Shown: positions 1 to 64,000 of the stretch, in pieces
Layout of the letters: every line of letters begins with the position of its first letter
Position numbering within the stretch: the stretch's first letter is position 1
Assembly: GCA_964389365.1 (NCBI GenBank)
Contig: CAYMDO010000001.1
Location: 5,938 to 69,937 of the forward strand
Origin: an uncultured Syntrophomonadaceae bacterium
Lineage (GTDB): Bacteria; Bacillota; Dethiobacteria; DTU022
Direction of reading: 5' to 3'
Length of the DNA: 64,000 bases
Notes under the pieces: generated by a model
Told to the model about the DNA's origin: nothing
Database searches by the model: none
Seen by the model: only the letters and a program-made list of their open reading frames with translations
Made by a program: the position numbers and the translations under genes

Positions 1-252
1 GAGAGGACTATAGCAGTGATAATTAAAATAGCAATATTTTTTTTGTTAAGTTCTAATGACACTTGATATATAATCTCCCGTCAATTTATTATGGCCCCGG
101 TCAGTAATCGGTTACTCACGTACTGATTATATGTAAAGCGGCTGACTTCAATCCCCGAAAAAGGCCGGATAAAATGAAGCAAATTTGCGGTACCTATGCG
201 AGGCAAAATAATTATTTACCGTTATCAAATCAGTTTAAACATCCTGAATAAG

Positions 253-1674
253 CTACATGATAATGGTAAATACCGTTCCGTTGCTGTCGCTTTTTACGCT
301 AATAAAACCCTTGTGCTGCTCAATAATAGTTTTAACAATAGCCAGGCCGATGCCGTGTTTACCGCCCCGCCCTTTATAAAAACGCTCAAAGATAAAGGGC
401 AGATCTTGATCGGCTACGCCTTCCCCATCATCTTTAATCTCGATTATTGCAGGGCCTTCTTCCTGCCGGCAGCTGATAGTAATCTCTTTACAGGCATACC
501 TGATCGCGTTGGAGATAATATTAGCAAAAGCCCTGGTAAGATGTTTTTCCGAGCAGTTACAGATTACCGGTTTTTCCGCAAAATCAAAGACAAAGCATAC
601 TCCCTTTTCTTCTGCCACGCTGTTCTGGCGTACGGCACAGTTGGAAAGCATTTCACGTAAATCACAAGCAGTGCGCAGGTTCTCATCCTGCGAAAGGTTG
701 TCGATACGAGACAGGTAAAGCAAATCTTCGACCATCTCGCTTAAGCGATCGGTTTCAGAGATAATTACCCTACTGGCCGATTGCGCTTCCAGGATACCGT
801 GTTCTATGCCTTCTGCACTGCAGCGAATCGACTGCAGCGGAGTGCGAAGCTCGTGCGATACATTTTGGAAAAAGGTTTTTTGCTCGCGATCAAAGCTATC
901 CAGATGCCTGGCTGCCGTATTCATGCTGTCGGCCAACTCTGCCAGTTCAAGCTCCTGATAGGTCGCTGAGCTTGGCGTGAAATCGCCCTTGCCGATGCGG
1001 CTTGCAAAGCGGGTCAGCTCACGAATCGGCCTGGCGATAAATCCGGAAATAAAGGTGGCAAAAATGGTCGCGAAAACAAATGCAAGGCCGCAAACAACAA
1101 GCAATACTGTATTGATTCGGCCGGCAAATGCAGTAATAGTGGTCATATCAATGTAGGGAATCATATAACCGGTACCGCTGAAAAAAGCCCCTTCCACCGG
1201 AACCGCTACCAGGTAGAATTCACGCCCCGAAACCTTTATCCGAGCAATTTGCTTACTTGTTAAATCAACCTGTGAGGCTTCGAGCTGGTTAACCAGGTTT
1301 ACAATCTCTTCAATGTCAAAAAACATCACATTATCAAGAGTAGGAAAAATCAGTTCATAGTTCCCGGTAATAATAATCGCTTCAGTTTTACCAACGGGTC
1401 CGCGGGGTAGCTTTCGGATACCTGAAGGCATAATAATAAATTGACCGGGAGTTAATAGCTGACCAGACGGTTCTGTCTGCCCTTGCACTGCTCTGCCGTA
1501 TTCCGCAGCCTGCAAGAAATCCTTCAATTGTTCATTGACGATGCTTTTTATATACTCATTTACCAGCACATTAAAAATTACTAGAACCATGATAAAAACA
1601 ACAGCAATGTAACCGAACAACAAGAGCGTAATCCGGGTGCGGATACTGATACGGCTTTTTTTCTCACTGCCCAC
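253..1674 (-). CDS. Two-component sensor histidine kinase with TM sensor region plus HisKA/HATPase
   Basis: H-box HELRTPL, DxGxG and GxGLAI ATPase motifs at the C-terminus. The N-terminal region is hydrophobic. The gene overlaps the upstream response regulator by 11 nt. Confidence 0.85.
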   Translation of the reverse strand: MGSEKKSRISIRTRITLLLFGYIAVVFIMVLVIFNVLVNEYIKSIVNEQLKDFLQAAEYGRAVQGQTEPSGQLLTPGQFIIMPSGIRKLPRGPVGKTEAIIITGNYELIFPTLDNVMFFDIEEIVNLVNQLEASQVDLTSKQIARIKVSGREFYLVAVPVEGAFFSGTGYMIPYIDMTTITAFAGRINTVLLVVCGLAFVFATIFATFISGFIARPIRELTRFASRIGKGDFTPSSATYQELELAELADSMNTAARHLDSFDREQKTFFQNVSHELRTPLQSIRCSAEGIEHGILEAQSASRVIISETDRLSEMVEDLLYLSRIDNLSQDENLRTACDLREMLSNCAVRQNSVAEEKGVCFVFDFAEKPVICNCSEKHLTRAFANIISNAIRYACKEITISCRQEEGPAIIEIKDDGEGVADQDLPFIFERFYKGRGGKHGIGLAIVKTIIEQHKGFISVKSDSNGTVFTIIM

Positions 1675-2368
1675 TTGCTGATTTCTCCTTCAAGCGAAAA
1701 CCAAAACCCCATACCGTTTCAATAACAACTTCGCCGTCTGTCAATTTTTTTCGCAATCTGCGCACCGTATCATCCGCTGCCCTGGTCTCCACTTCACAGG
1801 TATAGCCCCAGATATTATTGAGCAGCTCTTCCCTGGATACTGCCCGATCACTGTTTTCCAACAGGTATGTAAGCAGGTTATACTCGTTGGGAGTCAGTTC
1901 GACTGCTCTGCCGGCGAGCAATACTTTTTTACTCTGCCGGTTAAGCTCCAGATCCGCAAAGATCAGCAAACTTTCGTTAACCTTGGCACTGCCTGCTCTT
2001 TCATACTCAACACGGCGTAATATGGCCTTAACGCGCATCACCAGAGACATCGCTGAAAACGGCTTGGTAAAATAGTCATCACTGCCTAGGTTAATGCCTG
2101 TAGCGTAATCAAAATCGCTGTCCCGGGCTGTTAACATGATTATCGGCACAGTACTGGTTTTGCGAATCTCCCGGCAAACATCAAAACCGCTGGAACCGGG
2201 CATCATAATATCTAATATAATCAGATCGCAGGGTTCTTCGCGGTAAGCAGCTAAGAGCTGATCACCATCTTTAAAAGCGGCAACCCGGTACCCTTCGCTT
2301 TCGAGAAATGATTTAACCACATCGCGTATATTAACTTCATCATCGGCGATATAGACCAGCTCATTCAC
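1664..2368 (-). CDS. OmpR-family response regulator (receiver plus winged-helix)
   Basis: Receiver domain with DD...D...K pattern (ADDEVNIRD..ILDIMMPG). C-terminal winged-helix LTPNEYNLLTYLLEN....REELL..IWG. Confidence 0.9.
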   Translation of the reverse strand: MNELVYIADDEVNIRDVVKSFLESEGYRVAAFKDGDQLLAAYREEPCDLIILDIMMPGSSGFDVCREIRKTSTVPIIMLTARDSDFDYATGINLGSDDYFTKPFSAMSLVMRVKAILRRVEYERAGSAKVNESLLIFADLELNRQSKKVLLAGRAVELTPNEYNLLTYLLENSDRAVSREELLNNIWGYTCEVETRAADDTVRRLRKKLTDGEVVIETVWGFGFRLKEKSASGQ

Positions 2369-2725
2369 CTAATTAAATACCTCCCGGTTTTTCTGTTGCT
2401 ATTTTAATGCTAAACGGAATATAGATCTATTGAACAGCTGTCATAAACTTGCGGCAAAACCTACGCAAACCAGGTAGCCGCCAAGGACCGGTTCAACAAA
2501 TTGTTTCATCCGCCCCGGTTCTGCGCGGCATGCCGATCTGATCACCACTTTATATCATTGAAATCGAGTACTGCAGTATTTGCATCATATCACAGAAAAC
2601 GCACTTCCCTGCCCGGATAACAGGCTACCCTAATTTAACATGCAAAAAACTATCAGGAATTGTAGGATAACATACCACGCCAACTAACATAGGAGTAATA
2701 ATACATGATCATGGTAAAATAAAGC

Positions 2726-3856
2726 ATGAACAATGACGCTTACGATCTGGTGGTAATAGGCGCCGGGCCAGCCGGAACGCTTGCTGCTGCAACAGCAGCA
2801 GAAGCCGGTTTAAAAACAGCCATTATTGAGCTGAAAAGTTTGCCACGCCAAAAATTGTGCGGCGGCTTGATCTCGTCCAGGGCTCTTTCCCTGCTTCCGC
2901 CTGATTTCCACCTGCCGGCAAAAGAAGCATCTGCAATTTTTCATTTCACGTTTATAAAAAATAACCATTGCTACGAATACCGGGCTGATAAACCGTTAGG
3001 ATTGCTGATCGAGAGAACCCTTTTTGATCAACTTTTTGCTGCCTACGCCTGCCAAAAAGGTGTCACTTTGATCGAGGAAGCAGCCCTTAAAGGTGTGATA
3101 CCAGGGCACGGCACAGCTAATCAACAGACAAATGATTTTTCAGTTCACTTCCGCACAGGAGGGGTGCTTCAGATAATCAGCACACACTTTTTAATTGCGG
3201 CCGACGGTGCTTTTAGCCACTGTGCCGAGCTCGGGGGGATAAACCGGCGTTTACGAAAAAATATTTGCGGCCAGGGCCTGGCAGAGTTAATTCCGGAAAA
3301 GGCGCTCCCGGCTGGTGCGCCAAACAGCCTGCCACGGCTTGATTTTTATCCGATGCCATTTCAGGGCGGCTTGGGTTGGGCTTTTTATGGCAATGGCCGG
3401 CTTAACCGCGGTGTTGGCGGATTTTGCGGGCGTAGCGCTCTTATGAAATCCTATACCCGGCTTTTTGGCACGATACCGGAAGGAAGAACATTGAAAAATT
3501 GGCCACTACCCTTCCTTGGCCCGGTGAGTAAAGCGGCTGAAAAAAACCTGCTGCTGATCGGTGACTCTGCCGGCTTAATCGAACCTTTTTCAGGGGAAGG
3601 GCTTTATAACTGTTTTAAAAGCGCCAAACTGGCAGTGCAGGCTATCAGAGAAGCAAAAATAGCTGGCATTCACGCTGCTATCCCCTATAACCGGCTCTAC
3701 AAAAGGCATTTTCGCCGTTACTTTTTGCCAACCCTGGCAGGTGCGGTTATATTGACAGCACTGTCGCTGATCTGCCCTTCCGCAATGCCGCAGCAAATCG
3801 CCCGGTTGTTCGAGAACCGGCTGTGGTTCAATGATCAAAATTTTGATCCTCGATAA
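2726..3856 (+). CDS. FAD-dependent oxidoreductase, geranylgeranyl-reductase-like family
   Basis: N-terminal dinucleotide fold VVIGAGPAGTLAA. GDSAG motif near the C-terminus, resembling the GDAAG of geranylgeranyl reductases. Confidence 0.65.
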   Translation: MNNDAYDLVVIGAGPAGTLAAATAAEAGLKTAIIELKSLPRQKLCGGLISSRALSLLPPDFHLPAKEASAIFHFTFIKNNHCYEYRADKPLGLLIERTLFDQLFAAYACQKGVTLIEEAALKGVIPGHGTANQQTNDFSVHFRTGGVLQIISTHFLIAADGAFSHCAELGGINRRLRKNICGQGLAELIPEKALPAGAPNSLPRLDFYPMPFQGGLGWAFYGNGRLNRGVGGFCGRSALMKSYTRLFGTIPEGRTLKNWPLPFLGPVSKAAEKNLLLIGDSAGLIEPFSGEGLYNCFKSAKLAVQAIREAKIAGIHAAIPYNRLYKRHFRRYFLPTLAGAVILTALSLICPSAMPQQIARLFENRLWFNDQNFDPR

Positions 3857-5015
3857 AATCGTGGATAGAAACCAAACGGTTATCCCTGTAAAAGAAACGA
3901 GGTACCCGCTTATCCACTGCACACAACAGCTCATAATTTACAGTTCCGATTAAAGCGGCCGCTTCTTCAACAGGGATTTCCTCCGCTCCCTGCCTGCCGT
4001 ATAGAATTACTTCATCGCCCCGCTGCACCCCCGGAATATGGGTAACATTAACCATCAGATGATCCATGCAAACCCTGCCCACAACCGGTGCCCTAATCCC
4101 GCGTATTAAAACCTCTCCCTTGTTTGAAAGTTGGCGGTTGTAGCCGTCTGCATAACCGACAGAGACAGTAGCAATTGTTTCCACAGCTGCAGTTTTATAA
4201 GTACAACCGTAACTGATACAGCTGCCCGGTGGCAGTTTTTTTACCATCACTACCCGGCTTTTAAATGTCAGGGCGGGTTTTAGGGTAACGCCGCATTTGC
4301 TGAGGGAGGGAGCAGGGTAATGCCCGTAGAGAGCAAGCCCCAGGCGAATCAGGTTATAGTGAGAACCGGGATAATTTATCGCTGCAGCGCTATTTGCAGC
4401 ATGAACCAGGGGGAAAGCGATATTCTTCGCTTTCAGGGTTTCAACAACTATGTTGAATTTGCGCAACTGCTCTTCGGTGTAAGACTGATTTTCATCTTCA
4501 GCCGAAGCTAGGTGGGTAAAAATACCCTCAATCTTAATTGCGGGAAGGCCTGCAATCTGCTCAACTATGGCTGCCGCTTCTGCGGGAAGAAGGCCAACAC
4601 GACCCATACCGGTATCTATCTTTAACTGCAGGGGTAATATTACACCCGCAGCCTGAGCTTGTTTTGACAATTCCGCAGCGGTAAGGAAATCAAACACAGT
4701 AGGAGTTAGGTTATGCTCAATCAAGGTGGCGTAATGCACCGGATCGGTGTAACCAAGCAAAAGGATCGGGGCTTCAATGCCGGCCTGACGCAGTAAAATC
4801 CCCTCTTCAACGAAAGCAACAGCCAGGCTTTCGGCTCCGGAAGCAAGGGCAGCTTTTCCGACAACAGCAGCGCCGTGACCGTATCCGTCAGCCTTAACAA
4901 CGGCCATTATCCTGGTAGTGGGGGCCACCAGCTGCCTGAACTGAGCGATATTGTAAGAAATATAATCCAGGTTAATTTCAACCCAGGCCGGGCGAGCGGA
5001 ATAAACTGAGCGCAT
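3828..5015 (-). CDS. alr: Alanine racemase
   Basis: PLP-lysine motif AVVKADGYGHG and overall Alr architecture, ~395 aa. Confidence 0.9.
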   Translation of the reverse strand: MRSVYSARPAWVEINLDYISYNIAQFRQLVAPTTRIMAVVKADGYGHGAAVVGKAALASGAESLAVAFVEEGILLRQAGIEAPILLLGYTDPVHYATLIEHNLTPTVFDFLTAAELSKQAQAAGVILPLQLKIDTGMGRVGLLPAEAAAIVEQIAGLPAIKIEGIFTHLASAEDENQSYTEEQLRKFNIVVETLKAKNIAFPLVHAANSAAAINYPGSHYNLIRLGLALYGHYPAPSLSKCGVTLKPALTFKSRVVMVKKLPPGSCISYGCTYKTAAVETIATVSVGYADGYNRQLSNKGEVLIRGIRAPVVGRVCMDHLMVNVTHIPGVQRGDEVILYGRQGAEEIPVEEAAALIGTVNYELLCAVDKRVPRFFYRDNRLVSIHDFIEDQNFDH

Positions 5016-5028
5016 ATTTCCCCCTATT

Positions 5029-6318
5029 CTAGACTATCAGGCGAATCGTGCTGGGGTTGGGCCTGATCATCTCCAATTCCATAACTTGGTCAAGGGCTGT
5101 TCGAAAAGCAGATTCACGAACCAGATGAGTAACCAGCATAATCTCTGCCAGATCTTCCACCCGGCGTTTCTGGATAACCATATCCAGGCTGACCTGGTTG
5201 TCCCCAAACACCCGTGAGAATGCTGCAAGCACTCCCGGGCGATCCTCTGCCAGAAATCGGAGATAAAAGCGATTGCTTAACTCTTCAATCGGCACATAGA
5301 TAGTACCGGAAAACTTATTTTCAACTACACTGCAAACTGACTGGCCTGTGATACAGCGGGCCGCTTCCACTACATCAGCCATAACGGCTGTTGAGGTAGG
5401 ACTGCCACCAGCTCCACGTCCATAGAACATAATATCACCAACCGCTTCACCTTCGATAAAAACGGCATTGAACTCATTATTAACAGAAGCCAGCGGATGG
5501 TGCTGCGGTATCATGGCAGGGTGGACCCTGAGTGCAATGCCGGATGGCAGTTCTTCACCGATGGCCAGTAACTTGATTACAGATCCGATTTCACGGGCAT
5601 AGTTAATATCAGCAGCAGTAATGCCGGTAATCCCTTCTACATGAACCCGGGCGGGATCAATCGAACATCCAAAAGCAAGACTGGCCATAATCACTAATTT
5701 ATAGGATGCATCACGACCTTCAATATCGCTTGCGGGATCTGCCTCAGCAAAACCTTTTTCCCGGGCCTGGGCCAGAGCAGTAGCAAATTCAAGCCCTTCT
5801 TGGCCCATGCGGGTTAAGATATAGTTAGTTGTACCATTTAAGATCCCTGCCACCCTCGTGATCCGATCACCGACCAGGCTGTACTTTAAAGGGCGGATCA
5901 AGGGGATACCACCACCTACACTGGCCTCATAATAAAGGTTCCGGTTCTGAAAGCGGGCCAATTCCAGCAGCTCATCCCCGTGAGTGGCAATCAGGTCTTT
6001 ATTTGCCGTAACAACATATTTACCGTTCTTGAGCGCTTCCCTGATCAGTGCGCCGGCGGGTTCGATCCCGCCGATCAGCTCAATTACAATATCAATCTCC
6101 GGATCTTTTACCAGTTCAAACGCATCAGGCAATACTTTTTCGGCCGGTAATTTGAAGCTTTTCAGTTTATCAGGGTCATGTTCGGCAACCCGCCAGAGAA
6201 CCAGCTGAAGATCATTTTTTTGATTAATACTGCTTATATTGCGTTCAAACAGCTTAGCGACACTGCCTCCAATTGTCCCTAAGCCGACCAGGCCTACTTT
6301 TATTGCTTTTTTCCCCAT
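5029..6318 (-). CDS. hom: Homoserine dehydrogenase with C-terminal ACT domain
   Basis: N-terminal Rossmann VGLVGLGTIGGSV, central catalytic region and C-terminal ACT-like segment, 429 aa. Confidence 0.9.
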   Translation of the reverse strand: MGKKAIKVGLVGLGTIGGSVAKLFERNISSINQKNDLQLVLWRVAEHDPDKLKSFKLPAEKVLPDAFELVKDPEIDIVIELIGGIEPAGALIREALKNGKYVVTANKDLIATHGDELLELARFQNRNLYYEASVGGGIPLIRPLKYSLVGDRITRVAGILNGTTNYILTRMGQEGLEFATALAQAREKGFAEADPASDIEGRDASYKLVIMASLAFGCSIDPARVHVEGITGITAADINYAREIGSVIKLLAIGEELPSGIALRVHPAMIPQHHPLASVNNEFNAVFIEGEAVGDIMFYGRGAGGSPTSTAVMADVVEAARCITGQSVCSVVENKFSGTIYVPIEELSNRFYLRFLAEDRPGVLAAFSRVFGDNQVSLDMVIQKRRVEDLAEIMLVTHLVRESAFRTALDQVMELEMIRPNPSTIRLIV

Positions 6319-6352
6319 AGAACAGCAGGCTCCCTTTTACATAGATGATTAG

Positions 6353-7597
6353 TTATTCGTAGATTTTCTCATCCACCTGATCTGCTTCCGCAGCGTCAAA
6401 TTCGATATCACGCGCTTTGAAACCTATTTCTGCCAGCTCCTTGTAGTATTCATGCTGAATGATCAGATCCATAATTTCATTGGTCCCGGTCCAGATCATG
6501 ATCAGGCGGACATCCCTGAGCATTTTTTCGATCGGGTAAACATTAGTATAACCTATTCCTCCCATTATTTGCATCGCATTGTTGACAATTTTCCAGGCAT
6601 TTTCGGTGGCCACTTTTTTTGCTTCAGATACCATGCGGCGGGAACGCCCGGCCAGATCACCGGCGTCAACTGAACTGGCAGCAAGATAAACTATGCCGCG
6701 GGCAGTATCAAGCAAAGTTATGCTGTCTGCCACTTTAAAGCTGACCGCCTGAAAGTTTTTTATCTCGGTGCTAAATGCTTTACGACGTGTGCTATAACGG
6801 GCAGCTACCTCAAGGGCAGCCCGGCCCATGCCAAGCGCTCCGCCCGCGCTGGTCATCCGTTCCGGGATCATCATCTGGTAAAAGATGACCGAGCCTCCAT
6901 TTTCCTCCCCCAGTAGGTTTTCTGCTGGAACAGAAACATCATCAAAAACCAGGCGGCCTGTTCCTCCGCCCCGCGTGCCCATCAGGCCGTAAAGGTATTC
7001 CGCTTTTACTGCAGGACTGCGATCAACGATAAAAGCGCTGATCGATTTGTGCGGTGGGCCATCAGGTTTGGTTCGGGCATAAACCATGAAGTAGTCTGCT
7101 CCTTCCGACCCGACTACAAAACGTTTCTGACCGTTTATTATATAGCGGTTACCTTCTTTTCTGGCCGTACAGTTGGCGCCAAAGAAGTCCGACCCGCCCC
7201 GTGGCTCAGTCAGGGCCTCTGCCGTTGTCAGTTTGCCCTCGATAGTCGGTTTTAAATATTTTTCTTTCAGGAAGTCGGAGCCAAATTTGTTAATCGCTTC
7301 CCCGACAATACTAACCAGCGAGTAAAGGCAACCCAGCGAAGTGCCGAGCACACCGATTTCTTCAAGGGCAATTATTTCTGTAGTCCAGGACAACCCCCTG
7401 CCCCCGTATTTTTCCGGGAAACGTAAACCCAGCAGGTTACGGCTTGCCGCTTTCTCCAAATATTCCCTGGGATAGCGAATCTTATCCTCATCCATATCCC
7501 TTAAAAGATGTTTGTCAACATCTTCTTTCACAAACAAGCGGACTTCATCGCGTAGGGCTTTCTGTGCAGCCGTCATCATACATTCAAGCATTTCCAT
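6353..7597 (-). CDS. Acyl-CoA dehydrogenase family protein
   Basis: Three-domain ACAD pattern over 414 aa, with a C-terminal extension. Confidence 0.8.
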
Positions 7598-7613
7598 ACC
7601 CCCCCTCGTATTG

Positions 7614-9194
7614 TTAATGTGGGCGAAGCTTTGATAAAAAAGGGTTCCCGGGCAAAACTAAATTAACAGTTTCAAGCAGCTGAAAAGCTTTGTCGTACTG
7701 CTGCAAGATATCTCTGGCGCTGTGGCCGCGACCCGGGGGCAGCAGATCTCCGGCCAGGCCGTGGATGTAAGCCCCGGCCATAGCTGCTTTTTCCGGGCTC
7801 ATCCCCTGGGCGATGAAAGATGTGATCAGGCCGGTCAGCAGATCCCCTGAACCGGCAGTAGCCAGGGCAACACTGCCAGTTGGGTTGATTGCCGCATCGC
7901 CATCGGGAGTGGCAATTACCGAGTTTGCGCCTTTGAGGACAATATTACAATTCCAAAAATTAGCGTTTTTCAAGGCTATCTCCAGGCGGCTGCTCTGAAC
8001 CTGCTTAGCTGAGATTCCGGCCAAACGGGCCATTTCGCCTGGATGCGGTGTAACAACCGGAATAAACTTTGAAGAGCGTAACATATTCATATTCGGACCT
8101 AACGCGGTGAGGGCGCCGGCATCAAGAACCAAGGGCACAGGGCTAAGTTGAATCAACCTGTTAATCAGCTCTGATGTTTCCTTGCCGGTATCAAGGCCGG
8201 GGCCAATAGCCAGGGCATCACACTCTTTTGCTCTTGCTATGATCAGATCGGAGGCTAAGGGACTGATTATACCCGGAGAACTTTCCGGAAGCGGAATAAC
8301 GATCACTTCAACCAGCTTTGATTCAAGAATCGGGCAAACAGACTCCGGGGCGGCGAGATAAACCAGGCCGGAGCCACCCCTTAAGGCCGATTCAGCTGTA
8401 AGTGCTGCCGCACCGGTCATTCCCGGGGAACCGGCAATAACCATCGATCTGCCAAGGCTACCTTTATGTGCATCAGAAGGCCTGGGTGGTAATAAACTGC
8501 GAACCAGGGATGGTGTAAGCAACTCAACTTTTACCCCCTCGGCCAGATAGGGCGGGATATAGACTTCGCCCACATATACTTCCCCTGCCAAGCTGGCCCC
8601 CGGTTGTAAAAGCAATCCCAGTTTGGGAAAGGCAAAAGTCAGTGTCCAGCGTGCCCGGACGGCATTGCCCATCACTGCACCGTTATCGGCATTAACCCCG
8701 GAAGGCACATCAACGGCGAGGACCGGCACATCACTCCTGTTTATAGCCTCGATAATCCCGGCCATCAAACCTTCTACCTCGCGGTTAATCCCTGTTCCCA
8801 AGAGGGAATCTATAAGCAAATCGGAGTGCAGTATTTCCATCTTAAAAAGATGGAGTTCTTGCTGGGTATGGATACGCTTGATCGGAAATGCTGTTTTGAG
8901 AAGGTATTTTTCGAAAATTGAAGCTTCCCCGCGGTATGCTCCCGTGCGTTCGGTGCTCCACAGCGATACTTTGTAACCGGACATCATCAGCAGCCGGGCA
9001 GCCACCAACCCGTCACCGCCATTATTGCCCGGCCCTGCGATCACTACCACTTCTGCAAGATCGGGCAAACAGGAACGCACAAACTCTGCTACCCTGGCCC
9101 CGGCAGTTTCCATTAGCACTGCCCCAGGCAGGCCAAGATCTTCTATTGTTTTCCGATCACAAGCTTTCATGGCCACACTGCTTAGGATTTTCAT
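7614..9194 (-). CDS. nnr: Bifunctional NAD(P)H-hydrate repair enzyme (epimerase/dehydratase)
   Basis: YjeF-N epimerase domain ([11 protein letters not shown]) followed by a carbohydrate-kinase-like dehydratase domain (GPGL, GSGD). Confidence 0.9.
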
Positions 9195-9302
9195 CTTAAG
9201 CTGCCCCCGTTCACAAAAAATAATCTGAATAACTTAAATTCGAGGGATATCTAATTTTTTCCTCTAATTACGACAGATTATGAGCCAACGTTTACAAAAA
9301 GC

Positions 9303-9331
9303 TTGCTTTTTCCCCAAGGTGATGATAGTAT
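9303..9331 (+). promoter_or_regulatory. Candidate sigma-A promoter for rpsT: TTGCTT -17- TAGTAT
   Basis: -35 TTGCTT at 9303-9308, a 17 nt spacer, then -10 TAGTAT at 9326-9331. The promoter lies ~40 nt upstream of the AGGAGG RBS. Confidence 0.35.
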
Positions 9332-9368
9332 TTTGATGTTTCAAAGGTAGAAAGGAGGTTCGAAGGGT

Positions 9369-9638
9369 TTGCCAAATATTAAATCAGCTGAAAAAAGGGT
9401 TAGACAGAACGTTAAACGCGAGTTACGTAACCGGCGGACTAAGAGCATGCTAAAAACATCGATCCGCCGTTTTGAAGAATCTCTGCAGAGTGGCGACATA
9501 GAAGAGGCAAAGGTTACGCTCAAAGCTGCAGTCCGTCAGATTGACAGGGCTACCACCAGGGGAGTGGTCCATAAAAATACTGCAGCACGTAAAAAATCCC
9601 GCCTGAGCAGGATCTTTAACCAAAGCCACGCGGTTTAG
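9369..9638 (+). CDS. rpsT: 30S ribosomal protein S20
   Basis: TTG start 9 nt after AGGAGGT. MPNIKSAEKRVRQN... is canonical S20. Confidence 0.95.
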   Translation: MPNIKSAEKRVRQNVKRELRNRRTKSMLKTSIRRFEESLQSGDIEEAKVTLKAAVRQIDRATTRGVVHKNTAARKKSRLSRIFNQSHAV

Positions 9639-9674
9639 GTTATTGCCAACAAGGCATGAATATTTCCGAAACAT

Positions 9675-9720
9675 AAACCGGTTTGGACACGATTCTGTCA
9701 AAACCGGTTTTTACGCTTTT
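9675..9720. terminator. Bidirectional hairpin terminator between rpsT (+) and the convergent minus-strand gene
   Basis: A 10 bp stem formed by two copies of AAACCGGTTT (9675-9684 and 9701-9710) with a 16 nt loop, T-rich on both sides. Confidence 0.5.
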
Positions 9721-10258
9721 AAGGCTTCCTAAGACTGGGAACATTATTTTCTAATAGAATTTCTGCCAGCCAAACCCCAGCCCGGCCCACCACATCGGCA
9801 CATTTTTGGCTGTGGCCCCCCAGTGATTCATATTCTGCATATTCGTCACTATCAAGAAAGTGAAATGCTTTGCCAAAGAGATGATCCTGGACTGCCCTGC
9901 AGGTATCACCGCCATATTCTTTTACTATACGCTCCCAGTAACGACGAACAAATGGCCCGGGACGGCGTAGCAAGCCAATGTTGGCACACTCCTCCCGGGA
10001 ACGGCCAAAGAAATGGCTGAGAATAATAACCCCACCGGTCAGTACGCCACAGGGCCCTTCAATTGTCGAGGCCAAGCCACCTGAAAAAGAAGTAGCAGCT
10101 TTAAAAAGAATGTCCGGCACAGGGAAATAGTCCTGTATCGATGCAACAACACACTGGGCACACCCATAATAGCGTTGTTCCATTTCAAACCCTCGTTGAT
10201 AAACTTCTTTAAACAATTTTTCACGGTCAAGCTCCGGTTTGATAGTCACTTGCAACAC
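9719..10258 (-). CDS. C_GCAxxG_C_C family putative redox-active protein
   Basis: YGCAQCVVASI and CGVLTGGVIILS match the hallmark cysteine motifs of the family. Confidence 0.65.
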   Translation of the reverse strand: MLQVTIKPELDREKLFKEVYQRGFEMEQRYYGCAQCVVASIQDYFPVPDILFKAATSFSGGLASTIEGPCGVLTGGVIILSHFFGRSREECANIGLLRRPGPFVRRYWERIVKEYGGDTCRAVQDHLFGKAFHFLDSDEYAEYESLGGHSQKCADVVGRAGVWLAEILLENNVPSLRKP

Positions 10259-10263
10259 TCCTG

Positions 10264-11343
10264 TCAGGATGGATTATTTTGCCGGTAATCAATGCAGCTA
10301 AGGATTATGCGCAACGCCTGCACCGGGTCAAGTATTCCGGTTTTTATCTTCAAGTCTGTATTTTGCAGGTCGATAAAGATATCTTCTAGCACCCTGCGAT
10401 CGATCGCAGTTGCCTGATCCCGCAGCTTTCTGGCAACGAAAGGGTGAACCGCCATGGCCGATGTGATCTCAGTCAGCGGGAGCCCCTCTTCGATAAGGCA
10501 CCGTGCCTGCAGTAAAAGACGATAATGCCTAACCAGCATAAAAAAAATTGAGAGCGGTTTTTCCCGCCTGCCCAGCAAACGATCAAGCTGAACCTGAGAC
10601 CCGTCGTGATCTCCCCCGGCCAAGGCATCGGTCAGAATAAAAACCGTGCTTTCCAGATCGCCGGCAAAGAGCAGATCAACTGTGCCAGCAGTGATCTCAG
10701 TTTCTTCTTCACTTAAGTATGCTGCATATTTCCCTAATTCGTTAGCAAAATAGTGCAGGCTGTGGCTTCCTGACATCAGCAGCCTGTCAACGGCTGAACG
10801 ATCAATTCTTTTGCCAAGGGATGCAGCTTTGCGGTTTATCCAGACAGACAATTCATCACCTTTAAGCGCTGAACATTCAACCGCTAATCCCTCTTTATCT
10901 ACTATTTTAAAGATGCGTTTACGCCGGTCAACACCCGGAGATTGAAAAATAATAATTGTATCAGGCATTTTGGAACCCAGCCGTTCGAAATAATCCGCCA
11001 ACATTTCGGCGCCGGCTTTTTCAGAATCCTGATAGCTTTCACCGGCCTCCTCATTCAGGTTTTCTATTTTCCGGGGAGGAGCCAGGTACGGTGGGTTATC
11101 AATAATAAATATCCGCCGCTCACTGAAGATAGCACTTTCTTCAGCCTTGCTAAGAACAAATTGCAAGTCATATTCTCCTCCGTCAATTTTTTCACAGCCC
11201 AGCTCGGCATTTTTATTAAGATAATGCTGTTTAAGCAGTCCTGTCAAATCTTCCCGCAGGTAGCTTTCTTCGCCAAAAAATAAGTAAATCGGAGCAAAGT
11301 TTTCAGCTTTAATTTCTCGTAATGCAGCCTGATAGGATTGCAT
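10264..11343 (-). CDS. holA: DNA polymerase III delta subunit
   Basis: N-terminal IYLFFGEESYL clamp-loader delta signature, 359 aa. holA sits next to rpsT as in other Firmicutes. Confidence 0.85.
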   Translation of the reverse strand: MQSYQAALREIKAENFAPIYLFFGEESYLREDLTGLLKQHYLNKNAELGCEKIDGGEYDLQFVLSKAEESAIFSERRIFIIDNPPYLAPPRKIENLNEEAGESYQDSEKAGAEMLADYFERLGSKMPDTIIIFQSPGVDRRKRIFKIVDKEGLAVECSALKGDELSVWINRKAASLGKRIDRSAVDRLLMSGSHSLHYFANELGKYAAYLSEEETEITAGTVDLLFAGDLESTVFILTDALAGGDHDGSQVQLDRLLGRREKPLSIFFMLVRHYRLLLQARCLIEEGLPLTEITSAMAVHPFVARKLRDQATAIDRRVLEDIFIDLQNTDLKIKTGILDPVQALRIILSCIDYRQNNPS

Positions 11344-11471
11344 TTATCTGTTCTCCTTAAAAACCCTAAACCAGATCCTGCGTGATTCAAGCAGAAAAAT
11401 GACCAGCACTGTAATAACTTCGGGGCGACCTATAATCATCATTATTATCATCGCCGAAAGCACTGTTCTGC

Positions 11472-11680
11472 CTACTGGCCTACTGGCGAAATAACCCGGT
11501 AAGTATAAATCGGGCCGACTGCTGCCAGGCCAGGTCCAACACTGCCGATTGCTGCAGCCACAGCGGAGATTGAAGTTTCCGGGTTTATTCCCATAAAGGC
11601 TAACGCCAATGCTGCCAGGGCTGTTAATATAAACTAAAGTATACCAAAAGTTATCACCGGCCTTAGGATCTCCTCACTTA
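11472..11680 (-). pseudogene. TrkH/KtrB-like K+ transporter C-terminal remnant
   Basis: The minus-strand translation gives ...FILTALAALALAFMGINPETSISAVAAAIGSVGPGLAAVGPIYTY. This is the selectivity-filter-type GxVGPG region of TrkH/KtrB. It is interrupted by stop codons, and only ~60 codons remain. Confidence 0.45.
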
Positions 11681-11788
11681 CATGTTGCTCACCAAGTTTA
11701 ACCGATAAAAACCACATAAAAATAATGCGGTGTGCCGATCAGGTAAAAAAGACGGATCCGTCTCACTGGAAAACCTTCCCGGGCAGAG

Positions 11789-12403
11789 TTAAGTTACTAA
11801 CTTGGTACAGTATATCATTTTGTGTTGTTCCGCCAAAAATAAGCGGTTTCGGAGCTGGTCCCGGTCACCGTTACCCTCAACCGCAGCAAAATATCGATCC
11901 AACTTGGCGCTAACTTCAGGAATAGCAAAGATAACCAGGTGGTCTTTGGCCCGCAGCACGGTATTGCCGTTTGGCACGAGGACATCTCCATTTCGGATGA
12001 CCGAACTGATCAACATCCCGCTTGGCAGACCGGCATCAGCAATTTTCCGGTTTACTGCTTTAGCTGACTGTGGTAAAACCACTTTCACAATTTCTGCCTT
12101 TTCGTCCCGCAAAATTGACAGTGCAACTACATCTTCTCGGCGGATAAAACGCATAACCTGAGCAGCGGCCAGTAACCGGGGGCTGATCAGGCTATCAATG
12201 CCTAGGGTGTTAGATACCGGCACGTAATGAGGTTTCATCACTTCGCAGTTAATTTTCTTAACGCTAAACTGGCGATCATTGCTTTGCCCTGGTTGAAGTA
12301 TTCCACTTCCGTAGCATCGGGAAAGTGCAGCATTTTCGATATTTCCATGGCTGCGGGCCAGTTCATAACCGACCCCTCCACCACCTACAATAATGATACG
12401 CAA
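11789..12403 (-). pseudogene. TrkA/KtrA-like K+ uptake regulatory subunit, apparently disrupted
   Basis: The N-terminus MRIIIVGGGGVGYELAR matches the RCK_N Rossmann fold and the C-terminus matches RCK_C. The middle is ~40 aa short. The HGDATD-like segment (HFPDATEVEYF) appears only in a shifted frame, implying a frameshift or deletion. Confidence 0.5.
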
Positions 12404-12595
12404 TTAAGCAAACCTACCTTACACCAAAAAAAGAGACAGCGGCTACGCTGCCTCATCAGGGAGAAAAATTAAAAATATTTGAAACCGCAAGCGTCCTGTT
12501 TTGCAACGACAAAACATTATCTTTCCAAATCTTTTCTTTGCTTAGCGGCCTTTTGTCTAGGTTCATTATATTATATCAGAGTAAAGCTGACAATA

Positions 12596-13408
12596 TTATT
12601 TTTTACTAAATGGGTGACTGTTTTCAAGAATAACCGCTTCTTCAACATTGTTGGATAAAATGCCGATCCTTTCGATATCGACACGGAAATTATCTCCCGG
12701 TACCAGTGGTCCAATCCCTGCCGGAGTGCCGGTTATTATGACATCACCGGGTAACAGCGTCATACAGCCAGATACAAATTCAATAATCTCGGCTACTTTA
12801 AAAATATGGTCGGCAGTCGAACTTTCCTGGACCAGCTGGTTGTTCAAAAAACCTTTTATATGCAAATTATCCGGGTTATCAATGGCCGTTTCTATAGCCG
12901 GCCCCAGCGGACAAAAAGTATCAAAACCCTTGGCATAAGTCCACTGCCCGTTAGCCGGCTGCTTATCCCGGGCGGTAACATCATTGGCACAGCAGTAGCC
13001 GTAGATATAATCAAGCGCCTGTGAGCGGTTTACCCGGTAAGCATGCTGGCCAATCACCACTGCCAGCTCAGATTCATAGTCAACACGCCTGCTTTGCGGG
13101 GGATAAATAATCTTATGACCCGGGCCGATAACAGAGGTTGAAGGCTTTAAAAAGATAATCGGCTTTTCAGGCAGTTCAAACTGCATCTCTTCAGCATGAC
13201 TGCGGTAATTAAGGCCGAGACAGATTATCTTAGTAGGAAGGCAGGGTGCCAACAAAACAACTTCACTGGCATCGAAACTTTTTTCTGTTCTCTGTGCCAA
13301 ACCTGCTTTTCGCTGTTCGCCGGGCCAGGTTATTTCAGCTATCCGGTCTGTGTTTTCAAGTACACCGTCTAAAGTTCGATCATTAAAACAGAAGCGCACG
13401 AACTTCAA
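12596..13408 (-). CDS. Fumarylacetoacetate hydrolase (FAH) family protein
   Basis: The FAH fold core (...YESELAVVIG...) spans 270 aa. Confidence 0.8.
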   Translation of the reverse strand: MKFVRFCFNDRTLDGVLENTDRIAEITWPGEQRKAGLAQRTEKSFDASEVVLLAPCLPTKIICLGLNYRSHAEEMQFELPEKPIIFLKPSTSVIGPGHKIIYPPQSRRVDYESELAVVIGQHAYRVNRSQALDYIYGYCCANDVTARDKQPANGQWTYAKGFDTFCPLGPAIETAIDNPDNLHIKGFLNNQLVQESSTADHIFKVAEIIEFVSGCMTLLPGDVIITGTPAGIGPLVPGDNFRVDIERIGILSNNVEEAVILENSHPFSKK

Positions 13409-13480
13409 AACCCGGATCCCCCCCTTGCCGGTGGAAAATATAAAGCACCCGGATTATTATCTCCAGGTGCACAAATTATT

Positions 13481-14062
13481 TTACCAGTTCTCACAGGTAA
13501 CTTCAAAGTAATCGCGGGGATGTTTGCAGGCAGGGCAAACTTCAGGGGCTTCGCTGCCCTCATGCTGATAACCACAGTTGCGGCATGCCCACCGGATTTT
13601 TTGGTCTTTTTTAAACACCTTGCCTTTTTCAATATTGTTTTTCAGGGCCAGATAGCGTTTCTCATGTTGTTTTTCAGCGACAGCTATCGATTCAAATATT
13701 CTGGCAATGTCTTCAAAGCCTTCTTCACGAGCAACTTTGGCAAAACCCGGATACATTTCGGCCCACTCATGGTTTTCGCCCCCGGCAGCTTCTGCCAGGT
13801 TTTCCGCAGTAGTGCCGATTACACCGGCAGGAAAAGCAGCCTGAATTTCAACCTCACCGCCTTCCAGTAACTTAAAAAGACGCTTGGCATGTTCTTTTTC
13901 CTGGTTTGCAGTTTCTTCAAATATGGCGGAAACCTGGACATACCCATCTTTTTTTGCCTGGCTGGAAAAAAAAGAATAGCGGTTCCGGGCCTGGGATTCA
14001 CCGGCAAATGCGGTTAATATGTTTTTTTCAGTTTTTGTTCCTTTCAAGCTCAAGTTATCCAC
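13481..14062 (-). CDS. rbr: Rubrerythrin
   Basis: Ferritin-like di-iron domain with ExxH repeats, plus a C-terminal rubredoxin-like CxxC...CxxC (CRNCGY...CPACKHP). Confidence 0.9.
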   Translation of the reverse strand: MDNLSLKGTKTEKNILTAFAGESQARNRYSFFSSQAKKDGYVQVSAIFEETANQEKEHAKRLFKLLEGGEVEIQAAFPAGVIGTTAENLAEAAGGENHEWAEMYPGFAKVAREEGFEDIARIFESIAVAEKQHEKRYLALKNNIEKGKVFKKDQKIRWACRNCGYQHEGSEAPEVCPACKHPRDYFEVTCENW

Positions 14063-14291
14063 GCTCCTTTTTTACAGTTATCATGGCCGTGATGCCGTAG
14101 GGCTTGTATTTATCATTATACAATTAAGCTATAAATCCCTGCATAATTTAATATTTTTATAAAATAATATTTTTTAATAGTGCTTACTAATTTGCCTTGT
14201 CAAAAATAGTACCTTAATTGCAATTCAGGCAGGAGTTCGCGTTCCGGTGGCAAATATATGAGGTTATCTAACTAGCGGGAGGAGTTTATTA

Positions 14292-15287
14292 ATGTCAGTT
14301 ATGTACTATGACAAAGATGCCGACTTAGGTCTCTTACAAGGGAAAAAAATTGCCGTACTGGGCTACGGCAGCCAAGGCCATTCCCAGGCCCAAAACTTAA
14401 AGGACAGCGGACTTGATGTGGTTGTCGGTTTACACAGGGAAAGCAAGAGTTGGGATAAAGTATTGGAAGACGGTTTGCAGGTATTTACAGTCGGCGAAGC
14501 TGCAAAAGCGGCAGATATTATTCAGATCCTGATTGGTGATAACTATCAGCCAACAGTTTACCAGGAATCTGTTTTACCTCACCTGACCGAGGGCAAAGCG
14601 CTGGCCGTATCACACGGTTTTAACATCATCTACCACCAGGTTATTCCGCCTGAAAATGTTGATGTATTCATGATCGCCCCCAAAAGTCCGGGGCACTTGC
14701 TCAGGCGCCTCTATAGAGAAGGCGCGGGAGTTCCGGCATTGATGGCTGTACACCAGGATTATACCGGTAAAGCCAAACAGCTGGCCCTGGCATATGCCAA
14801 GGGTATTGGCAGTACCCGGGCCGGAGTAATAGAAACAACGCTACAGGAGGAAACCGAAACCGATCTTTTTGGCGAACAGGTTATCCTTTGTGGTGGCGTC
14901 TCTTCGCTAATCAAAGCCAGCTTTGACACGCTGGTTGAAGCAGGGTACCAACCGGAAGTCGCTTACTTTGAGTGCTTGCATGAACTGAAGCTGATTGTCG
15001 ACCTGATATATGAAGGCGGGCTGGAGCGGATGCGTTACTCAGTCAGCGATACCGCTGAATACGGCGATTTGACCAGGGGGCCGCGTATCATTAATGACGC
15101 AGTTCGTGAAGAAATGAAGAAGATTCTTTCAGAAATTCAAACTGGCCAGTTTGCCCTTGAATGGGTTCTTGAAAATAAGGCCAATCAGCCCCGTTTCAGG
15201 GCGCTAAGAAACATTGAAGAAAAACATAAAATCGTGGAAGTTGGAAAGAAGTTACGTAAAATGATGCATTACATCAAGCCATCATAA
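14292..15287 (+). CDS. ilvC: Ketol-acid reductoisomerase
   Basis: [24 protein letters not shown]-binding signature, 331 aa class-I KARI. GGAG RBS 8 nt upstream. Confidence 0.95.
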
Positions 15288-15309
15288 AATATAATTCCGG
15301 CAGGGTTTC

Positions 15310-16185
15310 CTATCGAAAAGGGGCAGCTAAGCCAATTAGCTGCTCTTTGTTTATCGTGCGAAGCGGGGCCAGGATTGCGCTGGTTCTGCCGTCATGCTGG
15401 AAAACCAAGCCATTGTACCCACCGGCGACAAAAAAGAGGTAATCGTCCTTGTATTGAAAGCCACTGATTGGAAACTGCATTTGGAGTCCGATTGTTTTAA
15501 CAAAATCCAATGGGTCTATTTCAGCAGCATCAAGGCTGACCAATAAAATTTCATGTTCGGAACTGCTGTAAAGGGCAACCTTGAGTGGTTCTTCTTCAAC
15601 CGGGGGCAAAACAATCTCTCCCGAGAAAAAGTAGCCTTCGCCGAGTGTTTCAGGCCATTGCGGCATATCAGCTTCGATTGAAGAACCGGCAGGAGTAGTA
15701 GCGGCGATTGTAACCTGGTTATCAGCAGGTTTATCGTCGGTTTCGGCAACCGCTACCGTACCAGTCTCGCCGTTTTGCCGCTCTGCCAAAATATCCGGCT
15801 TGGTTTTCATTTTTGCTTCAACTCCCCGGTTATCAACTGCGGCGGACTCTGATACAACAGGATCGGCTGCTGCTACGTGCTCCTCTTCATCAGCAATCAT
15901 AAACTTGGCAGCATCATCATACTCGGTAACCGGAGAAGTAAACTGGGCAACCCGAATCAGGCCAATCCCACCAAATAGAATCAACAGGCACGCCGCAGCA
16001 GCTAGACCGGTATAACGGATCCATACCGGGGCAACATTCTTCATAGGCTTAGAAGAATGACCCAGCCGGGTTTCAATAGTGCGCCACATTTTATCGGCAG
16101 CGGGCGGCACAACAGCTTCTATCTCAAGCTGGAGCGCCCGGCGGAGCAGGTTGTCGTCAATCAATTGTTTGCCTTTTTTGTTCAA
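15310..16185 (-). CDS. Membrane-anchored anti-sigma factor, partner of the adjacent ECF sigma
   Basis: Immediately downstream of the ECF sigma gene. Single TM helix (GLAAAACLLILFGGIGL) after a short cytoplasmic N-terminus, then an extracytoplasmic C-domain. Confidence 0.55.
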   Translation of the reverse strand: MNKKGKQLIDDNLLRRALQLEIEAVVPPAADKMWRTIETRLGHSSKPMKNVAPVWIRYTGLAAAACLLILFGGIGLIRVAQFTSPVTEYDDAAKFMIADEEEHVAAADPVVSESAAVDNRGVEAKMKTKPDILAERQNGETGTVAVAETDDKPADNQVTIAATTPAGSSIEADMPQWPETLGEGYFFSGEIVLPPVEEEPLKVALYSSSEHEILLVSLDAAEIDPLDFVKTIGLQMQFPISGFQYKDDYLFFVAGGYNGLVFQHDGRTSAILAPLRTINKEQLIGLAAPFR

Positions 16186-16226
16186 CGCTGTCTGTTACCT
16201 CCCTTTAAGGTTTGACAAGCGGGCGC

Positions 16227-16760
16227 TCACTCAGGTTCCATTAATGCGGTCAACTTCTGCCTAGCCCTGAACAGCCTCGACTTGACGGTGCCGGGGCTGA
16301 CCTGCAGCAGTTCGGCAATTTCATCAATTTTCAGATCATCAAAGAACTGTAAAACAATGACCTGATAGTGATCCGGTGCCAAATCCCTCACCGCTTTGCG
16401 CACTTTTTCCAATTCCAGGGTGTGCAGCACTTCTGTTTCAGTATCGTTTGTTTCGGTTTGCCCCGGTACTTCCGGCAACTCTGCTGAATAGATAATTCTC
16501 TTTTCCCTTTTTATGTAGTTGCGGGCCAGGTTAGAGGCGATCACAGCCAACCAGGCGCCAAACTTGGTGCTATCTTTTAACTGGTGCAGATTTTGAAAAG
16601 CTCTGATAAACGCATCCTGGGTTATATCCTCAGCATTTTCCCTGTTACGTAGGATATTCAAGGCAACAGCATAAGTGCGCCGGTAAAAGGCCTCAAAAAG
16701 GGCGTGCCGTGATTCATTATCATTACAATCTACAAGTTTTGAAATTTGCAGCGGCTCCAC
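16227..16760 (-). CDS. ECF-type RNA polymerase sigma-70 family factor
   Basis: Region 2 (DITQDAFIRAF) and region 4 HTH (EIAELLQVSPGTVKSRL), 177 aa. Confidence 0.85.
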   Translation of the reverse strand: MEPLQISKLVDCNDNESRHALFEAFYRRTYAVALNILRNRENAEDITQDAFIRAFQNLHQLKDSTKFGAWLAVIASNLARNYIKREKRIIYSAELPEVPGQTETNDTETEVLHTLELEKVRKAVRDLAPDHYQVIVLQFFDDLKIDEIAELLQVSPGTVKSRLFRARQKLTALMEPE

Positions 16761-16814
16761 ACAATCTCCCCTAAATGGCTTTGGTGAGTAGGGTTATTTC
16801 GCCGTTGTACAGCT

Positions 16815-17627
16815 TTAACCCTCTTGATCAGATCTTACCTGCTGAACATAGAAACGGCCATTCCACATTTTTACCTGAACAGGATTGCCAAGAAAGTGAG
16901 AGAGATTGGCCGCAGTGAGGGTGTCATCAAGGTTGCCACAGGAATGAACCCTGCCCCTGTCAAGCAGCATAATCATGGAGAAAATCTGCCGGTGGATGTC
17001 TTCAAAACGATGAGTGACAAATATCATGGCCGGAGAATCTGATTCACCGGCCAGCCGGTTCAGGCTGAACAGCATTTCTTCACGCGCCAGGTAATCGAGA
17101 CAGGAGGCCGGTTCGTCTAAAACAAGCAGCGCCGGCCGATTAAAAAGTGCCCTGGCAATCAGCACCCGTTGGCGCTCACCGTCAGAAAAAGTATTGAATG
17201 GCCTACCGGCCAGGTGCGCGCAGCCAACCTGCTCAAGGAGTGATAAAGCACGTTCAGTTTCTGACCGGTCAGCCTTACGCAGCAGCCTAATTACGGCATC
17301 ACAGGCTCCGATGACTATTTCTTCTGCAGTTTCATCAGCATAGAACATTTCTTTAAGAGCAGTACTGACCCAACCAATTGATTTTCTAAGCTCCCGCAGG
17401 TCATAGCGGCCAAATTGCCGGCCGAGGACAGTCACAGATCCGGAAGAAGGCTGCATATAACCGGCAATGATATTTAATAGTGATGTTTTACCGGCACCGT
17501 TTAAACCAAAAATCACCCAGTTCTCATTATTATTAACTGTCCAGTCAATACGGTCGAGGATTGTTACCCCGCTCCGGACCCATGATACAGTATTGAGCTG
17601 AATAACCGGACCTTCCTTAAAATTCAC
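16815..17627 (-). CDS. ABC transporter ATP-binding protein (solitary ATPase, ModF/YlmA-like)
   Basis: Walker [12 protein letters not shown], signature FSDGERQRV and Walker B LLVLDEP. No adjacent permease gene. Confidence 0.8.
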
Positions 17628-19011
17628 AGGTATTTACCGTCCGGGGAAAAGGGATTACATCCCTGATATTATTTACACCGGTGAGATACATGATCGCCCG
17701 TTCAAGGCCGAGCCCGAACCCGGCATGTTTTACTCCGCCATATTTGCGCAGATCGATATACCACCAGAGTTCTTCGGGATTTATGTTAGACTCGGCCATG
17801 CGGTTTAAAAGTACATCCACGCGCTCTTCCCGCTGGCTGCCACCGATAATTTCGCCTACGCCCGGGACAAGCAGGTCCATGGCGGCAACTGTTTTATCGT
17901 CATCGTTAAGGCGCATGTAAAAGGCTTTTATCTCTTTCGGATAATCGGTTACAAATACCGGTTTCTGATATAGTTTCTCTGTTAAATACCTCTCATGTTC
18001 AGTCTGCAGATCACAGCCCCAGCTAACCGGATACTCAAAATTCGCATCTGCCTGAAGGAGGAGATCAATGGCTTCCGAGTATGTTATGCGGGCAAAATCA
18101 GCCCGGGCTATATTTTCAAGCTTTTTCCTGAGTCCTCTGTCCACAAACTGGTTAAAAAGCTCCATTTCAGCCTTAGCTTCTTCCAGCACATAGGCGATCA
18201 GATATTTGAGCATCCCTTCGGCAAGCTGCATATTGTCGGTTAAGTCAGCAAAGGCCACCTCCGGTTCAACCATCCAAAACTCGGCGGCATGCCGTGGAGT
18301 ATTGGATTTTTCCGCCCGGAATGTCGGACCAAAGGTGTAAACATTGCGGAAAGCGTGCGCAAAAGCTTCAGCCTCAAGCTGACCGCTGACGGAAAGATTA
18401 CTCTTCCTGCCGAAAAAGTCAGCTCCGAAATTAACCTTGTTTCCTTCATTTAGTGGAGGATTCTTTGGATCAAGGGTGGTAACGCGAAACAGCTCTCCGG
18501 CTCCCTCGGCATCATTGGCTGTAATAATCGGGGCATGGAGGTAAATAAAGCCACGCTCCTGGAAAAAACGGTGGATAGCATAAGAAAGCAGGGAACGGAC
18601 CCTGAATACGGCTGTAAAAAGATTAGTACGCGGCCTTAAGTGCGCCACTTCCCGTAAAAATTCAACGCTGTGCCTTTTAGGCTGAATCGGGTAATCCTCT
18701 GGAGAATCGCCCTCAATCTTTACCGCAGCAGCTTTAATCTCAAATGGCTGCCTGGCTTCAGGCGTCAGCATCAACCTGCCCAGCACCGTAACGGCAGAAC
18801 CAACCCCCAGCCTGGCCACCGTTTCGAAATTCGGCAGCTGGTCACGCTCATAGACGATCTGGATCGGGTTAAGATGCGTTCCATCATTTAGCATGATAAA
18901 ACCAAAAGATTTTTGATCCCGGTTGTTCCTGATCCAACCGTCAACTTCAACTTCCTGGCCGTCAAGTGAATTAGCATCACGGAAGAGATCTTTAACCAGT
19001 ACTTTTCCCAT
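17617..19011 (-). CDS. asnS: Asparagine--tRNA ligase
   Basis: N-terminal OB fold ([12 protein letters not shown]), class-II motifs ([12 protein letters not shown]), 464 aa. The start was chosen at MGKVLV, preceded by GAGGG. The longer ORF-track model (to 19191) adds 60 unlikely residues. Confidence 0.9.
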
Positions 19012-19124
19012 TCTTTTCCCTCTCGTTTTATAATTAGTATACCGAAAAAGTGAAAGGCTGAAAAGAAAGGTTGTCAATCGATGCCGGCTGCCGCATATAG
19101 CTGGCTTAAATACGCAGCCGCTGA

Positions 19125-19184
19125 TTTTAAAAACTAAAACCCGACATTTGCCGGGAACAGGCCAGTGGTTACTGGCGACCTGTT
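19125..19184 (-). terminator. Tandem hairpins followed by T-runs downstream of the lipoprotein gene
   Basis: AACAGGCCAGT-ggtt-ACTGG(cga)CCTGTT (19156-19184), then CCCGGCAAATGTCGGG followed by TTTTAGTTTTT on the minus strand. Confidence 0.5.
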
Positions 19185-20123
19185 TTAACAACCATGCCCG
19201 CTTTCAACAATGAGCTCCCCGTCGACAACAACAAGATCAGCGGCTGCCTGTATTCCTTTTTTTGCAGCATAAACTTCAATAATTCCGCCACTAATATAAA
19301 CCAAACCGCTCCCCGGAACCTGTTCATTTCTGGCCTGGATACCATCACTACCAGCTTTCACCGCTATCCGGGCATTGCGGAAAGCGACGAGATTATTACC
19401 CTTGATCCCTACGTCTGCCGCATTAACTTTAACTCTGCCATTTATAATCCTGAGATCATTATTACCTGCTATGCCATGTTTGTGTTTTCCAAAAACAATG
19501 AGGGTTCCGCTGCCGTTAATGGTCAGATCGCTGGCACTGAATAATGCTGCAGTGGGCACATCTGCTTTTCCGGTATGCAGATGCTCTTCAGCATCAGTCA
19601 GGGTATTTTCAGTGCCTTCAGCAAGGGTAATCACCACGGCATGCGCACTTTCAATATATAAAGGCGCGCCGCTGTTGCTTGTTAAATCGATCCCGTTCAG
19701 GATCAGCCTGACATAAGACTCGTCCCCGGCTATCACATGAATCTGCCCGTTTTTCAGTTCTCCAGAGATGATATACGTTCCGGCATCAGTAATTCTCAGG
19801 ACCTCTTCTTCAGCTACAGCCCCTTCCCCTTCAACTTGGATCGATCCGCCCCGGAAAGTAATAAGAACTGCATCGATCAGGCTGAAATCTTCGTTAAGAT
19901 CACTATCTTTCCATACCACGCCCGGTTCGACCAGGCTGTTAAAGCCTCCGCGAAACAGGTTCCTTTCTTTTCGGCCCAATTTTTCTGGGGTTAAAACCCG
20001 TCTGCTCGCGGTTGCATCGCCGATATTTGGTGAGCAGGCTACCACATGCAGCCCGGCAATTAGGATGGCCAAGAATATTGATACCCGCTGACCGGTTCTC
20101 AGGCAGATTTTCATCGTTTTCAT
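19185..20123 (-). CDS. Lipoprotein with parallel beta-helix repeats (Cthe_2159-like carbohydrate-binding family, putative)
   Basis: Signal peptide with lipobox LHVVAC. Repeated G-x-I/V-x-V beta-strand units ([28 protein letters not shown]...[15 protein letters not shown]). Confidence 0.45.
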
Positions 20124-20340
20124 CCTTTCATCAGGTGATCAAAGCAGCTTCTAGCGTGTAATCATTTTATCCGGAATACAGACGTCGTATTCCCGTAAGG
20201 TGCTTGAAATAATGCGGCAAATTTGCCGCAAGGGGAAAAATTCTTCAACTTGCAGGTATTACCGGCTTTGTAGTGAATATGATACCATACAGTTTCGGGA
20301 TGTTTAATCACCTCATACTGAGCATATTCGGGGTAAGCCT

Positions 20341-22176
20341 GTGCAAACCAGCAATGAAAAATACCGCAGATTTTCACTTGAAGCGCTGTTTAAAAACTCG
20401 CTCGATGCAATAGTCAGTTTCGATAAAAACCACCTGATTACCGATGTTAATCAGTCTTTTATTAATGTTTTCGGGTATAAATCTGAAGAAGTTATCGGAA
20501 AGCACGTTGACGATGTGATGAACATGGGCAAACCCGGTTCAGCCAATGCTGAAATGACCAAAAAGGTAATTGCCGGAGAGGCAGTAGAAGAAGAAGGCAC
20601 CCGTTACCGGAAAGACGGTTCGCCGATCGAGGTTATGATCAAAGGCATTCCGGTTATTATCGACGGCAAGATGTCAGGCGGCTTTGGCATATATGAAGAT
20701 ATATCAGCACGGAAAAAAACCGAGCGAGAACTGCTAACCCAGCGGCAGCGGCTTGAGAATGTAATTGAAGGTTCGGGAGTCGGAACCTGGGAATGGAACA
20801 CACAGACCGGAAAAAACATTTACAACGAAAACTGGGCTAAAATGCTCGGGTACACCCTGGAGGAGCTTCAACCTGAGAACCAGGCGGTATGGAAATCTTT
20901 AACCCATCCTGACGACGTCCGTAGGTCAGAAGAAATTGCCGAACGCCACCTCGCCGGGGAGCTGCCCTATTACGAATGCGAGTGCCGAATGAAACACAAG
21001 GACGGCTACTGGGTATGGGTTCTCGATCGCGGCCGGATATTAACCAGCGATGCAAACGGCAAGCCGTTATCCATGTTTGGCATCCATACCGACATCAGTG
21101 AACGGAAGAAAGCCGAAGAGGAGATTCGCTACATCAGTACACACGATCATCTAACCGGGCTTTACAACCGGAATTTTATCGAAACAGAGCTTCATAGGCT
21201 AGACTGCGCCCGCCAGCTCCCGTTCAGTATCATCCTGGCTGACCTGAACGGCTTGAAGCTAATCAATGATACTTACGGTCACATGGTTGGTGACAGGGCT
21301 TTGAGCCGCGTAGCTGAAATCATCAGAAGCTGCTGCCGGGAAGACGATATCTATGCCCGCTGGGGCGGTGATGAATTTGTAATATTGCTTCCTCAAACCA
21401 CTGCCAAGGATGCTCAGCTTATCTGCAGGCGGATTGACGAGGGCTGCCGCAATATTTACGTGGAAGATGTTCCCATATCGATGGCTATCGGTTTAGCCTG
21501 TAAAACCGCGGTGACAGAAGATCTTAAGAATATCCTGCAGGAAGCTGAAGACAGCTTGTACAAACAAAAGCTGACTGAAAGCCGCAGCACAAAAAATGCT
21601 GTCCTTAAAACCCTGCTAAAAACACTCGCAGAGAAAAGTCATGAAACTGAAGCCCATACCCGGGGAATGCAGGAGATAGCGCTATTAATCGGCAAGCAGC
21701 TTAACCTTCCTGCAAATGAATTAAGCAGGCTCGATCTATTAATTACGCTTCACGATATCGGCAAAATAAATATCGCTGAAGAAATTTTAATTAAAGACAG
21801 CTCTCTTACCAAAGACGAATGGGAAACCATAAAAAAACACCCGGAAATAGGCTTCAGGATTGCCAGGGCGACCGAGGAATTTGCCCACGTTGCAGAAGAT
21901 ATTATGGCCCATCACGAAAGATGGGACGGCTCCGGATACCCGCATGGCTTATCGGGGTCAGACATTCCCCTGCTGGCCCGGGTCACGGCAATCGCTGATG
22001 CTTACGAAGTTATGAAAAATGGCAGGCCTTACAAAACAGCCATGTCACCCTCCGAGATCAAGAACGAATTTATCAGGTGCTCAGGCACGCAATTTGATCC
22101 TGCATTGGTAAAGATTTTTTTTACAATCTGCCCAGGTGGCACAACAACCGATAAACTTCAAAACTGGGGCCTATAA
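20341..22176 (+). CDS. Composite c-di-GMP protein: PAS-PAS-GGDEF-HD-GYP
   Basis: Two PAS-like segments, a GGDEF domain with intact RWGGDEF, then an HD-GYP domain (HDIGKI ... HHERWDGSGYP). GTG start. Confidence 0.85.
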   Translation: MQTSNEKYRRFSLEALFKNSLDAIVSFDKNHLITDVNQSFINVFGYKSEEVIGKHVDDVMNMGKPGSANAEMTKKVIAGEAVEEEGTRYRKDGSPIEVMIKGIPVIIDGKMSGGFGIYEDISARKKTERELLTQRQRLENVIEGSGVGTWEWNTQTGKNIYNENWAKMLGYTLEELQPENQAVWKSLTHPDDVRRSEEIAERHLAGELPYYECECRMKHKDGYWVWVLDRGRILTSDANGKPLSMFGIHTDISERKKAEEEIRYISTHDHLTGLYNRNFIETELHRLDCARQLPFSIILADLNGLKLINDTYGHMVGDRALSRVAEIIRSCCREDDIYARWGGDEFVILLPQTTAKDAQLICRRIDEGCRNIYVEDVPISMAIGLACKTAVTEDLKNILQEAEDSLYKQKLTESRSTKNAVLKTLLKTLAEKSHETEAHTRGMQEIALLIGKQLNLPANELSRLDLLITLHDIGKINIAEEILIKDSSLTKDEWETIKKHPEIGFRIARATEEFAHVAEDIMAHHERWDGSGYPHGLSGSDIPLLARVTAIADAYEVMKNGRPYKTAMSPSEIKNEFIRCSGTQFDPALVKIFFTICPGGTTTDKLQNWGL

Positions 22177-22211
22177 ACATCTTTATTGTTTGAGCGCGGC
22201 GGAAGACGCAC

Positions 22212-22242
22212 CGCCGGCAGAAAACTCCGGCGCTGTTATTTT
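22212..22242 (+). terminator. Rho-independent terminator after the GGDEF/HD-GYP gene
   Basis: CGCCGG-cagaaaact-CCGGCG stem-loop followed by CTGTTATTTT. Confidence 0.5.
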
Positions 22243-22261
22243 AACCTTCCTCCCATCAAGC

Positions 22262-22530
22262 ACCGCCAAAGCCTGATCGAGGCCGCTTCCATTTTGTCAG
22301 AATCTCTGCAGCACTGCGAAGTTAACATATAAACCGGTTCGGTAATCGAACCCCGGTTAAAGTCAAGCGCCTCTTGCATGGAATATAAGCCATGCACAGC
22401 AATCGTATCAAAGCGGCACTTTTTAATTTCTTCACGGTATTGCTTATGCCATAAAGTTGAACGCTCAGCAGCCTGCAGGTAGTGCCCGATTCCCTGTTTG
22501 CTGATAGCGCCCTCCCGGTTTTCAGATCAG
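22262..22530 (-). pseudogene. N-terminal fragment of a PLP-dependent Cys/Met-metabolism enzyme (MetY/MetC/MGL type)
   Basis: The minus-strand frame reads ...KKCRFDTIAVHGLYSMQEALDFNRGSITEPVYMLTSQ, which matches the FETLAIHAG...PIYQTS N-terminal signature. There is no start codon, only ~70 codons are present, and the frame then dissolves. Confidence 0.4.
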
Positions 22531-22647
22531 AATAATTATATGCCGCAGATAATAATTACTTAAATTACAGCGCAACCATGTTTTTTATTTCTATCTGACT
22601 CCCTCTGTGTTAAACTTAATCCACTTGCTTTTTCGAGGGGGATTATT

Positions 22648-23238
22648 TTGTTAAAAACATTCACGATTTTACTATTTACCGTTATGGGTTGGAAGCTTAA
22701 AGGTAAAATTGCACCTGATATAAAGAAATGCATTATAGTCGGCGCGCCGCACACCAGCAACTACGATTTTTTACTGGCGATGGCCGGATTCTACAAAATG
22801 AAACTTCCAATAAAATACCTGATAAAAAAAGAGTGGCTTAATTTTAAACCGCTGAGTAAAATCTTTAGAAATTCCGGGGCTATAGGGATTGACCGGAGCA
22901 AAACCGGAACCATGGTCGATAGCCTGGCTGAGCTGATAATCTCATCCGGAGAAAACATGGCAATAATGATTTCGCCGGAAGGAACCCGTAAATTGAACCA
23001 TTGCTGGAAAACCGGCTTTTATTATACTGCGCTAAAAGCTCAGGTGCCGATTGTACTGAGTTACCTTGATTATAAAACAAAAACAGCAGGTATCGGACCG
23101 AGTTTTTTACCCAGTGGCTGCTTTCGCAGGGACATGATTATCGTCAGGGACTTTTATAAGGATAAAACAGCCAAATTCCCGGATAATTTCAGCCTGAAAA
23201 TATATTATCCCGATGTTGATACCCTTTGTGCCGGGTAA
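22648..23238 (+). CDS. 1-acyl-sn-glycerol-3-phosphate acyltransferase-like (lysophospholipid acyltransferase family)
   Basis: HX4D motif (PHTSNYD) plus a PEGTR motif. The gene is markedly more AT-rich than its neighbours. Confidence 0.7.
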   Translation: MLKTFTILLFTVMGWKLKGKIAPDIKKCIIVGAPHTSNYDFLLAMAGFYKMKLPIKYLIKKEWLNFKPLSKIFRNSGAIGIDRSKTGTMVDSLAELIISSGENMAIMISPEGTRKLNHCWKTGFYYTALKAQVPIVLSYLDYKTKTAGIGPSFLPSGCFRRDMIIVRDFYKDKTAKFPDNFSLKIYYPDVDTLCAG

Positions 23239-23247
23239 GAAAGTTGT

Positions 23248-24084
23248 CTATTGATCAAGCAGGAATGATAAGTCGAGGGCCTTGGCGGAATGAGTGAGTG
23301 CCCCGCAGGAAATATAGTTAACCCCGGTAGCAGCAATTTCCCTTAACCTGGAAAAATTAACATTGCCGGACGCTTCGAGGGGAACCCGGCCTGCTGTAAT
23401 TGCCACTGCCCGGCGCATTGTTTCTATGTCCATATTATCAAGCATAATAATATCAGCGCCGGCTATAAGTGCTTCCTGAAGCTGTTCCAGGTTGGTTACT
23501 TCCACCTCAAGACGCAGGGTGAAAGGCGCTTTAACCCTCACTGCCCAGACCGCCTCGACAATACCACCGGCAGCAGCTATATGGTTATCTTTGATCATGA
23601 TGCCGCCATCCAAAGCCAGGCGGTGGTTTTGGCCGCCACCGACCTGAACGGCATACTTCTCCAACATTCTGAGGCCGGGCGTGGTTTTCCTGGTATCGGT
23701 TATCCTGGCCGGGTAATCTTTTATTTCTTCTACCCAAAGCGCTGTCTGGGTGGCTATACCGGAAAGACGCTGCAGCAGGTTAAGGGCAATCCGTTCAGCT
23801 GATAACATTGCCTGCAGCGGCCCTTCAACTTTCATCACCGTGCATCCCGGTTCCAACCGGCTGCCGTCCGCAAGCAAGATCCGGCACACAACAGCCTGAT
23901 CCAGGTAAGAGAAAGCCCTGGCGGCAATTTCAACACCGGCCAGTATCCCTTCTTCTTTCGCTACCAGGCGGCCGCTGCCCGCTTTTCCAGGCGGTACACA
24001 ATAGATGGTAGTCAAATCTCCGGAACCGATATCTTCCCTAAAGGATCTTTTAAGGATATCGTTGACCAGGTAAGTGTTCAGCAA
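23248..24084 (-). CDS. nadC: Nicotinate-nucleotide pyrophosphorylase (quinolinate phosphoribosyltransferase)
   Basis: QPRTase fold, 278 aa, last gene of the nadA-nadB-nadC cluster. Confidence 0.9.
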   Translation of the reverse strand: MLNTYLVNDILKRSFREDIGSGDLTTIYCVPPGKAGSGRLVAKEEGILAGVEIAARAFSYLDQAVVCRILLADGSRLEPGCTVMKVEGPLQAMLSAERIALNLLQRLSGIATQTALWVEEIKDYPARITDTRKTTPGLRMLEKYAVQVGGGQNHRLALDGGIMIKDNHIAAAGGIVEAVWAVRVKAPFTLRLEVEVTNLEQLQEALIAGADIIMLDNMDIETMRRAVAITAGRVPLEASGNVNFSRLREIAATGVNYISCGALTHSAKALDLSFLLDQ

Positions 24085-24159
24085 ACCTTTATTTCTCCTC
24101 CTCTAGGCGATTTATTGAATCCTGTCTTTACTTAAATATCGGTTGGCAATATTCTTATT

Positions 24160-25794
24160 TCAGGAAGGTTTGACAGATAACTCAGCCCGGGGCAGTTGGC
24201 TTGTTTTATCTATACCATAGACAGTGCGAAAAGTTATCTGCTGCCCGCCCAGTTTATCATCGCTGTCCGGATAATCTGTCCGGTAATGGCTGCCCCTGCT
24301 TTCTCTTCTCAGCAATGCGGCTTCGGTCATCATTATCGCCGTCAACAACATGTTGGCAGTTTCATTCAGTTCCGGCTTGCTGTAATGAAAACAGGCCAAC
24401 GGCAGCCATGTTTCAAGGCTCTTTTTCATCTCCAGCATACTTTCTTCATTGCGGATCAGGCCGACTTTGTGCCACATCATCCAGGTTAAATCACGGCGCA
24501 GGGAAGCGCACTCTGCTTCCGCGTCCTGATCAGCCGGCTTCCTGAAGCGCTCCGGTAAATTTTCCGGCAGATCTTCGCTGACAGGATTAACATTTTTTGC
24601 GGCAGCCAGGGCTACCCTATGCCCAAAAACCAGGCCTTCAAGAAGGGAGTTGCTGGCCAGACGGTTGGCTCCATGCACACCTGTAGAAGCAACCTCTCCT
24701 ACGCAAAAAAGATTTTTTACCGATGAATGGCCGTCTATATCCACTTCAACGCCTCCAATCAGGTAGTGGGCAGCTGGTGTTACCGGAATCAGCTCCCTGG
24801 TAATATCTAAATGCCATTCCATGCAACGGCTGTAAATTGTTGGAAATCTTTCAGGAATAAACTCCGCACCAAGGTGCCTTAAATCGAGATAGACAAAACC
24901 TTTTGTTGTACGCTGTTCTTCAACAATCGCCCTCGAAACCACGTCGCGCGGGCCAAGTTCCGCCCGCTCATGCTTCTTAAGCATAAAACGTTCTCCATGT
25001 GCATTAACCAGGTACGCCCCTTCACCACGCACCGCTTCAGAAATGAGAAACGGCTGGCCTTCAGGTGGCAGAAAAACTGTAGGGTGGAATTGGAAAAATT
25101 CGAGATCGCGAAGTACCGCCCCGGCTTTATAAGCCATAATTAAGCCATCACCGGTTACTGCCGGGGCGTTGGTAGTAAATTGGTACAGTTGGCCGCATCC
25201 ACCTGTAGCCAATATAACCGCCCTGGCGGCTATGTAGTTCAGCCCTTTCGGGGTGGAGTAAAAAAGGCCGCGACAGCGGCCGCCTTCAACTGCAATGTGT
25301 TCGGCAAAAGCATCTTCAATAAAGCGGATACCGGTTTCCTTGGCTGCATGAATCAGGGATTCAATTAATTCCCTGCCTGTAGCATCACCCCCGATGTGCA
25401 GGATACGTTTCATCGAATGGGCACCTTCCCGGCCAAGGGCAATAGCGCCATTGCTGCGGTCGAAGCGGACTCCAAGAGCGAGCAAATCGTTAATGCGCGC
25501 CGGGGCCTCTTCAACCAGGGCACTTATTGCCGCCCGGTCGCCAAAATAGTTGCCTGCCTTCCAGGTGTCCTCAAAATGCAGGGTCGGCGAATCCTCAGGT
25601 GAAAATGCAGCCGCTATCCCACCCTGGGCAAACCAGGTATTACCGGCAATTAAATCCTGCTTGCTGAGTACGGTGACCCGCCCTGTTTCTGCAAGGCGCA
25701 GTGCTGTAAATATACCGGCTATACCGGAACCAACAATTACATAATCCGTAACAGATTTGGCGATTGTATGATCATTTCCGTCAACCGTTTCCAT
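24160..25794 (-). CDS. nadB: L-aspartate oxidase
   Basis: FAD-binding VIVGSGIAG, succinate dehydrogenase/fumarate reductase flavoprotein-like architecture, 544 aa. Confidence 0.9.
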   Translation of the reverse strand: METVDGNDHTIAKSVTDYVIVGSGIAGIFTALRLAETGRVTVLSKQDLIAGNTWFAQGGIAAAFSPEDSPTLHFEDTWKAGNYFGDRAAISALVEEAPARINDLLALGVRFDRSNGAIALGREGAHSMKRILHIGGDATGRELIESLIHAAKETGIRFIEDAFAEHIAVEGGRCRGLFYSTPKGLNYIAARAVILATGGCGQLYQFTTNAPAVTGDGLIMAYKAGAVLRDLEFFQFHPTVFLPPEGQPFLISEAVRGEGAYLVNAHGERFMLKKHERAELGPRDVVSRAIVEEQRTTKGFVYLDLRHLGAEFIPERFPTIYSRCMEWHLDITRELIPVTPAAHYLIGGVEVDIDGHSSVKNLFCVGEVASTGVHGANRLASNSLLEGLVFGHRVALAAAKNVNPVSEDLPENLPERFRKPADQDAEAECASLRRDLTWMMWHKVGLIRNEESMLEMKKSLETWLPLACFHYSKPELNETANMLLTAIMMTEAALLRRESRGSHYRTDYPDSDDKLGGQQITFRTVYGIDKTSQLPRAELSVKPS

Positions 25795-25810
25795 TATTTC
25801 CCTCCACGCT

Positions 25811-26740
25811 TTATCTTACAGCCAGCATTCTCTCAAGGGCCAACACTGCCCGGTTACGTATCTCGACCGGAACCGTGATAACGTGTTCCAAATTTGTAAG
25901 AGCAGACAGAACTTTCCCGAGGTTGGTATATTTCATATTCGGGCATATCAGTTTGGTTGAAAGCAAAATAAAATTTTTTCCGGGACATTCTTTTTTCAGC
26001 CGATGGAGCATCCCCATCTCTGTACCTATGATAACATCGTTGAACGTAGTTTCACGCGAAAACCTGATCATCCCTCCGGTGCCAAGGGCAGCGTCGGCCA
26101 GGGCAACTACTTCAGGCCTACACTCAGGATGAACGACAATTACAGCGTCCGGGTAAAGTTCCCGTGCCTTCGTGACATCTTCTACAGTAACCCGGTGATG
26201 GGTGTTGCAATATCCAGCCCAGGGAACAATAGTTTTTGTGGTTCTCTCAGCGACAAAGTGAGCCAGGTTGCCGTCCGGGACAAATAAAACAGTATCCTCT
26301 TCTAAAGAGTTAACGACCTTGACAGCGTTGGCCGAAGTAATGCAGATATCGCTTTCCGCTTTAACTGCAGCAGAAGAGTTGATATAGGCGGCAACAGCAG
26401 CTCCGGGGTGCTTTTTTTTCAGATCCCGTAACTGGTCTGCATCAATCATATCCGCCAGCGGACAGCCGGCGTTTAAATCCGGTAAAAGTACCGTTTTATC
26501 CGGCGAGAGGATGGCGGCACTTTCCGCCATAAAATGAACACCGCAAAAAACTATCACATCGGCATCTGACTCAGAAGCGATGCGGCTAAGCTCAAAGGAA
26601 TCGCCGACATAGTCTGCGGCATCCTGTACTTCGTCAATCTGGTAGTTATGGGCTAAAATAACGGCATTACGTTCATTTTTTAACTGATCTATCCGCACCA
26701 GGATTTCCTGTTTTTCCATAAGGCAGGCCAAACCCCTCAC
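25811..26740 (-). CDS. nadA: Quinolinate synthase
   Basis: ILAHNYQ and the conserved cysteine pattern, 309 aa. Confidence 0.9.
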   Translation of the reverse strand: MRGLACLMEKQEILVRIDQLKNERNAVILAHNYQIDEVQDAADYVGDSFELSRIASESDADVIVFCGVHFMAESAAILSPDKTVLLPDLNAGCPLADMIDADQLRDLKKKHPGAAVAAYINSSAAVKAESDICITSANAVKVVNSLEEDTVLFVPDGNLAHFVAERTTKTIVPWAGYCNTHHRVTVEDVTKARELYPDAVIVVHPECRPEVVALADAALGTGGMIRFSRETTFNDVIIGTEMGMLHRLKKECPGKNFILLSTKLICPNMKYTNLGKVLSALTNLEHVITVPVEIRNRAVLALERMLAVR

Positions 26741-26826
26741 TTGATGTGGTTAAAGCTAAGGTTTATTATGATTTAAATAAAACCTGCTGTCAATGAATAA
26801 CGAAATCTGTAAGATTATGACACATA

Positions 26827-28626
26827 TTATTTTACCTTAAGTACAGCTGTAAATGCTTCCTGCGGTATTTCCACCCGGCCGATTTTCTTCATTTTTTTCT
26901 TTCCCTCTTTTTGCTTTTCCAGCAGCTTGCGTTTACGGGTAACATCTCCGCCGTAAAGTTTTTCAGTTACATTTTTTCGCAATGCCTTAATTGTTTCACG
27001 GGCAATTATTTTACTTTCTACCGCTGCCTGGATAGGCACATCAAACATCTGGCGGGGAATTATTTCACGCAGTTTTCCCAACAAATCCCTACCCCGATGG
27101 TAAGCCTTGTCGCGGTGAATGATGAATGAAAAGGCATCCACCTTTTCACCGTTAACAAGTATATCCATCAAAACCAACGCCGACTGCCGGTAGCCATGCA
27201 GTTTATAGTCAAGTGAGGCATAACCGCGGGTTCGCGATTTGAGCTGATCGAAAAAATCGTAGAGGATCTCAGCCAACGGCAGGAAATAAGTTAGTTTAAC
27301 CCTCCCGGAATCAAGGTATTCTGTATCGCAGTAATCTCCTCTTTTCTCCTGGCATAGTTCCATTACAGCTCCCATATACTCAGCAGGCATAAAAACTGAT
27401 GCTTCCACGTAAGGTTCTTCGATGGACATACGCTCATCCAAAGCCGGCATTAGAGCCGGGTTATCAACTTGGATCACCTTGCCATTTCTCAAGTGAACCA
27501 TATAAACCACGCTCGGCGCAGAAACAATCAATTCGATACCATATTCACGCTCAAGCCGTTCGCGAACAATATCCATATGCAGCAATCCCAAAAACCCACA
27601 GCGAAAACCAAGGCCCAGGGCGACCGATTTTTCAGGTTCAAAGGTCAGTGCTGAATCGTTTAATTTTAAGCGCTCAATGGCCTCCCGCAGGGCGGTAAAA
27701 TTATTGTTATCCCGGGGGAATAGGCCACAGTAAACCATGGAGATAACCTTCCGGTAACCGGGCAATGCCCGGTCAGCCGGGTTCTCCGCGCCCGTAATGG
27801 TATCGCCAACCTGTGCATCGCCAACATTTTTTATTGAAGCCATCAGGTAACCCACTTCACCGGCTCTTAGCCCTTCAACAGGCTCCATAGCCGGCCGGAA
27901 AATCCCTGTTTCAACAACTTCGAAACATTTACCGGTATTCATAAATTTAATCTTCTGCCCCCTGCGAACAGCGCCTTCCATAACCCTGACATATGCAATT
28001 ACACCGCGGTAGCTATCGTAATGAGAATCAAAAACGAGCGCCTTAAGGGGCTGGTTGGTATCGACTACTGCCGGAGGTGGTACTTCCCTGATCACTGCCT
28101 CTAACACTTCACTAATACCTGTACCCTGCTTGGCAGAAATTTCAAGGGCTTGTTCGGCATCACAACCGATAATCGATGCCAGTTCAGTTCTAACCCGTGC
28201 AGGATCCGCATTGGCCAGGTCAATTTTGTTGATCACCGGGACAACAGCCAGATCCTGTTCAAGAGCAAGGTAAACGTTTGCCAGGGTTTGCGCTTCCACT
28301 CCCTGAACTGCGTCAACGACTAGGATCGCCCCTTCGCAGGCAGCCAGGCTGCGCGAAACTTCATATGTAAAATCAACATGCCCGGGGGTATCAATCAGGT
28401 TCAGGATATATTCTTCCCCATCAGCAGATTGATAAGCCAGGCGAACTGCCTGAAGCTTAATCGTAATACCTCTTTCACGTTCCAAATCCATCTGGTCCAA
28501 AACCTGCTCCTTCATCTGCCGGGCAGTAAGGGTCCCCGTAGCCTCCAGCAACCGGTCGGCCAATGTTGATTTTCCGTGATCGATATGTGCTATGATGCAA
28601 AAATTCCTGATATTCCCGGGTGCCAA
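26827..28626 (-). CDS. lepA: Elongation factor 4
   Basis: N-terminus [20 protein letters not shown], 599 aa, characteristic LepA C-terminal domain. Confidence 0.95.
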
Positions 28627-29036
28627 ATGTTAATCCTCCATCTTATAAAGTCAAACTTCCCCGTAGGATTATACCACCAGCCACATTAAGCAACAATAAA
28701 AAGCAGGAGCAGGTAATATGCTGCTGGCCCGGCAGTGTTCTTACATTGGTTATAAAGTTTAGATTAATTTATTTCCTGGCTGAGGTGATGCCTTTTATTA
28801 TCAACCAGGTACCGACGGCGATGCCCATATGACCGGTAGGCGCAGTCAGGAAGCTATTAAACTGATCTTCCAATAGTATTTATCATAACCACCTTAATTT
28901 TATGTCATAATAAATATAGTAAGTGCCACTACGCAGGACATTATACATCGTGCCAGCAGTATTGTATTAATGATTATCGGAGCTTTTGCATTTTCAAAAA
29001 TCGAAGCCTGAGTTTGATTTAATGCTTCAGGAAAAA

Positions 29037-31541
29037 TTATCTTGTACCCTGAATAGCTGTTTTAACTTCGATTTCCGGGCCGTTCGTCCGGACAACAACT
29101 GCTCCATCATGATCAGAGCGATAAGTAATAATTCCCCTGTCAGTTAGGGCGTCGGTAACATGCCGGTGGGGATGACCGAAAGAATTTTCTCCAACCTGGA
29201 TTACCGCCAGATTGGGTTGCACGTGATCGAGCAAATTACTGATCGACAACAGATACCCTCCGTGATGGGGCACCTGCAGCAGATCAACCTTTAGTTCAGG
29301 ATAGCGGTTGAGCAAATCCAAAACAGCAGCATCCTCGATATCACCGGTGAAAAGAACTTTCGCCTCTTTATATTGCATAAGCAAAACCAGGGAATTATTG
29401 TTCAAATCACATCCATCACCCGCGGTTAGCCCTTTCGTTGGGCTGAGAACAGTAAGTTGTAAATCAGAACCGCAGCTCCAACTATTGCCGGCCGTGACAA
29501 CTTCCACAGGAATCTTCGCTTCTGCCACTTTTTTGAGCAGATTCGTGTAATAATGTGAATCGCCGTTTACCGGTGATATCAGCAGAGTACCTATCGGAAT
29601 CCGATCTATCAGGTATAGAAACCCACCGAAATGGTCTTCGTGGGGGTGAGTGATTACTGCCAAATCGATTTTGCTGACTCCACGGTACTGCAGGTAAGGA
29701 AAAACTACCTTTTCGCCCGTGAGACCTGGATCTTTGCTGTAAGCCGGTTTCCCGCCGGCATCAATCAGGACATTCACCCCGCATGGCATTTCTACCAAAG
29801 CTGATGCACCCTGGCAAACATCCATGAAAGTGATTTGCAAATCCTTTTCCCGGGGAAATAAAACCCCGGCCCAGACAAATACTATCGCGACCACAAGGGC
29901 CAGAGGTAAAGCATTTTTTTTGAACCAGCGATTTTGCCGAACAAAACTGCCTGCGCGTTCACCGAGATATGAAATAAATGAACAACTGCCACGCCTCGAA
30001 ACATGTTTTTCCCAACTGTAATAAATCAATAAAAAACCGGTGATCAGCAAATAAATCGTTATCAGGGTTGCAGTTTTAGGTGGGTTTAGTTCCAGGTAAA
30101 ATCCGGGAATACTGCTGAAACCGGAGATAAAGAGCATTATCTCCAGTAAGGGGCGGGCGGCCCAGAGCAGTAACTCCCCCGGGCCGGAAACCAGTAATCC
30201 GATTACGGCGCCGGACAAACCGAAGCCGACTACAAAAGCAATCAGCGGTAGAAAAAGCAGGTTAAACAGCAGAGCACCGGCCGGAAGATAATGAAAATAA
30301 TAAACACTTAAAGGCAAAACACCGATCTGCGCTGCTAGGATTAAAGCAAACGGGGTGCGGATTACCGGCGGCAACAGCAGTGCTTTCAAAACGTGATCAA
30401 GCGGGCGGTAAAGATATATAAGGGCCAAAGTTGCTGCATAGGATAGCTGGAAACCTGCAGTAAAAAGCAGCAGGGGATTGATGAACAGGGTAACCAGGGC
30501 AGCAACTGCCACTGCCGTCGGTATATCATTTTCCCGCTCAAAGAATACCGCACCCATAACCATAGAGATCATGACTGCCGCACGTAAAGCAGAAGGCCGC
30601 ATACCGGTTAAATAAGCATAAGCAATAACAAACAAAACTGCCAGGATTAACGGGAAATGACCTTTAAAACGCAATAGTCTAAAAAGCCCGATGATCATTG
30701 AGGCAACAAGACCGACATGAAGTCCTGAAACAGCCATCAGGTGGCCGGCGCCGGCTTTTCTGAAATTTTCTTCAACCATTTCCGGTAGCTGCTCTCGTCG
30801 GCCGAAAAGTATTGCAGATAAAAGGTCGGAAGAGGGTTTCGGCAGGGTTGTACCAATAAATGCAATCATCTGTTGCCTTATATTGATTGCTGAACCGGTC
30901 AGGCCACCAGTTTTTCCAGTACCCAACCGTTCAACCTGCAATGCATAAGGATAAGCCAGGGCATCGATACCCTGGCTGCGCAGAAAAAAACTGTAATCAA
31001 AGCCACCTGGATTACGCAAACCTTTTGGCGCTATAATCTCCGAACGGATGCGTAATTTGTCACCGTACCGGTAATAAAAGCCCTCGTTGCCGAATATTTT
31101 TACCAGCAGCCGGCCATTTTTGTTCTGCCGCCCTTCCCTGGTTTCTATCATCTCAACTTTCAACTGATATGTACAGTAATCCTGATCGATAAACGGTTCT
31201 TCGGCAACAGTGCCTTCAATATACAACGGTACGCCTGTGTATTGGATAATATTGTCTGCAGCCGGCACAATAGAATAGTAAACCGAAATTGCTCCGGCCA
31301 GTGCTACCAAAAACAACAGGCTGACCCGATAAAATGCAGCCAGCCTGGTAAGGTATAGCATAGCCAGGGTAAGCAGGGATAACATGGTAAGCCAGTAAAA
31401 ATAAACAACTTCAGCTATCCACAAACGCCCGAGAACAATTCCGGCAATATAAGCTATGGCGATCAAAACAAGGTGTCGGTTCCCCAAGATCTCCTGTAAA
31501 CTGCTGCGTATTATTACTGCAATGGTTGCCCTAACCAACAT
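29037..31541 (-). CDS. comEC: DNA internalisation competence protein ComEC/Rec2
   Basis: Polytopic competence domain plus a C-terminal metallo-beta-lactamase domain (HPHEDH), 834 aa. Confidence 0.9.
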   Translation of the reverse strand: MLVRATIAVIIRSSLQEILGNRHLVLIAIAYIAGIVLGRLWIAEVVYFYWLTMLSLLTLAMLYLTRLAAFYRVSLLFLVALAGAISVYYSIVPAADNIIQYTGVPLYIEGTVAEEPFIDQDYCTYQLKVEMIETREGRQNKNGRLLVKIFGNEGFYYRYGDKLRIRSEIIAPKGLRNPGGFDYSFFLRSQGIDALAYPYALQVERLGTGKTGGLTGSAINIRQQMIAFIGTTLPKPSSDLLSAILFGRREQLPEMVEENFRKAGAGHLMAVSGLHVGLVASMIIGLFRLLRFKGHFPLILAVLFVIAYAYLTGMRPSALRAAVMISMVMGAVFFERENDIPTAVAVAALVTLFINPLLLFTAGFQLSYAATLALIYLYRPLDHVLKALLLPPVIRTPFALILAAQIGVLPLSVYYFHYLPAGALLFNLLFLPLIAFVVGFGLSGAVIGLLVSGPGELLLWAARPLLEIMLFISGFSSIPGFYLELNPPKTATLITIYLLITGFLLIYYSWEKHVSRRGSCSFISYLGERAGSFVRQNRWFKKNALPLALVVAIVFVWAGVLFPREKDLQITFMDVCQGASALVEMPCGVNVLIDAGGKPAYSKDPGLTGEKVVFPYLQYRGVSKIDLAVITHPHEDHFGGFLYLIDRIPIGTLLISPVNGDSHYYTNLLKKVAEAKIPVEVVTAGNSWSCGSDLQLTVLSPTKGLTAGDGCDLNNNSLVLLMQYKEAKVLFTGDIEDAAVLDLLNRYPELKVDLLQVPHHGGYLLSISNLLDHVQPNLAVIQVGENSFGHPHRHVTDALTDRGIITYRSDHDGAVVVRTNGPEIEVKTAIQGTR

Positions 31542-31556
31542 TTATCAGAAAACTGT

Positions 31557-33035
31557 TTATCTGAATACTTCTTCAAAAACGCCGAAAGTCTCTTTTCGCT
31601 GTTCCGCTGACGGTCCCGGGGTAAGATATGATACCACCACTAAAATAACGATGGCCAGCACAAAGGCAGGGAACACCGGCATAAATCCGAAGGAAGTCCA
31701 CTCCGGCAACAATTTCAGGTACCAAAGGTGGAGCATTACAGCAGGGATGATTAAAGCTGCTGCAGTTCCATATTTATTGGTACGCGGCCAGTATAAAGCG
31801 GCAATCATTACCGGCAGCATCACAGAAAACCCGGAAAAAGCAAAAGCAGCAATACTTAAAATAGCAGCCGGCCTGACCAGGGATATGTAGAAAGCAGCTG
31901 CGGCAAAAACCAGCAGAAATATACGCCCCCAAAATACCGCTTGCCGGGTCGTTACTTTATGGAAGCGAGGCAGCAGGTCATCCGTTACCAGGTGGGATAC
32001 CGTTAACAGCTGAGAATCAATTGACGATTTAACTATAGCCAGAATTACAACCAGGCCGAGAATCATCCAGGTAGGTGTAAGGTATTGCTGGATCAGCAGC
32101 GGAACGATATTATCGGATTCCTTCCCGACCAATCCGGGGATAGAAACCGCACCCCATACTCCAAGCATGGTTGATACAGCGAAGATACCGGCCATCGCCA
32201 GTGGGTAATAAAGGCTGGTTTTTTTTAGGCTGACACTGCTACGGGCTGCCAATATCCGGGTGAACATATGAGGGAAAACAATTACGGCGATAGAATTGGT
32301 AAAAGCAAAGCTAAACCAGTTTATCGGGGCTATGGCGGGGGAGAGATTTCGCTGCAGCAGGGCTGGGTTTTCAATGACTATACGGTTTAAAAGCGCCGAA
32401 AACCCGCCCAGCGATTGCGCTACGGCAACCAGCAACAGGACTGCTACTGTCATAAAGACAGTGCCTTGGAAAATATCCGTCCAGACCGTGCCGCGCATAC
32501 CGGCAGGCAGCGTATAAAAAATGGATATGGCAATGATCACCAGGGCAGCCAGCCAGTAAGGCACAACCCCGTTTGAGATTGTAGATACGGCCAAACTGCC
32601 GCCAATAATACTGACCACCAGGTATGGCAGGGTATAGTAGAGCAATAGAATTAAGAACAACATAGCGACAAAGGGGCTTTTAAGAATCCCGCCAAACACC
32701 TGTGGTTGTGTCGCATAACCGTATCGTTTTCCGAGCAGCCAGGAACGGTAGCCAACCAGGTAATAGGTAAATGGGGTAATAAATATGCTCCAGCCAATGA
32801 CATAACCGTAAGCGCCAAAACCAACATGGTAGGCAAAGCCGGCATATCCGATGATGGTAAAGGCGGTGATATTACTGGCAAAAAGGGCCATGAAAACAGC
32901 TAGACTGCCCAAAGTGCGGCCGGCTAAAAAATAGTCTTCCCGTGTTTTGCGGGTTACCCGTGCTCCAAACACACCAATCGCAACTAAGATCAAAACATAG
33001 AGGGTAAGAATCAGAATGCCCAGAGGAGTATTCAT
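31557..33035 (-). CDS. Sodium:solute symporter (SSS) family transporter
   Basis: 13-TM SSS architecture with the N-terminal GR..G motif, 492 aa. Its start overlaps the stop of the small membrane gene upstream (ATGA). Confidence 0.85.
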   Translation of the reverse strand: MNTPLGILILTLYVLILVAIGVFGARVTRKTREDYFLAGRTLGSLAVFMALFASNITAFTIIGYAGFAYHVGFGAYGYVIGWSIFITPFTYYLVGYRSWLLGKRYGYATQPQVFGGILKSPFVAMLFLILLLYYTLPYLVVSIIGGSLAVSTISNGVVPYWLAALVIIAISIFYTLPAGMRGTVWTDIFQGTVFMTVAVLLLVAVAQSLGGFSALLNRIVIENPALLQRNLSPAIAPINWFSFAFTNSIAVIVFPHMFTRILAARSSVSLKKTSLYYPLAMAGIFAVSTMLGVWGAVSIPGLVGKESDNIVPLLIQQYLTPTWMILGLVVILAIVKSSIDSQLLTVSHLVTDDLLPRFHKVTTRQAVFWGRIFLLVFAAAAFYISLVRPAAILSIAAFAFSGFSVMLPVMIAALYWPRTNKYGTAAALIIPAVMLHLWYLKLLPEWTSFGFMPVFPAFVLAIVILVVVSYLTPGPSAEQRKETFGVFEEVFR

Positions 33036-33289
33036 TACTGTGCCTTCTCACTTTCTCCCGTCTGAACCAAAAAGTCTGCGGGTGGATCAGGCCAGGCTAG
33101 CTTGATTATCAGCTTAAGCGCCAAAACAGAAAAGATCGCAAAGAAAACATAATAATAAAAAGCAAAAGGCATAAAACCGAACAGGAAAGGCAGGCGGGCG
33201 TCAAACTCCCAAAGCCAGAAACTGTTATGAAGGGTAAACATAACCAGGACAATTAAAACTACCAAAGCAAGGCGATACTTAAACTTCAT
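33035..33289 (-). CDS. Small two-TM membrane protein co-transcribed with the SSS transporter (DUF3311-like)
   Basis: 84 aa with two hydrophobic helices, translationally coupled to the symporter gene. Confidence 0.45.
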   Translation of the reverse strand: MKFKYRLALVVLIVLVMFTLHNSFWLWEFDARLPFLFGFMPFAFYYYVFFAIFSVLALKLIIKLAWPDPPADFLVQTGESEKAQ

Positions 33290-33578
33290 TACCGGTAAAC
33301 CTCCACTCTAGTTTGGGTATTTTATGGCCCAGTTCACACGGTCTATTCGACGATCAGGTTAATATTCCTGCAATTATATAAAAAAAGGCAATCCAAACGA
33401 CCGGAGCAAAAGCCAGGGCTGTTTTGCAATATTTTTTCAAGCAGCCTATTATCCATGCCATACAGCCAGTGCGGCGGCTATAGATTCCAGTTTATCGAGG
33501 ATAATCTTTTCTTCGGCAGAACCAAGCTTGTAACGGTTGTCATGGAAAAGCTTTATAACCTGAGCGAACAGCAGCTTT

Positions 33579-34166
33579 TTATCCGCTATAATAGCTGCCT
33601 GTTTTTGATCTTCTGTTTCCCTGAACTGAAGTATCGGAGAATGAACTTTTAATAACACTTCTGTCCGAATAGCCGACCAAACCACCCGGATAATGGTCGC
33701 TGCTGCTTATTGTTCCTGTTACGGAACAGCCCGATATGGTACTCCTGTCCGCAAAACCAATAAGGCCCCCGACATACTTGTTGCCGCTGACCTTTCGTCC
33801 TTCTGCCGGTGATACAGACACGAAACAGTTATCGATCGTGCTTGAATAGGACTGTCCTGCCAGGCCACCGGTATAACTTCCGCCGGCAGCGCTATCAATA
33901 TCAAGATCAAGGTTAAGTATGGAAGCATTATTGATACAACCGAAAAACCCCGTGTAGTCCTTGCCCCCGCTTATTGAAATGTTGCTTAGAGTAAAATTTG
34001 AGCCGTCAAAAATACCTCTGAAAGGCCTGTCTTCCGTTCCAATGAAAATCCACACACCTGTCGAACTTATATTGTTTGCCAGTCGGTATTTGTCATCAAG
34101 AGCTTCGCGGACTTCATTAAGATGGGCGTAGGTTTCAATAATCCAGAAGCCATCAATTTTTTGCAT
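33579..34166 (-). CDS. GLUG-motif domain protein (short, likely truncated)
   Basis: Three GLUG-type repeats (YTGGLAG, YVGGLIG, YPGGLVG) preceded by a FxGxFDGxxxxISNL-type segment. No signal peptide. Only 195 aa, whereas family members are usually large surface proteins. Confidence 0.5.
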   Translation of the reverse strand: MQKIDGFWIIETYAHLNEVREALDDKYRLANNISSTGVWIFIGTEDRPFRGIFDGSNFTLSNISISGGKDYTGFFGCINNASILNLDLDIDSAAGGSYTGGLAGQSYSSTIDNCFVSVSPAEGRKVSGNKYVGGLIGFADRSTISGCSVTGTISSSDHYPGGLVGYSDRSVIKSSFSDTSVQGNRRSKTGSYYSG

Positions 34167-34325
34167 CGTTAATGCACTCCCGGACAGTGAAAATAAGGAC
34201 GGCAGTTGTTCATACTTAACTTCAGATTTTAGTGTGTTTAATCTTCAAAATTTTGCTGTTCGTTTAGAATATAACCAGCAACAGGTTGCCTGCACATTCC
34301 CATTATGACCAAATGTATTTTAGAA

Positions 34326-34751
34326 CTACTCTTCGATTACCACCTCACGGGTAGCCCTTATCTCCCCGCCGACAATGGCCACTATGCGGTAAAGTCCGGG
34401 GTTGTTAAAAAATACCAGGCTGTAAAGATCATGATCCTCTGTTTCAACGTCGTATATCTCCTGGGCCAGAATCTGATCATTTTTAGTATTGATTAGCTGA
34501 AAAGTAACCAGTTCGCTTTCGAATGGCCTGTTATTCTCAAAATGGATATAAAAATCCTGATTAACTTTGAAGGTATCGCTGAAAGTGACAATTATATTTT
34601 TCTCATCCAACTCCAACCCGGTTACGATGATTGCCCCATCGACAGAAATACTTTCGGGTATTCTAATCTCAGTTTCTTTTAAAAATCCAGTAAAAACTAC
34701 AGCAGCAATTATAGCTATAACAAATAAGATTATAACAAATCGCATCAGCAT
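34326..34751 (-). CDS. Hypothetical N-terminally membrane-anchored protein
   Basis: N-terminal TM helix, 141 aa, no recognisable motif. AT-rich context. Confidence 0.3.
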   Translation of the reverse strand: MLMRFVIILFVIAIIAAVVFTGFLKETEIRIPESISVDGAIIVTGLELDEKNIIVTFSDTFKVNQDFYIHFENNRPFESELVTFQLINTKNDQILAQEIYDVETEDHDLYSLVFFNNPGLYRIVAIVGGEIRATREVVIEE

Positions 34752-34911
34752 GGTTATTTGCCCCTCAATCTATAGTTCTTTCCCTATTCTACTTTATTTT
34801 GGACAATCTTCAATAGCGATTTGCCAGATCTGCAGGAACTGGAACCTGTTCTGTAGAACTTAACCCTGTTTTAGAGCAGTTATAGAGATTGAAACAGGAG
34901 GAGGCTTTCAG

Positions 34912-35451
34912 ATGAATTTATCGGTACGTAAGATAGTTATATCCGGGATACTCGGAGCAATCTCAATATTACTGGGTGTTACACGACTGGGTTTTATACC
35001 GGTTCCTACCCCGGCCGGCCATGCTACGATCATGCATATACCCGCTATTTTGGGCGGAATCCTTGAAGGCCCTGTAGTCGGCCTGATAACCGGCGCTATT
35101 TTTGGCATCTTCAGCTTTTTACAACCCGGGGCGCCTTTTTTTGCTGACCCGCTGGTATCGGTTTTGCCCCGCCTCTTTATCGGGATAGCAGCCTACCTGG
35201 TATACAATGCAACAAAAAGGGTCAACACCGTTTTAGCTTGCGTACTGGCCGGAGCTGTCGGTTCGGCAACCAATACCGTGCTGGTCCTAGGGATGGCAAC
35301 CATAAGAGGTTACCTGCCCGCTGAAGTATCGGTGTCGATTGGGGTCCTGCATGGCCTGCCGGAACTAATCGTAGCTGCTATCCTTGCAGTAATATTAGTG
35401 AATGGAATCCGGCGCATCAGGCCTGAAGAAGAAATCAAACTTCAGCCTTAG
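34912..35451 (+). CDS. ECF transporter substrate-specific (S) component, substrate unknown
   Basis: 179 aa with ~5-6 TM helices, directly upstream of ecfA1-ecfA2-ecfT. GGAGG RBS. Confidence 0.6.
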   Translation: MNLSVRKIVISGILGAISILLGVTRLGFIPVPTPAGHATIMHIPAILGGILEGPVVGLITGAIFGIFSFLQPGAPFFADPLVSVLPRLFIGIAAYLVYNATKRVNTVLACVLAGAVGSATNTVLVLGMATIRGYLPAEVSVSIGVLHGLPELIVAAILAVILVNGIRRIRPEEEIKLQP

Positions 35452-35471
35452 ACAACTGGAGTTGTTATCTT

Positions 35472-36311
35472 TTGCAAACAATAATCGAGGTAACTGACTT
35501 AAGATATATATACCGCTCCGGCAACGGCAATAATGTTCTCGCATTAAATGGAGTAAATATGCAGGTTTACCGGGGCGAAATTCTAGCTATAACCGGTCAG
35601 AACGGGTCAGGTAAATCTACTCTGGCCCGTCATTTTAACGCCCTGCTGACCCCTTCAAGCGGAACAGTAGCAGTAGACGGGCTTTCAGTAGCCGATAAAA
35701 AAAACACTGCAATAATACGCAGGTCTGTAGGGATGGTTTTTCAGAATCCTGACAACCAACTTGTCAGCAGCATCGTTGAAGAGGATATCGCATTCGGCCC
35801 TGAAAATTTAGGGCTGCCCCAGGCCGAAATTATTACCCGGGTTAATTGGGCCCTTAAGAGCCTTAACCTCGAAGCATACCGCCACCGTTCTCCAAGCAGC
35901 TTGTCAGAAGGACAAAAACAACTGGTAGCGATCGCCGGTGTTTTAGCGATGAAACCGAAATGCATCGTTTTGGATGAACCCACTTCCCACCTTGACCCGA
36001 GAGGCAAACGAGAGGTGCTTGAAAACATTCTGCGGTTGAACAGGGAAGAAGGTATTACAACCGTATTATTGACTCACTCTATGAACGAAGTAGTAAGCTG
36101 TGATCGAATGATTGTTATGGACCAGGGTGAGATAAAGATGACCGGAACACCAAAGGATCTCTTTAAACTGGCCGGACAGATCAGGGCTTTAGGCCTTGAT
36201 CTCCCCACTGCCACGCAGCTTGCTGACGGTTTGAGCGGCAGAGGTTTGGTAATACCAGAAAATATTTTAACAATCGAGGAGTTGGTAGAAAGTATATGCC
36301 AATTGCCGTAA
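35472..36311 (+). CDS. ecfA1: ECF transporter ATPase component A1
   Basis: Walker A GQNGSGKST, signature LSEGQKQ, Walker B VLDEPTSHLD. TTG start. Confidence 0.85.
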   Translation: MQTIIEVTDLRYIYRSGNGNNVLALNGVNMQVYRGEILAITGQNGSGKSTLARHFNALLTPSSGTVAVDGLSVADKKNTAIIRRSVGMVFQNPDNQLVSSIVEEDIAFGPENLGLPQAEIITRVNWALKSLNLEAYRHRSPSSLSEGQKQLVAIAGVLAMKPKCIVLDEPTSHLDPRGKREVLENILRLNREEGITTVLLTHSMNEVVSCDRMIVMDQGEIKMTGTPKDLFKLAGQIRALGLDLPTATQLADGLSGRGLVIPENILTIEELVESICQLP

Positions 36312-37162
36312 ATAATCTGTGTTTCAGTTATAAACAAGGAACCCCATTCGAAACGGAAGTTCTGCGCAATGTCTCGCTTTCGATTGAAGACGGCGAGTTT
36401 GTAGGGATAATCGGCCCGACCCAGTCCGGAAAAACTACACTGGCCCAGCATTTTAATGCACTGCTGACTCCCCAAAGCGGTTCTGTCACTGTGAACGGGG
36501 TTTTAACTTCAGACCCGCAGGCAAACCTAGTGGATTTACGGCTAAAAGTCGGCTACGTTTTTCAAAACCCCGATTACCAGCTTTTTGCCCAGACAGTCGG
36601 AGAAGATATTGCATTCGGCCCGAAAAACCAGAAACTGAGCATCGATGAGACAATAGGACGGGTAGCAGCGGCGATGGCGCAGGTGGGGCTCGACTATGAT
36701 ACTTTTAACCAGCGGGATATTTATGCTTTAAGCGATGGACAAAAAAGGAGAGCAGCAATTGCCGGGGTATTGGCCTGCAGGCCGGAAATACTCATTCTGG
36801 ATGATGTTACCGCCGGTATCGATCCCCGCGGCCGTGAAGAAATCATTGCTGTAATCCGCAAACTGCATCAAAAATATAAGATTACCATTATTTTTATCTC
36901 CAACAGTATGGATGAAGCAGCTGACCTGGCTGAACGGGTAATTGTCATTGACAAAGGGCAAATATTATTGGATGGAGCAGTCAGGGAAATATTCAACAAT
37001 TCTTCACAGCTTCAATCTATTGGCCTTGAAATACCTGAAGTGATCAATCTAACAGAAAAGCTGCAGAAAAGGGGCTGCGTTTTCCCCAAAATCCCTCTGA
37101 ACCTGGAGGAGGCTATTGACTATATTGAGGCTGCTTACAGGGAAAAGAAGGTAAAACACTGA
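36296..37162 (+). CDS. ecfA2: ECF transporter ATPase component A2
   Basis: Second ABC ATPase (GPTQSGKTT, LSDGQKRR), overlapping ecfA1 by 16 nt. Confidence 0.85.
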   Translation: MPIAVNNLCFSYKQGTPFETEVLRNVSLSIEDGEFVGIIGPTQSGKTTLAQHFNALLTPQSGSVTVNGVLTSDPQANLVDLRLKVGYVFQNPDYQLFAQTVGEDIAFGPKNQKLSIDETIGRVAAAMAQVGLDYDTFNQRDIYALSDGQKRRAAIAGVLACRPEILILDDVTAGIDPRGREEIIAVIRKLHQKYKITIIFISNSMDEAADLAERVIVIDKGQILLDGAVREIFNNSSQLQSIGLEIPEVINLTEKLQKRGCVFPKIPLNLEEAIDYIEAAYREKKVKH

Positions 37163-37989
37163 TGGAATTAACAAAAAATATTACTCTTGGCGTCTACCTG
37201 CCCGGGCAATCATTCATCCACCGACTTGATCCCAGGACCAAAATTATCGCTTCCGGTATCATAATCATTCTTCTGTTGCTGATCAAAACTTACCCGGCTT
37301 ACGGAGCGGTATTTCTATTCTTGTCTGCCGCGATGTTTGTAGCAGGAATCCCGGTCGGCTATGCTTTAAGAGGCTTCAAACCGATGCTGCCTGTCCTGAT
37401 CTTTATGTGGATCTTCCAGCTTTTTTTGTATTCAAACGATGGCGCAGAAACTTTTTTTTCCTGGTGGATTTTTTCAGCCACCTATGCCGGTTTTCACATG
37501 GGCGCACTGGTCACGCTGAGGGTAATTTTTTTATTCGGAATTACCACGCTATTAACCCTGACCACATCGATCGTAAGCCTTACAGATGGCTTGGAAAGCT
37601 TGCTCTGCCCGCTCAAGGCGATCGGGTTACCAACCCAGGAGTTGGTGATGACTATGGTCATTGCCCTGCGTTTTGTCCTGATCCTGGCTGAAGAGTTGGA
37701 TAAAATAGTTAAAGCACAGATGGCCCGCGGGGTAGCTTTTGATCGGGGAAACTTTATACAAAAAACCAAAAAACTCTTTCCCGTGTTTTTACCGCTATTT
37801 ATCAGCGCTTTCAGACGGGCTGAAGAGTTGATTATTGCCATGGAAGCCCGGAGCTACACCGGCGGCAGGCACCGGACAAAAATGAAAACCCTGCATTTAA
37901 GCAGGGTTGATCTTGAAGCAAGCGTTATTATGGCTGCCTTTACGGCACTAATCATCTTACTAATCCTGGTAACTGTACCGCCGATATAA
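37162..37989 (+). CDS. ecfT: ECF transporter transmembrane component T
   Basis: EcfT topology with the conserved A-R-G coupling motif (MARGVAF ... AMEARSY). Translationally coupled to ecfA2. Confidence 0.85.
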   Translation: MELTKNITLGVYLPGQSFIHRLDPRTKIIASGIIIILLLLIKTYPAYGAVFLFLSAAMFVAGIPVGYALRGFKPMLPVLIFMWIFQLFLYSNDGAETFFSWWIFSATYAGFHMGALVTLRVIFLFGITTLLTLTTSIVSLTDGLESLLCPLKAIGLPTQELVMTMVIALRFVLILAEELDKIVKAQMARGVAFDRGNFIQKTKKLFPVFLPLFISAFRRAEELIIAMEARSYTGGRHRTKMKTLHLSRVDLEASVIMAAFTALIILLILVTVPPI

Positions 37990-38042
37990 AATATACCTAT
38001 CTACCTGATATGCGAATCCTGCCGGCAAACACTGGTGATCTA

Positions 38043-39632
38043 TCAAACCCTGCAGCCAAATGATGTGCCAACAGCTATAGCAGAGCGCACCTGTTCGCTG
38101 TCCGGATTAACCCGCTTGGTACCGGAAACCGCTTCTTTCAGGGTTGCCGATCCAATGATGTTGCCGCTGAGACAGACCATCCTGTTAACTTTTTTTTCAT
38201 TGACCAGTTCAACTGCTTTAACCCCAAAGCGGGTAGCCAAAACCCGGTCATAAGAAGTGGGGCTGCCGCCTCTTTGCAGGTGACCCAGCACTGTAGCACG
38301 GCTTTCCATACCGGTCATTTTTTCGATCTCCCTGGATACAAAAAGACCGATTCCACCGAGCCGCTTTATCCCTCCCTGGATGCCATACAAAGGCTCTCCA
38401 CCCGCCAGATGAGCACCTTCTGCAATCACGATAATGCTAAATTTTTTACCACGCCTGCGGCGTTCATTTATTTTATCCACGATACAGCTAAATTCAAAAG
38501 GAAGTTCCGGTATTAGGATTATGTCACCCCCTCCGGCCATACCGGCCTGCAGGGCAATCCATCCTGCATGCCGGCCCATCACTTCAACCACCATGACCCG
38601 GTGATGCGATTCAGCCGTAGTGTGTATTTTATCAATAGCCTCGGTAGCTGTTGTTACGGCGGAATCAAAACCAAATGTTATGTCAGTGGCCGGGAGATCA
38701 TTGTCGATTGTCTTTGGGATACCGACAATCGGTACCCCCAATTCGCTGAAGCGGTGGGCTAACAGCAAACTGCCGTCACCACCGATTACAACCAGGCAGC
38801 TGATATCCCACCGTCCGAGATTTGCAAGGGCATCAGCTGAGCGATCCACACCCGTTTTGGTATAGTCAGATCCAGATGGTTTATAGTCAAAAGGATTGTC
38901 GCGGTTGGAAGTGCCCAGTATTGTCCCGCCGCGGTTGAGGATACCAGATACTGCAAGATCGTTAATAACCCTGGCATCATTTTCAACCAGCCCTTTAAAC
39001 CCATTATTAAAGCCTACCACTTCCAAACCATATTTATGAGCAGCCCCTTTAACCACAGCCCTGATCACAGCATTTAAACCCGGGCAATCACCACCGCCCG
39101 TCAGAATACCAATACGCCCATTTGCTTTATTATTCTTCAACGAAACCTGTTCCTCATTCCGGACAGGGCAGGCTGCTGCATCCGCATTATGATTATCCAG
39201 CGTCAGCGCTTCACGCGCCATGCGGTCAACCCGGCTATTATGCTCGTCATCGCCATGCCCCTTTACCTTGTGCCATTCAACTGTTAATTTATCCTTCAGC
39301 TCAAGCAGTTTTAACCATATATCGCGATTTTCAACAGTTTCTCCCTTGCTGTTACGCCAGCCGTTTATCTGCCAGCGGTCAAACCAGCGCTGCCGGAAAC
39401 AGTTGACCAGGTAAGCGCTGTCACTATATACCCTGACCGTGCTGCCGGCCGGTATCCTGGATAGGGCTTCGACTGCAGCTGTCAGTTCCATTCTTTGATT
39501 TGTTGTAGCTGCTGCTTGACCGGACAGCTCCTCTTCGATATCGCCAAGCATTATTAGTGCAGCCCACCCTCCGGGCCCCGGGTTACCGGAACAAGACCCA
39601 TCGGTGTAAACAATATATTCATTATTGTACAT
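38043..39632 (-). CDS. RNase HI domain fused in-frame to an ATP-type 6-phosphofructokinase
   Basis: Residues ~1-150 read YTDGSCSGNPGPGGWAALI...TNQRMELTAAVEAL...YSDSAYLVNCF...WHKVKGHGDDEHNSRVDRMAREA, carrying all four RNase HI catalytic residues D, E, D, D. A ~25 aa linker follows. Then comes a full PFK: RIGILTGGGDCPGLNAVIRAVV, GGDGSL, PKTIDNDL, MGRHAGWIAL. There is no stop codon between the domains. Start set at ATG 39632 (AGAGGAG 8 nt upstream). The ORF track's GTG at 39641 has no spacer. Confidence 0.75.
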   Translation of the reverse strand: MYNNEYIVYTDGSCSGNPGPGGWAALIMLGDIEEELSGQAAATTNQRMELTAAVEALSRIPAGSTVRVYSDSAYLVNCFRQRWFDRWQINGWRNSKGETVENRDIWLKLLELKDKLTVEWHKVKGHGDDEHNSRVDRMAREALTLDNHNADAAACPVRNEEQVSLKNNKANGRIGILTGGGDCPGLNAVIRAVVKGAAHKYGLEVVGFNNGFKGLVENDARVINDLAVSGILNRGGTILGTSNRDNPFDYKPSGSDYTKTGVDRSADALANLGRWDISCLVVIGGDGSLLLAHRFSELGVPIVGIPKTIDNDLPATDITFGFDSAVTTATEAIDKIHTTAESHHRVMVVEVMGRHAGWIALQAGMAGGGDIILIPELPFEFSCIVDKINERRRRGKKFSIIVIAEGAHLAGGEPLYGIQGGIKRLGGIGLFVSREIEKMTGMESRATVLGHLQRGGSPTSYDRVLATRFGVKAVELVNEKKVNRMVCLSGNIIGSATLKEAVSGTKRVNPDSEQVRSAIAVGTSFGCRV

Positions 39633-39653
39633 GCCTAACACTCCTCTTGCGCA

Positions 39654-42401
39654 TTAATCAGCTAAGCGGGAAAGGTCATTTAAAATCTGCTCCAGCTCGC
39701 GAATTTTCTCGCCATAACCTGCCCAGTCACCTTTCTGCTGGCGTGCCAGGGCTTCTTCGTAAACGCTCTGGGCCCTGCGAATCAGCTCTGCTAAAGTTGT
39801 ATCTTCAATGTCAGGCAGGCTGTCTGCTGCAGGCTGGTCTATAACGGGCAGTTCAGAGGGCGGTTGATCGGTGCCCCGGTCAGGAGTGTGAGCAGCCATT
39901 TCGCCGAAAATACGGATTAAACCTTTCTCCAAAGAGTCTTCCATAACTACTGTCTCCCCGAATACCACAATAACCCGGGCCAATTCCGGCAAACCGCCTC
40001 CTTCAGCTTCCAGGTAAACCGGTTCGACATAAAGCAGGGCATTGTTGATCGGCAGCACCAGCAGGTTTCCACGAATAACCCTTGAACCTGCCTGGCCCCA
40101 GAGCGTAAACTGTTCAGAAATCTCAGTGTTCTGGTCTATTCGGTTCTTAATTTGATTGGGACCGAGAATCACCCGCTCCTTGGGGAAGAGAAAAATTTCT
40201 ACATCCCCGTAATTGGGCTGGTCGCAACGGGCAACCATCCATGCAATCATGTTGTTTCGCTGGTCCGGTGTAAAGGGCAGAATTATCACATATTCCGGTT
40301 CGCTGTATCCGGGCAGTTGAAGTATCGTATAATAAGGCTCAACCTCCTGCTCCTGCCCAAATGACTGCTCCAGCGGAATTGCCCAGAGATCTTCTCGGGT
40401 ATAAAAAATATTCGGGTCAGTAATATGATATAGTGTGATAATCTGCGACTGGATATTAAAAAGGTCTTCAGGGTAACGCAAATGAGCCATTAAGCCGGCC
40501 GGCATATCTTCGATCGGGCTGAAGAGCTCAGGAAAAATTCCGGCATAGGTTTGGACCAGGGGATCTAAAGGGTCTATGATGTAGTAACGAACGCTACCAT
40601 TATAAGCATCGACCACGACTTTTACCGAGTTTCTGATGTAGTTGATATTACCGTATGGTGCCGAGTAGGGATAACTACCGGTTGTAGTGTAAGCATCCTG
40701 AATCCATAACAAGCGGCCATCATTAATCACGATGTATGGGTCACTGTCATACTTTAGGAAAGGCGCCAGTTTACGGACCCGCTCATGAATGTTACGGTCA
40801 AATAAAACTTTACTATCATTATTGAGTTCGTTAGAGACAAGAATCCGGTATTCCCCGAATTTTAAAGCAAAGAGCGCCCGGCGGAGAATGGAATGCAACT
40901 CAATACCGGCTTCTCCACTATAAAAGGTATATTCGTTAACATCACCGGCTGTGGCATAATGAAATTCAGGGGTATCGGTATTAACAATCACATAATCATC
41001 CGTGATCTCGCCAAAATAAATAGCCGGGTTATCAAGCTCAATGCTGCCGGCAGGGGGTATATCACCCAGAAAGTAACGTGGCAAACCTTCGTTGGTTACC
41101 TCGTTTACAGGGCTCATTGTTACACCGTAACCATGGGTCCACTGCAGCTGCAGATTAACCCAGGTTTGGGCCTGTGCTGCAAGTCGGCTTTTATCCAGTT
41201 CACGCGCAGAGATCATAACCTGGCGATAGCTGCCATCAATCATATAACGGTCGATGTCGCCATCAACAAAACGGTAATATAGCCTGATTGCCTGAAGTTC
41301 GTTAAAGGTGGTTAAAAGCGGACGGTGATCCCAGAGCCTTACATTGTTCATAGTACCCTGGTTTTCCTGTAAATCAGACCAGGTTATATTGGCGCTAGGA
41401 TCGTACAGCCTGGTAGCAAAATCCTCAACGCCATAAGCCATACGGGTAAACGCAATATTGTGTTCTATAAACTCACGTTCATAACTAAACTCGTTCGGCT
41501 CAACAACGAAACTCTGTATTGCTGCCGGGTAAGCGCCACCGCCAAGCATGGAAACACCGGTTAGAATCAGGATCCCGTATATGAAAAACCGGAAGCGGCG
41601 CAAGAAAATATTGGCAAGAAAAACGGCAGCTATAAACAGTGCCAGATACATGAGAACCGTTAGCACCACATAGTTGGCATGAATATCGGTATAACCTGCC
41701 CCATAGACTATGCCGCGCTGAGATAAAACAAGTTCGAACTGCTGCAGGCGGTAATCCCATACTTTTAAGCCAAAGATTAGGGCCAGTAAAACTGATATGT
41801 GACTGACGCTGCTGTTCGGCGGAAGTATCCAGTTCTTCCGTCCCTGAGCTGGCGGGTTTAGCATCATATAGATAAAGCCAACAATGATTAGGGAGACTAT
41901 CAGGATCATCATTAAAAAGCGATAGATAAAACGGTAAAAAGGAAGCCTGAAAACATAATAAGAAATATCCGCACCAAAAACAGGATCACTGATATTGAAG
42001 GATACATGGTTCAGATAACGCAGCAATTCCATCCAATAGTTGCCGGCATAGCCGGATAAAACATAGGCAAGGAAAGCCGCGGCTGCAAGAAAATAAAATA
42101 CAAGGCGTCGCGGAGTCAGAAGCTGCATCATCCCTGAGGCCATCAATCTTTCCCGCAGAGCAAGGTTGGGGAAGCTCAAAATATAACGGCGGGTTAAAAG
42201 CAGGTTGGCAAAAAGCACTGCAAAAATAAATAAAATGGCCCCGATTCTCATGCCCCATCGGGTCAGGTGCTGAGTCCAAAAAACCTGGGCTGCATCAAGA
42301 TCACGGAACCAAAGCAGGTCAAGATAAAAATTAGTGCCAGTTAATAAGACTGACCCGATAATCGCAAAAACCACTATGATCAAAACAAAACGGCTGCGCA
42401 T
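39654..42401 (-). CDS. UPF0182 family large polytopic membrane protein
   Basis: 915 aa. The N-terminus has multiple TM helices and the family-typical ...YLDLLWFRDL... opening, followed by a long extracytoplasmic region. Its stop is 12 nt from the rnhA-pfk start. Confidence 0.8.
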   Translation of the reverse strand: MRSRFVLIIVVFAIIGSVLLTGTNFYLDLLWFRDLDAAQVFWTQHLTRWGMRIGAILFIFAVLFANLLLTRRYILSFPNLALRERLMASGMMQLLTPRRLVFYFLAAAAFLAYVLSGYAGNYWMELLRYLNHVSFNISDPVFGADISYYVFRLPFYRFIYRFLMMILIVSLIIVGFIYMMLNPPAQGRKNWILPPNSSVSHISVLLALIFGLKVWDYRLQQFELVLSQRGIVYGAGYTDIHANYVVLTVLMYLALFIAAVFLANIFLRRFRFFIYGILILTGVSMLGGGAYPAAIQSFVVEPNEFSYEREFIEHNIAFTRMAYGVEDFATRLYDPSANITWSDLQENQGTMNNVRLWDHRPLLTTFNELQAIRLYYRFVDGDIDRYMIDGSYRQVMISARELDKSRLAAQAQTWVNLQLQWTHGYGVTMSPVNEVTNEGLPRYFLGDIPPAGSIELDNPAIYFGEITDDYVIVNTDTPEFHYATAGDVNEYTFYSGEAGIELHSILRRALFALKFGEYRILVSNELNNDSKVLFDRNIHERVRKLAPFLKYDSDPYIVINDGRLLWIQDAYTTTGSYPYSAPYGNINYIRNSVKVVVDAYNGSVRYYIIDPLDPLVQTYAGIFPELFSPIEDMPAGLMAHLRYPEDLFNIQSQIITLYHITDPNIFYTREDLWAIPLEQSFGQEQEVEPYYTILQLPGYSEPEYVIILPFTPDQRNNMIAWMVARCDQPNYGDVEIFLFPKERVILGPNQIKNRIDQNTEISEQFTLWGQAGSRVIRGNLLVLPINNALLYVEPVYLEAEGGGLPELARVIVVFGETVVMEDSLEKGLIRIFGEMAAHTPDRGTDQPPSELPVIDQPAADSLPDIEDTTLAELIRRAQSVYEEALARQQKGDWAGYGEKIRELEQILNDLSRLAD

Positions 42402-42412
42402 TGCTAATCCCC

Positions 42413-42445
42413 TCCGAAAAAATAGGTACCGGTTTACTCACCGGT
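42413..42445 (-). terminator. Rho-independent terminator after deoC
   Basis: ACCGGT-gagtaa-ACCGGT hairpin followed by ACCTATTTTTT on the minus strand. GGAGGGG RBS of the UPF0182 gene immediately after. Confidence 0.5.
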
Positions 42446-42537
42446 TAGTACTGGTTCAGCAAATCATAAAACCTAACCGGTATTTGCTTATCATACCCGC
42501 CGATTTGCAAGCAGTAAATGGTCTTACACCGGCAATC

Positions 42538-43185
42538 TTACCGTTTAACGATTGATATCCCGGAACTGGTCCCAATCCTGGTAGCTCCGGCTTCAATCAT
42601 CTGTAAAACAGCGACAAGATCGCGCACTCCACCGGATGCTTTTACACCAAGCCCCGGCCCAACTGTTTCGCGCATCAGTACAACATCAGCAACTGTTGCC
42701 CCACCCGGCCCAAATCCGGTCGAAGTCTTAACGTAGCTGGCCCCTGCCTGTTTTGCCAGCCTGCAAGCCAAAACTTTCTCATCTTCTGTAAGCAACCCCG
42801 TTTCGATAATTACCTTTACCGGACAACCTGCTGCCGCCTTAACAACGGCATCAATGTCTGCCCGCACATAGTCTTCCTTTTTATCTTTCAGTGCGCCTAT
42901 ATTGATTACCATATCAATTTCGGCAGCGCCGCTTTCAACGGCTTCTGCAGTTTCAAAAGCTTTTACCGCCGTTGTCACCGCTCCCAATGGAAAGCCGACC
43001 ACACAACAAACCTTAACTGTGCTGCCCTGAAGAGTGTGTACCGCAGCTTTAACATAATAGGAATTAATACAAACAGAATAAAAGCTAAACTTGACAGCTT
43101 CAAGGCAAAGCTCCTCAATTTGAGCTTCCGTTGCTTCCGGCTTCAGCAGGGTATGGTCTATATATCCGGCTAAATTTTCTGACAT
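42538..43185 (-). CDS. deoC: Deoxyribose-phosphate aldolase
   Basis: The class I aldolase Schiff-base lysine lies in ...[11 protein letters not shown]-terminus [11 protein letters not shown]. 215 aa. Confidence 0.9.
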
Positions 43186-43206
43186 AATTTCAGCACTCCC
43201 CTGTTT

Positions 43207-44520
43207 TTAGTCAACAAACCCGAGAATCAAATCCGGTTTCTCAACTAGATGATCCTGGAAACCATAAGCGGTCATAATTATCTCTTCCACCGAATCTATT
43301 TGTCCAACCGGCGAATCGGGACCTGCATGGATAACAGCTAATGTATCACCGGATACGACGGAATCTCCAATCTTCTTTTCAATAACAATCCCTACGGCTG
43401 GATCAATGACTGAATCTTTCCGTTCCCGCCCGGCGCCCAGGGTCATGGCAGCCAATCCTACCAATTCTGCTTCAAGTTTATTGACATACCCGTTGTTAAC
43501 AGCCTTTACCGCCACTTGGCTGGCAGCTCCGGGGAGCAATGAAATATCTTCAAGAACAGCATCGTTGCCAAGCTGATTGCGAATAAAATCTCTGAATTTC
43601 TGAAGTGCAGAACCGCTGTTAATCGCATTTTTTAGTATTTCCATACCTTCATCAGGATCCGAACATTTTCCGGATAATACCAGCATCTGACTTCCAAGAG
43701 ACAAGCATAGTTCTTCCAGATCTGGCGGGCCTTCACCGCGAAGGGTTGCAATAGCTTCCTTTACCTCCAGGGCGTTGCCAACAGCAAATCCGAGCGGTTG
43801 TTCCATGTTGGTTATAAAAGCAACCGTTTTACAACCGGACCCGTTACCTATCGATACCATCATCCGGGCCAGGTCGAATGCTGCATTTTTATCTTTCAAA
43901 AAAGCACCGTCACCAGTTTTTACATCCAAGACCAGGGCATCGGCCCCGGTAGACAGTTTTTTGCTCATGATACTGCTGGCAATGAGCGGCATGCTGTCCA
44001 CTGTAGCTGTAACATCGCGCAGGGCATAGAGCAGCTTGTCGGCAGGCACAAGATTAGCGGTTTGACCGGCCACAGCCACTCCGATTTTACTTACAGCTTC
44101 AACCAAACCCTCCAGTGACATCTCTGTTTTAAAGCCCGGGATGGATTCAAGTTTATCAAGAGTACCCCCGGTGTGCCCCAAACCCCTTCCGGATAATTTG
44201 GCCACCGGAACCCCTGCTGCGGCAACAAGCGGGGCCAATACTATCGTTGTTGTATCGCCTACCCCGCCGGTACTGTGTTTATCGACTTTTTTTCCGGGAA
44301 TTAAACTTAAATCTATAGTATCGCCCGAACTAATCATGGCCCTTGTCAGATTTAGTGTCTCTTCTTCGTTCATGCCACTGAAATATATGGCCATCAATAA
44401 AGCTGCGATTTGATAGTCGGGAATCTCTCCCTTAATATAACCGTCAATTAAAAAATCAATTTCACTGCTATCAAGGGCATACCCTTCACGCTTCTTCAAG
44501 ATCAGATCGTAAACTCTCAA
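43207..44520 (-). CDS. pdp: Pyrimidine-nucleoside phosphorylase
   Basis: Glycosyltransferase family-3 fold: N-terminal alpha domain, HSTGGVGD phosphate site, C-terminal PYNPase domain. 437 aa. Confidence 0.9.
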   Translation of the reverse strand: MRVYDLILKKREGYALDSSEIDFLIDGYIKGEIPDYQIAALLMAIYFSGMNEEETLNLTRAMISSGDTIDLSLIPGKKVDKHSTGGVGDTTTIVLAPLVAAAGVPVAKLSGRGLGHTGGTLDKLESIPGFKTEMSLEGLVEAVSKIGVAVAGQTANLVPADKLLYALRDVTATVDSMPLIASSIMSKKLSTGADALVLDVKTGDGAFLKDKNAAFDLARMMVSIGNGSGCKTVAFITNMEQPLGFAVGNALEVKEAIATLRGEGPPDLEELCLSLGSQMLVLSGKCSDPDEGMEILKNAINSGSALQKFRDFIRNQLGNDAVLEDISLLPGAASQVAVKAVNNGYVNKLEAELVGLAAMTLGAGRERKDSVIDPAVGIVIEKKIGDSVVSGDTLAVIHAGPDSPVGQIDSVEEIIMTAYGFQDHLVEKPDLILGFVD

Positions 44521-44578
44521 TCAAAATCCTCCAATACCGGTTACGATATATACAGCTAAATCTGCCAATGAACTTAAA

Positions 44579-45526
44579 TTATCGTTTCCCTTTATCATAT
44601 GGCTCACCGATTGCTTTAGGCGCCTGCGATGATTTCGAAGATAAGATCAGGGCCAATAGAGTAATGACATAGGGAAAAGTCTTAAGATAGATCCCCGGAA
44701 TCTGGGCCAGGACAGGAATAACCTGCGATACGTTGGCTACTGTGCTGGCAAAACCGAAAAAAAAGGTGGCTCCGAGAATACCCCATGGTTTCCATTGACC
44801 AAATATCAAGGCTGCCAGCGATAAAAAACCGAGACCGGCTGCAGTACCATTAAACTCACCGGAAAGGGTAACAATAAAAGTAGCTCCTCCCAGGCCTGCG
44901 CAGGCTCCGGAGATGATAATTGCCAGATAGCGCATCAGGTAAACGTTAACCCCGGCCGAGTCAGCGGCATGGGGATGCTCGCCACAAGCCCGCAGGCGCA
45001 AGCCAAACCGGGTTTTATAGAGCATAAAAGTAGCCAGGGCCAGGATCAACAAAATCAGCCAGGTTGTAGCATAAGTGTGGAAGAAAAAGAGACGCCCCAG
45101 TACCGGGATTTCCGATAAATAGGGAACGGTTGTCCGGGCCATACCACGGATAATCTGAACATTACCGCTGCCGGTTAAGAAACGGGCCAGGTATACAGTA
45201 ACAGCACTGGCAATCATATTAATAGCGATACCACTGATCACCTGGTTGGCATTCAGGGTAACACAGGCAAAGGCATGCAGCAGGGCAAAAAGGGCCCCAA
45301 AAACAACAGCAGCCATAAGTCCAATCCAGACCGCTGTTCCAGGGTAGGCTGATTCGATGCTTGAAATAACATAAGCGCCGACAAACATACCCATTAACAT
45401 AAGGCCTTCGAGACCGATATTGACTACACCGCTACGTTCACTGAAAAGACCGCCAAGCGAAGTGATCAGCAGCGGAATGGTGAATGCGATGGCATATGGA
45501 AACAGCTGGTAGATCAGATCAACCAT
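44579..45526 (-). CDS. Nucleoside ABC transporter permease (BMP-family system)
   Basis: Polytopic permease, 315 aa, translationally coupled to the upstream permease. Confidence 0.8.
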   Translation of the reverse strand: MVDLIYQLFPYAIAFTIPLLITSLGGLFSERSGVVNIGLEGLMLMGMFVGAYVISSIESAYPGTAVWIGLMAAVVFGALFALLHAFACVTLNANQVISGIAINMIASAVTVYLARFLTGSGNVQIIRGMARTTVPYLSEIPVLGRLFFFHTYATTWLILLILALATFMLYKTRFGLRLRACGEHPHAADSAGVNVYLMRYLAIIISGACAGLGGATFIVTLSGEFNGTAAGLGFLSLAALIFGQWKPWGILGATFFFGFASTVANVSQVIPVLAQIPGIYLKTFPYVITLLALILSSKSSQAPKAIGEPYDKGKR

Positions 45527-46641
45527 TACTGCTCACCCCCGGCTTCAACTTCCAGCTTTCCTTCTTTAGTTCGGCCAAATAATTGACCCAGGTTGATTTT
45601 TTTAAGCTTATCCCAGTTCCTTTCAATCAAAACACTGGTTGCCGCAAAGTATATGATTGTGGCAATAATAGTATCGGCTATTTCCGGCGGGATTGCCGTC
45701 ATGGCATTCATAAAACCTTTGCCTGTATGAAGAACGCCAAAGAAGATCGCACCGGCAAACACTCCCCAGGGTGAATTTGCGCCAAGAAGGGCTACAGCGA
45801 TCCCATCAAAACCCTGGGCCGGTAAAACACCGATCTGCATATTCGAAGCAAAACCAACATAAAAGGTAGCCCCACCAAGACCGGCCAGGGCCCCGGCGAT
45901 AGCCATGGAAAGGATTACGTTGCGGTTGACATTAATGCCGGCTGCCTCTGCAGCATCCTTGTTATAACCAACTGCTTTTAGCTCGTAACCTAATGTAGTC
46001 CACTCCAGGATAAAAGCAATAATCACAACAAAAACAATCGACAGGAAAAATCCCAGGTTAATATAAGATTCGCTAAAAAGGCTGGTCAGCCAGGGTACTT
46101 TTAGAGAAGCAGCCATCGGAATCCGCTGCGATTCTGTTTCGAGGAAAGGACCTTTAAAATACTGAGGCACAATATAAAATACTGTCCAATATGCGATCCA
46201 ATTCATCATAATCGTGGCGACTACCTCGTGAACATTAAACCTGGCTTTCAGCAATCCGGGCAGGGAAGCCCATAGAGCGCCACCGATAAGAGACGCCAGG
46301 ATTATCCCCGTGAGCAGGATCGGCTTTGGCCAGTCAAAAGTTAAACCGATAGCTGTTGCACAGAGCCCTCCGATTAACATCTGCCCTGCGCCACCGATAT
46401 TGAAAAGACCGGTTTTAAAAGCAAAGGCTACCGAAAGACCGGCAAAGATTAGCGGCGTTGCTGTAGCCAAGGTGTTGCCTACCCGTTCGATATTCATCAG
46501 CCCGCCCCTAAATAGATAATAAAAACCATCCAGCGGGTTATTACCGGTGGCAATCATCAATACCGATCCGGCTATCAAACCTAGGACAACTGCAAACAGG
46601 GACATGAGGATATCTTTCTTCATTCTGACCTTGGTCTTCAC
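45526..46641 (-). CDS. Nucleoside ABC transporter permease (BMP-family system)
   Basis: Polytopic permease, 371 aa. Overlaps the ATPase gene by 4 nt. Confidence 0.8.
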   Translation of the reverse strand: MKTKVRMKKDILMSLFAVVLGLIAGSVLMIATGNNPLDGFYYLFRGGLMNIERVGNTLATATPLIFAGLSVAFAFKTGLFNIGGAGQMLIGGLCATAIGLTFDWPKPILLTGIILASLIGGALWASLPGLLKARFNVHEVVATIMMNWIAYWTVFYIVPQYFKGPFLETESQRIPMAASLKVPWLTSLFSESYINLGFFLSIVFVVIIAFILEWTTLGYELKAVGYNKDAAEAAGINVNRNVILSMAIAGALAGLGGATFYVGFASNMQIGVLPAQGFDGIAVALLGANSPWGVFAGAIFFGVLHTGKGFMNAMTAIPPEIADTIIATIIYFAATSVLIERNWDKLKKINLGQLFGRTKEGKLEVEAGGEQ

Positions 46642-48170
46642 GCAACAGCACCCCGCTTTCCACCGGCCATCATCAGGCCAATTTCACTTTCATCAGTCTC
46701 TGCGGCATCAACGATTCCAACCAGCTCCCCGTTATAGATTACAGCTATCCGGTCGGAGAGATCGAGTATTTCATCAAGTTCCAGCGAGATCAGGAAAACC
46801 GCTTTGCCCTGATCGCGTTGTTCGAGAAGACGGTGGTGAATGTATTCCATGGCACCGACATCGAGTCCGCGGGTAGGCTGAACAGCTATCAACAGGTTAG
46901 GGTTGCCGTCAATCTCTCTCCCCACAATCGCTTTCTGCTGATTCCCACCGGAAAGAGAACGGGCAGACGCTTCAGCACCCTGCCCTGCGCGAATATCAAA
47001 ATCTTCAATAATCCGTTCAGCGTGCTCGTAAACATAATCCCAGTTAATCAAACCATTGCGCGAATAAGGTTCAAGGTAATAATTTTTTAGGATCAAGTTC
47101 TCCTGCACTGTATAATCAAGAACCAGGCCGTGTTTATGGCGATCCTCCGGTATGTGAGCCATACCGGTTTCGATCCGCCTTCTGGTTGAAAGACTGCAGA
47201 TATCCTGTCCTCCCAGTAAAATATTGCCTGATTCGGGTTTACGCAAACCGATAATCGCTTCCACCAATTCTGATTGGCCATTACCATCCACACCGGCCAG
47301 ACCGACTATTTCGCCGCACCTGACACTCAAACTGAAATTATTCAGTCCCAGCATCCCACTGCTGTTTTTAACTGAAAGGCTTTCTATCTTCAATATTTCA
47401 TCAGCAGGGTGAGCTTTTTTCTTATTCAGATCAAAGAGTACTTTGCGCCCAACCATCATTTCCGCCAATTTTTCTTCGCTGGTATCAGATGCATTGACTG
47501 TCCCGACTACCTTACCCCAGCGGATTACCGTGCAGCGGTCAGCAACAGCCATGATTTCCCGAAGTTTATGAGTAATGAGAATGATCGTTTTACCTTCACC
47601 AATCAGGTTGTGCATGATTTTAATTAGATCCTGTACTTCCTGGGGGGTTAAAACAGCTGTCGGTTCATCGAAAATCAATATTTCTGCATCACGGTATAGC
47701 ATTTTCAGGATTTCCACCCGCTGCTGCATCCCCACCGAAACATTCGATATTATTGCCTCAGGATCGACGTTCAGGCCGTATTGTTCCGACAACGCTTTAA
47801 TTCGGGCTGAAGCAGTGCGCGTATCAACCATCAATGCTTTAATCGGTTCAAGGCCCAGGATAATATTTTCAGTTACCGTGAAATTGTGGACAAGCTTGAA
47901 GTGCTGGTGAACCATACCGATCCCCATATTGTTCGCTATATTCGGGTTAGCAATATTTACCTTTTCGCCTCGCAGATAGATTTCTCCGGAATCCTGTTGA
48001 TATAAACCAAACAATATATTCATCAAGGTTGATTTGCCGGCACCGTTTTCACCGAGCAGCGCGTGAATTTCACCTTTTCTAACCTGAAAATTGATATCAT
48101 CACAGGCAACCACCCCCGGGAATACTTTGCGGATATTTTTCATCTCCACGATATTTTCCAACCGCATCAC
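46638..48170 (-). CDS. Nucleoside/sugar ABC transporter ATP-binding protein with duplicated ATPase domains
   Basis: Two Walker A/signature/Walker B sets (GENGAGKST...DEPTAVL and a degenerate second half), 510 aa. Confidence 0.85.
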   Translation of the reverse strand: MMRLENIVEMKNIRKVFPGVVACDDINFQVRKGEIHALLGENGAGKSTLMNILFGLYQQDSGEIYLRGEKVNIANPNIANNMGIGMVHQHFKLVHNFTVTENIILGLEPIKALMVDTRTASARIKALSEQYGLNVDPEAIISNVSVGMQQRVEILKMLYRDAEILIFDEPTAVLTPQEVQDLIKIMHNLIGEGKTIILITHKLREIMAVADRCTVIRWGKVVGTVNASDTSEEKLAEMMVGRKVLFDLNKKKAHPADEILKIESLSVKNSSGMLGLNNFSLSVRCGEIVGLAGVDGNGQSELVEAIIGLRKPESGNILLGGQDICSLSTRRRIETGMAHIPEDRHKHGLVLDYTVQENLILKNYYLEPYSRNGLINWDYVYEHAERIIEDFDIRAGQGAEASARSLSGGNQQKAIVGREIDGNPNLLIAVQPTRGLDVGAMEYIHHRLLEQRDQGKAVFLISLELDEILDLSDRIAVIYNGELVGIVDAAETDESEIGLMMAGGKRGAVA

Positions 48171-48264
48171 CTCCCCAGCATTGTTTTCTGTTTGATAATC
48201 CTAATGCAATTAGTAAAAAAGGGCGGGATAAGCCGCCCTTTTTTAAGCCAACACCAAAATTTCA

Positions 48265-49368
48265 TTACTTGATCAGGTTACCCTGAACATCTGAAACAAC
48301 CAAAGTGCCGGCCTGCATTTCTGCAAATGCAGCCGCCACTTTTTCAACTACTTCAGGATCGAGGTTCGGGTTCTCCTTGGGAATACCGATACCGAAGTTT
48401 GATGCATTGAAGGTAAGCATCTGACCACCCGGGAAAGTCCCGTCCAATTCAGCCTTAATCATGTCATAAGCGGCAACATCAATATACTTCATCGCTGAAG
48501 TTAGGATGATTGAATTTGCTCCATCATAAATACCTTCAGCGTACTGATCGACATCAACACCGATAATCCAGACACTCTCACCGGCAGTGGCTCTGGTTTT
48601 TGCCTCGTTGATCGCACCGACACCGACGCCGCCAGCGGCGGCAAAAATGGCATTCACGCCCTTGTCATACATAGCTGCAGCGAGAACCTGGCCTGCCGCA
48701 ACATCGTCAAAAGTGCCCTGGTATATGAAGTTTTCTGCATTCATTACAATCTGGGTGCCAAAATTCTCGTTAGCATAAAGCACTCCCTGCTGAAAACCCC
48801 AGTTAAACTTCTGAACCGGGGGGATCTCCATCCCGCCGATAAACCCTACTTCACCTTCACCTAGCTGCAGGGCTGTTGCAAGACCGGCCAGGAAACCGGA
48901 TTCGTGCTCGGCAAAGAAGATTGAAACTACGTTATCGTTGATAACGGGTGTCCAGTCTCCGGCATGGGGATAACCGTCAATTAAAACAAACTTGGCATCC
49001 GGATAGCGGGTCTGAACGTCGAAGATAGCAGTTTCAAACTTAAATCCCGGGCAAACAACAAACATGAATTCTGCATCAACCAGGTTGCCGATTTCGGTAA
49101 TATAATCAGCTTCAGTAGTTCCGCCGGGCTTCAGATACCTGGTTTCCAGGCCAAAGTCTTTGGCTGCAAGAAGGATTCCTTCCCAGGTGCCTTGGTTAAA
49201 CGATTTGTCGTCGATGGTTCCGGCGTCAGTAACCATCCCGACCTTCAGCGCGGCTGGTGCATCACCAGCATCATCCCCGGTGTCGTCAGCCGGTGGAGTA
49301 GGTGTGCCGCAACCGGTCACGGCAATGACACAAACTAATACTAAAAGTAAAGCTGCCCACTTTTTCAC
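48265..49368 (-). CDS. BMP-family (basic membrane protein) nucleoside-binding lipoprotein
   Basis: Lipobox AVTGC, low-complexity linker, then a PnrA/Med-like periplasmic binding fold. 367 aa. Confidence 0.85.
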   Translation of the reverse strand: MKKWAALLLVLVCVIAVTGCGTPTPPADDTGDDAGDAPAALKVGMVTDAGTIDDKSFNQGTWEGILLAAKDFGLETRYLKPGGTTEADYITEIGNLVDAEFMFVVCPGFKFETAIFDVQTRYPDAKFVLIDGYPHAGDWTPVINDNVVSIFFAEHESGFLAGLATALQLGEGEVGFIGGMEIPPVQKFNWGFQQGVLYANENFGTQIVMNAENFIYQGTFDDVAAGQVLAAAMYDKGVNAIFAAAGGVGVGAINEAKTRATAGESVWIIGVDVDQYAEGIYDGANSIILTSAMKYIDVAAYDMIKAELDGTFPGGQMLTFNASNFGIGIPKENPNLDPEVVEKVAAAFAEMQAGTLVVSDVQGNLIK

Positions 49369-49604
49369 AATAAAACCTCCTCTTTTTTAACCCTTTTGTA
49401 CACTAAACAAAGTTTTCAGGCTTGTCAAGCATGAAAACCGCTCCCGCACAACAGGGTTTCTGGAATTTGTATTCTTCAAGCCAAAGTAATTCTCCTGCAG
49501 GTAACCGCACATTTTTGAAGAAGGAATAACCGTCCGATTAAGGAATAAATACAGCCATTACCCGGAAATTATTTATTGAAATCATAAAATAAGGAGAGGT
49601 AAAA

Positions 49605-50852
49605 ATGAGTCAGATCAGAGATATCGGGCAGGCGCCGGAAGGACATCGCCGAATTAACTGGGTCAGCCGCCACATGCCGGTTTTGAACAAACTTATTGAA
49701 AATCACCGGGATGAACAACCTTTTAAGGGGCTTAAGATGACTGTCTGTATCCACCTTGAAGCCAAGTCAGCATACATGGCCAAAGCTTTTGGAGCCTGTG
49801 GAGCTGAAGTTACAATCACCGGCAGCAACCCCCTTTCAACCCAGGATGCAATTGCCGCTGCCTTAGTAGAAGACGGAATCGAGGTTTTCGGTTGGCATGG
49901 CGCGACTGCAGAGGAATACAACGCGCATATTCATGCATCTTTAGACCAGGGGCCGCATCTGGTCATTGATGATGGTGGCGATCTGGTTACAATGCTGCAT
50001 ACACAACGCCGCGATTTGCTCGGCCGGGTGATTGGCGGGGCGGAAGAGACTACCACCGGCCTGATTCGTCTGCGAGCCATGGCAGCAGACGGAGCTTTAA
50101 CTTTTCCGGTTATCGCCGTCAACGATGCCATGTGCAAATACATGTTTGACAACCGCTACGGCACCGGGCAATCTGTTTGGGACGGCATAATGAGAACAAC
50201 CAACCTGCTGATTGCAGGGAAAACGGTGGTTGTTTCCGGCTTTGGCTGGTGCGGACGCGGAGTGGCGATGCGGGCAGCAGGCCTGGGCGCCAACGTAGTG
50301 ATCACCGAAGTTGAACCGATTCACGCCCTCGAAGCTGTTGTAGAAGGATTTCGCGTCATGCCGATGTGCGAAGCTGCCAGGCTGGGCGACATTTTTGTCA
50401 CTACGACAGGCTGCCGTAATATTATTGCCGGAGAGCATATTGCCCTGCTTAAAGATGGCGCGATATTAAGCAATGCCGGCCATTTTGATGTAGAGATTGA
50501 CAAAAAAGCTCTGGCCGCTTTGGGCAAGCTTTCCGGTCAACCACGGCAAAATATTGACGAGTATGAAATGCCCGATGGCAGGCGTATCTACCTCCTGGGA
50601 GAAGGAAGGCTGGTCAACCTGGCTGCAGGTGATGGACACCCGGCAGAAATAATGGACCTTTCATTCGCCCTGCAGTTTGGGGCAATGCTTTACCTGTTGC
50701 GGGAGGGCAATGAACTGCCTAAATCGGTGATTAAGCTGCCCGATGAATACGATCAGCAAACGGCACTAATTAAGCTGGCCTCGATGGGAATAAACATTGA
50801 CAGCTTAAGCTGTGAACAGGAAAAATATTTAAATTGCTGGCGGGTTGAATAG
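49605..50852 (+). CDS. ahcY: Adenosylhomocysteinase
   Basis: Short (415 aa) SAHH with the NAD Rossmann segment VVVSGFGWCGRGVA and catalytic domain. GGAGAGG RBS. Confidence 0.9.
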   Translation: MSQIRDIGQAPEGHRRINWVSRHMPVLNKLIENHRDEQPFKGLKMTVCIHLEAKSAYMAKAFGACGAEVTITGSNPLSTQDAIAAALVEDGIEVFGWHGATAEEYNAHIHASLDQGPHLVIDDGGDLVTMLHTQRRDLLGRVIGGAEETTTGLIRLRAMAADGALTFPVIAVNDAMCKYMFDNRYGTGQSVWDGIMRTTNLLIAGKTVVVSGFGWCGRGVAMRAAGLGANVVITEVEPIHALEAVVEGFRVMPMCEAARLGDIFVTTTGCRNIIAGEHIALLKDGAILSNAGHFDVEIDKKALAALGKLSGQPRQNIDEYEMPDGRRIYLLGEGRLVNLAAGDGHPAEIMDLSFALQFGAMLYLLREGNELPKSVIKLPDEYDQQTALIKLASMGINIDSLSCEQEKYLNCWRVE

Positions 50853-50855
50853 CAT

Positions 50856-51443
50856 TCAATAGATCGTCACCAAATCAGCTAAGTTGTTATAGGTTTTTTC
50901 ACCGATACCGTTTACATCCATCAGTTCCCGGGGATCGGTGAAAAAACCATTTTTATCGCGGTACTCAACGATTTGTTTAGCCCTGATCTCTCCGATACCT
51001 GGCAGGGCCATCAATTCTGCTATAGTTGCCTTATTGATATTGATCCTGCTTTCTTGCGGAACATTGGATCCGGGTGATTCCAAGCCCGCAATCCTGGTTC
51101 CGACAAAAACCTGTTCACCGTCTATCAGCGGCCGGGCCTGGTTTATGCCTTCAGAATCTGCTTCCTCAAGCAATCCCCCTCCTGCTTCGAGCAGCTCGTA
51201 AACCCGTGATCCGGCCGGCAGATGGTAAATTCCCGGGCTGGCGATAGCGCCGATGAGATGAACGGTGATCAGCTCTGTTACCTGATCACCCATAGTAGAT
51301 GCGTCGCCGGCCTGCCGGGTAAAGCCGGCCTGCATAGTTCCATATTCAGGATTTTTATGCTGCACTGCTTTCCACAAACCTCCGCCAATCAGCAGTAATA
51401 CCAGCAGACCGATGGTTAATTTTTCCTGAATGTTTTTGTTCAT
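50856..51443 (-). CDS. comEA: Competence protein ComEA (DNA receptor, helix-hairpin-helix)
   Basis: N-terminal TM anchor, SLBB-like middle region, C-terminal tandem HhH (INKATIAELMALPGIGEIRAKQIVEYR). Confidence 0.85.
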   Translation of the reverse strand: MNKNIQEKLTIGLLVLLLIGGGLWKAVQHKNPEYGTMQAGFTRQAGDASTMGDQVTELITVHLIGAIASPGIYHLPAGSRVYELLEAGGGLLEEADSEGINQARPLIDGEQVFVGTRIAGLESPGSNVPQESRININKATIAELMALPGIGEIRAKQIVEYRDKNGFFTDPRELMDVNGIGEKTYNNLADLVTIY

Positions 51444-51523
51444 TCTCTGCAGCCTTCCGGTGTTGAATTTAGAAAGTGTTTACAAGGCAGCCAAACAATT
51501 CGCCTTCGCAGATAATTTTCCCT

Positions 51524-51561
51524 GCAAGAATAAGAAACCGGCGCTTTTTTTGACGCCGGTT
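51524..51561 (-). terminator. Rho-independent terminator after the asp23 gene
   Basis: AAACCGGCG-tcaaaaaaag-CGCCGGTTT 9 bp stem followed by CTTATTCTT on the minus strand. Confidence 0.55.
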
Positions 51562-51591
51562 TCTTTGGGATAATGAGTAAAAACAGTACTT

Positions 51592-52038
51592 TTAATCCTG
51601 CTTCTCTTTTTCAGGTTCTTCCTCCGTTTCTCCCTCGGCGCTCGGCACGTTGATACCCTGAACATTAATATTGATAGTCTCCACAGTTAAACCGGTAGTT
51701 TTTTCAACGCTGGCGCGGACCTCTTTTTTTAGTTTGTTCGTAGCATCCACGATGGATGTTCCGTATTCAGCAATAACATTCATATCTATAACGACCTTAT
51801 CTTCATTCACTTGAACCTTGATTCCCCTGGTTAAATCGCGGCGCCCAAGTTTCTCGGCGATACCTCCAACCAGTCCGCCGCTCATACCGGCAATGCCCGG
51901 AACCTCGCTTGATACAAGACTTACTATCACACCAATTACTTCTGAAGAAATTCGAATGCTGTCGCCTTCTTTTGCGGGATCATTCTTTAAAACAACATCC
52001 ACTGGCTCTATTGCTTTTCCCTTTTCGTTTTTATCCAC
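51592..52038 (-). CDS. Asp23/Gls24 family envelope stress (alkaline shock) protein
   Basis: Family core in ...VIGVIVSLVSSEVPGIAGMSGGLVGGIA.... Acidic low-complexity C-terminal tail. 148 aa. Confidence 0.85.
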   Translation of the reverse strand: MDKNEKGKAIEPVDVVLKNDPAKEGDSIRISSEVIGVIVSLVSSEVPGIAGMSGGLVGGIAEKLGRRDLTRGIKVQVNEDKVVIDMNVIAEYGTSIVDATNKLKKEVRASVEKTTGLTVETININVQGINVPSAEGETEEEPEKEKQD

Positions 52039-52125
52039 GATCTTACCTCCTTGTACAATATTTTTAGAAATCGTAACCGGACATGGATTTTACCGGAAAA
52101 TACTGACTAAATGTATATTTTTAAT

Positions 52126-52154
52126 CGAATATTTACTACATTATATTATCTTAA
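52126..52154 (-). promoter_or_regulatory. Perfect-consensus sigma-A promoter (TTGACA -17- TATAAT) aimed at asp23
   Basis: The minus strand reads CTCTTGACA gtgctatattaagataa TATAAT G. The -35 is at 52149-52154 and the -10 at 52126-52131. That leaves ~80 nt to the asp23 start. Confidence 0.5.
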
Positions 52155-52275
52155 TATAGCACTGTCAAGAGAAGTGAAAACGGTAAAGCGCGCCAACGCG
52201 CAGCTGGCTTACAGAATGGTCGGCTTAATGCAGAAAGCTGTTTCTCGTGCAGGCGTTAGCTTGACAGCATAAATC

Positions 52276-53552
52276 ATGACGGAAGAAGAAAAAGAAAAGA
52301 AGGAACTCACGTTGAAGCTAAATCTGGATGAAGAGCTTGAGCCGGGCGCAGATGAACGGAAAAACTTCGGCTACGCTGCAATTTTGAAAGTGTTCCACAA
52401 GTTGGAGCTTGATCATTTTTTAACAACAAGGCGAGGAATGAGGCTTATAAGTTTAATACGAAATCGATTATGCTTTTATTGGTGGTCTCCGGGCTTCTTG
52501 CCCCGGGCTCGAAGGGCAAGGCTTATCAGGATAGACACCGTTACTTTGAGCGCTTTAATTTTTCGGTTACCGATCTCTACCGCGCTCTTTCACATTTTGC
52601 GGCAATCGCTAAAGATTGCCAGCGTCATATCCACGAGCATGTTGTTCAAAAATACGGCAGTAATGTTAAGACTATCTATTACGGTGTGACTAACTTTTAC
52701 TTTGAGATTGATCAGGCTGTTGAACTGCGTAAATATGGCCGCTTAAAAGAACATCGCCATAATCCATTGGTACAGATGGGACTGGCCATGGATGCTGACG
52801 GGGTTCCTTTGTGTTATGAAATCTTTCCGGGAAATAAGCTTGACAAAGAGACCTTTCGCTCTGTAATTGGCGGGGTGCGTAAGAACTATGATACCGGTAG
52901 GATAGTGGTGGTTGCCGATATGGAGGTAATCACTGGTGATAATATCTATTATCTTACCGGTGGCAAGAACAGAAACGGCTTAGTAGCCAACCTTCAGCAG
53001 TACAGCCGAACCACTTCTTACGGGGAGGCTAAGTACGTTAAAAACTTAGTGTTTGACAAAAAGACCGGTGAAATCCTTAATGCAAAGGCAGAGCCCTGTT
53101 TTGATTATGAGAAGCTTGAACAAGAACAGCTCTATGACGGTTATTATGCGATTGTCACCAGTGAGCTTGAGATGTCGGAACAGCAGATTATTGATACTTA
53201 CCGCGGCCTGTGGGAGATCGAGGAAACTTTCAAGATCACCGAAGGTGCTCTTGAAGCGCGGCCTGTTTTCCTCTCCCGCGAGGAGCGGATTAGCGCGCAC
53301 TTTCTTTCCTGCTTCATAGCACTTGTGATCATCTGGCTTATTCAAAAGCTAACCTACAGGCGCTATTCTGCAGAAAAGATCGTTGAAGCTTTAAGCAAAA
53401 TTGCCTGCTCCAATGAGCAGGACAACCTTTATCTTTTTGATTATAGAAGTGAAATTTCTGATGCCATCGGCAAGGCCCTGGGGATCGATTTCACTCGCAG
53501 AAGGATGCAGTTAGGTGAGGTGAAAAATATTTTGGCAAAAGCTAAAAAATGA
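52276..53552 (+). mobile_element. IS1634-family transposase remnant (frameshifted, internally deleted, no recognisable terminal inverted repeats)
   Basis: Two overlapping frames (52276-52689 and 52413-53552) together give the IS1634 pattern ...NFGYAAILKVFHKLELDHF/FNNKARNEAYKF...YGVTNFYFE...KEHRHNPLVQMGLAMD...PGN...VVAD...YDGYYAIVTSE...YRGLWEIEETFKITEGALEARPVFLSREE. The frame break is at a T6 run (52415-52420). The segment between the second-D region and YDGYYA is ~100 aa short of intact relatives. Confidence 0.7.
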
Positions 53553-53652
53553 GTCTGTTCCCTACATATTTATGATAAATCATAAAAGCCGCAAACCCTT
53601 TATCCATAGGGGTTACGGCCTTGTTTTTGCTCAATTTTCCGTCAAAGTCAGG

Positions 53653-53681
53653 ATAATATAATCTAAATATAATACTGTCAA
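53653..53681 (-). promoter_or_regulatory. Second copy of the asp23-type sigma-A promoter (TTGACA -17- TATTAT), facing into the IS remnant
   Basis: The minus strand reads CTCTTGACA gtattatatttagatta TATTAT. It forms a ~30 bp imperfect direct repeat with 52126-52173 (roughly 24/30 identical). Confidence 0.4.
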
Positions 53682-53812
53682 GAGGTGGTTTTGGAAGCAC
53701 TGCAAAACAAAAACAAATAAATCTTCACTTTCAAATAATGTTATAATTAGCCAGGCTTTTGTCAATACTGACAATTGAAAATTTCTTTATTCGAAGAAAG
53801 GGATGACCCCCT

Positions 53813-55600
53813 TTGACTAGGTTGATCCTGATTAAAGACTCAGTGCAACAGGTTGCTGAAGCAGTTACCGCTGCCCTGCAAATTGAAACTGAAATCATTG
53901 ACAACAGCTTAACGATTGTGGCCGGCACCGGCCGCTATAAGAAAAAAATAGGCCTCCAGGAAGAGGACGGGGATCTTGATTCGGGTTTCATCTATGGACA
54001 GCTTTTAAAAAGCGGGGAGCCCTACATCAATGATAATCCCAGTCCGGACCCTCCTTACGGGGCCAGGGAGAACGAACAGGCGGAAATATGCTGTCCGATC
54101 AATCTAGACGGTGATATTATTGGCCTTATTGCCTTGGTTGCCTTTAATCAGAAGCAAAAAAGAAAACTGCTTTCCAAAAGAGAAAACAATCTTTCCTTTT
54201 TATCACGCATGGCTTTTCTGATTGCTTCGAAAGTGGCCCAGGTTGAAATTGCCAACGAAATGAGCATGATAGTTGAAAATATTCGCGAAGGAATCCTGCT
54301 TACTAACAATTGCGGCCTAATCACCAGTTGTAATTCGGCAGCAGAAAGAATCCTATCCGTAAGCAAGGACGACCTGATCGGAACCTCAATTTCCGATTTA
54401 TGGGGTGATATCCCAATTGACGAAGTCCTGTTCAGGAAGATCCGCTATGAAGATCTTGAGACAATTTATATGGATACCGATAAACACCAGAGGCATCTCA
54501 TCATCAGTGCGGACCCGATCCTTATTGATGACCCGAAAGATAAAACCAACAGCAAAATCTGCACCGGGGCATTGGTAACTTTTAGAGGATTTCAGGAAAT
54601 GAAGAAAAAAATCTACAATATGACCGACAAGCAGCGTGCAGTAAGATTTACTGACATACTGGGCAATAGCCCTCAAATTCGTGAAAGCATTGAACGCTCA
54701 ATGATGATCGCTGAAACAAATTCGACAATTTTGATTACCGGCGAAAGCGGTACAGGTAAAGAACTTTTTGCCAGGGCCATTCATTTTAACAGTCAGCGCA
54801 AGGCAGAACCTTTTATCACAGTCAACTGCGGGGCTATTCCGGAAACTCTTTTGGAAACTGAATTATTTGGCTATGACAGCGGAGCTTTTACCGGTGCTCA
54901 AAAAGGGGGTAAGGCCGGTAAGTTTGAGATCGCCCACAAAGGGACTATCTTCTTAGATGAGATTGGCGATTTGCCTCTTCATCTCCAGGTTAAGTTGCTT
55001 CACGTTTTACAGCGCCGTGAAGTGGAAAGGGTTGGCAGCAACCAAGTTATATCTGTCAATGTCCGGGTTCTTGCCGCTACTAATCATAATCTAAGTCAAA
55101 TGGTAGAAGACGGTGAGTTTCGCGAAGATTTATACTACAGATTATGTGTCATCCCACTGCATATTCCCTCTTTACGAGAAAGAAAAGAAGATCTAGAAAC
55201 CCTGCTCTTTTATTTTCTTGATAAATTTAACCGCATCCTTGGTAAAAATATTAAAGGCTTTGAAGCAGACGCTCTTGCTGTATTTAAAGCCTATGACTGG
55301 CCGGGAAATGTCCGCGAGCTTGAAAATGCCATGGAGTATGCGGCAAGCTTTGAAAGAGGGGCAAGAATTAGTATATCCAGTATTCAACCACGTATTCAGC
55401 AAGTTAATAAGCCCGAAAGATCTGCATCTTTACCGCTCAGGAGCGGTTTAAATCATATGGAGAAGGAAGTTATCCTGCAACAGCTAAAACAAACAGGCTT
55501 TTCCACTGCGGGGAAGAGGACGGCGGCCATAAATCTTGGCATTAGCGAATCAACCCTCTACAGGCGCATCCGGAATCTTGGTATAAAACCGGATAGTTAA
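53813..55600 (+). CDS. Sigma-54-dependent transcriptional activator with N-terminal GAF/PAS sensory domains
   Basis: AAA+ sigma-54 interaction domain (GESGTGKE, GAFTGA, ...RELEN) and a C-terminal Fis-type HTH. The N-terminal ~300 aa have GAF- and PAS-like composition. TTG start with AAAGGGA RBS. Confidence 0.85.
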   Translation: MTRLILIKDSVQQVAEAVTAALQIETEIIDNSLTIVAGTGRYKKKIGLQEEDGDLDSGFIYGQLLKSGEPYINDNPSPDPPYGARENEQAEICCPINLDGDIIGLIALVAFNQKQKRKLLSKRENNLSFLSRMAFLIASKVAQVEIANEMSMIVENIREGILLTNNCGLITSCNSAAERILSVSKDDLIGTSISDLWGDIPIDEVLFRKIRYEDLETIYMDTDKHQRHLIISADPILIDDPKDKTNSKICTGALVTFRGFQEMKKKIYNMTDKQRAVRFTDILGNSPQIRESIERSMMIAETNSTILITGESGTGKELFARAIHFNSQRKAEPFITVNCGAIPETLLETELFGYDSGAFTGAQKGGKAGKFEIAHKGTIFLDEIGDLPLHLQVKLLHVLQRREVERVGSNQVISVNVRVLAATNHNLSQMVEDGEFREDLYYRLCVIPLHIPSLRERKEDLETLLFYFLDKFNRILGKNIKGFEADALAVFKAYDWPGNVRELENAMEYAASFERGARISISSIQPRIQQVNKPERSASLPLRSGLNHMEKEVILQQLKQTGFSTAGKRTAAINLGISESTLYRRIRNLGIKPDS

Positions 55601-55670
55601 TATCAGGTTTCTACAATAATTAAAATTAAACGGCCGTCCTGCAAAAAATAAGCAGTAACGACCGCATTTT

Positions 55671-57017
55671 TTATCCGACCAGGTTGCAAACGATCTCCCG
55701 AAAAACTGCCGTGTGCTGATCTATATCCTCATTGCTGGTTTGTGGCGAAATAAGTGCCATGTTATGAAATGGAGTCATCAGGATGCCCCTGTTCAAAGCT
55801 GCAAGGTGCATGTAGCGGTCCAACTCCGTATCAATCGCTGCTGCAGCCTCATGGCCATTACGCGCCGGCTCCCGCCTGAACCAGTATTCAGAACGACAAC
55901 CGAGATTTGTTACATTCCAGGGCAGATCAAATTCCCTGATCACATCATTAATACCCTCGACAAAGCGATCAGCCAGGGGAATCGTGATGTCATATGCTGC
56001 CTGGGTTAATACTCTTTCTAAAGTTACACGTATGGCAGCTACCGAGAGGGCATTTCCGGCCAAAGTTCCACCAATTCCGCCGGTATCACAATCCTCTATT
56101 TCAATTGAATTCTGGACCATATCGGCCACAGTTTCCGAAAAACCATAAACCGCCGCCGGAATTCCTGAAGCGATCGGCTTACCAATGGTCAGGATATCTG
56201 GTTCCAAATTTTCCAGGGCTGTATACCCGCCAGGGCCGGCACAGATAGTGTGGGTTTCATCGATGATCAGGAGTGTGCCGGTTTTCCTGGTCAGTTCACG
56301 TAGAGCCAGGTGATAACCCGGATCAGGATGGATAATGCCGATATTAGTCATCACCGGTTCAGCCAGCACGCAGGCAACATCTTCTTCAGCCAGCGCTTTC
56401 TCCAGGGCCGAAAGATCATTGAACTCAATTACTCTAGTGGTCATTGCAGGATCCACCGGTGGGCCAAGGTTACCCTGTCTTGCTTTTATCTTACTGTCAG
56501 GGTAAAGGGTTATAAAACTTTCGTCAACCGACCCGTGATAGCAGTAGTTGTAAACTAAAATTTTACCTCGGCCTGTGATATGCCTGGCCAGCCTAATTGA
56601 AAACCGGTTAGCATCGGTTGCAGTCAGGGCAAACTGCCAGTAGGGGAGTCCGAAGCGTCGCTGCAATTCAGCACCAACATAGATTGAGTCTTCCGTTGGC
56701 AGCATTAGGGTTGTGCCGTTCGCAATTCGCCTGGTGATTGCTTCAAGAACGGCATCCGGTGCATGACCGGTCATAGCGCCCGTATCGCCAAGGCAAAGAT
56801 CCAGGTAACGATGACCATCTACATCAGTAAAATGCGCACCCTTTGCCCAATCAACAAATATCGGGTAATCCCCGGCCCATTTAACCATCCAGTTCATCGG
56901 CACTCCGCCAAGAAGATTGACCTTGGCTTTTTCAAATAACTCCTGAGATCGGGGATGATTTTTAACAAACATTTTTCGTTCTCGGTTTAACAACTCGGGG
57001 AGTCTTTTCCCGTACAT
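55671..57017 (-). CDS. Class-III PLP aminotransferase, HemL (GSA aminomutase)-like subgroup
   Basis: PLP-lysine context ILTIGKPIASGIP resembles HemL's LTCLGKIIGGG. It has an unusual LLIIDETHT in place of the DEVMTGFR-type motif. The N-terminus aligns with HemL from ...SQELFEKAKVNLLGGV. An internal start at MFVKN (56972) is possible. Confidence 0.8.
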   Translation of the reverse strand: MYGKRLPELLNRERKMFVKNHPRSQELFEKAKVNLLGGVPMNWMVKWAGDYPIFVDWAKGAHFTDVDGHRYLDLCLGDTGAMTGHAPDAVLEAITRRIANGTTLMLPTEDSIYVGAELQRRFGLPYWQFALTATDANRFSIRLARHITGRGKILVYNYCYHGSVDESFITLYPDSKIKARQGNLGPPVDPAMTTRVIEFNDLSALEKALAEEDVACVLAEPVMTNIGIIHPDPGYHLALRELTRKTGTLLIIDETHTICAGPGGYTALENLEPDILTIGKPIASGIPAAVYGFSETVADMVQNSIEIEDCDTGGIGGTLAGNALSVAAIRVTLERVLTQAAYDITIPLADRFVEGINDVIREFDLPWNVTNLGCRSEYWFRREPARNGHEAAAAIDTELDRYMHLAALNRGILMTPFHNMALISPQTSNEDIDQHTAVFREIVCNLVG

Positions 57018-57067
57018 AATCTAAAGAATCACACCCTTCGAAAATATTTTTTCTGGCAGATAATAGC

Positions 57068-57083
57068 GCAATAGTTATGCCAA
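57068..57083 (-). promoter_or_regulatory. Sigma-54 (-24/-12) promoter for the aminotransferase gene
   Basis: The minus strand reads TGGCAT-AACTA-TTGCG, with GG and GC at the correct spacing (consensus TGGCACG-N4-TTGC). It lies ~40 nt upstream of the ATG at 57017. Confidence 0.5.
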
Positions 57084-57326
57084 CGATGAACAGGGCAATA
57101 TTTGCATTATCAGAAGAAAAAAGGCATTAAACCAGTGTTCTATGTCAACCCTGACAAATATCACTTCACAATTGACTGTTAGTCAGCCAATTCAAACCGC
57201 ATGAAAAGCAGGTTACACATAATAAAAAAAGCAGATGGTTTTACAGGACCTTTTATAACCGCCCTTACCGACAAAACCTGCAACTTTTTTAATTAATTCA
57301 GCGCATTAAGTCCTTAATAATTAGAA

Positions 57327-57342
57327 CGGCATGATAATTGCA
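57327..57342 (+). promoter_or_regulatory. Sigma-54 (-24/-12) promoter for the NhaC-family transporter gene
   Basis: cGGCATG-ataa-TTGCA has one mismatch in the GGCACG element and exact N4 spacing. It lies ~40 nt upstream of the ATG at 57382 (AAGGAGG RBS). Confidence 0.55.
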
Positions 57343-57381
57343 CAAAAAAATAACATTTAGATATTTAAAGGAGGTTTTCTA

Positions 57382-58869
57382 ATGCAGGAACCAAAGCTCC
57401 AGACAGAAGCCCCAGGCCGGGGAAACTACAGCACGCACTACAAAACTTACGCCATTTTAATTTTATTATTCCTGGTCGCCCTCTTTCTAATTCCTAAGGA
57501 GAGTGATTCTTACCAAGCACTGAGCCTTATACCCGCCGCTTTTCTCTTAATCTTTATCTTCTACACAAAACGCATCCTAGAGGCCCTGACAATCGGCGCT
57601 TTACTGGGTTATGTCATGAAATATGGCATAGGTTTTTTTGAGCCCTTTAGCTCTGAACTGCTAAATATTATGATGAATGAGAGCATCGCCTGGCTGATCA
57701 TTGTTTGCGGCCTGATGGGCAGCATTATTGCCCTGATTGAAAAAAGTGGAGGAGCCTATGCTTTCGGTGAATGGGTATCGAAGAGGGCAAAGACCAAAAA
57801 AAGTACTCTGCTTTGGACCTGGGTTCTCGGGATGGTTATCTTCATCGATGATTACCTCAACTGCCTGACCATCGGCTCATCGATGACCAGGGTGACCGAT
57901 AAACACAAGGTTTCACGTGAATACCTGGCCTATATCGTAGACTCGACAGCCGCCCCCACCTGTGTGTTGGTACCGGTTTCAACCTGGGCCATCTTTATCG
58001 GCATCCTGATGGTTGAGAATGGTCTGGGCTCCGGTGACTCGGGCATTGCCGAATTCATTAAAACTATTCCCTTTAACTTCTATGCCTGGTTCGCCGTGAT
58101 CATTGTTCCCCTGGTAATTCTTGGGGTTATCCCAGTTTTCGGCCCGATGAAGTCAGCTGAAAGAAGAGCCCAGGAAACCGGTGTTCTTGCCCCTCCGGGC
58201 TCGGAAAAAATTGATATGAAAGCCGGGGAAACATTCGAAGTTCCATTAAATCCAAATGTCTGGTTCTTCTTTCTGCCGATTATCATCCTGGTCGGCGCTA
58301 CCATCTACTTTGATCTCAGCATGCAAATGGGCGTCCTAGCCACCCTGGCGTTTATCTTTGTCTATTATTTAATCAGCAAGGTAATCACTCCGCTTGACTA
58401 TGCCGATATGGTAGTCCTGGGTGTAAAAAATATGTTATTTCCTCTTTCTCTGGTTGTTCTTGCTTACTGGTTTGCTGCTGCCAGCGAGGAAATCGGTTTT
58501 GTCAGTTACATGATCGAAATTGGTGAACGTTTTATGACCCCGGAGTTTTTACCGCTGGTTATATTCATCATTTTTGGCATCACTGAATTTATCATGGGCA
58601 TCAGCTGGGGTATGTATATTGTCGCTCTGCCGATCGTCATCCCGGTAGCTATCAGCCTGGGCGTTAACCCCTACCTGGCCGTCGGCGCAGTCTGCTCGGC
58701 CGGAATATGGGGTAGCCATATCTGCTTCTATTCCGATGCCACGATTCTAACCTCTGCCGCTACCGGCTGTGAAAACTTCAGGCACGCCATCACGCAGCTA
58801 CCTTACGGTTTTATCAGCTTTGTTTTGGCCGCTATAGCCTTTGTAATTGCCGGTCACCTGCTAATTTAA
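57382..58869 (+). CDS. NhaC-family transporter (Na+/H+ antiporter family, also containing amino-acid/organic acid exchangers)
   Basis: 495 aa polytopic protein with NhaC family segments (...DDYLNCLTIG...YIVDSTAAPTCVLVPVSTWA...). Confidence 0.8.
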   Translation: MQEPKLQTEAPGRGNYSTHYKTYAILILLFLVALFLIPKESDSYQALSLIPAAFLLIFIFYTKRILEALTIGALLGYVMKYGIGFFEPFSSELLNIMMNESIAWLIIVCGLMGSIIALIEKSGGAYAFGEWVSKRAKTKKSTLLWTWVLGMVIFIDDYLNCLTIGSSMTRVTDKHKVSREYLAYIVDSTAAPTCVLVPVSTWAIFIGILMVENGLGSGDSGIAEFIKTIPFNFYAWFAVIIVPLVILGVIPVFGPMKSAERRAQETGVLAPPGSEKIDMKAGETFEVPLNPNVWFFFLPIIILVGATIYFDLSMQMGVLATLAFIFVYYLISKVITPLDYADMVVLGVKNMLFPLSLVVLAYWFAAASEEIGFVSYMIEIGERFMTPEFLPLVIFIIFGITEFIMGISWGMYIVALPIVIPVAISLGVNPYLAVGAVCSAGIWGSHICFYSDATILTSAATGCENFRHAITQLPYGFISFVLAAIAFVIAGHLLI

Positions 58870-58901
58870 AGGGCTTAAATTGCCGTTTTCCATCTTAAAT
58901 A

Positions 58902-58940
58902 GAGCCGGGCTTTATTATATATACTATTCCAGCCCGGCTC
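58902..58940. terminator. Strong inverted repeat between convergent genes
   Basis: GAGCCGGGCT - 19 nt AT-rich loop - AGCCCGGCTC, a perfect 10 bp stem. Confidence 0.45.
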
Positions 58941-59136
58941 CCTTCCTTAACCGAAATAAAATGTTCATGGTTGCCGATGCTGCCAAGGTATAAGCCCGGG
59001 TGCCGGGCGGGTTATAGCGGTGGCTGCAGAAACAGCAAGATAGGTTACAGCGACCGGTGAGCGGTAAAACATTATGATCGCGTACTGCTTCAACCAATAA
59101 CCGCTGTAGTAAAGAACCATCTTTTAGTGCTGCCAA
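58924..59136 (-). pseudogene. Short ORF carrying a radical-SAM-like CxxxCxxC motif, probably a gene fragment
   Basis: ...LPLTGRCNLSCCFCSHRYNPPG... has the C-x3-C-x2-C spacing of radical-SAM enzymes. The ORF is only 70 aa and its stop lies inside the hairpin. Confidence 0.3.
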
Positions 59137-59150
59137 ACTGTTCCCTCCGC

Positions 59151-61628
59151 TTAGCGGACCACAACATTAACCAGTCGCCCCGGAACGGCAATTATTTTGA
59201 TAATTTCTTTGCCTTCTATCAGGCGGCCAACTCTTTCACTGCTCTTAGCAAACTGAGCAAGTTCCTCTGCAGAGCACTCAGCAGGAACTGTGAACCGGCC
59301 GCGCAGCTTGCCGTTGATCTGAACTGCAATTTCCAATTCTTCCACAACCAGTTTTGCAGGGTCATGCTCCGGCCAGGCCTGACTGTGGACTGAACCGGGT
59401 TGATTTAGCAGGTGCCATGATTCCGCTGCCAGGTGCGGTGCGAAGGGGGCCAGCAGCAAGATGATCTTAAGCAGGGCATCCTTGAGCAGGGCATGGTTTT
59501 GCTCTTCCGGGTCCGATGCCTGGCGGTAAGCATATGCAGAGTTGACCAGCTCCATAATGGCACTGATCGCAGTATTGAAGTTAAAACGCTCCTGGATATC
59601 AGCGGTAACCTTTTTTATCGCTGCATGAACACTTCGTTCCAAAGATTCTTCATTCGTACCGTATAAAACACTGCCCGGACCGGCAGAAAACTGTTCGCGG
59701 CTATCTATAACAAGACGCCATATTCGCCTTAAGAAACGATGACAACCTTCCACTCCCTGATCGCTCCAGTCCAAATCTTTTTCAGGCGGAGCGGCAAACA
59801 GGATAAAAAGCCGGCCGGTGTCAGCCCCGAATTTTTCAACTATTTCATCTGGGGTCACTACATTGCCTTTGGATTTGGACATCTTGGCTCCGTCCTTGTA
59901 GACCATACCCTGCGCGAGCAGGCGGCTGAAAGGTTCATCCGTTCTGCTTAAGCCGGCGTCAAAGAGAACTTTTGTAAAAAAACGGGCATAAAGCAGGTGT
60001 AAAACAGCATGCTCTATTCCCCCGATATACTGATCAACCGGCATCCAGTAATCAACTGCTTCCTTTAGAAAAGGTGCGTCGAAACACCAGGGACTGGTAT
60101 AACGCATAAAATACCATGAAGAACAGATAAAAGTATCCATAGTATCGGTTTCCCGGCGGGCTTCCCTGCCGCAGACAGGGCATAGCACCCGGGTAAAATT
60201 ATCGTAGTGTTCAAGGCCGGGGACCCGATTGCCGAAAAGCTCAACTTCAAGGGGTAGTTCAACCGGTAAGTCCTCTTCAGGCACCGGTACAGTACCGCAG
60301 CTGTCGCAGTAGATTACAGGTATTGGCGCGCCCCAGTAGCGCTGGCGCGAAATCAGCCAGTCACGCAGCCTGTAGGTTACCTGAAAGCGGCCCTGTCCCA
60401 GCTGTTCCAGATGAGCCGTCACCCTTTTCATCCCCTCAATATTAGGCAGCCCGTTAAAATCGCCGGAGTTGGCCATTATCCCTTCACCGGTATAAGCTTC
60501 ATGCATCGTGTCGCCATTCAGCACTTCACCTGCTGGCTGTATGACCACTTTAACCGGCAGGTTGTACTTGCGGGCAAAATCAAAATCCCTCTGGTCGTGG
60601 GCAGGCACACCCATTACAGCTCCTGTGCCATATGCCATCAGCACATAATTACCGATCAGTATCGGCACTTCATCGCCGTTTACCGGATTGATAACGTGGC
60701 GGCCGGTGAACAGACCGATTTTCGGGGCTTCGTCAGAGGTGCGCTCAATTTCACTGGCACAACGTATCATAGAGACAAACTCCATAACCCCAGGTTCACG
60801 TTCTGAGCCTTCAACAAGCTTTTTGACAAGGGGATGCTCGGGAGCCAGCACCATTGAAGTAACCCCAAAAAGGGTATCCGGGCGGGTAGTAAAGGTGCGA
60901 ATCTCTTCACCGGGTAATTCTTTAACCTTAAATACTATTTCTGTCCCTTCGCTGCGCCCAATCCAATTGTGCTGCATTGTTTTAACCCGTTCCGGCCAGT
61001 CCTCCAGCTTATTTAAATCGTTTAAAAGGCGCTCTGCGTATGATGTAATTCTTAAAAACCACTGCTCCAGGTCACGTGTTTCCACGACCGATGAACAACG
61101 CCAGCAAAGACCATTTTCAACCTGTTCGTTAGCCAAAACCGTATTGCAGCTTTCACACCAGTTAACACTGGCCCTCTTTTTATAGGCCAGGCCCCTTTTA
61201 TACATCAATAAAAAAAGCCACTGCGACCAGCGGTAATAATCAGGGGCCGAGGTGTTGATCTCCCTACGCCAGTCATAGCTGACGCCGAGGCGGTTTTGTT
61301 GCTTTTTCATGTGTTCTATATTCTGGGCTGTCCAGGCCGCAGGGTTAACCCTGTTTTCAATTGCAGCATTTTCTGCCGGCAAGCCAAAAGCATCCCACCC
61401 CATGGGGTGGATTACATTATACCCGCACATTCTAAAAAACCGGGCCAAAACATCACCGATCGAATAAACCCTCATATGCCCCATATGCAGTTTACCTGAG
61501 GGATAAGGAAACATTTCCAGGACATAGTATTTTTTTTGATTGTGATCTATTTCAGAGTGATAAGAATCTTCTTTTTCCCAAAGTTGTTGCCAACGTTTTT
61601 CAATTTCAGCCGGGTTATAGTTAGCCAA
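59151..61628 (-). CDS. leuS: Leucine--tRNA ligase
   Basis: HMGH and KMSKS class-I motifs (PYPSGKLHMGH ... KMSKSKGN), CP1 editing domain, 825 aa. TTG start after GGATGGAGG. Confidence 0.95.
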   Translation of the reverse strand: MANYNPAEIEKRWQQLWEKEDSYHSEIDHNQKKYYVLEMFPYPSGKLHMGHMRVYSIGDVLARFFRMCGYNVIHPMGWDAFGLPAENAAIENRVNPAAWTAQNIEHMKKQQNRLGVSYDWRREINTSAPDYYRWSQWLFLLMYKRGLAYKKRASVNWCESCNTVLANEQVENGLCWRCSSVVETRDLEQWFLRITSYAERLLNDLNKLEDWPERVKTMQHNWIGRSEGTEIVFKVKELPGEEIRTFTTRPDTLFGVTSMVLAPEHPLVKKLVEGSEREPGVMEFVSMIRCASEIERTSDEAPKIGLFTGRHVINPVNGDEVPILIGNYVLMAYGTGAVMGVPAHDQRDFDFARKYNLPVKVVIQPAGEVLNGDTMHEAYTGEGIMANSGDFNGLPNIEGMKRVTAHLEQLGQGRFQVTYRLRDWLISRQRYWGAPIPVIYCDSCGTVPVPEEDLPVELPLEVELFGNRVPGLEHYDNFTRVLCPVCGREARRETDTMDTFICSSWYFMRYTSPWCFDAPFLKEAVDYWMPVDQYIGGIEHAVLHLLYARFFTKVLFDAGLSRTDEPFSRLLAQGMVYKDGAKMSKSKGNVVTPDEIVEKFGADTGRLFILFAAPPEKDLDWSDQGVEGCHRFLRRIWRLVIDSREQFSAGPGSVLYGTNEESLERSVHAAIKKVTADIQERFNFNTAISAIMELVNSAYAYRQASDPEEQNHALLKDALLKIILLLAPFAPHLAAESWHLLNQPGSVHSQAWPEHDPAKLVVEELEIAVQINGKLRGRFTVPAECSAEELAQFAKSSERVGRLIEGKEIIKIIAVPGRLVNVVVR

Positions 61629-61649
61629 GTTTTAAAACCTCCATCCTGA

Positions 61650-61688
61650 AGCATAAAAATAAAAAATCCGCCCGGTCAAGGGACGGAT
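61650..61688 (-). terminator. Rho-independent terminator between tRNA-Ala and leuS
   Basis: On the minus strand: ATCCGTCCC-ttgacc-GGGCGGAT followed by TTTTTTATTTTTAT. Confidence 0.6.
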
Positions 61689-61723
61689 TTATACCCGCGG
61701 TACCACCCTTATTGGCCATCTTA

Positions 61724-61798
61724 TGGTGGAGCTGGCGGGAGTCGAACCCGCGACCTCTTCCATGCCAAGGAAGCGCGCTCCCACTGCGCTACAGCCCC
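61724..61798 (-). tRNA. tRNA-Ala (anticodon GGC), CCA encoded
   Basis: The minus strand reads GGGGCTGTAGCGCAGTGGGAGCGCGCTTCCTTGGCATGGAAGAGGTCGCGGGTTCGACTCCCGCCAGCTCCACCA. The acceptor stem has the G3:U70 Ala identity pair. The anticodon loop is CTTCC-TTGGCAT-GGAAG, and the T-arm is GTTCGA. Confidence 0.9.
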
Positions 61799-62048
61799 CC
61801 GATCAGTTGCCCTCTTTTAGCCGTTAACGCCGGTTCTACGGCAGCGGCTAATCATTTTCGCCGCTGCTTCTCCGGAACGAGTTCAGCAGCCCTGCCTGCC
61901 GGTTTTCACCATTCGCCGGCTCCCTGAAAAGCATTCCTGCTCACTGCTTCCCATCATCAAAAGTTATATGGCACCCCGAGTACATTTAACATTATATGCA
62001 GGGACAAATCCATTGTCAATAGCATTGGTGACACAAGCATTCGCCCGT

Positions 62049-62912
62049 TCATAGACTTACTTCCACCTGGTACGATTCAGCGCTCTGCATATCAATGATT
62101 AAAAGTTTATTGTCGGCAAGAATGCCGTCACGTTCGGCTAAAATTTTAACCGCCTCTGATACCTGCCAGGATGCCAGCATAGCGGGAGTTGCCGCCGGAT
62201 TTCCTAACTGAACCTCAACTCCCTTTGTAATGCCGCTCTCGGCAACCGGGCCGTAGATTGCTTCCAACAAAGACCGGCCAGGACGAATCACCGCAACCTG
62301 TCCTAAATAACCGGCTATGGCACCATGGATCAATATCAGTCCCAACTGGCTGCACACTTTTTCCAAAGCAAACCTGGAAGGAAGGCTGTCAAGGCAGTCA
62401 ATAACCAGGTTGCATTCCTTAAGCAGAATGGGCAGGTTATCGGCATTACCATTCAGGTTGTGTGCCTCAACTTCTGTAGCCGGGTTGACAACCGCAATCC
62501 GGATTGCTGCAGTCTCAGCCTTGGAACTTCCAAGCGCCTCTTCGCTGGAGTACAACTGCCGGTTTAAATTACTGTCAGCAAACCTGTCGCCATCAACTAT
62601 TACCAGTTTACCGATTCCCATGCGGGTTAACAATTCAATGGCAAAACCGCCGAGCCCACCTGCTCCGACTACACCTACAGTGCTTTCCAACAGCCTGGCC
62701 TGTCCTTTTATGCCCAGAGTACCAATGTTTCGCTGATAACGTTCAGGAATGATTCCCTGTTTCAAGGCAGCCAATTCAACCTCACGGCGTGTGAAGTCCT
62801 GTTCGCCGGCGAGCTGGCCGGTTTGGGCCTGTGTCAGGTAGCTGTACTCATTACCGGAAGGATCTTTTCCGACAACCGACACCTCTTTTATTCTCCTGAT
62901 GAGTGCTTCCAT
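62049..62912 (-). CDS. ThiF/MoeB/HesA-family E1-like adenylyltransferase with an N-terminal extension
   Basis: The Rossmann VGVVGAGGLGG sits ~80 aa into the protein. The nucleotide-binding core follows, and ~70 aa of unassigned N-terminal sequence precede it. Confidence 0.65.
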   Translation of the reverse strand: MEALIRRIKEVSVVGKDPSGNEYSYLTQAQTGQLAGEQDFTRREVELAALKQGIIPERYQRNIGTLGIKGQARLLESTVGVVGAGGLGGFAIELLTRMGIGKLVIVDGDRFADSNLNRQLYSSEEALGSSKAETAAIRIAVVNPATEVEAHNLNGNADNLPILLKECNLVIDCLDSLPSRFALEKVCSQLGLILIHGAIAGYLGQVAVIRPGRSLLEAIYGPVAESGITKGVEVQLGNPAATPAMLASWQVSEAVKILAERDGILADNKLLIIDMQSAESYQVEVSL

Positions 62913-62947
62913 TTCGCTAATTAGCTTAACCCCCTCCCAAGTAAAAG

Positions 62948-63340
62948 TTAATCGGCTGTGAGCGGCAGGCCCTCGTTACCTGCATTAATAAAAAGTTGCG
63001 GAGCCTCGTACCACAGCCGCTCCAGATCATAAAAAGCCCTTGCTTCAGGCTGAAATACGTGAATCACAATAAAACCGTAATCCAAAATAACCCACCACGC
63101 TTCTTTCAACCCCTCAACTCTCAGGGTGTAGCAGTCTTTCTGCTTCAGGTTTTCGAGCAGGTATTCACAGATAGCTTTGACCTGGATTGCTGTATTACCG
63201 GTGCAGATCAGGAAGTAGTCGGCAACAATTGAAACCCTGCCTACTTCCATCAGCTTCAAATCATGACCCTTTTTTTCTGAAGCCAGTTGCGCGGCATAGA
63301 GAGCCAGCTCCTTTGAGCTGGTGGCCGGTTCCTGTGCCAA
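62948..63340 (-). CDS. rsfS: Ribosome silencing factor RsfS (Iojap)
   Basis: ...DYFLICTGNTAIQVKAI...WWVILDYGFIVIHVF..., 130 aa, downstream of yqeK as in the yqeG-yqeM cluster. Confidence 0.9.
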   Translation of the reverse strand: MAQEPATSSKELALYAAQLASEKKGHDLKLMEVGRVSIVADYFLICTGNTAIQVKAICEYLLENLKQKDCYTLRVEGLKEAWWVILDYGFIVIHVFQPEARAFYDLERLWYEAPQLFINAGNEGLPLTAD

Positions 63341-63372
63341 ATAAAACCACCTCCGTCCATATACAAATTTGG

Positions 63373-63945
63373 TTATTTTATATTATTTGCAGTAAGCAGG
63401 CTGTTGCGAAAAGCAACCGACCGGGGATGAAGTTTCATCCCTCTGGCCACTACGGAACAAATCGTCATATCTACAGCTGCAAGTAAGGCCTGTTCAAGGT
63501 TGGACTCTGCCAGTTTGCGGATCTGCACAACACCGTCATACCGGCGGCCGGGTTCAATGAAGTCTGCCAGGTAAAGGACCTTTGCCAGCATTGACATACC
63601 GCCGTAACCGGTTGTATGATAAGAAACTGCATTCAGCAGTTCCCGATCCATAATATTAAGCTCTACGGACAGCAACACAGCCCCTACCGGCGCATGCAGT
63701 AATCGTGCTTCGCCCCGGGTAATGCTGTCCAGCTGCATATTATATTGCCTGGCTGCAGCCAGCAACTGCTGCTGATTTAACCGCTTTCCGAAATCGTGAA
63801 CCAACCCGGCCAGGTAAGCTTTTTCCCGCTTTGATCCGTAACGCCCTGCCAACTCCGCCGCCGTTTTTGCCGTTGCCAGGCTATGCTCGTAAAGTTCAGT
63901 ATCTAACTTCTTGCGCATTAACTCGCAGTAATGGTCTGCAGTCAT
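63373..63945 (-). CDS. yqeK: HD-domain bis(5'-nucleosyl)-tetraphosphatase YqeK
   Basis: HD motif (HSLATAKTA...VHDFGK) and family length of 190 aa. Synteny with rsfS. Confidence 0.85.
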   Translation of the reverse strand: MTADHYCELMRKKLDTELYEHSLATAKTAAELAGRYGSKREKAYLAGLVHDFGKRLNQQQLLAAARQYNMQLDSITRGEARLLHAPVGAVLLSVELNIMDRELLNAVSYHTTGYGGMSMLAKVLYLADFIEPGRRYDGVVQIRKLAESNLEQALLAAVDMTICSVVARGMKLHPRSVAFRNSLLTANNIK

Positions 63946-64000
63946 CTGCCGGCCTCGCTTAACAAAAAAGCATTCCCGAAAAAGCAGATTATCGATACAA

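Follow-up and report, generated by a model that had tools for sequence, protein, structure and literature searches.

An in-frame RNase HI–phosphofructokinase fusion inherited across one uncultured Bacillota group

Known systems and how the fused protein compares

The best-studied fusion between RNase HI and a metabolic enzyme is the mycobacterial RNase HI–CobC protein MSMEG_4305, whose domains evolve at different rates and are joined by a highly variable linker (PMC7466739). Its domains were not seen to be functionally associated in vivo, and the authors attributed its fixation to drift (PMC7466739). In Bacillota, glycolytic phosphofructokinase (PFK) is physically associated with a ribonuclease system on mRNA, that is, with RNase Y, RNases J1/J2, and PNPase (PMC8152036). 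RNase HI is not listed among the components of this degradosome-like network (PMC8152036).

The 64-kb stretch of DNA analyzed here (the window) contains a fused rnhA-pfk gene at 38043..39632 on the minus strand. Its product shares with the mycobacterial RnhC/Rv2228c/MSMEG_4305 proteins an N-terminal type-1 RNase H, a variable linker, a C-terminal metabolic enzyme, and a distribution limited to one lineage. However, the partner is PFK rather than a CobC histidine-phosphatase, and the host belongs to Bacillota rather than Actinomycetota. Membership of the RnhC/Rv2228c family was rejected, as the CobC domain is absent and the C-terminal domain is PFK; the model NF005567 (bifunctional RNase H/acid phosphatase) gave 17.1 bits with the window protein, against a cut-off of 326, and aligned only with aa 5-83.

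Compared with its stand-alone counterparts, the protein has a full-length RnhA domain with the D-E-D-D and His residues, as in 3h08, 1ril, and 2rn2, but is not a free protein of ~150 aa, its C-terminus running into the linker and PFK. Likewise, it shows the complete fold and all catalytic and fructose 6-phosphate (F6P) residues of the "mixed" family-A PFKs (TIGR02483; cf. B. stearothermophilus 3pfk and E. coli 1pfk), from which it differs in an N-terminal extension of ~170 aa that is a second enzyme, and in a mixed phosphoryl-donor signature. The degradosome-associated PFK (B. subtilis PfkA type) is bound non-covalently and without RNase HI or RNA:DNA hybrids, whereas the present union is covalent; no evidence linking the two was found.

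A further comparison is provided by separate rnhA-pfk pairs in related genomes (L082, L091, L001, and L148), which have the same gene order and mostly the same neighborhood, with DeoC upstream and an ECF transporter downstream. The orthologues of the unfused pair are 65-72% (PFK) and 55-65% (RNase H) identical to those of the window. Unlike the fusion, the separate pair has a stop codon after rnhA and a Shine-Dalgarno (SD) sequence and start codon for pfk, with a spacer ranging from 13-15 in-frame codons to 186 nt.

The RNase HI-PFK architecture appears to be undescribed in the literature searched. Full-text searches yielded no description of an RNase H-PFK fusion, the top-ranked papers being irrelevant, and a search on Dethiobacteria and PFK was equally negative; in sequence and Foldseek searches, no solved structure was found to span both domains. 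Within these literature and structure searches, the novelty proposed for the architecture in an earlier, sequence-only reading of the window thus stands.

The fused gene and its two domains

The gene is a single uninterrupted ORF on the minus strand, with its ATG at 39632 and 529 codons before the stop codon (38043-38045), and the 529-aa product carries both Pfam domains on one chain, with RNase_H N-terminal and PFK C-terminal. An uninterrupted, in-frame fusion with intact catalytic residues had been claimed at this position in the sequence-only reading, and both the profile matches and the invariance of the residues bear this out; every motif that it quoted (DGS, MEL, DS, HNSRVD, GGGDCPGLN, GGDGS, PKTIDNDL, and MGRHAGW) was found. 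An identical protein is present in NCBI (P0001), on a 120-kb contig. No second pfk or rnh gene was detected by tblastn elsewhere within the 64-kb window.

The best start of the gene is the ATG at 39632, located 8 nt downstream of an SD sequence, GAGGAG (39641..39646, minus strand; read in the sequence), with an anti-SD duplex energy of -9.3 kcal/mol, and not the GTG at 39641, which adjoins this SD. Directly upstream lies a gene for a UPF0182 membrane protein (39654..42401, minus strand; PF03699, 952 bits), with its TAA stop codon at 39654-39656. The gap between the two genes is 21 nt from the ATG; a gap of 12 nt, as originally proposed, holds only with the GTG. No terminator-like site was found between the genes, in promoter and terminator scans that gave no more sites than shuffled sequence. 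UPF0182 likewise immediately precedes the fusion in L085-L089, L176, and L178, where 2-23 nt separate the two, and in L177, where the distance is ~205 nt. The order pyrimidine-nucleoside phosphorylase (PyNP), DeoC, UPF0182, fusion, and convergent ECF transporter is shared by eight fused loci and the window. Given the 21-nt gap, the lack of a terminator-like site, and the same tight spacing in relatives, co-transcription with UPF0182, as suggested before, is plausible.

The N-terminal half is, by its profile and residue matches, an E. coli-type RNase HI predicted to cleave the RNA strand of RNA:DNA hybrids. The domain (aa 4-143; 39204..39623, minus strand) matches PF00075 with an E value of 1.6e-36 and 126 bits (cut-off 25.8) over positions 2-140 of the 141-position profile, and scores 159.2 bits with the NCBIfam rnhA equivalog PRK00203, 0.8 bits under its cut-off of 160. 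Residues D11, E49, D71, H126, and D136, corresponding to E. coli D10, E48, D70, H124, and D134, are invariant in 55 aligned fused homologues. A stretch of this half aligns with what we take to be the basic-protrusion region of E. coli RnhA. The nearest solved RNase H by sequence search is 3h08 (E value of 5.6e-42), and 1ril was also matched. In the AlphaFold2 (AF2) model of the window protein, calculated as a monomer (mean pLDDT 75.7, pTM 0.59), both domains fold, and aa 5-147 show the strand and helix order expected of an RNase H fold, mostly at pLDDT 70-96. The Foldseek list for the model consists mostly of PFK chains, and the RNase H fold thus rests on the AF2 model and the sequence matches.

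The C-terminal half (aa 173-529; 38046..39116, minus strand) is, from the same kind of evidence, a family-A 6-phosphofructokinase. PF00365 matches aa 173-477 (E value of 5.8e-109, 364 bits) over the whole profile (1-277 of 277), and NCBIfam carries the match on to aa 526. The top NCBIfam model is that of the "mixed" subfamily, TIGR02483 (PFK_mixed; 431.4 against a cut-off of 430.55), and NF002872 is also passed (399.1 against 253). The top Foldseek match of the model is 3pfk (4.5e-30), with 42% identity over the alignment, and sequence search points to B. stearothermophilus and human PFKs as the best solved relatives. In an alignment with E. coli PfkA, which agrees with the 1pfk match, the window protein has a counterpart for each of E. 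coli D103, G104, T125, D127, D129, R162, R171, E222, R243, H249, and R252. The equivalents of the catalytic base D127 and of the F6P- and phosphate-binding residues are invariant across the fused family, and the interface residues R162 and R243 (E. coli numbering) are conserved. Solved PFKs accommodate N-terminal extensions, the match beginning at residue 94 in the T. brucei enzyme and at residue 194 in that of P. pastoris.

The nature of the phosphoryl donor is less clear-cut. In the comparison used, Gly104/Gly124 denotes ATP and Asp104/Lys124 denotes PPi, the latter pair being the PPi signature of PFK (PMC3608648, citing Bapteste 2003). The window protein combines G287 (equivalent to Gly104, ATP-like) with K307 (equivalent to Lys124), neither of which varies among the fused proteins, and homologues are labeled "ATP-dependent / diphosphate-dependent" by JGI. 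Of the earlier description as a complete ATP-type PFK, completeness is confirmed, whereas ATP dependence is, with this mixed signature, no more than probable.

Both halves are held under strong constraint. When the window is compared with its nearest relatives, the RNase H half has a dN/dS of ~0.09 and the PFK half one of 0.05-0.07, with dS at 0.7-1.3 and synonymous sites near saturation. Both activities are presumably retained in the fusion.

Distribution and origin of the fusion

The fusion is real and is inherited across one uncultured Bacillota group. When 5.8 billion protein clusters were searched, 70 further 90%-identity clusters that carry this fusion came up besides the identical protein, at 65-85% identity to the window protein and with lengths of 449-565 aa, which answers in the affirmative the question, raised at the outset, of whether the junction is conserved in relatives. 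All 71 carry PF00075 and PF00365 on one chain, and they derive from NCBI, JGI, ENA, and Logan assemblies; from the 72nd match onward, the proteins are PFK-only and ~360 aa long. Unfused PFKs of related Bacillota are 61-73% identical to the PFK half of the window protein. An uninterrupted fused ORF was confirmed in the DNA of nine loci, that is, in eight species-level sequences besides the window. One fused cluster is named "ribonuclease HI [Dethiobacteria bacterium]", and others are labeled "Bacillota bacterium". Public annotation gives the fused proteins one function only, either "ribonuclease HI" or "6-phosphofructokinase" (the latter at JGI).

In a neighbor-joining (NJ) tree built on the PFK part, the fused proteins all fall in one clade. 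A fused-only clade was recovered in 25/50 bootstrap replicates, and in 47/50 once the unfused protein P0073 was included; strict monophyly of the fused proteins therefore stands at 50% bootstrap, because P0073 at times nests inside. This protein has another genomic context, with a TrkA-like gene upstream, and may represent a secondary fission or a transfer.

Other candidate fusions were examined and set aside. Independent, recurrent fusions were rejected: among 1.84 billion 50%-identity representatives, only P0042 matches both domains, and the other listed matches cover the PFK part only. P0148 and P0159, two PFKs with N-terminal extensions of ~180 aa, were considered as divergent RNase H fusions and dropped, the extensions containing no Pfam domain. 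A metagenome scan with the N-terminal 200 aa returned mostly unrelated stand-alone RNase HI, with only L095 and L096 fused and L148 an unfused pair. A contig scan of GTDB species was dominated by the generic IPKTIDND motif, returning 79 unrelated PFK loci and the relative L001; the latter gave a tblastn match spanning residues 5-528 but was rejected as a fusion owing to an in-frame TAG in its DNA.

The unfused relatives indicate how the fusion may have come about. In both sister clades, rnhA lies immediately upstream of pfk (L082, L091, L001, and L148). The L082 locus (GCA_900198705.1) reads DeoC-UPF0182-rnhA, with rnhA encoding 150 aa and ending in TAA, followed after 186 nt by pfk, and that of L091 reads PyNP-DeoC-rnhA-pfk-pfk2-FBA, followed by a convergent ECF transporter. 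In two of these loci, L001 and L091, rnhA ends in a stop codon (TAG and TGA, respectively) that shares the pfk reading frame. From there, a spacer of 13-15 codons, inside which the pfk SD, GGGAGGTGA, is located, leads to the GTG start of pfk, the junction of this type reading ...CSD*RGKGIYSFQGGEA-V-RRLGILTGGGD. A single stop-codon substitution in such a locus would therefore yield the fused architecture. By contrast with these relatives, rnhA was found within 6 kb of PFK in only 1/80 PFK loci from other GTDB species, namely in L001. As judged from these gene orders, rnhA-pfk adjacency is older than the fusion and specific to this lineage.

Thus, the fusion most likely arose through loss of the stop codon between neighboring rnhA and pfk genes. 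In the proposed sequence of events, rnhA and pfk were already in-frame neighbors in an ancestor of the uncultured Bacillota lineage, with a stop codon and 13-15 codons of spacer, including the pfk ribosome-binding site, between them; the stop codon would have been lost once, joining the two genes, and thereafter both domains have been held by strong purifying selection, with the linker and the old internal pfk start left to drift. The long retention of the fusion, seen in saturated synonymous sites and in members as little as 65% identical to the window protein, may on the other hand point to a selective advantage.

Possible coupling and internal initiation, and the preferred reading

The two domains are connected by a linker (aa 144-172; 39117..39203, minus strand) that is predicted to be disordered, with AF2 pLDDT <50 at 147-169 and Pfam boundaries at 143/173. 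A linker had indeed been proposed from the sequence, at 25 aa; its length is about 23-29 aa by pLDDT and Pfam boundaries. Across the fused family, a motif-based cut gives lengths of 0-63 aa (median 33), and the sequence is hypervariable and enriched in K, R, S, N, E, and P. Between the window and its nearest relatives, the linker has a pN of 0.32-0.49, as compared with 0.04-0.11 in the domains, and a dN/dS of 0.15-0.26. Since unfused relatives have an in-frame spacer at the same position, the linker is likely to be derived from the RNase H C-terminal tail and the former rnhA-pfk intergenic spacer.

The most probable explanation is that the gene encodes one polypeptide with two independent housekeeping enzymes on a flexible, fast-evolving tether of ~25 residues, originating once by stop-codon loss and with a drifting linker and start. 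The PFK half would be expected to oligomerize like its relatives, so that several RNase H domains may be present per particle, and the fusion may be neutral or mildly advantageous, through fixed 1:1 co-expression, rather than a means of regulatory coupling. The analogous layout and uncoupled outcome of the mycobacterial RNase HI-CobC protein provide a precedent for this reading.

RNase HI and PFK are normally made at very different levels. A fixed 1:1 stoichiometry is odd for such enzymes and would hint at some further constraint or function.

An alternative is a functionally coupled bifunctional enzyme, in which the PFK oligomer would serve as a scaffold or an allosteric sensor. In its favor are the persistence of the fusion throughout a deep clade in which purifying selection on each half is strong, the lineage-specific rnhA-pfk adjacency that predates the fusion (1/80 PFK loci of other GTDB species), the decay of the internal pfk start, rather than its retention for free PFK, in most members read as DNA, and the partial retention of the E. 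coli effector site, with R21 and K213 represented by R191 and K396. However, the linker is hypervariable in both length and sequence and predicted to be disordered, so that no conserved domain interface is evident; RNase HI is absent from the listed components of the degradosome-like network (PMC8152036); and the mycobacterial fusion, the closest studied parallel, lacks functional association in vivo (PMC7466739). Coupling of this general kind is consequently regarded as unlikely. More specifically, the covalent link may be adaptive in that the PFK oligomer passes glycolytic or energy signals (F6P, ATP, ADP, and PEP) to R-loop or primer removal, or brings PFK to the nucleic-acid machinery, which is held to be a little less likely still. 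The suggestion in the sequence-only reading that the fusion ties R-loop and primer RNA removal to glycolytic status is not supported.

A second alternative is a dual-product gene, in which initiation inside the linker also gives free PFK and the fusion is then a minor species. The candidate site in the window, GAGGAA followed after 9 nt by TTG (39138..39155, minus strand), has GAGGAA at 39155-39150 and TTG at 39140-39138, corresponding to aa 165. Its anti-SD energy is -6.9 kcal/mol, a value matched at 12% of in-frame positions across the fused genes, and the codon matching the TTG is CTA in L085 and ATT in L095, the closest relatives with DNA, neither being a start codon. In L087 and L089, no start-like codon was found within 25 codons of the PFK domain. 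The site had been taken earlier as a plausible source of free PFK; it does exist, but with a weak SD and with no counterpart in four other fused species (L085, L087, L089, and L095), it is probably not functional.

More favorable to internal initiation is the ancestral pfk start position, which lies three residues ahead of the [I/L]G motif and is where 30/46 unfused PFKs begin. Here, L176 keeps an ATG with the SD GAGGTGG at -10.4 kcal/mol, on a par with the regular start of that gene (-9.5), and L175 has an ATG with a weak SD; on the other hand, the ATG of L177 lacks an SD, and L178 has retained the SD but with GTC as the codon. Among the 71 fused proteins, a residue compatible with a start occupies this position in 35 (M 13, V 13, L 5, and I 4). 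The pattern of lost codons and SDs looks like neutral decay of a relic pfk start, and a dual product is accordingly considered improbable; in the window genome, PFK is probably made essentially only as the fusion protein.

Finally, an assembly, sequencing, or gene-model artefact, that is, a missing stop codon or an indel joining two genes, a worry that the sequence-only reading had itself raised, is extremely improbable, because, although close relatives have separate rnhA and pfk genes in the same order, in two cases with a single in-frame stop, so that an error of one base could mimic a fusion in a single genome, the 71 distinct clusters come from independent projects and assemblers, their linkers differ in length and sequence and yet all remain in frame, nine fused loci are confirmed in DNA, and the fused proteins form one clade. 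That reading had also envisaged separate, adjacent orthologues with this genome as the sole fused case; such orthologues exist, but the genome is one of many that are fused, and the separate loci therefore show the origin of the fusion and not a sequencing error. An uncoupled, possibly neutral fusion is thus the favored interpretation.

Both enzymes are textbook examples, and the novelty lies in their being covalently joined and stably passed on throughout an entire uncultured lineage. With annotation assigning one function only, metabolic reconstructions from metagenome-assembled genomes may miss glycolysis or RNase H, depending on the pipeline. If the two enzymes were coupled, the fusion would offer a workable system for studying the reasons behind the association of glycolytic enzymes with ribonucleases, and, if the adaptive reading were true, it would be a "Rosetta stone" for explaining this association in Bacillota. 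In either event, the locus represents an unusually clean case of the birth of a multidomain protein, with the ancestral, fused, and start-decay stages all present in living relatives.

The rnhA-pfk junction in unfused relatives

In two of the unfused relatives, in which rnhA and pfk are separate adjacent genes, rnhA ends in a stop codon (TAG or TGA) that shares the pfk frame and is just 13-15 codons 5' of pfk (L001, 6451-6500; L091, 5950-6003). Low-level stop-codon read-through could mean that some fusion protein is already made in these nominally unfused genomes. In a third such locus, L082, the rnhA-pfk spacer has grown to 186 nt, with GGGGGATT-type repeats inside it. A 97-aa ORF was also observed approximately 250 nt downstream of pfk in this locus (L082, 7341-7634), and likewise in L081 and L084; in L082, it is nearly a copy of the C-terminal 90 residues of the adjacent PFK and, by this resemblance, is a partial tandem duplication.

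Unfused and N-terminally extended PFKs

P0073, an unfused PFK of 360 aa encoded at locus L090 (1486-2568), was placed with or within the fused clade in the tree of the PFK part, with the grouping of the fused proteins and P0073 recovered in 47 of 50 bootstraps. Its gene context is unlike that of the fused loci, with a TrkA-like gene ahead of the PFK gene. P0073 may have lost its RNase H domain secondarily, or the PFK part may have been transferred horizontally.

With respect to the genes following pfk, a second PFK (421 aa) and a fructose-bisphosphate aldolase are encoded immediately 3' of pfk in L091 (7334-9431); neither occurs at that point in any fused locus, as the ECF transporter gene comes directly after the fusion gene there. 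Two PFK representatives of other lineages, P0148 (563 aa) and P0159 (532 aa), carry N-terminal extensions of approximately 180 aa, in which no Pfam family was matched. These proteins could be other uncharacterized PFK fusions, or their starts could be miscalled.

A tRNA-Ala gene within the leuS T-box leader

Upstream of leuS (window 59151-61628, minus strand), a T-box leader was detected at 61676-61966 on the same strand (107.5 bits, with the full Rfam model covered), and its specifier was read from the sequence as CUC (Leu). An 88-nt insertion immediately 5' of the conserved T-box (antiterminator) sequence constitutes a complete tRNA-Ala(GGC) gene (61724-61798), which has a G3:U70 pair and encodes the CCA. 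A single full-text literature search found no precedent for this. Because the tRNA-Ala gene lies within the leader, and the terminator hairpin and U-run come after it, the leader promoter would yield tRNA-Ala independently of whether leuS is read through.

Follow-up and report, generated by a model that had tools for sequence, protein, structure and literature searches.

A decayed IS1634-family element beside a duplicated asp23 promoter, and a possible promoter-directed insertion pattern among its relatives in Bacillota

The closest described relatives of the element analysed here are IS1634 of Mycoplasma mycoides subsp. mycoides SC and IS1549 of Mycobacterium smegmatis, which have the transposase family NF033559 in common with its clade. 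Terminal repeats in the IS1634 family start with a conserved C and have YT as their bases 7-8, and this is likewise seen in IS1634 and IS1549 (PMC2266710). They are the two family members known for long target duplications of variable length, 8-514 bp, and according to a 2008 review of the family there is no mechanistic model for this variation (PMC2266710). Typical family members such as ISPfe2 and ISGka5 make AT-rich duplications of 5-6 bp. They share with the element described here the DDE family and the AT-rich target, but both their ends join within the same 5-6 bp, whereas here only the right end lies at a fixed hexamer and the left end is 32-380 bp away.

A more distant parallel is Ty3, a yeast retrotransposon whose insertions lie where Pol III starts transcription. 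This eukaryotic LTR element has an integrase guided by TFIIIB. The likeness is by analogy only, and lies in position-specific integration beside the initiation site of a host promoter, sparing the host gene; there is no homology, and Ty3 makes no long duplication.

We analysed a locus in a 64,000-nucleotide stretch of DNA from an uncultured Syntrophomonadaceae bacterium (the window), in which the remains of a transposase gene lie between asp23 and the gene of a sigma-54-dependent activator (Table 1). We consider it probable, at roughly four chances in five, that an IS1634-family element inserted between these two genes, duplicated the core promoter of asp23 and then decayed. Unlike IS1634 and IS1549, the clade to which it belongs comes from spore-forming Bacillota (Desulfoscipio, Desulfotomaculum and Syntrophomonadaceae-like MAGs), and it is also set apart from them by its elements of about 2.0 kb and its transposases of 577-578 aa. 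The copy in the window is dead, and no further copies of the element were found within the 64 kb.

Table 1. Coordinates of the features at the asp23 locus (window positions; a dot marks a feature given without strand)
Feature	Position	Strand	Evidence
asp23, Asp23-family protein, 148 aa	51592..52038	-	Pfam PF03780, 102.5 bits; syntenic in L006-L008
asp23 leader, about 95-100 nt, with conserved hairpin and RBS	52039..52139	-	three-orthologue alignment
Left duplication copy, predicted native asp23 core promoter	52140..52171	-	repeat search, promoter scan, single counterparts in L006/L007/L008
Left copy hexamers, plus 3 nt	-10 TATAAT 52140-52145; -35 TTGACA 52163-52168	-	
Filler, 82 nt, about 51% G+C, between left duplication copy and left end of element	52172..52253	.	
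IS1634-family element, decayed, with 1399 bp remaining from about 2000 bp	52254..53652	+	alignment to L002-L005; NF033559
Left terminal inverted repeat, CGTTAGCTTGACAGCATAAATC = IS positions 1-22	52254..52275	+	nhmmer, blastn
Transposase codons 61 to about 106, up to 1-nt deletion	52276..52414	+	pairwise alignment to L004
Longest surviving transposase ORF, 360 aa	52470..53552	+	NF033559, alignment to L004
Hairpin with T-run (+) and U-run (- transcript), two-way-terminator-like	53573..53630 (hairpin 53586-53621)	.	fold, family profile
Right terminal inverted repeat, CCGTCAAAGTCAGG, degenerate, element end ...GTCAGG	53637..53652	+	intact relatives
Right duplication copy, predicted second promoter facing into element	53653..53684	-	repeat search, promoter scan
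Right copy hexamers	-10 TATTAT 53653-53658; -35 TTGACA 53676-53681	-	
Sigma-54-dependent activator, GAF-PAS-AAA+-HTH_8, right-hand neighbour	53813..55600	+	Pfam

The initial annotation had called the remnant an IS1634-family transposase, and the profile searches agree. The longest surviving ORF matches NCBIfam NF033559 (IS1634 family transposase) in two stretches with 259.5 bits, against a cut-off of 100, and the full-length relative P0002 scores 354.9 bits. The IS4 and IS701 models gave scores far under their cut-offs. Intact relatives, which encode the 577-578 aa transposase, measure 1988-2013 bp between their inverted repeats, with a few of 2070-2272 bp, and we counted this as in keeping with the 1500-2000 bp and one long transposase ORF by which the family is defined. 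Catalytically, the family is defined by a DDE triad in which the spacer is long and the YREK motif incomplete. The relatives’ left end, CGTTAGTTTGACAGCA, and the reverse complement of their right end, CCTGACTTTGACAGCA, are identical at 13 of 16 positions and have C as their first base and TT as bases 7-8; the terminal repeat ends of the window copy read CGTTAGCTTGACAGCA and CCTGACTTTGACGGAA.

The window copy has been shortened by two deletions. The transposase had been thought to lack N-terminal sequence, and codons 1-60 are indeed gone, but the element is not truncated at its 5' end, as the left inverted repeat is retained and is matched by the left ends of more than 20 IS copies in blastn. 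In the nhmmer profile 52254-52275 corresponds to IS positions 1-22 and 52276-52404 to IS positions 347-475. The first deletion, of 324 nt, begins directly after the left inverted repeat and removed the 5' UTR together with codons 1-60; compared with the intact copy L004, IS positions about 23-345 are missing. The second, again relative to L004, took out IS positions 1050-1326 (277 nt, with one base inserted) and with them 92 codons, in frame, at 52978-52984; the initial annotation had put this loss at about 100 internal residues. The frameshift that had been reported within a T6 run at 52415-52420 is present as a 1-nt deletion relative to L004. It lies at 52414/52415, just 5' of the run, which occupies 52416-52421.

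An aspartate had also been described as replaced, giving YYGVTN. The codon at 52683-52685 does encode Gly; in about 85 relatives this residue, within the motif [IV]Y[YF]D[VI]TN, is an invariant Asp. The Pfam DDE_Tnp_1 match spans residues 211-504 of P0002, with the YYDVTN aspartate just upstream. From its position, about 14 residues ahead of where the match begins, this aspartate is probably the first catalytic residue.

A repeat search returned one repeat family at the locus, 52140-52171 against 53653-53684, with 27 of 32 positions identical (five mismatches, 84% identity). The imperfect direct repeat of about 30 bp described earlier is this one, and its coordinates had been good to within a few bases. 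In a promoter scan of 2.5 kb the two copies ranked first and second, in keeping with the promoter reading of the initial annotation: on the minus strand copy 1 (52168->52140) is TTGACA-17-TATAAT, matching at 12/12 positions, and copy 2 (53681->53653) is TTGACA-17-TATTAT, matching at 11/12. Both have hexamers of sigma-70 type at a spacing within 16-18 nt, and copy 1 is kept in three orthologous loci. The 32 bp are made up exactly of the -10 and -35 hexamers, the 17-nt spacer between them and another 3 nt. We treat both copies as predicted promoters.

The initial annotation had proposed searching for intact copies of the element to find its true ends. Those found elsewhere terminate ...CTGTCAAAGTCAGG, and the repeat starts immediately outside this end. 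As intact relatives end at ...GTCAGG, the 32-bp repeat is duplicated target DNA and not element sequence. The idea that the 30-mer is instead the element’s own terminus, or an inward promoter carried by the element, draws on the -10-like hexamer, and often also a TGTCAA, that many relatives have right after the conserved end and that on first view resemble conserved element sequence. However, the promoter is already present in element-free orthologous sites, the sequence after ...CAGG recurs at the far side in L166, L186, L179, L121 and L136, and the spacer sequences are wholly different between sites; this idea is hardly credible. The conserved flank motif, considered as a part of the element, was ruled out by the complete duplications and the empty sites.

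The empty sites were found by using the activator gene as an anchor; its orthologues in the three syntenic, element-free genomes L006, L007 and L008 are 81-82% identical. Each of these genomes has one TTGACA-17-TATAAT upstream of asp23, and the window without 52172-53684 (the insert and one repeat) aligns collinearly with their intergenic region. From the -35 hexamer of the right copy to a conserved block at the activator promoter there are 50 nt in the window and 50-52 nt in the empty sites of L007 and L008. The asp23 leader shares conserved blocks with the three orthologous loci, including a hairpin, AACCGG...CCGG, at about 52075-52096; the asp23 transcription start that bounds the leader is a predicted one. 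The comparison of asp23 upstream regions suggested at the outset thus gave relatives with a single promoter, and together with the element ends it supports the old insertion, duplicating the promoter, that had been proposed.

Could the two 32-mers be AT-rich sequences that arose independently and are alike by chance, or a pre-existing tandem duplication that the element entered later? The region is AT-rich and the copies do differ at 5 of 32 positions. Against this, their 19-nt core, AATATANNACTGTCAAGAG, occurs twice in the 64 kb, both times within the repeats, with 0 occurrences expected from 100 shuffles, and copy 2 starts at the base after the element end, as the duplications of relatives do. 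The relatives have a single copy, and dropping the insert and one copy restores the spacing on both sides. An origin of this kind is very improbable.

Ten relatives have measurable target duplications, of which five or six are seen whole and four or five are cut off by a contig end. The complete ones are 100% identical in L166 (97 bp), L186 (91 bp), L179 (380 bp) and L121 (120 bp) and 98% identical in L136 (122 bp); those limited by contigs are L172 (145 bp), L177 (165 bp), L099 (146 bp), L110 (87 bp) and L187 (56 bp). Over all ten the identity is 98-100%. L166 is the chromosome of Desulfoscipio gibsoniae, a species with an intact copy at 2,723,035-2,725,040 of CP003273. All ten start right after ...CAGG, and the complete ones finish at the left inverted repeat. 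On many metagenome contigs that carry relatives a duplication was not detectable, and these may be chimeric assemblies through the repeated element. The long, variable duplications that the initial annotation had mentioned for IS1634 elements are characteristic of this clade as well, with 32 bp in the window and 56-380 bp in its relatives, beside the 8-514 bp recorded for IS1634 and IS1549 (PMC2266710). In length the window duplication nevertheless falls below all ten of those in relatives, and this counts against our reading, as do the identity of only 84% between its two copies and the many contigs on which relatives show no duplication.

The filler also counts against it. The repeat had been said to bracket the element, and this is true of the right copy, which adjoins it, but the left copy is separated from the left inverted repeat by 82 nt, a gap that is absent in every clean case among the relatives. 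The filler matched none of the loci that were compared with it by blastn-short and tblastx, among them the empty sites and about 100 copies of the IS, nor the profiles of the IS 5' 480 nt and 3' 160 nt (nhmmer). At E <= 1 the one Rfam hit was a sub-threshold Leu_leader located elsewhere, and a protein search with both open frames gave no match. Contigs with an identical Asp23 were used to look for the filler elsewhere; the two returned, L188 and L189, are the window’s own sequence (L189 is 100% identical to it). Two candidate identities were rejected: a decayed duplication of 112 bp that includes the filler, as a global alignment shows no similarity past the 32-mer, and the N-terminal start of a transposase coding sequence, which neither profile supports.

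One account of the filler is that the original duplication was longer and that the filler later took the place of the stretch of its left copy from the promoter to the left inverted repeat, or that the filler was picked up when an abortive cleavage of the left end was repaired. The capture would be the same event as the 324-nt deletion just inside that end. This account fits the duplications of all ten relatives, which are at least 56 bp and directly adjoin the left inverted repeat, and it fits the filler and the deletion bordering the 22-nt inverted repeat on both sides. On the other hand, 52172-52253 nowhere resembles 53685-53766 in global alignment, no search that was made yielded a source for the filler, and duplications as short as 8 bp are on record for IS1634 and IS1549 (PMC2266710). 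We regard it as rather unlikely. It is a variant of the main explanation and does not contradict it.

Alternatively, the element may have moved together with 82 nt of its donor’s left flank, so that the inserted unit is 52172-53652. The layout agrees, in that this unit lies exactly between the last base of copy 1 (52171) and the first base of copy 2 (53653) and nothing else is duplicated. L094 may show the same arrangement, with a 15-nt match to the right junction, 65 unmatched nt and then the left inverted repeat, but it is a metagenome contig and could be chimeric. The filler has no sequence like an inverted repeat at its outer end and no donor copy with such a flank was found, and a transfer of this kind is improbable.

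The insertion by an IS1634-family element that we favour is also in line with where its relatives lie. The site pattern was computed over 55 distinct insertion sites, at which the right end adjoins a -10-like hexamer, TAWWAT; from +1 to +6 the target reads A47 T54 W W T46 A47 (n=55). Read in this direction, the ATWWTA hexamer at the right junction resembles the usual 5-6 bp AT-rich duplication of elements like ISPfe2 and ISGka5. On the opposite strand exact TATAAT is present at 15 of the 55 sites (null rate 0.06%), and a match to the -10 hexamer of at least 5/6 at 30 (null rate 0.85%). A match to the -35 hexamer of at least 5/6 at a spacer of 16-18 nt was found at 11/55 sites (null 1.7%, p = 2e-9), while other spacer windows gave 1-4 matches among the 55; enrichment of TTGACA-like sequence is seen only at 16-18 nt. 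In 12 of 13 contexts the left neighbour gene points away from the element, and in clean cases its start codon is 100-470 nt past the -10 hexamer.

From these sequence patterns, insertions of the clade seem to fall at the downstream edge of sigma-70-type promoters, with duplication of the promoter. We put forward tentatively, at somewhat less than an even chance, that this Bacillota clade of IS1634-family elements is a promoter-targeting transposon, with its right end fixed just past the -10 hexamer, its left end variable and its transposase gene always divergent from the host gene. A search of the accessible literature, which did not cover the original descriptions of IS1634 and IS1549, gave no report of IS1634-family elements that target promoters. 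The transposase might read -35/-10-like DNA itself, the core of its own inverted repeat being TTGACAGC, or it might attack the distorted DNA of the RNA polymerase open complex. Joining of the left end at variable upstream positions would be what produces the ‘long, variable’ duplications seen with IS1634 and IS1549.

The history of the locus is probably as follows. An intact element of about 2.0 kb would have entered the intergenic region of asp23 and the divergent activator gene, its right end joining the target precisely where the asp23 -10 hexamer ends on its downstream side and its left end 32 bp further upstream, 3 bp past the -35 hexamer. Repair of the staggered joints would have duplicated these 32 bp, the complete core promoter. 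The left copy would have stayed with the asp23 leader, keeping a perfect TTGACA-17-TATAAT that may still serve asp23, and the right copy would have retained the native upstream DNA, facing the element’s right end, while its -10 hexamer drifted by one base to TATTAT. Later decay, in an order that we can only suggest, would include the loss of the 324 nt and the 92 internal codons, the frameshift, the change of the invariant Asp to Gly, divergence of the copies at 5 of 32 positions and the appearance of the filler. The landing site at asp23 would be no accident, as relatives insert likewise, with this end and this orientation, next to -10-like hexamers of sigma-70-type promoters. The relatives’ duplications, of tens to hundreds of bp, run upstream from the -10 hexamer, and the host gene would therefore keep its promoter.

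Transcription from the second copy would be antisense to the dead transposase gene and probably short. A hairpin just inside the right end folds in the minus-strand RNA with -22.3 kcal/mol (z -2.3); its region gives matches to the family profile on both strands and is conserved in the family. Together with its U-run it is a putative terminator, about 30-75 nt downstream of copy 2, and would probably end the antisense transcript after about 70 nt.

The feature in the window is by itself an ordinary relic, a dead insertion sequence with its target duplication. It does illustrate that a host gene can come out of a long duplication with its perfect consensus promoter intact, while a spare copy is made. 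We did not find a description of the rule suggested by the relatives, in which one end is set at the -10 hexamer of a strong promoter, the orientation does not vary and the duplication extends upstream. One anchored and one free end is a concrete and testable model for long variable duplications. If the model is true, the second promoter copy faces a predicted terminator inside the element, the host gene receives a full promoter copy and the insertion would therefore be nearly harmless. This would be one of the rare promoter-directed transposons in bacteria, and possibly a ‘safe-haven’ strategy.

The two repeat copies flanking the element, the only notable pair in the direct-repeat search, are identical at 27 of 32 positions. 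Their 19-nt core occurs at only two places in the 64-kb window, with none expected in shuffles. On the minus strand copy 1, on the asp23 side, reads TTGACA-17-TATAAT (12/12) and copy 2 reads TTGACA-17-TATTAT (11/12); the promoter scan makes them the two best promoter-like sites within 2.5 kb. The duplication is exactly the full 32 bp, comprising the -10 hexamer, 17-nt spacer, -35 hexamer and 3 nt. The initial annotation had described an imperfect repeat of about 30 bp with a near-consensus promoter in each copy, and apart from coordinates a few bases off this is confirmed.

Features of the asp23-activator locus (window positions)
Feature	Position	Strand	Basis or content
asp23, Asp23-family protein	51592-52038	minus	gene and domain annotation
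asp23 leader hairpin (AACCGG...CCGG)	52075-52096		in all three orthologues; no match in Rfam
Repeat copy 1	52140-52171	minus	promoter
Filler	52172-52253		82 nt
Left inverted repeat	52254-52275		profile match to IS positions 1-22
1-nt deletion	52414/52415		immediately 5' of T6 run 52416-52421
Transposase ORF, 360 aa	52470-53552		DDE_Tnp_1 domain; between asp23 and activator gene
Gly codon	52683-52685		in place of Asp
Hairpin followed by U-run	53586-53621	minus	kept in family
Repeat copy 2	53653-53684	minus	promoter
Palindrome TTGTCAATACTGACAA	53759-53774		TTGTCAA-N2-TTGACAA-like
Sigma-54-dependent activator gene	53813-55600	plus	gene and domain annotation

A protein search found thousands of relatives of the transposase, the full-length ones 577-578 aa and labelled IS1634 family by several sources. 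Intact copies (loci L002-L005 and L086-L187) are about 2.0 kb long, with CGTTAGTTTGACAGCA as the left end and ...TGCTGTCAAAGTCAGG as the right. These ends form an inverted repeat, identical at 13/16 positions, in which position 1 is C and positions 7-8 are TT; the IS1634 family is tabulated with C and YT there (PMC2266710). In five cases including the window, the two bases after CAGG (usually AT; GT in L136, TT in L094) are also present directly before the left duplication copy, and in later complete duplications the first base after CAGG is the duplication start. The element therefore terminates at ...CAGG. In the window this places its right end at 53652 and copy 2 at the next base, so the repeat lies outside the element.

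One genome per species was scanned with the activator protein, giving three syntenic loci that lack the element: L006 (a Syntrophomonadaceae MAG), L007 and L008, with activators 81-82% identical. In all three, TTGACA-17-TATAAT is present just once upstream of asp23. Without 52172-53684 the window is collinear with all three across the ribosome-binding site, conserved leader hairpin, promoter and conserved palindrome before the activator gene. From copy 2 to the conserved activator-side block is 50 nt in the window, and the distance is 50-52 nt in L007 and L008. A single promoter was therefore ancestral, and the window carries an insert and one extra copy. The earlier reading, an old insertion that duplicated the asp23 promoter, is right in substance; the two checks that it named, against the ends of intact copies and against related loci, both came out in its favour. 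The palindrome just upstream of the activator gene is kept in 3/3 orthologous loci (L008 about 5952-5969, L007 about 3566-3583, L006 about 5951-5968) and is probably an operator for a regulator; the promoter scan also gives a minus-strand TTGACA-16-TAACAT there. On the other side of asp23, towards the upstream minus-strand gene, 51481-51566 has a sub-threshold Rfam match to Leu_leader (23.8 bits; gathering score 50) covering a hairpin and T-run, most likely just a two-way terminator.

The ORF matches the IS1634 family transposase model NCBIfam NF033559 (cut-off 100) with 259.5 bits, in two stretches. In a profile of the element's first 480 nt, 52276-52404 corresponds to positions 347-475. As the left inverted repeat is kept and the profile jumps from 22 to 347, the element is not 5'-truncated; a clean 324-nt internal deletion has removed the 5' UTR and codons 1-60. 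Alignment to the intact copy L004 shows that IS positions 1050-1326 are missing and one base is inserted, an in-frame loss of 92 codons. The loss of N-terminal sequence and of roughly 100 internal residues noted earlier holds, with the left end surviving. The frameshift placed in the T6 run is also real, although the deleted base lies just 5' of the run. The Gly of YYGVTN, as first described, occupies the place of the Asp of [IV]Y[YF]D[VI]TN, which is invariant among about 85 relatives. This position, about 14 residues ahead of a Pfam DDE match starting at profile position 24, would fit the first catalytic Asp.

No gap like the filler between copy 1 and the left inverted repeat occurs in clean cases of relatives; L094 may have the same layout. 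Searches with blastn-short and tblastx against the fetched loci, nhmmer IS-end profiles, Rfam and a protein search found no source, and neither did a look at contigs encoding an identical Asp23 (L188, L189), which are the window's own sequence. The filler may be repair DNA captured in the same event as the adjacent 324-nt deletion, flanking DNA that the element brought from its donor site, or sequence that has taken the place of the distal portion of a duplication once longer than now.

Copy 1 is without native upstream DNA from 3 bp past its -35 hexamer. Because it is joined to the asp23 leader and has the perfect consensus, as in all three relatives, it presumably still drives asp23. Copy 2 differs from it at one -10 and four spacer positions and points toward the element. 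On its strand, about 30-75 nt downstream of the expected start, lies the family hairpin (profile match on both strands) and U-run. Judged from this sequence, copy 2 would be expected to give a short antisense RNA at most, with no transcription across the dead gene.

Long duplications are habitual in this clade. In relatives with two readable flanks, perfect or near-perfect direct repeats run from just after ...CAGG to the left inverted repeat: 97 bp in L166 (Desulfoscipio gibsoniae chromosome), 91 bp in L186, 380 bp in L179 and 120 bp in L121 (all 100%), and 122 bp in L136 (98%). Contig-limited examples are L172 (145 bp), L177 (Desulfotomaculum arcticum, 165 bp), L099 (146 bp), L110 (87 bp) and L187 (56 bp). 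A 2008 review gives IS1634-family duplications as normally 5-6 bp and AT-rich (PMC2266710). The window's 32 bp lies inside the published IS1634/IS1549 range (8-514 bp; PMC2266710) but below all ten lengths measured in relatives.

Several short metagenome contigs (L096, L099, L110 and L187; also L090, right end at 55, L118, at 144, and L184, at 393) either run from the element through the duplication into the element start once more or have an additional right end before the left one. Assembly cycling through long duplications may account for these; tandem or circular element forms are also possible. Contigs L167-L176, with copies encoding P0025, combine three left and three right flanks variously around the same element, indicating chimeric assembly through the repeat, which may explain why no target duplication is seen in many contigs. 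The intact relative P0015 (about 75% amino acid identity to the remnant) is in L187, from SRR11582139, a sister sample of the window's source, so live clade members coexist with the dead copy in the same community.

The relatives also share an insertion-site rule. At 55 distinct sites the hexamer that follows ...CAGG has the composition A(47) T(54) W W T(46) A(47), or TAWWAT on the other strand; its six bases, which complete duplications include, are target DNA rather than element sequence. Exact TATAAT occurs in 15/55 sites and matches of at least 5/6 in 30/55, with null rates from the same contigs of 0.06% and 0.85%. TTGACA (at least 5/6) lies 16-18 nt upstream in 11/55 (null rate 1.7%; p = 2e-9), and in only 1-4/55 at spacings of 7-9, 10-12, 13-15, 19-21 or 22-24 nt. 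Examples are TTGACA-17-TATAAT (L089), TTGACA-18-TATAAT (L177), TTGACA-17-TAGAAT (L122), TTGACA-17-TAATAT (L186) and TTGACA-17-TATTAT upstream of a thioredoxin gene (L166). In 12 of the 13 distinct contexts the left-hand gene is directed away from the element, and in clean cases its start codon is 100-470 nt past the hexamer. Two different clade members have inserted independently upstream of dnaA, between it and the rnpA-yidD-yidC-jag cluster (L172, IS at 2331-4334; L179, IS at 2337-4336). Distant relatives (L148-L165, transposases 31-36% identical) have TA-rich bases such as TATTATA or TAATATA next to a ...CAGG-like end, with an offset of about one base, and the preference may extend beyond the close clade.

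The inverted-repeat core TTGACAGC has a -35 hexamer within it. On this basis one hypothesis is that the transposase recognises its sites by binding -35-like DNA; attack on an open complex is an alternative hypothesis.

The window insertion conforms exactly to the site rule, and our conclusion is that the insertion struck the asp23 promoter because the clade aims at such sites. The feature is a dead, previously undescribed member of an established family whose peculiarity is also known. In the literature searched we found no description of a clade that as a whole sets one end against the promoter -10 edge and lets the duplication run upstream, and it is this placement that lifts the finding above routine interest.

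Follow-up and report, generated by a model that had tools for sequence, protein, structure and literature searches.

A putative sigma-54-dependent module joining a HemL-like PRK07046 transaminase and an NhaC-family transporter

We propose that three adjacent genes, encoding a sigma-54 enhancer-binding protein (EBP), a class-III aminotransferase and an NhaC-family transporter, form a sigma-54-dependent, substrate-inducible catabolic regulon for the import of an amino compound and the transamination of its terminal amino group, a reading to which we give a probability of roughly 0.6. The genes lie in the 64-kb stretch of DNA, from an anaerobic and uncultured member of the Bacillota, that was analysed here (the window), for which the original prediction had suggested a sigma-54/EBP module with a divergent aminotransferase and transporter serving amino-compound uptake and transamination. 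This core reading gains support from the domains of the proteins, the conservation of the promoters, a conserved operator and the gene neighbourhoods of relatives.

Results

ORF calls together with Pfam and NCBIfam searches upheld the three genes: the EBP gene (53813..55600, plus strand; 595 aa) is followed by the divergent pair of the aminotransferase gene (55671..57017, minus strand; 448 aa) and the transporter gene (57382..58869, plus strand; 495 aa), and all three are under strong purifying selection. A terminator-like hairpin with a T-run, found by consensus scan only, lies just 3' of the aminotransferase stop codon (55652..55665, minus strand), and a GC-rich hairpin (58902..58940; folding energy -19.6 kcal/mol, z = -4.45) separates the transporter gene from leuS, which converges on it. 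This second hairpin, which lacks a clear T-tract, is a possible bidirectional terminator. The 64 kb contain no hem genes and neither an aldehyde-oxidising enzyme nor a PatA-type gene, and rpoN is not among the 37 ORFs of the window that were scanned against Pfam (nine of them also against NCBIfam).

The EBP has the hallmarks of bacterial proteins of this kind, namely an AAA+ domain (residues 282-449; Sigma54_activat PF00158, 238 bits) with an intact GAFTGA motif and Walker A and B motifs (GESGTGKE and FLDEIGD, read in the translation), a lid (AAA_lid_14), a Fis-type helix-turn-helix (HTH_8, residues 549-587; 23.0 bits, cut-off 22) and an N-terminal sensor, and its target genes stand behind -24/-12 promoters with a conserved palindrome, a putative activator site, between them. 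The sensor had been predicted to be of the GAF/PAS type; the PAS domain (residues 149-240) is borne out at 31.2 bits against a cut-off of 22.6, whereas the GAF_2 match (residues 38-138) reaches 26.9 bits, slightly below the gathering score of 28.6, so that the N-terminus is best termed GAF-like. The TTG start codon aligns with the ATG of the related locus L001, and dN/dS against orthologues is 0.07-0.08. PrdR, the proline reductase regulator (NF041552), is the best NCBIfam match of the EBP but, at 422 bits, is far under its cut-off of 795.

The 364-bp gap between the aminotransferase and transporter genes holds both of the divergent sigma-54 promoters originally described, each facing its own gene: a motif search places TTGGCATAACTATTGCG (57067..57083, minus strand; predicted TSS near 57057) ahead of the aminotransferase gene and ACGGCATGATAATTGCA (57326..57342, plus strand; predicted TSS near 57352) ahead of the transporter gene, the ribosome-binding site of which, AAGGAGG, is at 57368-57374. 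The promoters, both of the GG-N10-GC form, are 42 and 52 nt upstream of the respective start codons. It is very improbable that these -24/-12 matches arose by chance and that a housekeeping sigma factor transcribes the genes. Across the window, GGCA-N6-TTGC occurs three times against 3.8 expected by chance, and the count by itself is therefore not significant; however, two of the three matches fall inside the 364-bp gap, one per strand and each aimed at its own gene, for which simple arithmetic from the count gives a chance of about 1e-4. In a six-locus comparison (the window with L001, L005, L085, L087 and L088), the two promoters show no variation in 14 of 17 and 15 of 18 columns, compared with 39 of 259 (15%) elsewhere in the spacer, and they are near-invariant despite synonymous sites that are saturated between the six loci (dS about 1.5-1.8). 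The same elements recur ahead of the targets of orthologous EBPs at 44-61% identity. TTGGCAT-N5-TTGCT precedes the aminotransferase gene in L089 and L090 (EBP 49%, aminotransferase 62% identity), and L089 has a second element of this type ahead of an APC amino-acid permease gene. A consensus scan of the gap found no sigma-70-type site, the neighbouring EBP keeps its GAFTGA motif, and TTGGCATAACTATTGCG agrees with the Clostridiales sigma-54 promoter consensus TTGGCATNNNNNTTGCT (PMC6615313).

The palindrome TGTCA-N4-TGACA has exactly two exact matches in the 64 kb, at 57143 and 53760. The former, TGTCAACCCTGACA (57143..57156), is a candidate upstream activator site (site 1) whose centre falls at about -92 relative to the predicted TSS of the aminotransferase gene and at about -202 relative to that of the transporter gene, and it is found at the orthologous place in L001, L005, L085, L087 and L088; L164 has two copies of the palindrome, and in L167-L169 it precedes the NhaC gene. 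It occurs in only 10 of the 170 fetched loci, always in regulatory DNA adjoining orthologous EBP, aminotransferase or NhaC genes. A degenerate sequence, CTTCACAATTGACT (57164..57177), with a conserved TTCA-N-TGA block in the six-locus alignment, starts 21 bp after the start of site 1, which is the spacing of the two perfect palindromes in L164, and it is probably a second activator site. The same alignment contains a partly conserved box, CCTTTTAT (57247..57254), in which 3 of 8 columns do not vary and which lies at about -100 relative to the transporter TSS. We note that some 200 bp separate the lone strong operator from the transporter promoter, a long but precedented distance for an activator site.

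The match at 53760, TGTCAATACTGACA (53760..53773), lies some 50 bp ahead of the start codon of the EBP gene, and the palindrome is at -49 to -53 in six of six close loci. Just upstream of it, an extended -10 element read from the sequence, TGTTATAAT (53739..53747, plus strand), is likely to be part of a sigma-A promoter for the EBP gene; TGnTATAcT/TATAAT occurs at the same place in L001, L005, L085, L086 and L088. A palindrome just past the -10 of the EBP gene suggests autoregulation, and TGTCAATACTGACA is probably the autoregulatory site.

The PLP-dependent class-III enzyme (Aminotran_3) is HemL-like, as predicted, in that it belongs to the PRK07046 subfamily (NF005453; 652 bits, cut-off 425, residues 4-447) while scoring 227 bits against a cut-off of 527 with the hemL equivalog TIGR00713. 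Its best match among solved structures is 5ykr (E 2e-133, full length), the catalytic Lys (in GKPIASG) and the DETHT Asp are both in place, and the GK(P)IA lysine lines up with the Lys-to-Ala site of 5ykt. The LLIIDETHT motif, which had been called atypical, turned out to be typical of the family: no fewer than 103 of its 120 closest homologues carry DETHT. PRK07046 homologues number at least 8,000, with 65-70% identity across Bacillota, Chloroflexota, Acidobacteriota and Melainabacteria, and dN/dS for the aminotransferase is 0.04-0.05. Models for GabT (TIGR00700, 81 bits, cut-off 507), ornithine aminotransferase (TIGR01885, 88 against 378), putrescine aminotransferase (far below cut-offs) and, beyond TIGR00713, HemL (PRK00062, 220 against 398; PRK12389, 177 against 637) did not fit the enzyme, which shares 22-28% identity with PatA and GabT from L164 and L165.

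Glutamate-1-semialdehyde 2,1-aminomutase (GSAM, HemL) uses the segment GGVNSPVRAF to bind its substrate, and GSAM structures give the roles of residues in this segment and in DEVMTGFR. It is extremely improbable that the enzyme is HemL and the locus one for tetrapyrrole synthesis, even though bona fide GSAM structures are its next-best PDB matches (E about 1e-47 to 1e-40) and GSAM is the JGI label on many of its homologues. Besides the PRK07046 and TIGR00713 scores, its sequence departs from GSAM (3bs8, 2e7u) where GGVNSPVRAF aligns to GGVPMNWM-VKW and FDEVMTGFR to IDETHTICA; the gene adjoins those for a transporter and an EBP in 64 kb devoid of hem genes; and in Pseudomonas aeruginosa two such paralogues exist alongside a true hemL (PMC7857532). 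The original prediction had listed a specific HemL assignment, were this the only hemL copy in the genome, among the results that would count against it, and because the enzyme is a PRK07046 protein and not HemL, this objection falls away. A HemL label on the family may falsely imply extra heme-pathway genes in thousands of genomes or metagenome bins.

The transporter matches the broad NhaC family (Na_H_antiporter, PF03553; 100.9 bits, cut-off 23), in line with the original assignment, but not the model for bona fide NhaC Na+/H+ antiporters (TIGR00931, 43 bits, cut-off 370); it is therefore a member of the family at large. Orthologues at 60-76% identity adjoin PatA-type and GabT-type aminotransferases and aldehyde:ferredoxin oxidoreductase (AFOR), and the protein is a probable substrate importer.

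The locus L164 (EBP 61%, aminotransferase 78%, NhaC 75% identity) has the same divergent promoters and operator, and in its transporter operon NhaC is followed by a putrescine aminotransferase (PRK11522, 620 bits, cut-off 612), a ferredoxin and an AFOR. Orthologous EBP and NhaC genes are accompanied by PatA-type and GabT-type aminotransferases in L165, L166, L172 and L173, with AFOR or ALDH also in all of these except L173, and in L165 and L166 a sigma-54 promoter precedes each operon. In L170, a Desulfobacterota locus without the EBP, a PRK07046-like aminotransferase, NhaC, a PatA-type enzyme and AFOR are still linked. The window appears to carry a minimal version of a larger module, to which relatives add a putrescine-type aminotransferase, ferredoxin and AFOR, and the gene content of these fuller modules points to terminal-amine catabolism giving aldehydes. 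Of 84 genome loci, 24 have AFOR within 6 kb of the gene for the PRK07046 aminotransferase. Against the proposed reading stand 59 of the 84 loci, mostly in Acidobacteriota, in which that gene is without these catabolic partners nearby (for example, beside hslVU); L168 and L171, where the orthologous NhaC and EBP genes adjoin different enzymes (SDR, GDC-P-like, NAD-kinase-like); and the absence of an aldehyde-oxidising enzyme and a PatA-type gene from the window.

Discussion

From the genes, domains, motifs, conservation and co-localisation observed, we infer DNA binding, autoregulation, an inducer, a reaction direction and a substrate class as follows. In our model, the EBP gene would be driven by an extended -10 promoter of the sigma-A type, which the EBP probably damps via the palindrome just downstream of the -10. 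In the gap between the divergent genes, EBP dimers would occupy one TGTCA-N4-TGACA site or two. An inducer, either the substrate or its aldehyde product, may act on the GAF-like/PAS sensor to lift inhibition of the AAA+ domain, whereupon an EBP hexamer, with ATP as its energy source, would open the complexes that sigma-54 holoenzyme forms at the two -24/-12 promoters and thereby turn on both the importer of the NhaC family and the PRK07046 transaminase. The transaminase would transfer the terminal (omega) amino group of the imported compound to a 2-oxo acid, yielding an aldehyde together with glutamate or alanine. The most likely substrate class is an omega-amino acid (GABA, 5-aminovalerate or beta-alanine), with a diamine, or a basic amino acid reacting through its side-chain amine, as related alternatives.

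TRAP systems usually require a carboxylate or similar anionic group on their substrates. In the close relative L087, the transporter-side promoter is kept and TRAP dctPQM genes stand behind it in place of NhaC, which favours a carboxylate-bearing substrate. A possible but doubtful refinement is that the module forms the GABA (or 5-aminovalerate) branch of a pathway, in which the PRK07046 enzyme replaces GabT non-orthologously and NhaC imports the omega-amino acid. Each cluster with PatA, NhaC and AFOR has just one of the two enzymes, GabT (L165, L166, L172) or a protein of the PRK07046 type (L164, L170), although this mutual exclusion is based on about six clusters only; L173 combines PatA, GabT and NhaC with no AFOR match. 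The TRAP genes of L087 also fit this refinement, the APC permease of L089 is similar to GABA permeases (197 bits, under the cut-off), and in the characterised analogue GabR-gabT expression is inducible by GABA or succinate semialdehyde (PMC4279683). Against this, the GabT model scores far below its cut-off, and in 20 Anaerolineae loci a GabT-like gene directly adjoins the PRK07046 gene, which argues against simple GabT replacement and indicates that the two are not generally interchangeable.

We consider it unlikely that the substrate is instead a diamine (putrescine, cadaverine) or a basic amino acid from which the PRK07046 enzyme takes the first terminal amino group, perhaps chiefly for nitrogen scavenging. 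L164 and L165 each co-transcribe an NhaC orthologue with a putrescine aminotransferase of the PatA type, a 47%-identical EBP in L091 has a putrescine aminotransferase, ALDH and a permease as its targets, the Anaerolineae clusters also hold a PotD-like binding protein and a saccharopine-dehydrogenase-like gene, and NhaC-family members of sigma-54 regulons are predicted arginine/ornithine carriers (PMC6615313). However, the TRAP system of L087 is of a kind usually tied to anionic substrates, the putrescine- and ornithine-aminotransferase models do not fit the window enzyme, and the PRK07046 enzyme co-occurs with PatA-type enzymes, suggesting that it acts at a different step.

The control logic proposed for the omega-amino-group regulon is textbook sigma-54 with nothing new, and the locus is real but fairly ordinary. 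Its regulator, the TGTCA-N4-TGACA operator and the two promoters form a testable regulon, and the inducer could reveal the substrate. They also offer a functional lead for a large enzyme family with the NCBI name "transaminase" only and the JGI label HemL. The recurrent link to AFOR hints at anaerobic amine degradation via ferredoxin instead of NAD; we found no paper on such a route in the literature searched. It is tempting to speculate, tentatively, that PRK07046 HemL-like proteins are an unrecognised class of omega-transaminases acting with putrescine-/GABA-type transaminases and tungsten-type AFORs in an undescribed ferredoxin-linked anaerobic breakdown of polyamines or omega-amino acids, in which case the sigma-54 module (EBP, operator and two promoters) would provide a clean genetic handle on the substrate.

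Several known systems resemble the locus. RocR, with rocABC/rocDEF in Bacillus subtilis, governs arginine/ornithine catabolism. The original prediction had drawn its parallel to RocR, rocD and rocE, which holds for a PAS-sensor sigma-54 EBP over a class-III aminotransferase and an amino-compound permease; the enzyme here is not an ornithine aminotransferase, the permease is NhaC-type rather than APC-type, the genes diverge around a shared activator site instead of forming a single operon, and GabR-gabT is closer. As for the enzyme itself, 5ykr/5ykt ("probable aminotransferase") and the P. aeruginosa HemL paralogues PA4088 and PA5523 are of the PRK07046 type with the same DETHT and GK motifs. 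We found no published function for 5ykr/5ykt-type proteins in the literature searched; PA5523, described merely as a HemL paralogue (PMC7857532), is co-induced by spermine-NONOate with a glutamine-synthetase-like gene and davDT. The reconstructed sigma-54 regulons of Clostridiales (PrdR, OrdR and others) share the promoter consensus and EBPs with GAF/PAS sensors; most of these EBPs govern one or two adjacent amino-acid-catabolism operons, and an nhaC transporter gene is a member of the OrdR ornithine regulon (PMC6615313). By contrast, "aminotransferase" is absent from the main text of that paper, and the TGTCA-N4-TGACA operator is one that we infer here.

The closest characterised analogue appears to be GabR-gabT, the sigma-54/SigL-dependent GABA shunt of Bacillus thuringiensis (PMC4279683). 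Unlike gabT, the aminotransferase gene here encodes a HemL-like PRK07046 protein, a second, divergent sigma-54 promoter serves an NhaC-family transporter, the EBP has an additional GAF-like N-terminal domain, the locus is without a succinate-semialdehyde dehydrogenase, and an operator copy lies within the EBP's own promoter, which GabR does not bind in its own case (PMC4279683). Common to both are a PAS-AAA+-HTH EBP adjoining its target, a TGGCAT...TTGCA-type sigma-54 promoter ahead of a class-III omega-aminotransferase gene and an inverted-repeat site upstream. In GabR, the PAS domain inhibits the AAA+ domain, and induction is by the substrate or the aldehyde formed from it (PMC4279683), a further likeness to the EBP as we propose it to act.

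Results

The module comprises an enhancer-binding protein (EBP) gene (53813-55600, plus strand, 595 aa), a class-III aminotransferase gene (55671-57017, minus strand, 448 aa) and a transporter gene whose product matches the Pfam Na_H_antiporter (NhaC) family (57382-58869, plus strand, 495 aa), all three with dN/dS of 0.04-0.08. In Pfam profile searches, the EBP matches Sigma54_activat (238 bits), the AAA lid, HTH_8 and PAS, together with an N-terminal GAF_2 match that, at 26.9 bits, lies slightly below the gathering score of 28.6; GAFTGA, Walker A (GESGTGKE) and Walker B (FLDEIGD) motifs can all be read in its translation. Its top NCBIfam match is PrdR, an identity that we ruled out because the score of 422 bits is below the cut-off of 795. 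The window stems from an uncultured anaerobe of the Bacillota, and its remaining genes are housekeeping genes (leuS, comEA, comEC, lepA, nadABC, holA, ahcY, a nucleoside ABC transporter and rubrerythrin). Elsewhere in the window, a single 532-aa ORF (38043-39641, minus strand) joins an RNase H domain (residues 7-146) to a complete phosphofructokinase domain (176-480), an unusual fusion unless a stop codon has been lost or the assembly is at fault.

The original prediction placed two divergent -24/-12 promoters between the aminotransferase and transporter genes, and both strings are present, one per strand: TTGGCATAACTATTGCG (57083 to 57067, minus strand) ahead of the aminotransferase and ACGGCATGATAATTGCA (57326 to 57342, plus strand) ahead of the transporter. 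Both fit the Clostridiales consensus TTGGCATNNNNNTTGCT (PMC6615313). By itself the number of GGCA-N6-TTGC cores in the window is uninformative, because 3 were found and 3.8 are expected; two of the three, however, lie inside the 364-bp gap, one on each strand and each facing its own gene, with the GC elements 52 and 42 nt from the respective start codons, a placement with a chance probability of ~1e-4 by our arithmetic. A consensus scan of the 364-bp gap found no sigma-70-type promoter. The layout is common to five related loci (L001, L005, L085, L088 and, with another transporter, L087), and in a six-way spacer alignment of these with the window, the two promoters are invariant at 14 of 17 and 15 of 18 columns, compared with 39 of 259 elsewhere in the spacer. 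We therefore reject a chance origin of the -24/-12 matches, which are conserved although synonymous sites of the EBP and aminotransferase genes are saturated (dS 1.5-1.8, window versus L001 and L088), and which recur at orthologous EBP targets. To judge from the sequence, both promoters appear to be genuine features, with conservation as the decisive argument, and sigma-54 dependence of a regulatory mechanism of the standard type is well supported, with a probability of about 0.9.

Two further elements were seen near these promoters. The third core match (GGCAGCATTATTGC, 57718-57731, plus strand) falls within the transporter coding region and is probably due to chance, given the 3.8 matches expected. 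A CCTTTTAT box at 57247-57254, ~100 bp 5' of the predicted transporter start site, has three of its eight columns invariant across the six loci and no obvious palindrome; it could serve in DNA bending or be bound by a second factor.

The spacer alignment also revealed a palindrome, TGTCA-N4-TGACA (57143-57156), centred on about -92 with respect to the predicted start site of the aminotransferase and about -202 with respect to that of the transporter, with a weaker palindromic block (57164-57177) 21 bp beyond it. There are just two exact copies of this palindrome in the 64 kb. The other one (53760-53773), ~50 bp 5' of the EBP start codon, directly follows an extended -10 element (TGTTATAAT, 53739-53747), and the six close loci keep both elements; such an arrangement suggests repression of the EBP gene's sigma-A promoter by its own product. 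Among 170 fetched loci, only 10 contain the palindrome, always in regulatory DNA adjoining orthologous EBP, aminotransferase or NhaC genes, as in L167-L169, where it lies 5' of the NhaC gene.

The aminotransferase had been described as HemL-like, and the likeness holds; an identity with HemL does not. The protein scores 652 bits against the NCBIfam "transaminase" subfamily PRK07046 (cut-off 425) and 227 bits against the hemL equivalog (cut-off 527), and relative to the Bacillus subtilis HemL product (GSAM) it has GGVPMNWM-VKW in place of GGVNSPVRAF and IDETHTICA in place of FDEVMTGFR. The DETHT motif, taken in the original prediction as atypical, is the family norm, being found in at least 103 of the best 120 homologues. 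The closest solved structure is 5ykr, a "probable aminotransferase" (E 2e-133), with true GSAM structures next at ~1e-47; the PLP lysine is retained and aligns to the Lys-to-Ala position that separates 5ykt from 5ykr. PRK07046 is a large family, as all 8,000 scored candidates (at least 8,000 members) passed E 1e-30, and members from Bacillota, Chloroflexota, Acidobacteriota and Melainabacteria share 65-70% identity. Our literature search found no published function for a PRK07046-type enzyme: "5YKR" returned nothing, HemL paralogues nothing specific, and PA4088, PA5523, Rv3329 and PRK07046 passing mentions only. Pseudomonas aeruginosa PA4088 and PA5523 are merely listed as HemL paralogues with no role assigned (PMC7857532), and Rv3329, treated in the literature as taurine-pyruvate-transaminase-like and without a tie to PRK07046, was dropped as a functional lead.

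Related loci place orthologues of the module beside further catabolic genes (identities are to the window proteins, where measured). L164 shares the divergent sigma-54 promoters and the operator with the window, the palindrome being doubled between the promoters at a distance of 21 bp, and combines EBP (61%), PRK07046 (78%) and NhaC (75%) genes with a putrescine aminotransferase (PRK11522, 620 vs 612), a ferredoxin, an aldehyde:ferredoxin oxidoreductase (AFOR) and a small ThiS-like protein. L165 and L166 (EBP 44.5%, NhaC 70%) carry GABA-type (GabT; TIGR00700, 538 vs 507) and putrescine-type (PatA) aminotransferases, ferredoxin and AFOR in three operons with one sigma-54 promoter apiece. L172 (EBP 44%, NhaC 69%) has two PatA genes, GabT, an ALDH and two AFOR genes, and the Desulfuromonas locus L173 (EBP 37%, NhaC 62%) has PatA-like, GabT-like and ferredoxin genes. 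The Desulfobacterota locus L170 has no EBP (TetR/AsnC regulators), a PRK07046-like enzyme (46%), two PatA-type enzymes, NhaC (60%) and AFOR. Other transporters also occur. L091 (EBP 47%) pairs a putrescine aminotransferase and an ALDH with an APC permease, with sigma-54 promoters ahead of both target operons; L089 and L090 (EBP 49%, PRK07046 62%) have a perfect TTGGCAT-N5-TTGCT before the aminotransferase, and L089 another before an APC amino-acid permease; and in L087 (EBP 81%, PRK07046 90%) TRAP genes (dctPQM) stand behind the same promoter instead of NhaC. L168 (9602-16573) and L171 (9528-16335) carry NhaC (68-72%) and EBP (48%) orthologues followed by a different enzyme set (a short-chain dehydrogenase, a GDC-P-like protein, a 518-aa protein without a Pfam match and an NAD-kinase-like protein), and these genes may encode an uncharacterised pathway with control of the same kind.

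Across the 84 retrieved genome loci, AFOR lies within 6 kb of the aminotransferase in 24, and 59, mostly from Acidobacteriota, have no such catabolic partners nearby. Many of the latter (L011-L023, L039, L060, L077 and other Acidobacteriota) share a string of hslV, hslU, the PRK07046 aminotransferase, an fn3-domain lipoprotein and an FAA-hydrolase-family protein in fixed order without catabolic partners. This fixed setting is uninformative about the function of the enzyme; the absence of partners hints at another role for the family in Acidobacteriota, perhaps a housekeeping one.

Several features bear on the history of the locus. An IS1634-family transposase remnant (~52170-53640) lies between an Asp23-family gene and the EBP promoter, leaving the EBP -10 and operator intact, and is absent from the corresponding site in L001, L005, L086 and L088; its ORFs (52276-52689 and 52470-53552; NF033559, 259 bits) are in overlapping frames, which suggests a frameshift. 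A radical-SAM/PDZ-domain gene (~446 aa) separates the transporter from leuS in L001 and L088 (L088 12141-13458), and in L002 and L003 it lies immediately 5' of the aminotransferase. The window lacks this gene, with no more than ~35 bp (58950-58984) left in its place. The transporter gene has a dS of 0.65-0.70 (window versus L001 and L088), less than half that of its two neighbours, and in L087 the slot is occupied by TRAP dctPQM; the slot may have been exchanged through recombination. L002 and L003 (aminotransferase 83% identical) have the same chromosomal site in the order leuS, radical-SAM gene, aminotransferase, Asp23, comEA; because they keep the enzyme without EBP and transporter, these two genes appear to be acquired or lost jointly, next to an enzyme gene that is resident.

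Discussion

Altogether, the ORFs and promoters of the original prediction are confirmed, and its interpretation is supported, with corrections. The loci probably share one chemistry, in which a terminal amino group is taken off and the resulting aldehyde is oxidised to the acid. A literature search found no paper that pairs "putrescine aminotransferase" with "aldehyde ferredoxin oxidoreductase". A search of the 64-kb window for rpoN, hemL, PatA, GabT and AFOR found none, and because it holds just an importer and one transaminase, without PatA, GabT or AFOR, the window is a minimal version of the module. That the window enzyme is an omega-amine transaminase is moderately supported.

The PRK07046 enzyme might simply substitute for GabT, as clusters with PatA, NhaC and AFOR contain one or the other and never both. 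A GabT-like gene, however, adjoins the PRK07046 enzyme in 20 of the 84 loci, mostly from Anaerolineae, which argues for a distinct step, and we have demoted substitution to a rival explanation because of these neighbours, the re-classification of which also ruled out tandem PRK07046 paralogues. Some of these clusters also carry a PotD-like binding protein, a saccharopine-dehydrogenase-like gene and an SSF symporter. The replacement of NhaC by TRAP in L087 favours a substrate with a carboxylate, e.g. GABA, 5-aminovalerate or beta-alanine. Diamines and basic amino acids are also candidate substrates, given the links to PatA and PotD.

The module is mainly of value as a clue to the function of a large, misannotated enzyme family and as a compact test system. 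It is an addition to an already known sort of system, because control of GABA and ornithine aminotransferases by sigma-54 is a recognised trend in Bacillota (PMC12316311) and the predicted OrdR ornithine regulon includes an nhaC gene (PMC6615313). The closest characterised system is GabR-gabT of Bacillus thuringiensis, in which, similarly to the window, a PAS-AAA+-HTH EBP acts with an inverted-repeat binding site and a sigma-54 promoter (TGGCATACATTTGCA) ahead of a class-III omega-aminotransferase gene; GABA or succinate semialdehyde is the inducer, and the GabR PAS domain holds the activator inhibited until the inducer arrives (PMC4279683). The window differs in the family of its aminotransferase, in its divergent transporter promoter, in the additional GAF-like domain of its EBP and in having an operator in the promoter of the EBP gene itself; GabR does not bind the gabR promoter (PMC4279683).

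Follow-up and report, generated by a model that had tools for sequence, protein, structure and literature searches.

The window, that is, the whole 64-kb stretch of DNA analysed here, contains a gene for a sigma-54-type enhancer-binding protein (EBP; 53813-55600, plus strand; 595 amino acids, with a TTG start codon) and, beyond it, two divergently transcribed genes that appear to be its targets. One of these (55671-57017, minus strand; 448 amino acids) encodes a class-III aminotransferase, and the other (57382-58869, plus strand; 495 amino acids) encodes a transporter of the NhaC/Na+-H+ antiporter family (Pfam Na_H_antiporter, 1e-28). The EBP matches the Pfam families Sigma54_activat (4.8e-71), AAA_lid_14, PAS and HTH_8, the last being a Fis-type HTH; at the N-terminus, a weak GAF-like region is followed by the PAS sensor. 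The Walker A (GESGTGK), GAFTGA and Walker B motifs are all intact, that is, an EBP with a preserved AAA+/GAFTGA module and a DNA-binding domain is encoded near both putative target genes. The best NCBIfam model for this protein is PrdR, the activator of proline reductase in Clostridioides difficile, which aligns with residues 145-588 (PAS, AAA+ and HTH). The score of 422 bits falls short of the cutoff of 795, the 140 N-terminal residues are unmatched and there are no prd genes in the vicinity; membership in the PrdR family was rejected.

The aminotransferase belongs to Pfam Aminotran_3 and to the HemL-like NCBIfam subfamily PRK07046 (652 bits against NF005453, with a cutoff of 425), and is linked to an orthologous EBP in 11 loci. 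Its nearest solved structure, 5ykr, is annotated as 'probable aminotransferase', and a literature search on this PDB entry retrieved nothing relevant. The transporter gene is syntenic in three related loci (L001-L003). In JGI/IMG, cluster mates of the transporter carry the name 'tetracycline resistance efflux pump'. This name is probably an over-annotation because the transporter scores only 73 bits against the NCBIfam model Tet(35), far below the cutoff of 750, and because the gene is part of a sigma-54 catabolic module.

Both putative target genes are preceded by sigma-54 (-24/-12) promoters. The aminotransferase promoter, TGGCATAACTATTGC (57082-57068, minus strand), matches the consensus exactly and is invariant in the sister genomes described below. 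The transporter promoter, CGGCATGATAATTGC (57327-57341, plus strand), deviates from the search pattern at one position and retains GG-N10-GC in all sister genomes, including the variants CGGTATGATAATTGC and CGGTACGATAATTGC. The GG and GC dinucleotides of both promoters lie 10 bp apart, as expected for TGGCAC-N5-TTGCW, and are kept at orthologous positions. Transcription is predicted to start near 57057 on the minus strand and near 57353 on the plus strand. A six-frame translation of the 64-kb window contains no RpoN-box peptide, the mark of an rpoN gene.

The palindrome TGTCA-N4-TGACA occurs exactly twice in the entire window (dinucleotide-preserving shuffles of the same sequence yield a mean of 0.09 exact matches and reach at least two in 1 of 100 cases), once between the divergent genes and once in the leader of the EBP gene. 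The intergenic copy, which we denote UAS-1 (TGTCAACCCTGACA, 57143-57156), is a perfect 5+5 dyad with the 4-bp spacer ACCC. A weaker site, UAS-2 (CTTCACAATTGACT, 57164-57177), follows at a distance of 21 bp; it shares the TCA-N4-TGA core and deviates from the consensus at the outer positions (C...T). These sites, starting at 57143 and 57164, form the only pair of TCA-N4-TGA cores at 20-21 bp spacing in the 64-kb window, with 0.02 such pairs expected. UAS-1 is separated from the minus-strand promoter, measured to its edge, by 60 nt and from the plus-strand promoter by 170 nt; for UAS-2, the distance to the plus-strand promoter is 149 nt. Relative to the predicted transcription starts, the centres of UAS-1 and UAS-2 would lie, respectively, ~93 bp and ~114 bp upstream on the minus strand and ~203 bp and ~182 bp upstream on the plus strand.

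Several other features were observed in the same intergenic region. A possible lone third half-site, (T)GTCA/TGTC, at 57181-57188, just past UAS-2, is weakly conserved in the sister genomes; its alignment is ambiguous, and it lies outside the 20-21 bp register. The 60 nt that separate the minus-strand sigma-54 promoter from UAS-1 include an A-rich stretch, AGAAGAAAAAAGGCA (57110-57127), with similar A-runs in the sister genomes; this stretch may be an intrinsic bend that aids short-range looping. A conserved block, CCTTTTAT (57249-57256), sits about halfway from the enhancer to the plus-strand sigma-54 promoter; it is invariant in the window and in L001-L003, is found in L081 and is absent from L083, and it could be a site for an accessory or bending protein.

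Genome and metagenome scans identified six sister loci (L001, L002, L003, L081, L082 and L083; a further locus, L084, is a duplicate of L003) in which the EBP is 81-83% identical to that of the window and the gene order is the same wherever the contig reaches far enough. In the four-genome alignment of the intergenic region (A1), 39% of the columns are invariant, and the only 14-column windows in which all 10 half-site positions are invariant correspond to the two sigma-54 promoters and the UAS-1 dyad. The half-site columns of UAS-1 and the flanking A's are the same in all four genomes, with the spacers ACCC, ATTT, AATC and AATA. This invariance test was applied to four-genome alignments, and the three metagenome loci L081-L083 were checked for the presence of the sites, with which they agree; UAS-1 was found in L081 and L083 as well. 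The UAS-2 block TTCA-N4-TGA is also kept in the sister genomes, exactly 21 bp from the first site.

The original prediction, made from the sequence of the window, had recognized the palindrome that we call UAS-1 and correctly located it between two sigma-54 promoters, both of which are found in the sequence, but placed it at 57133-57146, 10 bases off its true position, and estimated its distances from the minus-strand and plus-strand promoters at ~55 bp and ~190 bp, compared with the measured 60 nt and 170 nt. A second palindrome, TGACTGTTAGTCA, for which the positions 57163-57175 were given, likewise exists, at 57173-57185, but is not kept in the sister genomes, which read TGAAGTATTTGAT, TGACTATTTAGCT and TGAAATATTTAGT. 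Only its left arm, TGA(C), is conserved, because this arm is the right arm of UAS-2. Accordingly, TGACTGTTAGTCA was rejected as the functional partner of UAS-1, and the conserved site at 57164-57177 takes its place.

Beyond the sister genomes, orthologous loci with EBPs that are ~50% identical to that of the window were found in MAGs of Anaerovoracaceae and other Bacillota and in the isolate Sinanaerobacter chloroacetimidivorans. In this distant group, the PRK07046 aminotransferase gene and the EBP gene are divergently oriented, and an APC-family permease gene lies downstream; the aminotransferase and permease genes each have their own sigma-54 promoter with an exact match to the consensus. 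When the window pattern was searched with one mismatch allowed, 20 matches were found in the distant loci, 16 of these no more than 250 bp upstream of a sigma-54 promoter, in zones that make up 3.3% of the sequence of these loci (nominal P of 1e-20, an overstated value because the loci are phylogenetically related). An unbiased scan of 18 promoter-upstream regions for every inverted dyad of 3-mers, with spacer lengths from 0 to 16 bp, returned TCA-N4-TGA as the top motif, with 37 occurrences and at least one in each of the 18 regions (background, 0.37 per kb). In all 18 regions, two such cores are 20 or 21 bp apart, and the distance between site and promoter is 61-150 bp, within the range of roughly 60-250 bp that is characteristic of enhancers. 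Thus, the symmetry and phasing of the sites, a perfect 5+5 dyad in the window with a second site at 21 bp, recur throughout the distant group. The consensus of the sites is T-n-TCA-N4-TGA-n-A, and the spacer is 4 bp in each of the more than 40 sites.

A matrix trained on the distant loci alone ranks the leader copy first in the window and UAS-1 seventh. The low rank of UAS-1 is explained by the preference of the matrix for AT-rich spacers, given that the spacer of UAS-1, ACCC, is GC-rich; the spacer is therefore best treated as N4. The target sets of the two lineages are alike in kind, an aminotransferase and a transporter, whereas the genes are arranged differently and the transporters come from different families. 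The transporters are not orthologous, belonging to the NhaC family in the window group and to GABA-permease-like members of the APC family in the ~50% group (for example, L006, 7904-9607). In L004, there are two APC copies, one of these in an operon with the aminotransferase. Several distant loci also carry a gene for a MerR-family regulator that diverges from the APC permease gene (L006, 9673-10464, plus strand; similarly, L008, L010, L012 and L013), with a TTGAC-type promoter that has a long spacer and is located just past the enhancer sites; this gene is absent from the window group.

The leader copy of the palindrome, TGTCAATACTGACA, matches TGTCA-N4-TGACA exactly at 53760-53773, precisely where it had been reported, and its distance to the TTG start codon of the EBP gene, previously estimated at ~40 nt, is 39 nt. 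It is a single site and the proposed autorepression operator. Upstream of it lies an extended -10 element of the form TGnTATA(A/C)T, TGTTATAAT (53739-53747, plus strand), that is, a predicted sigma-A-type promoter of the EBP gene, from which transcription would start at ~53754, so that the site would occupy about +6 to +19. The site was found in all six sister genomes for which this region is available, in each case exactly 12 nt downstream of the extended -10 element. In the corresponding alignment (A2), where 27% of the columns are invariant, it is the only fully invariant dyad (10/10 half-site columns), and its spacer varies. No -24/-12 promoter was found before the EBP gene, and for this reason negative autoregulation through promoter occlusion is the most likely role of the site. 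In 12 of 12 distant loci, the -35 box of the EBP promoter (TTGTCA-16/17-TATAAT-like) is made up of the corresponding strong site; the conservation of TTGTCA upstream of these genes is in part due to this role. Both layouts thus place the bound EBP on the core of its own promoter, which argues for negative autoregulation. One distant locus (L012) has neither a divergent sigma-54 promoter nor an aminotransferase gene at this position and nevertheless retains the sites at the EBP promoter.

Two further observations pertain to the surroundings of the leader. A small palindrome, CTTTATTCGAAGAAAG (53785-53800), which folds into a hairpin in the predicted leader, lies beside the ribosome-binding site of the EBP gene and is not conserved in the sister genomes. 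Upstream, an insert of ~1.5 kb (52140-53684) with a DDE transposase gene (52470-53552, plus strand) is located between an Asp23-family gene (51592-52038, minus strand) and the EBP leader; it is absent from L001-L003. An imperfect 32-nt direct repeat borders the insert (52140-52171 and 53653-53684; 84% identical). In the relatives, the Asp23 gene is preceded by a minus-strand sigma-A-type promoter element (the reverse complement of TTGACA-17-TATTAT), which is found in each copy of the repeat, so that the copy on the right is now directed into the insert.

The interpretation of the dyads as binding sites of the adjacent EBP has to be weighed against other explanations. The putative targets are nitrogen-compound catabolic genes, and we take the half-sites TGTnA/TnACA to resemble TnrA/GlnR boxes and the 14-mer to resemble, loosely, a cre site, so that the dyads could be operators of some other, non-EBP regulator encoded elsewhere, with the EBP binding a different sequence. 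We consider this very unlikely. A TnrA/GlnR box is TGTNA-N7-TNACA, 17 bp in length, whereas the spacer is N4, not N7, in all the sites described here; a CcpA cre site has a central CG (in TGWAANCGNTNWCA), which these sites lack, their centres being variable (ACCC, ATTT, AATC, ATAC, AAAA and others). Moreover, the motif occurs only together with one recognition helix. The sequence LG(I/V)SESTLYRRIR is common to the window and distant groups, SESTLYRRIR being identical in all motif-bearing loci, and in the next-nearest EBPs (L011, L016, L017 and L019), where the helix is S[LR]ATLYRK, the site pairs are absent. The loci share no other conserved regulator gene, and the search for an alternative dyad that the EBP might use upstream of the 18 promoters returned only derivatives of the same motif (TGA-N10-TCA, CAA-N2-TTG and TCAA-N2-TTGA) and generic, far weaker A/T-rich dyads. 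Because the motif tracks the helix, no other regulator is shared and no other dyad is available, we assign the motif to the adjacent EBP. Even less credence, indeed next to none, can be given to reading the dyads as palindromes that arose by chance or as sigma-A -35-like elements, with no role for a regulator. On the opposite strand, TGTCAA does read TTGACA, and the leader copy can be fitted into a minus-strand TTGACA-16-TAACAT (53765-53738); a separate conserved TGTCAAG (53676-53682) is the -35 box of a good minus-strand promoter, TTGACA-17-TATTAT, and for this element alone we accept such a reading. For the two main sites, we rejected it: the intergenic TTGACA (57148-57143) has no -10 box after it, and L001 does not keep the minus-strand -10 at 53743-53738. 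A -35 role would also fail to account for the conservation of the second arm, the pairing at 20-21 bp and the location of the motif ahead of sigma-54 promoters in all 18 regions, and the expected numbers given above (0.09 for the dyads and 0.02 for the pair) speak against chance. The claim of the original prediction that the dyad is a UAS of the EBP is thus supported by its invariance in the sister genomes, its pairing in all 18 regions and its tie to a single helix.

The most serious rival is limited to the leader copy: the intergenic pair would still be an enhancer, and the site at 53760-53773 would be a non-functional relic or a small hairpin in the 5'-UTR, with no autoregulation. Such a relic, left over from an arrangement like that of the distant group, is conceivable. 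In that group, the main role of the sites that precede the EBP gene is that of a UAS for the divergent aminotransferase promoter, and the window lineage has one site before this gene, without a sigma-54 promoter; furthermore, GabR of B. thuringiensis, an analogous PAS-type EBP, protects a repeat region upstream of gabT and does not bind its own promoter (PMC4279683). We nevertheless regard this explanation as unlikely. A relic would not be expected to persist as the sole fully invariant dyad, with a variable spacer, in an alignment that is mostly divergent, nor to keep a fixed 12-nt offset to the extended -10 element in 6 of 6 genomes, and L012 independently retains sites at the EBP promoter in the absence of a divergent target. 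As for a hairpin, the fold of the leader is not significant (z = -1.8; 10 of 200 shuffles fold equally well), and no Rfam match was detected at E <= 1 in the region 53300-57600; a leader RNA element was therefore rejected. We thus favor an operator at the leader site. The autoregulation that the leader copy had originally suggested is supported by the position of this copy within the core of the sigma-A-type promoter of the EBP gene and by the retention of the sites in L012, and is most likely negative, as judged from the layout of the promoters.

The predicted UAS motifs of 39 groups of Clostridiales EBPs were compiled by Nie, Dong and Yang in 2019 (PMC6615313), fifteen of these groups being described as TGT-N10-12-ACA. 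All sites reported here are TGT-N8-ACA and hence belong neither to that class nor to the NifA-type UAS (TGT-N10-ACA). Sites of the type TATGTCAAATTGAGATG and TATGTCACCTTGACATG in Table S3 of that study (PMC6615313), which come from the AorR/AguQ rows with an uncertain row assignment, are similar in having the same half-sites (TnTCA/TGAnA), in occurring several per promoter beside a gene for an EBP with a Fis-type HTH and in lying upstream of TTGGCAT-N5-TTGCT promoters, at distances that are typically 100-250 bp; they differ in the spacer, which is 3 bp rather than 4 bp. A regulon consisting of a PRK07046-type aminotransferase and a transporter is not among the 39 regulons, and the word 'aminotransferase' is absent from the text and supplement of that article. 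A Terrisporobacter homologue (L019; 37% identical and probably PrdR-like) has the helix SRATLYRK instead of SESTLYRR and is found without the site pair.

Parallels to the proposed arrangement exist among well-characterized sigma-54 systems. For XylR at Pr/Ps on the TOL plasmid and for NtrC at glnAp1/glnAp2, the UAS and a sigma-70-type promoter overlap (with XylR, the promoter of its own gene), so that the same bound protein activates the sigma-54 promoter and represses the sigma-70 promoter. The distant group is arranged in exactly this way, the site being the -35 box of the EBP promoter, although the proteins, the motifs and the phyla are unrelated. In the window lineage, unlike in these systems, the operator is detached from the enhancer, 3.4 kb away from it, and lies downstream of the -10 element rather than on the -35 box. 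At zraP/zraSR of E. coli, ZraR has one activator-binding region between two divergent sigma-54 promoters, like the intergenic pair described here; it differs in being a two-component response regulator with another motif and in having its own operon among the two sigma-54 targets. The RocR/rocDEF system of B. subtilis combines a PAS-AAA+-HTH EBP, a class-III aminotransferase, an amino-acid permease, a -24/-12 promoter and repeated upstream sites. RocR and GabR, like the EBP of the window, are PAS-AAA+-HTH EBPs of Firmicutes that adjoin a class-III aminotransferase gene under a -24/-12 promoter preceded by repeated sites, but their aminotransferases belong to a subfamily other than PRK07046. 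An EBP from Aneurinibacillus (L011; 46% identity) has a different HTH helix and lacks such sites. GabR was rejected as an orthologue and is considered an analogue only, in a comparison made without a site sequence, none being given in the text of PMC4279683.

Taken together, sequence, statistics, conservation, synteny and co-variation with the HTH helix point with considerable assurance to a scheme in which both dyads are sites for dimers of the adjacent EBP, the intergenic pair serving as a two-site enhancer for both targets and the leader copy serving as an operator for negative autoregulation. Under this scheme, the strong site at 57143-57156 and the weaker one 21 bp away would constitute a single enhancer, with both sites on the same face of the helix. 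These two phased sites would nucleate an EBP oligomer, and once the GAF-like/PAS sensor is relieved by some amine or amino-acid signal, the active AAA+ ring would assemble on the enhancer. Looping of the DNA would then bring the ring to the sigma-54 holoenzyme at the aminotransferase and transporter promoters, so that one enhancer would serve both divergent sigma-54 promoters. EBP bound at 53760-53773 would hinder RNA polymerase at the promoter of its own gene, resulting in negative autoregulation. There is a very slim chance that one EBP oligomer bridges the leader site and the enhancer 3.38 kb away, looping out the EBP and aminotransferase genes; if so, autorepression would be mechanically coupled to the activation of two divergent sigma-54 promoters.

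The association of the aminotransferase with a transporter whose family is swapped between the lineages suggests that the module imports and transaminates an amine or an omega-amino acid. We lean towards the view that this EBP represents an undescribed orthologous group, with a compact T-n-TCA-N4-TGA-n-A enhancer that defines an 'import and transaminate' module; this reading is considerably more likely than bridging and less surprising. The switch would be of an ordinary bacterial type that leaves the present understanding of sigma-54 control unchanged. It would add to the 39 catalogued Clostridiales groups a missing group of sigma-54 activators whose hosts are uncultured Bacillota (one sister locus is labelled Syntrophomonadaceae), the Anaerovoracaceae MAGs and Sinanaerobacter chloroacetimidivorans. 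It also yields a testable recognition rule, namely, two T-n-TCA-N4-TGA-n-A dyads 20-21 bp apart, that would let the full regulon be read from any genome in the group. By tying an uncharacterised HemL-like PRK07046 aminotransferase to a dedicated transporter, the module may narrow the search for the substrate of this enzyme. Finally, the comparison of the two lineages presents an apparent case of a site redeployed after gene rearrangement, in which a combined enhancer and -35 box would have given way to a shared bidirectional enhancer and a separate operator.
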